Shown here: piece after piece, positions 1 to 16,620 of the stretch
Layout of the letters: each line of letters begins with the position of its first letter
Position numbering within the stretch: position 1 is the stretch's first letter
The notes under the pieces: generated by a model
Seen by the model: the letters and a program-made list of their open reading frames with translations, nothing else
Told to the model about the DNA's origin: nothing
Databases searched by the model: none
Translations under genes and position numbers: made by a program
Source: Octopus sinensis
Lineage: Eukaryota
Assembly: GCF_006345805.1 (NCBI RefSeq)
Contig: NW_021825143.1
Coordinates: forward strand, 1-16,620
Direction of reading: 5' to 3'
DNA: 16,620 nucleotides

Positions 1-82
1 ACAGATAGATAGATACAAGTATGTATGTATGTGTACATGTGTGTGTGTGTGTGTACAAATATACAAACACACATACATATAT
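1..82. repeat. Compound microsatellite (GATA)n/(GTAT)n/(GT)n/(AC)n
   Basis: Directly visible simple repeats. Confidence 0.85.
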
Positions 83-628
83 GGAGTGGCTGTGTGGTAA
101 GTAGCTTGCTAACCAACCACATGGTTCCGGGTTCAGTCCCACTGCGTGGCATCTTGGGCAAGTGTCTTCTGCTATAGCCCCGGGCCGACCAATGCCTTGT
201 GAGTGGATTTGGTAGACGGAAACTGAAAGAAGCCTGTCGTATATATGTATATGTATATAGGCGCAAGAGTGGCTGTGGTATGTAGCTTGCTAACCAACCA
301 CATGGCTCCGGGTTCAGTCCCACTGCGTGGCACCTTGGGTGGCACCTTGGGTAAGTGTCTTCTACTATAGCCTCGGGCCGACCAATGCCGTGTGAGTGGA
401 TTTGGTAGACGGAAACTGAAAGAAGCCCATCATATATATATATATATAGGCATAGGAGTGGCTGTGAGGTAAGTAGCTTGCTAACCAACCACATGGTTCC
501 GGTTCAGTCCCACTGGCGTGGCACCTTCGGCAAGTGTCTTCTACTATAGCCCCGCCCCGGGCCGACCAATGCCTTGTGAGTGGATTTGGTAGACGGAAAC
601 TGAAGAAGCCCGTCGTATATATGTATAT

Positions 629-696
<68 letters not shown>

Positions 697-915
697 TGTG
701 TGTTTGTGTGTCTGTGTTTTGTCCCCCTAGCATTGCTTGACAACCGATGCTGGTATGTTTGTCCCCGTTACTTAGCGGTTCGCAAAAGAGACCGATAGAA
801 TAGTACTTGGCTTACAAAAGATAAGTCCCGGGGTCGAGTTGATCGATTAAAGAGGCGGTGCTCCAGCAATGGCCGCATTGAAAATGACTGAAACAAGTAA
901 AAGAGTAAAAGAGTA
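83..915 (+). mobile_element. Tandem cluster of a tRNA-derived CORE-like SINE: two 5' halves (83-258, 259-447) plus one full-length copy (448-915)
   Basis: Head GGAGTGGCTGTGTGGTAAG (A-box-like) and GGGTTCAGTCCC (B-box-like). TGCGTGGCACCTTGGGCAAGTG resembles the CORE domain (TGTGACCTTGGGCAAGT). An internal (TA)n follows, and the tail ends in repeated AAAAGAGT. The same element recurs at 15407-16370. Confidence 0.85.
616..692. repeat. (TA)n microsatellite inside the CORE-like SINE
   Basis: Directly visible. Confidence 0.95.
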
Positions 916-929
916 TATGCATGTATATA

Positions 930-1092
930 TAGTCGCGGGTGTGGGCTATATTCTAAGCAGTTTGCTTCCCAACCACATGATTTCGGGTTCAGTGACCCAT
1001 GACATTGCACCTTAGGTGACAGTCTTCCATAACCTCGAGTTTTTCTGAGTAGATCCGAAAGAAAAAACTGAAAGACGCCTGTCCTTTATATA
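930..1092 (+). mobile_element. Degenerate 5' half of the CORE-like SINE
   Basis: TTTGCTTCCCAACCACATGATTTCGGGTTCAGT...GCACCTTAGG...AAACTGAAAGACGCCTGTC aligns with the copies at 83-915 with many substitutions. Confidence 0.7.
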
Positions 1093-1095
1093 CAT

Positions 1096-1472
1096 TCTTT
1101 ATATATAAAAGTGAAGTTGTGTGTCTGTCTGTCTCCTACGATTTAGATTCCTAACTACTCCCACATTTTGCGGTACAGTTTAACCAAAACCGGGTATCTT
1201 ATAGTCGTGATTCATATCGAGCCCTTCTGGGTATTAGCGGCGCGTCTACGATGAGTCTACGATTTTAAAAATAATTACCATAATTATTTTCCATTTTAAC
1301 GCATATTTTTCGTGTGTCGATGGCGGCGGAGTTGGCGTCCCCGCTCACAGCTGCACCTGTGTTGCTTCTCCTCCTTCTTCCCTCCCTCGTGAAGCTGTGG
1401 GGAAGGAAGTGTAAGGAATCACGTCGTAAAGCTTGTCAAGGAGACCAGCGTTCTTTTAGAACAACGACTTCA
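1096..1472 (+). mobile_element. Unclassified interspersed repeat, possibly the 5' part of a non-autonomous Helitron-like element
   Basis: Begins TCTTTATATATAAAAGTGAAGTTGTGTGTCTGTCTGTC (5' TC, an AT-rich stretch, then (GTCT)n, an arrangement common in non-autonomous Helitrons). No 3' hairpin or CTRR end was found. Confidence 0.3.
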
Positions 1473-1552
1473 TGGTACAAAGAAACGGAAGTAAGAGTGT
1501 GAGAAAGTTGTGGTGAAGAGTACAGCACAAGGTTTCACCACCACCCCTTGCA
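1473..1552 (-). mobile_element. Partial duplicate of the middle of the SINE at 1555-1933
   Basis: GGTACAA...AGAGTGTGAGAAAGTTGTGGTGAAGAGTACAGC...TTCACCACC matches 1729-1803. Confidence 0.75.
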
Positions 1553-1554
1553 GA

Positions 1555-1933
1555 AGCACTCTGTCGGTTACGACGATGAGGGTTCCAGTTGATCCGATCA
1601 ACGGAACAGCCTGCTCGTGGAATTAACGTGCAATTGGCTAAGCACTCCACAGACCACGTGTACCCTTAACGTAGTCTCGGGGATATTCAGCGTGACCGGA
1701 GAGTGACAAGGGCCGCCCTTGAAATACAGGTACAACAAACAGGAATAAGGAAGAGTGAGAGAAAGTTGTGGTGAAAGAGTACAGCAGGGTTCACCACCTC
1801 CCCTTTCGGAGCCTCGTGGAGGCTTTAGGTGTTTTTTCGCTCAATAAACACTCACAACGCCCGGTCTGTTAATCGAAACCGCGATCCTATGACCGCGAGT
1901 CCGCTGCCCTAACCACTGGGCCATTGCGCCTCC
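1555..1933 (-). mobile_element. Full-length tRNA-derived SINE (about 380 bp), sister family of the V-like SINE
   Basis: The minus strand starts GGAGGCGCAATGGCCCAGTGGTTAGGGCAG (A box) with GGTTTCGATT (B-box-like). The head and middle match 14542-14720, but the 3' half differs. Confidence 0.8.
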
Positions 1934-1952
1934 ATTGCTCCTGTTTATATAC

Positions 1953-2016
1953 TCTAGCTGAATAGTTAAGCGTTAAGCATTGGCATTACGAGGTTTTGGG
2001 TTCGATTTCACCCTGT
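1953..2016 (+). mobile_element. Degenerate tRNA-like SINE head remnant
   Basis: TAGCTGAATAGTTAAGCG (A-box-like) and GGGTTCGATTTC (B-box-like) at tRNA-like spacing. No intact cloverleaf. Confidence 0.4.
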
Positions 2017-2030
2017 GTTATCTTTATTTA

Positions 2031-3381
2031 GGCGGCGAGCTTGCAGAAACGTTAGCACGCCGGGCGAAATTCTTAGCGGTATTTCGTCTGCCGTACGTTC
2101 TGAGTTCAAATTCCGCCGAGGTCAACTTTGCCTTTCATCCTTTCGGGGTTGATTAAATAAGTACCAGTCACGCACTGGGGGTTGATATAATCGCCTTAAT
2201 CCGTTTGTCTGTCCTTGTTTGTCCTCTCTGTGTTTAGCCCCTTGTGGGTAGTAAAGAAATAGGTATTTTGTCTGCCGCTACGTTCTGAGTTCAAATTCCG
2301 CCGAGGTCAACTTTTATCTTTCATCTTTTCGGGGTCGATTAAATAAGTACCAGTCACGCACTGGGGGTTGATATATCGAATTAATCCGTTTGTCTGTCCT
2401 TCTTTGTCCTCTCTGTGTTTTTAGACCCTTGTGGGTAGTAAAGAATAGAAATAGGTATTTCGTCTGCTGTTACGTCCCTGAGTTCAAATTCCGCCGAGAT
2501 CGACTTGCCTTTCATCCTTTCGGGGTCGATTAAATAAGTACCAGTCACCCACTGGGGTCGATATAATCGACTTAATCCCTTTGTCTGTCTTTGTTGTCAC
2601 CTCTGTGTTTAGCCCCTTGTGGGTAGTAAAGAAATAGGTATTTCTTCTGCCGTTAATGTTCTTGGGTTCAAATTCCGCCGAGGTCGACTTTGCCTTTCCT
2701 CCTTTCGGGGTCGATTAAATAAGTACCAGTTACCCACTGGGGTCGATGTAATCGACCTTAAACCATTTGTCTGTCCTTGTTGTCCTCTCTGTGTTTAGCC
2801 CCTTCTGGGTAGTAAAGAAATAGGTATTTCGTCTGCTGTTACGTCCTGAGTTCACATTCCGCCCGAGGTCGACTTTGCCTTTCATTCAATCATTTCGGGG
2901 TTGACTTAAATAAAGTACCAGTTACGCACTGGGGTCGATGTAATCGACTTAATCCGTTTGTCTGTCCTTGTTTGTCCCCTCTGTGTTTAGCCCCTTGTGG
3001 GTAGTAAAGAAATAGGTATTTCGTCTGCCGTTAAGTGTTCTGGGTTCAAATTCCGCCGATCGACTTTGCCTTTCATCCTTTTCGGGATCGTAAATTAAGT
3101 ACCAGTTACGCACTGGGTCGATGTAAATCGACTTAATCCTTTGTCTGTCCTTGTTTGTCCCCTCTGTGTTTAGGCCCTTGTGGGTAGTAAAGAAATAAGT
3201 ATTTCGTCTGCCGTTAAGTGTTCTGGTTCAAATTCCGCCGAGGTCGACTTTGCCTTCCATCCTTTCGGATCGATAAATTAAGTACCAGTTACGCACTGAG
3301 GTCTATGTATCGACTTAATCCCTTTGTCTGTCCTTGTTTGTCCCCTCTGTGTTTAGCCCCCTTGTGGGTAGTAAAGAAATA
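2031..3381 (+). repeat. Meta-like SINE multimer: one tRNA-derived head plus 7 tandem bodies of about 186 bp
   Basis: Head GGCGGCGAGCTTGCAGAAACGTTAGCACGCCGGGCGAAAT... occurs once. Units start GTATTTCGTCTG at about 2079, 2263, 2455, 2638, 2824, 3016 and 3199. Each unit has B box GTTCAAATTCC and GCCTTTCATCCTTTCGGGGTCGAT..AAGTACCAG, resembling the Meta-SINE domain. Confidence 0.9.
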
Positions 3382-3897
3382 ATATATACACATATGATGG
3401 CTATTCCTCACGACTGAGGAAACCATCGACGGTCTTTAACAGCATCGTACACACAGACAGAATTATACTTACACTGTGGTCCCCACTGAATGACAAATGA
3501 TTCCAGCTCTTTATAAACATTCTTTCTTCTTTATTCCTTAACCCTCCAGCGCGGAGTGTAGCCACATATAGTTGAATTTCATGTCGCATAATTCTTTGCT
3601 CTTGTACTTATACTCTGCCATGTATGTCCCTTTTCTCTAGTTCCTTATGTGTTAATCTCCGCCACGAGTTCTTCTTAGGGCTAACTCTTCTTCTATATGC
3701 AACCCGGTTTCCACTTAAAGCACTTTTTGCTATATTTGGTGTGTCTTTTTTCTTGTGCCTTTAACCCTCCCAACGCTGAGTATAGGCCACTTATGTCCCC
3801 CCTTTCTCTAGTTCCTTTTGTGTTGATCTCCGCCACGAGTTCTTAGGCCTAACTCTCCTTCTATAATCCAACCGTTTTCCACTTTAAAGCACTTTTC

Positions 3898-4030
3898 ACA
3901 GAACTTGAGGCGATCCCACGAAGCTACACGAAGAAGATAGCCTCTGTGCAGCATATAAGCTACTGGATGACTCAAAGATTAAGACTCTATTCCTTGAAGC
4001 GTCGGCGAGAAAGATTATGCCATAATATAC
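3898..4030 (+). mobile_element. CR1/L2-group LINE ORF2 C-terminal fragment
   Basis: Translates TELEAIPRSYTKKIASVQHISYWMTQRLRLYSLKRRRER, matching the CR1-group motif LE.VQR..TK.I..L..LSY.ERL..L.LYSLERRR.R. Confidence 0.75.
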
Positions 4031-4089
4031 ATACTCTTACTCTTTACTCTCTTACTTGTTTCAGTCATTTGACTGCGGCCATGCTGGAG
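4031..4089 (-). mobile_element. 3' tail fragment of the CORE-like SINE
   Basis: Reverse complement of CTCCAGCATGGCCGCAGTCAAATGACTGAAACAAGTAA...AGAGT, as at 16329-16370. Confidence 0.85.
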
Positions 4090-4597
4090 TATGGCCACAC
4101 TTATGTCCCCCTTTCTCTAGTTCCTATTGTGTTGATCTCCGCCACGAGTTCTAGGCCTACCTTTCCTTCTTATATCCAAACCGGTTTCCACTTTAAAAGC
4201 ACTTTTCGCTACATTTGGTGTGTCCTTTTCTAATTGTGCTACCAATCCACACCACTTTTTCTTAAATATTTGCTCCCTAATCGAAACTTGATTTGTTCTT
4301 TGCCATCGCTCCATATTGCTTATGTGTTGGGGCCATTTTAATTTTAAGTATACTACGCAAGCATCTGTTTGATGAATGATTGTATTTGCTTATTTGACTT
4401 AACTGTTGTTCGCCCATGTCTCAGCCCCATACAATAACAACGCATGTTTTTTGTAAAAAATTCTTATTTTGTTCTTAATTGAAATTACACTTGCACTCCA
4501 TACTTTCTTTAACAGGTGAAAAGCGGTCCTTGCCTTACTTATTCTCGTCCTAATAATCTTCCTCGTGCCGCCTGAAACGTTATCTTACTTCTTAATA

Positions 4598-4719
4598 TGT
4601 AGAAACACTGCCAGATAAGAATGGAACCTGGTGGCAGCCTCCTGGCTTCCCAGACCCCGGTCGAACCGTCCAACCTATGCTAGCATGGAAACGGACGTTA
4701 AACGAAGATAGATGATATA

Positions 4720-4774
<55 letters not shown>

Positions 4775-5300
4775 CATGTAGCACCCACTACACTCACGGA
4801 GTGGTTGGTGTTAGGAAGGGCATCAAGCTGTAAAACTCTGCCGCCAGATTCAGACTGGGGCCTGGTGCAGCCTTCTGGCTTCCCAGACCCCAGTCAATCC
4901 CGTCTAACCTTTGCTATCATGGAAAACGTACGTTAAACGATGATATTATATGTTAGCACTCACTACACTCTTGGAGTGGTTGCGTTAGGAAGGGCATCCA
5001 GCGTAGAAACCCTGCCAGATCAGACTGGGGCCTGGTGGCAGCCTTCTGGCATCCCAGATCCCCCCCGTCGAACCGTCCAACCCACGCTAGCATGGAAAGC
5101 GGACGTTAAACGATGATATGATGATATATATATATATCACGGAGTGGTTGGCGTTAAAGGGCATCCAGCTGTAGAAACAATGCCAGATCTACTGGGGCCT
5201 GGTGCAGCCTCGGGCATCCCAGACCCTGGTCGAACCGTCGAACCCACGCTAGCAAGGGAAGCGGACGTTAAACGATGATATGATATGATATATTTATATA

Positions 5301-5347
<47 letters not shown>

Positions 5348-5521
5348 GTAGCACCCTACACTCACGGAGTGTTGGCGTTAGAAGGAAGGGCTTCCAGCTG
5401 TAGAAACCTTCTGCCAGATCTGACTGGGGCTTGGTGCAGCCTCTGGCATCCCAGACCTTGGTCGAACCGTCCAAACTATGCTAGCATGGAAAACGGACGT
5501 TAACGATGATAAATAATATAG

Positions 5522-5563
<42 letters not shown>

Positions 5564-5790
5564 ATATATATATATTCTATATATATTATATATTATAGTA
5601 TATTATATATATATATATGTATATGTAGCACCCAACACTCACGGAGTGGGTGGGGTTAGGAAGGTCATCAAGCTGTAGAACACTGCCAGATCACACTGGG
5701 GCCTGGTGCAGCCCCCCCCTCCTGTTTCCAAAACCTCAGTCGAACCGTCCAACCCGTGCTAGCACGGAAACGCATTAACGATGGTGGATG
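4598..5790 (+). repeat. Six tandem copies of a retroposon 3' segment of about 170 bp (RTE-like tail), mostly separated by (TA)n tracts
   Basis: Unit GTAGCACCCACTACACTCACGGAGTGGTTGGCGTTAGGAAGGGCATCCAGCTGTAGAAAC...GCTAGCATGGAAAGCGGACGTTAAACGATGAT at about 4598 (truncated), 4777, 4952, 5137, 5347 and 5623. The GTTAGGAAGGGCATCC motif and (GAT)n tail suggest RTE dependence (inference). Confidence 0.8.
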
Positions 5791-6172
5791 ATGATGATGG
5801 TGATGGTGATGGTGATGTTAATAATAATAATGAGGATTATGATGAAATGATGATGATGACGATGATGATGATTATGATGACGATGATAATACGACGACGA
5901 CGATTATGACAGACGATGATGACGATGATACGATGAAGACGATGATGATGATTATGATGATTATGATTATGATGATGATGATGACGAATGATGATGATGA
6001 TGATGATTCTGTGGTTGATGAACGATGATTATGATGATGATGATGATGATGATGTTGATGAGGATGAGGATGATGAGGAATGATGACGATTGATGATTAT
6101 TGATGATTATGATGATGATGATGATGACGACGACGACGACGAGATGACGATGATGATGATGACAATGATGAT
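5782..6172 (+). repeat. Imperfect (GAT/GAC)n trinucleotide tract of about 390 bp
   Basis: Directly visible and contiguous with the GATGAT tail of the last upstream element copy. Confidence 0.95.
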
Positions 6173-6231
6173 CTTCAAATTAATAAAAGCCAAAAAGCCA
6201 TCTTGTGATTTCATTTTATTCCTTTTTTCAG

Positions 6232-6361
6232 ATCGCGAGTGAATGATGGATCAAAGGCTGTGAAACTTGGAGATTTTGGATTAGCAACCGATGCGAAACA
6301 ACCTTGTTCGTTGTTTGCGGAACCCCTACTTATGGGCCCCGGATATTCTTTCAGAAAAATG
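6232..6361 (+). CDS. DCLK: Internal exon of a doublecortin-like (DCLK-family, CAMK group) Ser/Thr kinase covering subdomains VII-VIII, frameshifted in this sequence
   Basis: Polypyrimidine tract plus acceptor TTTTTTCAG ending at 6231, and donor GTAAGT at 6362. Translation with two 1-nt corrections gives [21 protein letters not shown]/(L)FVVCGTPTY/(V)APDILSE, versus the DCLK1-type sequence recalled as [40 protein letters not shown]. Confidence 0.8.
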
Positions 6362-6362
6362 G

Positions 6363-6376
6363 TAAGTGTTTTATAT
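6363..6376 (+). other. Left target-site duplication of the 8.15-kb SINE array (overlaps the splice donor)
   Basis: TAAGTGTTTTATAT here versus TAAGTGTTTATAT at 14531-14543 (one T fewer in the homopolymer). Confidence 0.8.
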
Positions 6377-6377
6377 A

Positions 6378-9300
6378 TATTTCTTTACTACCCCACAAAG
6401 GCTAAACACAGAGGGGACAAACAAGACAGACAAACGGATTAAGTCGTTACATAGACCCCAGTGCGAAACTGGTACTTAATTTATCGACCCCGAAAGGATG
6501 AAAGGCAAAGTCGACCTCGGCGGAATTTGAACCCAGAACACTTAACGGCAGACGAAATACCTATTTCTTTACTACCCACAAGGGATAAACACAGAGGGGA
6601 CAAACAAGGACAGACAAAGGATTAAGTCGATTACATCGACCCCAGTGCGTAACTGGTACTTAATTTATCGACCCCGAAAGGATGAAAGGCAAAGTGGACC
6701 TGGCGGAATTGGCACCAGACGTAGCGGAGGCGCCTTGACTTCTCTCTACAGTACCAATTTACTACCCACAAGGGGAAAACACAGAGGGGACAACAAGGAC
6801 AGACAAAGGGATTAAGTCGATTACATAGACGCCAGTGCGTAACTGGTACTTAATATATCGACCCCGAAGGATGAAAGGCAAAGTGGACCTCGGCGGATTT
6901 GAACCGAGAACACTTAACGCCAGACGAAATACCTATTTCTTTACTACCACACAAGGGGCTAACAAGAGGGGACAAACAAGGACAGACAAAGGGATTAAGT
7001 CGATTACATAGACCCCAGTGCGTAACTGGTTACTTAATTTTCGACCCCGAAAGGATGGAAGGCAAAGTCGACCTCGGGCGGAATTTGAACCCAGAACACT
7101 TAACGGCAGAACGAAATACCTATTTTCTTTACTACCCCAGGGATAAACACAGAGGAGACAAACAAGGACAGACAAATGGATTAAGTCGATTACATAGACC
7201 TCAGTGCGTAACTGGTACTTAATTTATCGAGCCCCGAAAGGTGAAGGCAAGTAGTGACCTCGCGGAATTTGAACCCAGAACACTTAACGGCAGACGAAAG
7301 CTATTTCTTTACTACACACAAGGGTCTAAACACAGAGGAGACAAACAGGACAGACAAAGGGATTAAGTCGATTACATCGACCCCAGTGCGTAAGTGGTAC
7401 TTTAATTTATCGACCCCGAAAGGATGAAAGGCAAAGTGACCTCGGCGGAATTGAAACCGAGAACACTTACGGCAGACGAAATACCTATTTCTTTACTACC
7501 CACAAGGGGCTAAACACAGAGGAGACAAACAAGGACAGACAAGGATTAAGAAGTCGATTACATAGACCCCAGTGCGTAACTGGTACTTAATTTATCGACC
7601 CCGAAAGGATGGAAAGGCAAGTCGACCTCGGCGGAATTTGAACCCAGAACACTTAACGGCAGACGAAATACCTATTTCTTTCTACGCACAAGGGGCTAAA
7701 CACAGAGAAGGACAAACAAGGACAGACAAGGTATTAAGTCGATTACATAGACCTCAGTGCGTAACTGGTACTTAATTTATCGATCCCGAAGGATGAAAGC
7801 AAAGTCGATCGGCGGAATTTGAACCCAGAACACTTAACGGCAGACGAAATACCTATTTCTTTACTACCCACAAGGGGCTAAACACAGAGGGGACAAACAA
7901 GGACAGACAAAGGGATTAAGTCGATTACAATAGACCTCAGTGCGTAACTGGTAGTTAATTTATCGATCCCGAAAGCATGAAAGGCAAAGTCGATCGGCGG
8001 AATTTGAACCCAGAACACTTAAACGGCAGACGAATACCTATTTTTCTTACTACCCACAAGGGCTAAACACAGAGGGGACAAACCAGGACAGACAAAGGAT
8101 TACGTCGATTACAAAGACCCAGTGCGTACTGGTACTTAATTAATCGATCCCGAAAGGATGGAAGGCATGTCGACCTCGGCGGAATTTGAACCAAGAACAC
8201 TTAACGCAGAACGAAATACTTATTTATTTACTACCCACAAAGGGCTAAACACAGAGGGGACAAACAAGGACAGACAAAGGTATTAAGTCGATTACAATCG
8301 ACCCAGTGCGTAACTGGTACTTAATTTATCGAATCCAAATGATGAAGGCAAAGTCGATCGGCGGAATTTGAACCCATAACACTTAACGGCAGACAAATAC
8401 TATTTCTTTACTACCACAAGAGGCTAAACACAGAGGGGACAAACAAGGACAGACAAGGATAAGTCGATTACATAGACCTCAGTGCGTAACTGGTACTTAT
8501 TTATCGACCCCGAAACGATGAAAGGCAAAAGTCGATCGGCGGAATTTGAACCCAGAAACTTAACACGGCAGACGAAATACCTATTTCTTTTACTACCCCC
8601 CCAAGGGCTAAACACAGAGGGGACAAACAAGGACAGACAAAGGGATTAAGTCGTTACATCGACCCCAGTGCGAACTGGTACTTAATTTATCGACCCCGAA
8701 AGATGTAAGGCAAAGTCGACCTCGGCGGAATTTGAACCCAGAACACTTAACGGCAGACGAATACCTATTTTTCTTTACTACCCACAAGGGGAAAAACACA
8801 GAGGGCAAACAAGGACAGACAAAGGGATTAAGTCGATTACATAGACCTCAGTGCGTAACTGGTACTTAATTTATCGACCCCGAAAGGATGAATGGCAAAG
8901 TCGATCGGCGGAATTTGAACCCAGAACACTTAACGGCAGACGAAATACCTATTTCTTTACTACCCACAAGGGGCTAAACCAGAGGAGACAAACAGGACAG
9001 ACAAAGGGATTAAGTCGATTACATCTCGACGCCAGTGCGTAACTGGTACTTAATATATCGACCCCGAAAGGATGAAAGGCAAAGTGGACCTCGGCGGAAT
9101 TTGAACCGAGAACACTTAACGGCAGACGAAATACCTATTTCTTTACTACCCACAAGGGGCTAAACACAGAGGGGACAAACAAGGACAGACAAAGGGATTA
9201 AGTCGATTACATAGACCCCAGTGCGTAACTGGTACTTAATTTATCGACCCCGAAAGGATGGAAGGCAAAGTCGACCTCGGCGGAATTTGAACCCAGAACA

Positions 9301-12300
9301 CTTAACGGCAGACGAAATACCTATTTCTTTACTACCCACAAGGGGATAAACACAGAGGAGACAAACAAGGACAGACAAATGGATTAAGTCGATTACATAG
9401 ACCTCAGTGCGTAACTGGTACTTAATTTATCGACCCCGAAAGGATGAAAGGCAAGTGGACCTCGGCGGAATTTGAACCAGAACACTTAACCGGCAGACGA
9501 AATACTTATTTCTTTACTACACACAAGGGGCTAAACACAGAGGAGACAACAAGGACAGACAAAGGGATTAAGTCGATTACATCGACCCCAGTGCGTAAGT
9601 GGTACTTAATTTATCGACCCCGAAAGGATGAAAGGCAAGTGGACCTCGGCGGAATTTGAACCGAGAACACTTAACGGCAGACGAAATACCTATTTCTTTA
9701 CTACCCACAAGGGCTAAACACAGAGAGACAAACAAGGACAGACAAAGGGATTAATCGATTACATAGACCCCAGTGCGTAACTGGTACTTAATTTATCGAC
9801 CCCGAAAGGATGGAAGGCAAAGTCGACCTCGGCGGAATTTGAACCCAGAACACTTAACGGCAGACGAAATACCTATTTCTTTACTACGCACAAGGGGCTA
9901 AACACAGAGAGGACAAACAAGGACAGACAAAGGTATTAAGTCGATTACATAGACCTCAGTGCGTAACTGGTACTTAATTTATCGATCCCGAAAGGATGAA
10001 AGGCAAAGTCGATCGGCGGAATTTGAACCCAGAACACTTAACGGCAGACGAAATACCTATTTCTTTACTACCCACAAGGGGCTAAACACAGAGGGGACAA
10101 ACAAGGACAGACAAAGGGATTAAGTCGATTACATAGACCTCAGTGCGTAACTGGTAGTTAATTTATCGATCCCGAAAGCATGAAAGGCAAAGTCGATCGG
10201 CGGAATTTGAACCCAGAACACTTAACGGCAGACGAAATACCTATTTCTTTACTACCCACAAGGGGCTAAACACAGAGGGGACAAACAAGGACAGACAAAG
10301 GGATTAAGTCGATTACAAAGACGCCAGTGCGTAACTGGTACTTAATTTATCGATCCCGAAAGGATGGAAGGCAATGTCGACCTCGGCGGAATTTGAACCA
10401 AGAACACTTAACGGCAGACGAAATACTTATTTATTTACTACCCACAAGGGGCTAAACACAGAGGGGACAAACAAGGACAGACAAAGGGATTAAGTCGATT
10501 ACATCGACCCCAGTGCGTAACTGGTACTTAATTTATCGATCCCGAAAGGATGAAAGGCAAAGTCGATCGGCGGAATTTGAACCCAGAACACTTAACGGCA
10601 GACGAAATACCTATTTCTTTACTACCCACAAGAGGCTAAACACAGAGGGGACAAACAAGGACAGACAAAGGGATTAAGTCGATTACATAGACCTCAGTGC
10701 GTAACTGGTATTTAATTTATCGACCCCGAAACGATGAAAGGCAAAGTCGATCGGCGGAATTTGAACCCAGAACACTTAACGACGGCAGACGAAATACCTA
10801 TTTCTTTACTACTACCCACAAGGGGCTAAACACAGAGGGGACAAACAAGGACAGACAAAGGGATTAAGTCGGTTACATCGACCCCAGTGCGAAACTGGTA
10901 CTTAATTTATCGACCCCGAAAGGATGTAAGGCAAAGTCGACCTCGGCGGAATTTGAACCCAGAACACTTAACGGCAGACGAAATACCTATTTCTTTACTA
11001 CCCACAAGGGGAAAAACACAGAGGGGACAAACAAGGACAGACAAAGGGATTAAGTCGATTACATAGACCTCAGTGCGTAACTGGTACTTAATTTATCGAC
11101 CCCGAAAGGATGAATGGCAAAGTCGATCGGCGGAATTTGAACCCAAACACTTAACGGCAGACGAAATACTTATTTCTTTACTACTCACAAGGGCTAAACA
11201 CAGAGGAGACAAACGGACAGACAAAGGGATTAAGTCGATTACATCGACGCCATGCGTAACTGGTACTTATTAATTTATCGACGCCGAAAGGATGAAAGCA
11301 AAGTGGACCTCGGCGGAATTTGAACCCAGAACACTTAACGGCAGACGAATACCTATTTCTTTACTACCCACAAGGGGCTAAACACAGAGAGACAAACAAG
11401 GACAGATAAAGGGATTAAGTCGATTACATCGACCCCAGTGCGTAACTGGTACTTAATTTATCGACCCCGAAAGGATGAAAGGCAAAGTCGACCTCGGCGG
11501 AATTTGAACCGAGAACACTTAACGGCAGACGAAAACCTATTTCTTTACTACCCACAAGGGCTAAACAGAGGAGGCAAACAAGACAGACAAAGGGATTAAG
11601 TCGATTACATAGACCCCAGTGCGTAACTGGTACTTAATTTATCGACCCCGAAAGGATGGAAGGCAATGTCGACCTCGGCGGAATTTGAACCCAGAACACT
11701 TAACGGCAGACGAAATACCTATTTCTGTAATACCCACAAGGGGCTAAACACAGAGAGGACAAACAAGGACAGTCAAAGGTATTAAGTCGATTACATAGAC
11801 CTCAGTGCGTAACTGGTACTTAATTTATCGATCCCGTAAGGATGAAAGGCAAAGTTAATCGGCGGAATTTGAACCCAGAACACTTAACGGCAGACGAAAT
11901 ACCTATTTCTTTACTACCCACAAGGGGCTAAACCCAGAGGGACAAACAAGGACAGACAAAGGGATTAAGTCGATACATAGACCTCAGTGCGTAACTGGTA
12001 CTTAATTTATCGACCCCGAAAGGATGAAGGCAAAGTCGATCGGCGGAATTTGAACCCAGAACACTTAACGGCAGACGAAATACCTATTTCTTTACTACCC
12101 ACAAGGGGCTAAACACAGAGGGGACAAACAAGGAGACAAAGGGATTAAGTCGATTACATCGACCCCAGTGCGAAACTGGTACTTAATTTATCGACCCCGA
12201 AAGGATGAAAGGCAAAGTCGACCTCGGCGGAATTTGAACCCAGAACACTTAACGGCAGACGAAATACCTATTTCTTTACTACCCACAAGGGGATCAACAC

Positions 12301-14530
12301 AGAGGGGACAAACAAGGACAGACAAAGGGATTAAGTCGATTACATAGACCTCAGTGCGTAACTGGTACTTAATTTATCGACCCCGAAAGGATGAAAGGCA
12401 AAGTCGATCGGCGGAATTTGAACCCAGAACACTTAACGGCAGACGAAATACTTATTTCTTTACTACTCACAAGGGGCTAAACACAGAGGAGACAAACAAG
12501 GACAGACAAAGGGATTAAGTCGATTACATCGACCCCAGTGCGTCACTGGCACTTAATTTATCGACCCCGAAAGGATGAAAGGCAAAGTGGACCTCGGCGG
12601 AATTTGAACCCAGAACACTTAACGGCAGACGAAATACCTATTTCTTTACTACCCACAAGGGGCTAAACACAGAGGAGACAAACAAGGACAGACAAAGGGA
12701 TTAAGTCGATTACATCGACCCCAGTGCGTAACTGGTACTTAATTTATCGACCCCGAAAGGATGAAAGGCAAAGTGGACCTCGGCGGAATTTGAACCGAGA
12801 ACACTTAACGGCAGACGAAATACCTATTTCTTTACTACCCACAAGGGGCTAAACACAGAGGAGACAAACAAGGACAGACAAAGGGATTAAGTCGATTACA
12901 TAGACCCCAGTGCGTAACTGGTACTTAATTTATCGACCCCGAAAGGATGGAAGGCAAAGTCGACCTCGGCGGAATTTGAACCCAGAACACTTAACGGCAG
13001 ACGAAATACCTATTTCTTTACTACCCACAAGCTGCTAAACACAGAGAGGACAAACAAGGACAGACAAAGGTATTAAGTCGATTACATAGACCTCAGTGCG
13101 TAACTGGTAGTTAATTTATCGATCCCGAAAACATGAAAGGCAAAGTCGATCGGCGGAATTTGAACCCAGAACACTTAACGGCAGACGAAATACCTATTTC
13201 TTTACTACCCACAAGGGGCTAAACACAGAGGGGACAAACAAGGACAGACAAAGGGATTAAGTCGATTACATAGACCTCAGTGGTTAACTGGTACTTAATT
13301 TATCGATCCCGAAGTTTGGAAGGAAAAGTCGACCTCGGCGGAAGTTGAACCCAGAACTTAAACGGCAGACGAATACTTTATTTCTTTACTACCCACAAGG
13401 GGCTAAACACAGAGAGGATAAACAAGGACAGACAAAGGGATTAAGTCGATTACATCGACCCCAGTGCGTAACTGGTACTTAATTTATCGATCCCGAAAGG
13501 ATGAAAGGCAAAGTCGATCGGCGGAATTTGAACCCAGAACACTTAACTGCAGACGAAATACCTATTTCTTTACTACCCACAAGGGGCTAAACACAGAGGG
13601 GACAAACAAGGACAGACAAAGGGATTAAGTCGATTACATAGACCTCAGTGCGTGACTGGTACTTAATTTATCGACCCCGAAATGATGAAAGGCAAAGTCG
13701 ATCGGCGGAATTTGAACCCAGAACACTTAACGGCAGACGAAATACCTATTTCTTTACTACCCACAAGGGGCTAAACACAGAGGGGACAAACAAGGACAGA
13801 CAAAGGGATTAAGTCGATTACATCGACCCCAGTGCGAAACTGGTACTTAATTTATCGACCCCGAAAGGATGAAAGCAAAGTCGACCTCGGCGGAATTTGA
13901 ACCCAGAACACTTAACGGCAGACGAAATACCTATTTCTTTACTACCCACAAGGGGCTAAACACAGAGGGGACAAACAAGGACAGACAAAGGGATTAATCG
14001 ATTACATCGACCCCAGTGCGTAACTGGTACTTATTTATCGATCCCGAAAGTGGAAGGCAAAGTCGACCTCGGCGGAATTTGAACCCAGAACACTTAACGG
14101 CAGACGAAATACCTATTCTTTACTACCCACAGGGGCTAAACACAGGGGACAAACAAGGACAGATAAACGGATTAAGTCGATTACATCGACCCCAGTGCGT
14201 AACTGGTACTTAATTTATCGACCCCGAAAGGATGAAAGGCAAAGCGGACCTCGGCTGAATTTGAACCCAGAACACTTAACGGCAGACGAAATACCTATTT
14301 CTTTACTACCCACAAGGAGCTAAACACAAAGGGGACAAACAAGGACAGACAAAGGGATTAAGTCGATTACATCGACCCCAGTGCGTAACTGGTACTTAAT
14401 TCATCGACCCCGAAAGGATGGAAGGCAAATCGACCTCTGCGGAATTTGAACCCAGAACACTTAACGACAGACGAAATACGGCTACGCATTTCGCCCGGCG
14501 TGCTAACCATTCTGCCAGCTCGCCGCCTTC
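6378..14530 (-). repeat. Meta-like SINE-derived satellite: one tRNA head (about 14479-14530) plus 44 tandem bodies of 184-186 bp
   Basis: The + strand consensus TATTTCTTTACTACCCACAAGGGGCTAAAC...GAACACTTAACGGCAGACGAAATACC is 186 nt, and 44 unit starts were counted by eye. It is the reverse complement of the 2031-3381 unit. The head GGCGGCGAGCTGGCAGAATGGTTAGCACGCCGGGCG is present only at the right end. Confidence 0.95.
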
Positions 14531-14543
14531 TAAGTGTTTATAT
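14531..14543 (+). other. Right target-site duplication of the 8.15-kb SINE array
   Basis: TAAGTGTTTATAT matches 6363-6376. Confidence 0.8.
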
Positions 14544-14792
14544 GGCCTAGTGGTTAGAGCAGCAGACTAGTGGTCGTGGGATCGCAGGTTCGAATCTCAG
14601 ACTGGGCGACGTGTGTGTTTATGATCGAAAACACCTAAGCTCCACGCGGCTCCGGCAGAAGGTAATGGCAAAACTTCTGCTGACTCTTTCGCCACAACTT
14701 TCTCTCACTCTTTCCTCCTGCATCTTGCAGCTCACCTGCGATGGACTGGCGTCCCGTCCAGGTGGGGAACCTATACGCCGAGGAAACTGGGA
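14542..14792 (+). mobile_element. tRNA-derived V-like SINE, 3'-truncated
   Basis: A box TGGCCTAGTGG and B box GGTTCGAATCTC. CCTGCGATGGACTGGCGTCCCGTCCAGG resembles the V-SINE domain. Confidence 0.8.
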
Positions 14793-14839
14793 TTGCTAAC
14801 TAACTTAAAAATATTCCTTGTGATGTATGGAGAAGTTTT

Positions 14840-15140
14840 TGTTCGTTCATTCTCGAGCCATCCCTGGCTCATAAGGGCCAGTTTCCCGGTTTCTTGGCGT
14901 ATAGATTCCACACCTGGACGGGACGCCAGTCCATCGCTGGTGAGCTGCAATATGCAGGAGGAAAGATGAGAGAAAGTTGTGGGCGAAAGAGTCAGCGGAA
15001 GTTCGCCACTTCCTTCTGCCGGAGCCACGTGGAGCTTAGGTGTTTTCGCTCATAAATACACACATCGCTCGCTCTGAGATTCGAACCCGCGATCCCTCGA
15101 CCGCAGGTTCACTGCTCTAACCAATAGGCCATGTGCCTCC
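14840..15140 (-). mobile_element. Full-length V-like SINE, inverted relative to 14542-14792
   Basis: Minus strand GGAGGCACATGGCCTATTGGTTAGAGCAG...GGGTTCGAATCTC...GATGGACTGGCGTCCCGTCCAGG...TATGAGCCAGGGATGGCTCGAGAATGAACGAAC. Confidence 0.85.
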
Positions 15141-15154
15141 ATTTATATATATAT

Positions 15155-15348
15155 TGTTTGTTTGTTCCTTCTCGAGTCATCCCTGGCTCATAAGGGCCGG
15201 TTTCCCAGTTTCCTCGGCGTATAGGTTCCCCACCTGGACGGGACGCCAGTCCATCGCAGGTGAGCTGCAAGATACAGGAGGAAAGAGTGAGAGAAAGTTG
15301 TGGCAAAAGAGTCAGCAGAAGTTTGCCATTATCTTCTGCCGGAGCCAC
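15155..15348 (-). mobile_element. 5'-truncated V-like SINE with (AAAC)n tail
   Basis: Matches 14840-15028. Confidence 0.85.
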
Positions 15349-15406
15349 TTTTACTTGGTTCAAACATACGTATATAGACACACATCAACCAAGTCACATC
15401 AACCAT

Positions 15407-15761
15407 AGGGGTAGGAGTGGCTGTGTGGTAAGTAGCTTGCTTACCAGCCACGTGGTTCCGGGTTCAGTCCTACTGCGTGGCACCTTGGGCAAGTGTCTTC
15501 TACTATAGCCTCGGGCCGACCAAAGCCTTGTGAGTGGATTTAGTAGACGGAAACTGAAAGAAGCCCGTCGTATATATGTATATAGGCGTAGGAGTGGCTG
15601 TGTGGTATGTCTCTTGCTTACCAACCACATGGGTCGGGTTCAGTCCCACTGCGTGGCATCTCGGGCAAGTGTCTTCTGCTATAGCCCGCGCCGACGACTA
15701 ATGCCTTGTGAGTGGATTTGGTAGACGGGTACTGAAAGAAGGCTGTTGTATATATAATATA

Positions 15762-15792
<31 letters not shown>

Positions 15793-16370
15793 GCGCAGGA
15801 GTGGCTGTGTGGTAAGTAGCTTGCTTACCAACCACATGGCTGGTTCTGGGTTCAGTCCCACTGTATGGCACCTTGGGCAATTGTCTTCTACTATAGCCTC
15901 GGGCGACCCCAAAGCCTTGTGAGTGGACTTAGTAGACGGAAACTGAAAGAAGCCCGTCGTATATATGTATATAGGCGTAGGAGTGGCTGTGTCGTATGTC
16001 TCTTGCTTACCAACAAAATGGGTCGGGTTCAGTCTCACTGCGTGGCACCTTGGGCAAGTGTCTTCTACTATAGCCTCGGGCCGACCAATGCCTTGTGAGT
16101 GAATTTGGCAGACGGAAACTGAAAGAAGCCTGTCGTATATATGTATATATATATGTGTGTATATGTGTTTGTGTGTCTGTGTTTGTCCCCCTAGCATTGC
16201 TTGACAACCGATGCTGGTGTGTTTACGTCCCCGTAAATTAGCGGTTCGGCAAAAGACACCGATAGAATAAGTACTGGGCTTACAAAGAATAAGTCCCGGG
16301 GTCGATTTGCTCGACTAAAAAGGCGGTGCTCCAGCATGGCCGCAGTCAAATGACTGAAACAAGTAAAGAC
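15407..16370 (+). mobile_element. Tandem cluster of the CORE-like SINE: three 5' halves (about 15407, 15584, 15792) plus one full-length copy (about 15974-16370)
   Basis: Same sequence as 83-915, with units joined through (TA)n. Possible degenerate TSD: AAGTCACATCAACC (15391) and AAGTCAGATAACC (16372). Confidence 0.9.
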
Positions 16371-16549
16371 TAAGTCAGATAACCCCAAACTCTCAGCGTC
16401 TGTTTTAAACATGAAAGATGAAAGTTTTCCTGATAAAGGTTCAATTTTGAAAATAAAGGGATATAACTGAACGTCGTAAGGAAGTTTTTTTGCTAGGTAT
16501 TCTCCCTTGAACCCGAAATGACCCTCTTGTAAATTTAGTTCGATTGTTG

Positions 16550-16620
16550 TACTCTTTACTCTTTTACTCTTTTATTTGTTTCAATCATTTGACTGCGGCC
16601 ATGCTGGAGCACCGACTTTA
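16550..16620 (-). mobile_element. 3' tail of another CORE-like SINE copy running off the window
   Basis: Reverse complement of the tail at 16316-16370, with repeated ACTCTTTT. Confidence 0.85.

What the first reader, a model, noticed from the sequence alone, without database searches (positions are those of the whole stretch)
2031..3381. Fixed, structure-defined multimer junction suggesting RNA-level concatemerisation (template jumping or circular SINE RNA)
Seen: both arrays use the same tail-to-body junction, ...AAAGAAATAG|GTATTTCGTC..., which is itself an inverted repeat (GAAATA-GG-TATTTC). In the head, the same TATTTCG is the 3' arm of a stem-loop in the anticodon-arm position (CGAAATGC-GTAGCC-GTATTTCG in the head at 14473-14494). 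The SINE's 3' terminus GAAATA therefore mimics the 5' arm and could pair next to the re-entry point. Inference: RT jumping from this stem back to the 3' end, or loop cleavage and ligation into a 186-nt circle copied by rolling-circle RT (retrozyme-like, but with no ribozyme seen), could generate head+(body)n elements. A simpler alternative is one ancestral dimer master later expanded at the DNA level.
Basis: partly seen in the sequence, partly recalled or inferred. Interest (0 to 1): 0.75.

Follow-up and report, generated by a model that had tools for sequence, protein, structure and literature searches.

The report
SINE multimers seeded by self-targeted insertion
The repeated tail-to-body joint in these short mobile elements is real and is found across the genome, but it sits at a GGTAT motif in the element's own head where one subfamily inserts into resident copies, so the multimers were likely built by nested insertion and copying of the composites, and the window's large array grew by DNA-level duplication, not from RNA circles.

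Summary
Both window arrays are head+(body)n forms of a 235-nt tRNA-like SINE. The joint GAAATA-G-GTATTTCG (tail to position 50/51) recurs genome-wide: 35 of 40 inter-unit joints in an arbitrary 1.2 Mb sample.

The RNA reading is not needed:
- Copies with a TAG or TAA tail insert at GGTAT target sites: 18 of 33 have flanks starting GGT, against 0 of 25 for CAA/CAG tails. Older heads carry GGTAT at position 50.
- At least 14 loci are nested insertions: [host head 1-~63][full copy][host 50-end], with 11-23 bp target-site duplications starting at G50.
- Units upstream of this joint are almost only TAG-tailed (30 of 35; CAA 0).
- The two units of a dimer are not each other's closest relatives, which argues against circles or cis jumps.
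- No ribozyme was found, and tail and arm show no covariation.
- The 44-unit array has a 12-unit higher-order repeat and shares its flank with five other arrays, so it grew at the DNA level.

A trans template switch onto a second SINE RNA remains a live minority rival.

This is a new variant of known SINE-derived satellites and multimeric SINEs, of moderate interest.

The parts
2030..2261 (+). Array 1: head-bearing first element (family positions 2-235; head about 2030-2077)
   Evidence: nhmmer with the family model; sequence
2263..3381 (+). Array 1: six further body units (positions 51-235 each). The 5' units are of the old type; units 6-7 are of the young type seen in array 2.
   Evidence: TRF
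2256..2270 (+). First tail-to-body junction: GAAATA-G-GTATTTTG
14296..14529 (-). Array 2: head-bearing first element (positions 1-235)
14472..14493 (-). Head stem-loop CGAAATGC-GTAGCC-GTATTTCG. The repeat unit starts at the first base of the 3' arm.
   Evidence: the MFE fold was run on the family-consensus head, not on this window head
6378..14294 (-). Array 2: 43 further body units
8950..11169 (-). Array 2, units 19-30: first copy of a 12-unit higher-order block
   Evidence: Variant patterns of units 19-30 recur in units 31-42; identity peaks at lag 12 (0.929 against 0.909-0.921 at other lags)
6758..8948 (-). Array 2, units 31-42: second copy of the 12-unit block
14530..14542 (-). Upstream copy of the target-site duplication of array 2 (TATAAACACTTAG)
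   Evidence: Read. Its partner lies at 6363-6377. The same flank precedes five other arrays.
6363..6377 (-). Downstream copy of the target-site duplication of array 2 (TATAAAACACTTACC)
   Evidence: Read; it differs from the upstream copy by one extra A and the last base

Best explanation
The fixed junction is where the 3' end of one copy of a 235-nt tRNA-like SINE abuts position 50 of another copy. Nested insertions at GGTAT sites demonstrably create this joint. The dispersed multimers are likely descendants of such nested copies, and the window's 44-unit array grew by DNA-level duplication (for the 7-unit array this is inferred).

Shown:
(1) The family has monomers of head 1-50 plus body 51-235, ending ...AAAGAAATA, flanked by target-site duplications (TSDs).
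(2) Copies whose tail reads GGG-TAG/TAA-TAAAGAAATA integrate at targets that begin GGTAT. CAA-tailed and young copies use TATA or AGAA-like targets.
(3) Older heads read ...AGC-GGTATTTCG at positions 50-58. TAG-type copies are found inserted exactly there in resident copies, giving [host 1-~63][full copy ...GAAATA][G50-host remainder], with an 11-23 bp TSD that starts at G50.
(4) Multi-unit elements are flanked as wholes by TSDs.
(5) The 44-unit array carries a 12-unit higher-order repeat and shares more than 1 kb of upstream flank with five other arrays.

Inferred:
- Pol III transcription from the inner head of a nested locus would give head+body+(50-end of host) RNAs. These would retrotranspose through the host's tail and propagate as multimers.
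- Each new landing in a head would add units.
- Unequal crossing-over changes unit number.

Unresolved: whether the GGTAT preference comes from the endonuclease, or from pairing of the nicked target with a GGUAU read-through extension of the RNA.
For: Target preference. The 3' flanks start GGT in 14 of 26 TAG-tailed and 4 of 7 TAA-tailed terminal units, against 0 of 21 CAA and 0 of 4 CAG (Fisher p 2e-6). One TAG row, L141, is an edge artefact. Fifteen of the 18 GGT flanks match a copy upstream of the head at 9-10 of 10 bases, so they are true TSDs. GGTAT has a background frequency of 0.00075 per position and strand.

Upstream units. Units that precede a position-50 joint are TAG 30, TAA 2, CAG 2, GAG 1 and CAA 0 of 35. 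Monomers are TAG 21, CAA 16, TAA 7 and CAG 4 (p 5e-5). In the larger set the upstream units are TAG 83 and CAA 0 of 94.

Nested insertions. The pattern 'orphan head end + new head' gives 58 exact hits and 0 in the reversed control, in about 38 distinct loci. Of 18 loci examined, 14-15 show the nested structure with TSDs of 11-23 bp from G50. At least 9 of these share host-private variants in both TSD copies. The arbitrary sample holds one such case, L035 1956-2322. About 0.7 would be expected, because 3.7% of GGTAT sites are GGTATTTCG.

The position-17 joint. It has a verified nested example: L183, with a CAA tail and TSD AGAAACGTTAGCA.

Whole multimers have TSDs, for example L016, L042, L082, L038 and L067 and L198, L204-L206, L209 and L210.

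The young subfamily targets TAT (20 of 24 flanks). It has 0 dispersed multimers among 24 verified loci, against 28 of 70 in the arbitrary sample.

Unit numbers are 42, 23, 4, 0, 0 and 1 for one to six units. They fit a Poisson with mean 0.51, which corresponds to about 10-14 rounds at 3.7-5% per round.

DNA-level growth. Array 2 has a lag-12 higher-order repeat. The array flanks are homologous at 88-99%. Adjacent inner units of longer elements (three or more units) rank 1st-3rd as each other's relatives in 5 of 7 pairs.
Against: - 'Clean' TSD-flanked multimers outnumber in-situ nested loci 27 to 1 in the arbitrary sample. Most multimers therefore must have been copied as multimers, and that step is inferred, not shown.
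- No diagnostic base separates first units from TAG monomers, or last CAA units from CAA monomers. The best p is 0.003, against a Bonferroni threshold of 0.00025.
- Last units are no more diverged than first units: 0.057 against 0.050, p 0.39.
- B-type last units are scattered among B monomers: 8 changes for 9 composites.
- All three of these results fit equally well with assembly anew at each event.
- No active nested master locus was identified.
- The young arrays have C at head position 50 but G at every joint, so their founder was already multi-unit. Its origin is unexplained.
- The link between AGAA targets and the position-17 joint is weak: CAA flanks start AG in 5 of 21 against 1 of 26 for TAG, p 0.08.
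Confidence: 0.62

Rival explanations
1. RNA-level trans template switch. While the reverse transcriptase copies a donor SINE RNA, the hairpin at positions 37-58 frees the cDNA end (...ATACC-3') at position 50. That end pairs with the GGUAU 3' extension of a second, TAG-type SINE RNA, and copying continues there. Clean multimers would then be made anew at many retrotransposition events.
For: - The hairpin is in the MFE fold.
- Multimer units are indistinguishable from the monomer pools.
- Last units are not older than first units.
- B-type last units are scattered among B monomers.
- Clean multimers far outnumber nested loci, 27 to 1.
- Unit numbers also roughly fit a geometric series.
- The same primer/3'-end pairing rule would explain why only TAG/TAA types lie upstream.
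Against: - It needs a switch in roughly 30% of events, within a 5-nt window.
- Solo copies that start at positions 49-52 are 2 of 271 chains.
- The same joint is demonstrably made by ordinary nested integration, and the observed numbers are reachable that way.
- There is no covariation between tail and arm.
- No RNA evidence was obtainable: the runs were held as contigs only.
Confidence: 0.2
2. One ancestral dimer master. The junction arose once, by any accident. All multimers descend from it, and arrays expanded at the DNA level. The GGTAT target bias and the nested cases are secondary: internal priming on multimer RNA at the GGUAU of the next unit.
For: - The joint is invariant, including the extra G, in 32 of 35 cases, although heads have G50 in only 39 of 68.
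- Upstream units cluster on a tree: 21 changes against 27.6 +/- 2.1 in shuffles, with 4 of 1000 shuffles as low.
- Some copies end with a few bases of a next unit and no clear TSD (L003; L036 and L061; L208).
Against: - At least 14 independent nested insertions recreate the joint with their own TSDs.
- Downstream units come from at least three tail families (A, B1, B2) and do not cluster.
- In 15 of the 18 GGT-flanked copies the flank is matched upstream of the head at 9-10 of 10 bases, so the GGTAT in those copies is target DNA, not RNA-templated.
- Beyond 5 bases the match to the next unit falls to chance: lengths 5, 6 and 7 occur 8, 1 and 3 times.
Confidence: 0.1
3. Circular body RNA of about 185 nt, copied by rolling-circle reverse transcription (retrozyme-like), or a cis jump on a single RNA.
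For: - Unit length is constant.
- The tail and the start of the body can pair.
- Tandem units of similar size exist in ribozyme-bearing retroelements (recalled from memory, not tested here).
Against: - No hammerhead or other ribozyme was found at E<=1 in the window.
- Every array starts with a head and ends at the tail, not at a permuted point.
- Dimer units are not sisters.
- The second units include other families, with different tails.
- Array 2 has a 12-unit higher-order repeat.
- The young subfamily keeps both pairing partners yet forms no dispersed multimers, 0 of 24.
Confidence: 0.03

Closest known systems
SINE-derived satellites of squamate reptiles (Vassetzky et al. 2023, PMC10702118; abstract and Discussion read)
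   Same: - Tandem repeats made from part of a SINE, with a longer terminal unit that reaches the SINE terminus.
- Units of 150-180 nt.
- Di- and trimeric alternation of units.
- Longer arrays are more homogeneous.
- The authors call the genesis 'nonrandom'.
   Different: - That paper attributes the first duplication to unequal recombination or to insertion into the same locus, and names no defined site.
- Here the joint is a defined target motif in the SINE head.
- Nested insertions with TSDs are documented here, and short multimers are themselves TSD-flanked dispersed elements.
TSD1-(SINE)n-TSD1 arrays of the blood clam S. broughtonii (PMC11481361; passages read)
   Same: The first unit has a complete tRNA-related head, the middle units are truncated at a constant head position, the last unit has a complete tail, and the whole is flanked by one TSD.
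   Different: - In the clam the inner units also lack part of the tail.
- The mechanism proposed there is unequal recombination between TSDs.
- No target-motif explanation is given.
Dimeric and multimeric SINEs such as Alu and the Dip/B1 multimers of jerboas (as cited in the Discussion of PMC10702118; the primary papers were not read)
   Same: Composite SINEs that amplify as units, and frequent multimers produced by insertion next to or into resident copies.
   Different: - Those multimers join full-length units, often through A-rich tails.
- Here the downstream unit always lacks head positions 1-49, because the insertion site lies inside the head.
Retrozymes and metazoan ribozyme-bearing tandem repeats (recalled from memory; only the listing of review PMC11722881 was seen)
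   Same: Non-autonomous retroelements with tandem units of roughly 150-400 nt.
   Different: No self-cleaving ribozyme was found. The units within an element are not identical-by-origin. Heads and TSDs are present.
Chimeric retrocopies made by LINE RT template switching, such as U6-L1 chimeras (PMC4476161; search listing only, otherwise recalled)
   Same: Two RNAs joined 3'-end-to-internal-site and flanked by one TSD. This is the model behind the main rival explanation.
   Different: Known cases are rare per event and have variable junctions. Here the junction is invariant and the multimer share is 40%.

Membership tests
tRNA-derived SINE | tRNA-related head with internal Pol III A and B boxes | tested here: inconclusive
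   ARAGORN finds no tRNA, and Rfam tRNA gives no hit at E<=1. By eye the head has TGGCAGAATGG (A-box-like) and GGTTCAAATTCC (B-box-like); these motifs are recalled, not scored. The body units keep the B-box-like part only.
tRNA-derived SINE | Short, non-coding, dispersed in many copies, and flanked by target-site duplications | tested here: met
   The element is 235 nt. There are 3275 first-look candidates and 311 hits in 1.2 Mb. TSDs are clear in most of the 24 monomers and in the arbitrary sample.
tRNA-derived SINE | 3' tail shared with a partner LINE | not tested
   No partner LINE was sought. A 3' hairpin with a constant CTTGT loop and compensatory stems across tail types was seen by eye.
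SINE-derived satellite | Tandem units from part of a SINE, with an extended terminal unit | tested here: met
   Window arrays of 7 and 44 units, and five further arrays.
SINE-derived satellite | DNA-level amplification and homogenisation (higher-order repeats, shared loci) | tested here: met
   12-unit higher-order repeat, and flanks homologous at 88-99%.
Retrozyme-like circular RNA element | Self-cleaving (hammerhead) ribozyme in each unit | tested here: not met
   The Rfam E-value scan of the whole window gives 11 weak matches, all to microRNA-family models at 1-93, 608-703 and 4709-4785 and none inside either array, and no ribozyme.
Retrozyme-like circular RNA element | Circular RNA of unit length | not testable with these tools
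   The RNA runs found are held as contigs only. They show no starts, ends or expression levels.
Rolling-circle or cis-jump concatemer | Units of one element are copies of one template and so are each other's closest relatives | tested here: not met
   In 11 of 13 first/last pairs the partner ranks 19th-89th of 92. Second units may belong to other tail families.
Nested (self-targeted) TPRT insertion | Host copy split at the joint, with a duplication of host sequence on both sides of the insert | tested here: met
   14-15 of 18 loci, with TSDs of 11-23 bp from G50. At least 9 carry host-private variants in both copies. L035 is a case in the arbitrary sample.
Nested (self-targeted) TPRT insertion | The same target motif is used outside SINE copies | tested here: met
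   GGT(AT)-initial TSDs in 18 of 33 TAG/TAA-tailed terminal units, 15 of them verified upstream.
RT template-switch chimera | The junction forms without a DNA-level intermediate | not testable with these tools
   Sequence data fit both readings. A de novo retrotransposition assay is needed.

The most novel reading that the evidence does not exclude
A hairpin in the tRNA-like head hands the growing cDNA over to the GGUAU-ended 3' terminus of a second SINE RNA in roughly one retrotransposition event in three. SINE multimers and SINE-seeded satellites would then be written at the RNA level by programmed strand transfer, akin to retroviral strand transfer.
Probability: 0.18. Interest if true: 0.75.

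Novelty: new variant of a known kind. Interest (0 to 1): 0.45.

Why it matters
SINE-derived satellites and head+(body)n arrays have been described in reptiles and bivalves. In those reports the first duplication is left to chance recombination, although one of them calls the process 'nonrandom'.

Here the first step has a concrete and testable cause. A subfamily's integration motif (GGTAT) lies inside the SINE's own head. A few percent of its insertions therefore land in resident copies and create a transcribable head+body+body unit, always with the same joint. That gives a route from an interspersed repeat to a multimer and then to a satellite.

It would also explain why multimers are 40% of this family, and why a younger subfamily with a different target motif makes none.

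It also shows that a neat RNA-structure coincidence at a repeat junction can be a by-product of target choice.

Tried and rejected
- **RNA and DNA runs.** Twenty runs hold the stretch. All RNA or 'RNA?' runs are Logan contigs, which give no starts, ends or expression levels. Only 12 raw DNA reads were laid. Contig loose ends after the tail read GGTATTTCG... as well as TATATA. This says the joint exists in other data sets and nothing about circles.
- **Mantel-type correlation between first-unit and second-unit distances among 20 dimers.** r is 0.59 with p 0.001, but the result is confounded by element age, so it was not used.
- **Divergence of last against first units, column-wise allele tests and clustering of composite B units.** None separates nested masters from RNA-level assembly.
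- **Position-17 pattern.** There are 26 hits. Of the 6 loci examined, only L183 is a clean nested case. L181, L184, L185 and L186 have an orphan head fragment but no host remainder after the insert.
- **Repeated insertion of 5'-truncated copies at the 3' end of resident copies.** Rejected: there is no TSD or filler between units, and solo copies starting at positions 49-52 are 2 of 271.
- **The search of earlier findings** returned nothing for this genome.
- **Papers.** Two searches and two papers read in part found no description of this family or of a target-motif origin of SINE multimers. Ohshima and Okada 1994 and Akasaki 2010 are recalled and were not available. Supplements were not opened.

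Full report
**What is in the window**

The window is G000:C1614:1-16620 of a 2.72 Gb genome in 13,516 contigs.

TRF finds a 7-copy array of period 183 at 2078-3381. It also scores as period 376. A 44-copy array of period 184 lies at 6378-14479.

A family model places a head-bearing element at 2030-2261 (+), followed by six body units. A second head-bearing element lies at 14529-14296 (-), followed by 43 body units.

Both arrays end ...AAAGAAATA and are followed by TA-rich DNA. Units are joined as GAAATA-G-GTATTTCG.

It appears in the MFE fold of the family-consensus head. The small GAAAUA/UAUUUC hairpin appears in the fold of a junction built from consensus pieces.

ARAGORN finds no tRNA. An Rfam E-value scan finds only 11 weak matches to microRNA-family models, none inside either array, and no ribozyme.

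**The family**

A genome search with head plus first unit gave 3275 first-look candidates, of which 40 were scored.

Of the 30 loci fetched:
- 24 are 235-nt monomers (head 1-50, body 51-235), most with clear TSDs. Their flanks start TAT in 20 of 24.
- 6 are long arrays, including the window's.
- One locus holds an additional older dimer.

For an unbiased view I took 120 stretches of 10 kb at fixed coordinates on contigs C1-C20, 1.2 Mb in all. I annotated them with nhmmer, using a model built from the 24 monomers. This gave 311 hits in 271 chains.

Of 70 elements that begin with a full-length unit, 42 have one unit, 23 two, 4 three and 1 six.

Non-first units start at model position 51 or 52 (34 cases), 49 (1), 17 (4) or 1 (1).

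The extra base is G in 32 of the 35, although heads carry G at position 50 in only 39 of 68.

Related families share the head and core 1-~178 but have other tails, here called B1 and B2. They occur as the last unit of composites.

**The large arrays are DNA-level products**

The six young arrays share more than 1 kb of upstream flank at 88-99% identity, including the bases next to the head. They are therefore paralogues of one insertion.

Array 2 is flanked by TATAAACACTTA-like duplications.

Mean identity among its 44 units peaks at lag 12 (0.929, against 0.909-0.921 at other lags). Units 19-30 repeat, variant for variant, as units 31-42.

Array 1 mixes old-type units at its 5' side with young-type units at its 3' side.

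**What fixes the junction**

Tails fall into types at model positions 223-225 (GGG-xxx-TAAAGAAATA).

Units that precede a position-50 joint are TAG in 30, TAA in 2, CAG in 2, GAG in 1 and CAA in 0 of 35. Monomers are TAG 21, CAA 16, TAA 7 and CAG 4 (p 5e-5). The last 10 bases are the same in TAG and CAA types, so pairing of GAAATA with TATTTC cannot be what selects the upstream unit.

The flank just after the tail starts GGT in 14 of 26 TAG and 4 of 7 TAA terminal units, against 0 of 21 CAA and 0 of 4 CAG (p 2e-6). One TAG row, L141, is an edge artefact.

In 15 of these 18 the flank is matched at 9-10 of 10 bases just upstream of the head. It is therefore a TSD, and the target itself began GGTAT.

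GGTAT occurs at 0.00075 per position and strand. The match to the next-unit sequence stops at five bases about as chance predicts: lengths 5, 6 and 7 occur 8, 1 and 3 times.

Older heads read AGC-GGTATTTCG at positions 47-58. The joint 'tail + GGTATTTCG' is therefore 'tail + preferred target'.

**Direct evidence for nested integration**

In the arbitrary sample, L035 1956-2322 reads [2-63] TT [1-235] G [51-121]. Both copies of host positions 50-63 carry the same private variant.

A genome-wide exact pattern for 'end of an orphan head followed by a new head' gives 58 hits and 0 in the reversed control, in about 38 loci.

Of 18 loci analysed, 14-15 have [host 1-60..71][full element ...GAAATA][G50... 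host remainder], with duplications of 11-23 bp that start at G50. At least 9 share host-specific substitutions or deletions in both copies.

The inserted elements have TAG (12) or TAA (3) tails.

The host remainder may have an A-type tail or end near position 170-192 as B-family units do, and the insert may itself be a tetramer (L202).

GGTATTTCG makes up 3.7% of GGTAT sites. About 0.7 nested cases are therefore expected among the 18 GGT-type events sampled, and one was seen.

Some nested loci have grown arrays of heads alone, with a period of 63-67 nt.

For the position-17 class, one of the 6 loci examined is a clean nested insertion of a CAA-tailed copy with TSD AGAAACGTTAGCA (L183). The other five were ambiguous.

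**From nested copies to dispersed multimers (inferred)**

Whole multimers carry TSDs, so they moved as units or were assembled during one insertion.

The two units of a dimer are usually not close relatives: the partner ranks 19th-89th of 92 in 11 of 13 pairs. Adjacent inner units of longer elements rank 1st-3rd in 5 of 7 pairs. This excludes copying one RNA twice. It fits 'one subfamily inserted into another', followed by local duplication.

The young subfamily keeps both the GAAATA tail and the hairpin arm, but it targets TAT and has no dispersed multimers: 0 of 24 against 28 of 70, p 6e-5.

A landing chance of 3.7-5% per round over 10-14 rounds gives the observed mean of 0.51 extra units, and the counts fit a Poisson distribution.

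**What stays open**

- Clean multimers outnumber nested loci 27 to 1.
- First units cannot be told apart from TAG monomers, nor last CAA units from CAA monomers.
- Last units are not older than first units.
- Composite B units are scattered among B monomers.

These results fit multimers that breed as multimers in many lineages. They equally fit a trans strand transfer of the cDNA, at the hairpin, onto the GGUAU-extended 3' end of a second TAG-type RNA. I put that rival at about 0.2. It needs a very high switch rate in a 5-nt window, and solo copies starting at positions 49-52 are only 2 of 271.

Tail and arm show no covariation: 193 cells unchanged, 4 broken, 1 G-U, 0 compensatory and 12 gaps.

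Public runs gave no usable RNA evidence.

**Comparison with known systems, and verdict**

Head+(body)n arrays are described for squamate SINE-derived satellites (PMC10702118; abstract and Discussion read). They are also described for a clam, as TSD1-(SINE)n-TSD1 (PMC11481361; passages read). Both leave the first duplication to recombination or repeated insertion.

Here the first step has a defined site and cause.

The finding is real. The circle and cis-jump readings fail. The junction is best read as a self-targeted integration site. This is a new variant of a known kind, of moderate interest.

Noticed in passing
window 83-639, 4794-5575, 15571-16149: Short tandem arrays (2-3 copies, periods 162-232) of at least one other SINE-like family, starting GGAGTGGCTGTG... 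They are separated or flanked by (TA)n. Tandem clustering of SINEs seems general in this genome.
   Followed up: no
window about 1840-1930 (+) and 14545-14640 (- view): A different tRNA-like repeat lies in reverse orientation just upstream of both array heads. For array 2 it is part of the flank shared with five other arrays. For array 1 the similarity is only that of a common repeat (78%).
   Followed up: partly
window 6726-6757 and unit 43 (6562-6725): Between units 42 and 43 of array 2 the regular joint is replaced by about 32 unrelated bases, and unit 43 matches only from model position 65.
   Followed up: no
window 5787-6172: A (GAT)n microsatellite of 128 copies lies between the arrays.
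   Followed up: no
G000 C1:195358953-195359248, C7:15322782-15323082, C18:40399007-40399172, C3430:1375-2210: Tandem arrays made of SINE heads alone (model 1-63/65, period 65-67 nt), each ending in a full element. They are the mirror image of the body arrays and likely arose from nested loci by unequal crossing-over.
   Followed up: partly
G000 C10381:37342-37971 and C9071:33901-34098: Micro-arrays of 26-32 nt made of the first ~28 bases of the head.
   Followed up: no
3' tails of the family: window 3351-3381, and loci: A small hairpin with a constant loop CTTGT has stems CCC/GGG (tail A), GGC/GCC (B1, B2) and GCC/GGC (some B2). These are compensatory changes, which suggests a conserved recognition hairpin for the partner LINE. 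Seen by eye only.
   Followed up: no
L126 (G000 C16:52000001-52010000), about 2697-3440: A TAG-type copy is inserted in the body of another copy at a GGTAT created by mutation of TTTCGGGGTCGAT, with TSD GGTATCGATAAAATAAGT. The motif, not the head context, attracts the insertion.
   Followed up: partly
L003 (G000 C17:43264075-43264309 and flank): A young-type monomer is followed by GGTATTTCGT and then unrelated DNA, with no clear TSD. This could be reverse transcription started 10 nt into a next unit of a multimer RNA, or a deleted dimer.
   Followed up: no

Follow-up and report, generated by a model that had tools for sequence, protein, structure and literature searches.

An octopus SINE array inside a DCLK intron, enclosed by one target-site duplication, that grew in place and was probably seeded by insertion of the family into its own copy

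The first tandem duplication of a satellite is usually left to chance recombination. SINE arrays enclosed by one target-site duplication (TSD) have been published in bivalves (PMC11481361), and SINE-derived arrays have been published in squamates (PMC10702118); here and below, statements on published systems refer to the parts of the papers available to us. The TSD1-(SINE)n-TSD1 arrays of Scapharca broughtonii are built from a mollusc tRNA-related SINE, with one full head and head-truncated repeats, and often lie in introns (PMC11481361). They hold 4-15 units, about 3% of the copies are tandem or palindromic, the 3' tail is incomplete in the first and middle units, and the multimers were ascribed to unequal recombination between TSDs rather than to self-insertion (PMC11481361). 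The squamate satellites sSat1-3, a type defined by four or more middle units that do not attain the length of the SINE and by a longer terminal unit, which extends to the SINE end, show variable unit counts at orthologous loci, homogenisation of long arrays and a tendency to subtelomeric position (PMC10702118). Their seed was attributed to unequal recombination, with same-locus insertion raised in one sentence and, in the text available, no fixed junction derived from the element's own tail; the words "TSD" and "target site" are absent from the main text (PMC10702118).

Other systems share single traits with the octopus array. PcH-sat of Patella, a 179-bp repeat related to the Nin-SINE of Lottia, is likewise a mollusc tandem unit of ~180 bp, in its case from a Nin-type SINE; unlike the octopus array, it is pericentromeric, makes up at most 10% of the genome and is described, in the text available, without boxes A and B and without known boundaries or a TSD (PMC11121367). 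The jerboa Dip/B1 multimers and dimeric SINEs such as Alu (described in PMC10702118) resemble the octopus family in that about half of the copies are multimeric. However, Dip/B1 consists of full-length tandem copies and Alu-like elements are fixed dimers that moved as a unit, whereas in octopus bodies were added inside a one-headed copy (PMC10702118 for the former two). Octopus tRNA-Deu SINEs, available to us as a description rather than as sequence, have been reported in a paper whose main text contains neither "Tandem" nor "satellite" (PMC8967140). Our literature search turned up neither a description of this pattern in octopus nor a SINE known to start arrays by self-insertion; Repbase, Dfam or subscription papers may describe the family.

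Site-specific LINEs other than R1 also build head-to-tail arrays by repeated insertion. In the R1 arrays of 28S genes, repeated target-primed insertion at one site likewise gives a head-to-tail array (PMC3414825). Unlike in octopus, the target is a host gene and the copies are separated by a 14-bp duplication; in octopus the SINE would be its own target, with the duplication absorbed into the unit (PMC3414825 for R1).

We analysed a 16,620-nt stretch of Octopus sinensis DNA (NCBI RefSeq assembly GCF_006345805.1, contig NW_021825143.1, positions 1 to 16,620, forward strand), referred to below as the window. It contains the following features.

2030 to 3381, + strand: a second array, 7 units long, which shares family and junction with the large array and lies on the opposite strand to it (TRF, sequence match).
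6232 to 6361, + strand: DCLK-type kinase exon, DFG to APE region, amino acids ~457-501 of P0002; frame 2 reads KAVKLGDFGLATDAKQP.
6362 to 6367, + strand: intact 5' splice donor, GTAAGT, overlapping the left TSD copy (sequence; exon end by tblastn).
6363 to 6376, + strand: left TSD copy, TAAGTGTTTTATAT, the 13-mer plus one extra T (sequence match).
6377 to 6378, - strand: AT tail of 2 nt after the 3' end of the element, also found in subfamily siblings (sequence).
6379 to 14481, - strand: 44 tandem units of ~184 bp, comprising B box, central domain and 3' tail (TRF and unit splitting).
6757 to 8950, - strand: 12-unit block, units 31-42, repeating units 19-30; the noisier copy (best lag 12).
8951 to 11171, - strand: the other copy of the block, units 19-30 (best lag 12).
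14482 to 14528, - strand: single head, which forms the 5' half of the tRNA-like region and includes the A box (14507-14517; sequence match).
14529 to 14530, - strand: two extra letters between head and target site, where the family norm is 0-6 (sequence).
14531 to 14543, + strand: right TSD copy, 13 bp, TAAGTGTTTATAT, at the same position in three other copies of the site (C29, C6575 and C9293).
14542 to 14790, + strand: another SINE-like element with a shortened head, abutting the target site in the flank outside the array; it also lies behind the right junction in paralogs (sequence).

TRF placed the array at 6378-14479 with a period of 184, 44.0 copies and 91% matches, and splitting it gave 44 units over 6379-14481, in agreement with the 44 bodies and 8 kb proposed by an earlier, sequence-only reading. 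That reading was also right that the array stops at the 3' end of the SINE, as the family 3' end is followed by the AT tail, and that a 13-14 bp direct repeat brackets it: the two TSD copies were the sole such matches when the whole window was searched. The extra T of the left copy is likely a sequencing error, since the 13-mer stands without it at the left junction in 9/9 other copies of the site and the contig is noisy. Units are joined by the family-wide AAAGAAAT-A-GGTAT junction, reach position 184 and are cut at the 5' end only. The array has a higher-order period of 12, which was reached in 0/300 shuffles, and 31 of the 44 units have their nearest neighbour within it; the count of 44 is as assembled and includes the repeated 12-unit block.

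One complete head and one TSD pair thus surround all units, as in the Scapharca arrangement, and 42 middle units of ~184 bp are shorter than the ~232-bp SINE monomer while the head extends the first unit, as in the sSat type. In contrast to Scapharca, the octopus units keep the full tail, arrays reach 116 units, and 15 of the 28 family elements in 400 kb sampled were multimers.

Judged by the box consensus, the element carries internal Pol III A and B boxes, as tRNA-derived SINEs do. The earlier reading had described one tRNA-derived head. The 50-bp 5' segment (14481-14530) is indeed single within the array, and elsewhere in the window it strongly matches only a separate element at 2030-2070. 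However, a B-box match is present in 41/44 units and an A box in 0/44, and what is unique to the head is the A-box half of the tRNA-like region only. Because ARAGORN and Rfam scans returned no tRNA or Rfam match to the element, the label tRNA-derived is based on the box motifs. The first monomer has an unexceptional fold (z -1.58). A 33-mer head pattern has 13,388 exact matches in the genome, the high-copy dispersal expected of a SINE. Flanking direct repeats were found in 47/79 family members, compared with 0-2 in five shuffled pairings, and the 3' tails vary (ATATAT, AGGTAT, AAGAAA), in line with a SINE having variable TSDs and simple tails. The direct repeat in the window is beyond chance and fits this pattern. 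We agree with the earlier reading that one retroposition event set the boundaries. The central domain presumably resembles that of the Nin/Deu superfamily; three motifs were sought without success in the searchable supplementary data of two papers, which also yielded no Nin/Deu consensus.

The exon is 95% identical to Octopus bimaculoides DCLK2, confirming the proposed host gene. It is frameshifted in the window contig and open in paralogs, and the frameshift was likely caused by sequencing errors. The ~8-kb array lies inside the intron that follows, and the left TSD copy starts at intron position +2, overlapping GTAAGT, which we take to be a consensus donor. Most likely we are dealing with a selfish passenger, close to neutral, whose arrival left the splice donor intact; the array showed no sign of a host function. 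On contig C11872, a block of 95-97% identity hints at a head-to-tail junction of DCLK segments, confounded by a third repeat array; our literature search found no published report of a DCLK duplication in octopus.

The site recurs on nine other contigs, giving ten copies with the window. Six of the others are complete, one is cut by a contig end at no fewer than 5 units (at least 5), and two are deleted or rearranged; the only placed copy is on a 17-Mb scaffold, 1.18 Mb in from its start, and the others are unplaced. Between the same boundaries we counted 7 units (C6575), 10 units in each of three copies (C481, C9271 and C2478), 13 (C29) and 116 (C9293), the last spanning about 21 kb, the longest among the copies; these counts come from a single assembly with noisy contigs. 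The 116-unit copy has a higher-order period of 15 (0/300 shuffles), compared with 12 in the window, and nearest neighbours lie within the same array for 105/116 of its units and for 12/13 in the 13-unit copy. Because 7 to 116 units stand between the same boundaries with copy-specific blocks, the length came by growth in place, not by insertion of a 44-mer, which settles the earlier alternative between multimer insertion and expansion in place in favour of the latter. The earlier suggestion of satellite birth would hold to the extent that this is a variable 8-kb intronic array; classical satellite DNA forms very long heterochromatic arrays. The proposed search for an empty site returned occupied sites instead: all ten copies carry the element end, and in 3/3 informative contig-level runs, each with its own organism code, one deep contig leads from the exon into it. 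The matches listed for these runs include no loose end of an empty site, and none of the copies of the site found is at a monomer or dimer stage.

A rare subfamily signature is present in 39/44 units of the window array and has 87 headed matches genome-wide. Since the sampled siblings bearing it were monomers in 16/16 cases (14 with ATAT tails), the founder at the DCLK site was likely a monomer. Its head-body join is CCGTAT and its tail ATAT, and its 5' signature is present in every unit, the first included. Inside the array, units meet at 3' end + A + GGTAT, a junction that the founder sequence lacks. Its exact 23-mer nevertheless has 27,043 matches genome-wide (control 0), and most of the first 100 listed are dispersed. 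A second donor therefore likely supplied it, and the view of the array as a single insertion likely understates its history.

Multimers elsewhere in the genome point in the same direction for the family. Among 113 elements, the core followed an A tail 88 times and a B tail (B being a sister family) 0 times, and 11 elements were built as head + A body + B body. Dimers combine unrelated copies, often an A body with a sister-family body, and in 20/20 dimers the partner fell outside the nearest third of cores. Two rare non-CpG changes were common to the first and last unit in 0/31 multimers. Private changes were more numerous in the last unit in 23 vs 7 of 31 multimers (p=0.001), by a yardstick that penalises B units; among A-ending multimers the skew was 11 vs 5 of 16 (p=0.08). 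First units resembled monomers (p=0.56) and last units were older (p=0.001), whereas head age did not correlate significantly with that of the last unit (rho 0.30, p=0.12). Ageing of the TSD in B-ending hybrids was a trend only, with exact 12-mers in 3/16 vs 17/36 (p=0.07). AGGT directly followed 16/53 A ends, and AGGT-starting targets occur in unique DNA.

On balance, we lean towards a self-homing SINE, one that inserts into existing copies of its family, so that arrays at thousands of octopus loci would have been nucleated by retroposition itself and not by chance DNA duplication. For the DCLK site, we consider it probable that the SINE landed as a monomer and gained its second body by in-register insertion of the family, before growing in place. 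Judging from the TSD and the monomeric siblings, target-primed reverse transcription would first have inserted the element at intron position +14 in antisense orientation, with a 13-bp duplication. Next, family RNAs with A-GGUAU at their end would pair with GGTAT-like targets, a word present at position 49 of every family copy, and each such insertion would add one body; pairing of RNA and target at 3' junctions is known (PMC6007223). No new head would be made if the cDNA annealed to a 10-20 nt target overhang identical to the unit start; alternatively, it may be lost later via collapse of a ~65-bp head duplication. Annealing and direct routes of 5' joining are both known (PMC4245944). The junction so made would, on the self-homing reading, template more RNA with the same tail. 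Once two units adjoin, misaligned exchange and block duplication become possible and would lengthen the array, aided here by the 3' half of DCLK being multi-copy. We observed the variation in count and the blocks directly, and from there we infer unequal exchange. Self-insertion is evident in the family and would extend to the DCLK locus, where the first two steps were not seen, since neither an empty site nor a monomer or dimer stage was found. In its simple form it would leave the last unit with a 3' part of the sibling type; a non-sibling letter stands there in the complete last units examined, so that a later conversion would be needed.

Two-headed copies bear on the fate of the new head. 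There are 55 two-headed matches. Of the 13 loci read, 7 contain a full element flanked by duplicated unit-start letters; in three of these, host-specific letters (15, 19 and 20 nt) stand on both sides. Five of the 13 have no host body behind the element, one is a position-16 insertion, and the doubled head of another locus, L181, may be inherited. One-headed junctions outnumber two-headed forms about 500-fold (27,043 vs 55, from patterns of unequal stringency), which makes head loss a putative step.

An alternative that we regard as unlikely, though worth serious attention, is that ectopic gene conversion or break repair copied the junction as DNA out of a multimer already present, for instance the 7-unit array that lies 3 kb upstream, and that growth in place followed. 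Such copying leaves unexplained the two-headed copies with duplicated target letters and the AGGT-starting targets in unique DNA, and an ordinary donor would have given unit 2 and the middle units its own 5' type, whereas the founder's was found. It would account for an old host, a younger first unit and one head with no need for head loss. The neighbour shares the junction, and in 4/5 copies typed some of its late units bear the rare signature of the large array, so the two arrays likely exchanged sequence; the 7-unit array is a possible exchange partner.

Rather less probable is that the founder retroposed with one TSD as a short multimer, from a junction-bearing source or by a jump of reverse transcriptase between two RNAs, and then grew in place. 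Consistent with this, all units have the founder signature, the TSD surrounds the whole in 21/33 multimers, and some hybrids have an A-type head end (4/18 B-ending multimers vs 0/10 B monomers). Only 7/44 units contain a sense-strand TTTT run, and some of these runs may be errors, which would allow short read-through transcripts. The uniformly monomeric sampled siblings argue against a multimeric founder, as do the greater age of last units relative to first ones and the sharing of three rare changes by 0/465 pairs of last units in a sparse sample. With last units older and no rare changes common among loci (31 multimers), the family also differs from Alu-like dimers.

Under the usual model of SINE-derived satellites, the body of the founder itself is duplicated locally in tandem; as the seed, this appears very improbable. 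Slippage would keep CC or ATAT at the join, whereas the observed one would need the very 2-nt loss found at the 27,043 junctions, and dimers elsewhere are not self-copies. The near-identical internal neighbours in three long arrays (L138, L136 and L118) and the origin of all window units from one subfamily fit local duplication, which the junction largely refutes as a seed and which stands for later growth only. Finally, that the whole 44-mer was inserted at once, or that most of its length is an assembly artefact, has next to no probability despite the short, unplaced, noisy contig and the repeated 12-unit block, because six other complete copies hold 7-116 units with their own variants and periods, a series that already refutes 44-mer insertion, and an artefact could lower 44 to about 32 and leave an array.

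In-register self-insertion, our preferred reading, would give the seed step of an array a visible signature (fixed junction, heterodimers and duplicated target letters in host copies) that can be counted genome-wide. If self-homing is true, the DCLK intron represents a later stage, with a natural series of 7 to 116 units; one TSD-bounded site thus offers a 16-fold range of array length for timing growth and the formation of higher-order blocks. Among the octopus copies of the family, many are arrays, small and variable, and this matters for repeat annotation, intron size and breaks in the assembly.

We also considered the DCLK array as the source of its subfamily; this is unsupported, the siblings having ATAT tails and another head variant. 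Part of the TSD, read as its reverse complement, matches TAAGTGTT within the unit. We rejected this match as meaningful and take the likeness as chance, because the trait is subfamily-wide and occurs on all large scaffolds.

The window is the whole of contig C1614, octopus intronic DNA in a 2.72-Gb assembly, and its flanking exon is 95% identical to that of O. bimaculoides DCLK2. It contains the following features:

6378-14479, minus strand: array of 44.0 copies of a 184-bp SINE unit (TRF)
2030-3381, opposite strand: second array of the same family
6232-6361: part of the 3' portion of DCLK, also found on C29, C481, C829, C2478, C4560, C6575, C9271, C9293, C9413, C9927, C11570, and C11872

Splitting the array into units likewise gave 44, in agreement with the sequence-only reading, this being the as-assembled count in a noisy contig in which a 12-unit block is repeated. 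The single head and bracketing repeat of that reading were also confirmed: the array has a single copy of the 50-bp head, and the window holds no such match beyond the two direct-repeat copies at 6363-6376 and 14531-14543. Its left copy begins at intron position +2, placing the element antisense, 14 nt behind an intact splice donor. The description of the tRNA-derived head needs two refinements. Judged by the box consensuses, the A box is confined to the head (0/44 units), but the B box lies inside the repeated unit (41/44), and none of the tRNA programs run on the head recognized a tRNA.

This SINE family may belong to the tRNA-Deu class. Among octopus SINEs, tRNA-Deu is reported as one of the main classes (PMC8967140; class background in PMC4824008, PMC4758252, and PMC5804259). 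The blood clam has one-head, one-TSD SINE multimers (PMC11481361), squamates have SINE-derived satellites (PMC10702118), and limpets have a satellite related to Nin-SINE (PMC11121367). The array is a real feature, and its anatomy is already known from these systems. In the literature searched, we found no report of a series of paralogs bounded by the same TSD pair or of family-scale seeding by in-register self-insertion.

The sequence-only reading asked for a comparison of the DCLK intron elsewhere and of unit number between TSDs, a test that the multi-copy nature of the site made possible. Exon and left junction were found on nine further contigs, all carrying the 13-mer without the window's extra T. 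Six complete copies hold 7, 10, 10, 10, 13, and 116 units between the boundaries, compared with 44 in the window; one incomplete copy reaches the contig end after at least 5 units, and two others have suffered deletion or rearrangement. Three of the six complete copies keep the right 13-mer exactly, and the other three show it slightly changed. Higher-order periods are copy-specific (12 in the window, 15 in C9293; 0/300 shuffles each), and the nearest neighbor lies inside the same array for 31/44, 105/116, and 12/13 units. These differing counts, periods, and neighbors show that the array grew in place between fixed boundaries. Thus, of the two routes first proposed, expansion in place is supported and insertion as a 44-mer is not. 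The longest and shortest copies (C9293 and C6575) have first units in common and are probably close relatives; C9293 also shows a 7-8-unit higher-order repeat (best lag, 15).

A rare 5' signature, present in 39 of the 44 units, defines a small subfamily with 87 headed matches genome-wide. The first 16 matches, none of them in DCLK, proved to be monomers without exception, and 14 have the ATAT tail seen at the array's outer end, indicating that the founder was likely a monomer. The founder joins head to body as CCGTAT and ends in ATAT, but the units of the array meet at the internal junction AAAGAAAT-A-GGTAT. To produce it, slippage within the founder would have to lose 2 nt, and the exact junction 23-mer is present 27,043 times genome-wide (control, 0); the junction was likely imported.

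Forty 10-kb tiles (35 at round coordinates and 5 in a SINE-rich part of C1) contained, leaving aside 4 headless fragments, 28 A-tail elements: 13 monomers, 11 multimers with the array's internal junction, and 4 whose junction, also fixed, lies instead at position 16 of the head. The tiles and a set of pattern-picked loci together gave 113 headed elements, in which a core followed the A tail 88 times and the sister-family B tail never; 11 elements consisted of head, A body, and B body. Across the family sample, much of which lies within the initial 16 Mb of a single scaffold, TSDs were regular in 47/79 elements versus 0-2 in shuffled pairings, and AGGT followed the A end in 16/53, often within the TSD. 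The partner core lay outside the nearest third in 20/20 dimers, a test that is weak alone, as old duplicates diverge too. First and last units never shared two rare non-CpG changes (0/31), nor did pairs of last units share three (0/465). In 31 multimers, private changes were more numerous in the last unit 23 times and less so 7 times (p = 0.001); for the 16 A-ending ones the split was 11 to 5 (p = 0.08). Compared with monomers, first units were alike in age (p = 0.56) and last units older (p = 0.001).

A pattern of head, unit start, and new head matched 55 times. At 7 of 13 separate loci read, the unit start recurs behind the 3' end of a full element, and the duplicated stretches, 8-20 nt long, are exact, revealing that self-insertion at the unit start occurs. 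Family-departing letters flank the insertion on both sides at L189, L194, and L196, and the host is family B at L189, L202, and L203. Five of the 13 two-headed loci have no host body behind, the doubled head of L181 may be inherited, and L193 carries its insertion at position 16, with that site duplicated around the element. We infer that self-insertion made most one-headed junctions, and in-register self-insertion is the likely seeding mechanism. A cDNA reaching the unit start would meet a 10-20-nt overhang identical to it, which could allow the annealing route of 5' joining described for LINEs (PMC4245944); at 3' junctions, the RNA tail is known to pair with its target (PMC6007223). Doubled heads are unstable (4-6 tandem heads at L182, L190, and L197), so head collapse may contribute.

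At these three loci and at C3430:1365-2207, a ~65-76-bp head comprising the A box and the unit start stands in tandem, 4 to about 10 times, ahead of a single body, the reverse of the one-headed array. The second fixed junction matches the AAGAAA tail type (L160, L168, L170, L179, L193, and L202).

Ectopic gene conversion with the neighboring array at 2030-3381 is a real rival as the junction source, since the two arrays have probably exchanged sequence. In 4 of the 5 typed copies, late units of the smaller array bear the larger one's rare signature, which suggests that these inverted arrays, 3 kb from each other, have exchanged sequence. Simple self-insertion predicts a sibling-type 3' letter that the last units lack, and no monomer or dimer stage of the DCLK locus was found. 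First units carry the founder 5' signature, those of C6575 and C9293 with donor-like letters further in. Neither head age (p = 0.12) nor TSD age (p = 0.07) tracked the host beyond a trend, and in 4/18 B-ending multimers the head ends in the A-type manner.

Exon and flank variants distinguish eight versions of the site, too many for a single diploid locus if the assembly represents one animal, which would favor real paralogs. DCLK exons upstream of residue 456 were found on one contig (C10226), apart from a stray copy on C5, whereas those from residue 456 onward (half the kinase domain) occur on 4-10 contigs each. In three short-read runs, the exon-junction contig exceeded the median depth of the 5-7 other element-end contigs listed by factors of 48, 23, and 14. 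Such a ratio is not a copy number and its controls may be heterozygous, so it is read as no more than likely amplification. The 3' part of DCLK is thus likely to be really amplified; a literature search returned no report of this. The empty site sought as a check on single insertion appeared neither in the assembly copies nor among the contigs listed for the three runs.

A 95-residue O. vulgaris "DCLK2" entry (P0015) spans the 3' part only. The stray upstream exon (C5:115841546-115841653, residues 313-348), on another large scaffold, is 86-91% identical with ~300 bp of common flank. Two further SINE-like families form partial tandem arrays at 83-639, 4600-5790, and 15405-16330 of the window, joined via (TA)n, and the spacing of the collinear blocks around them varies between DCLK copies. 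A 128-copy (GAT)n run (5787-6172) lies directly upstream of the exon acceptor.
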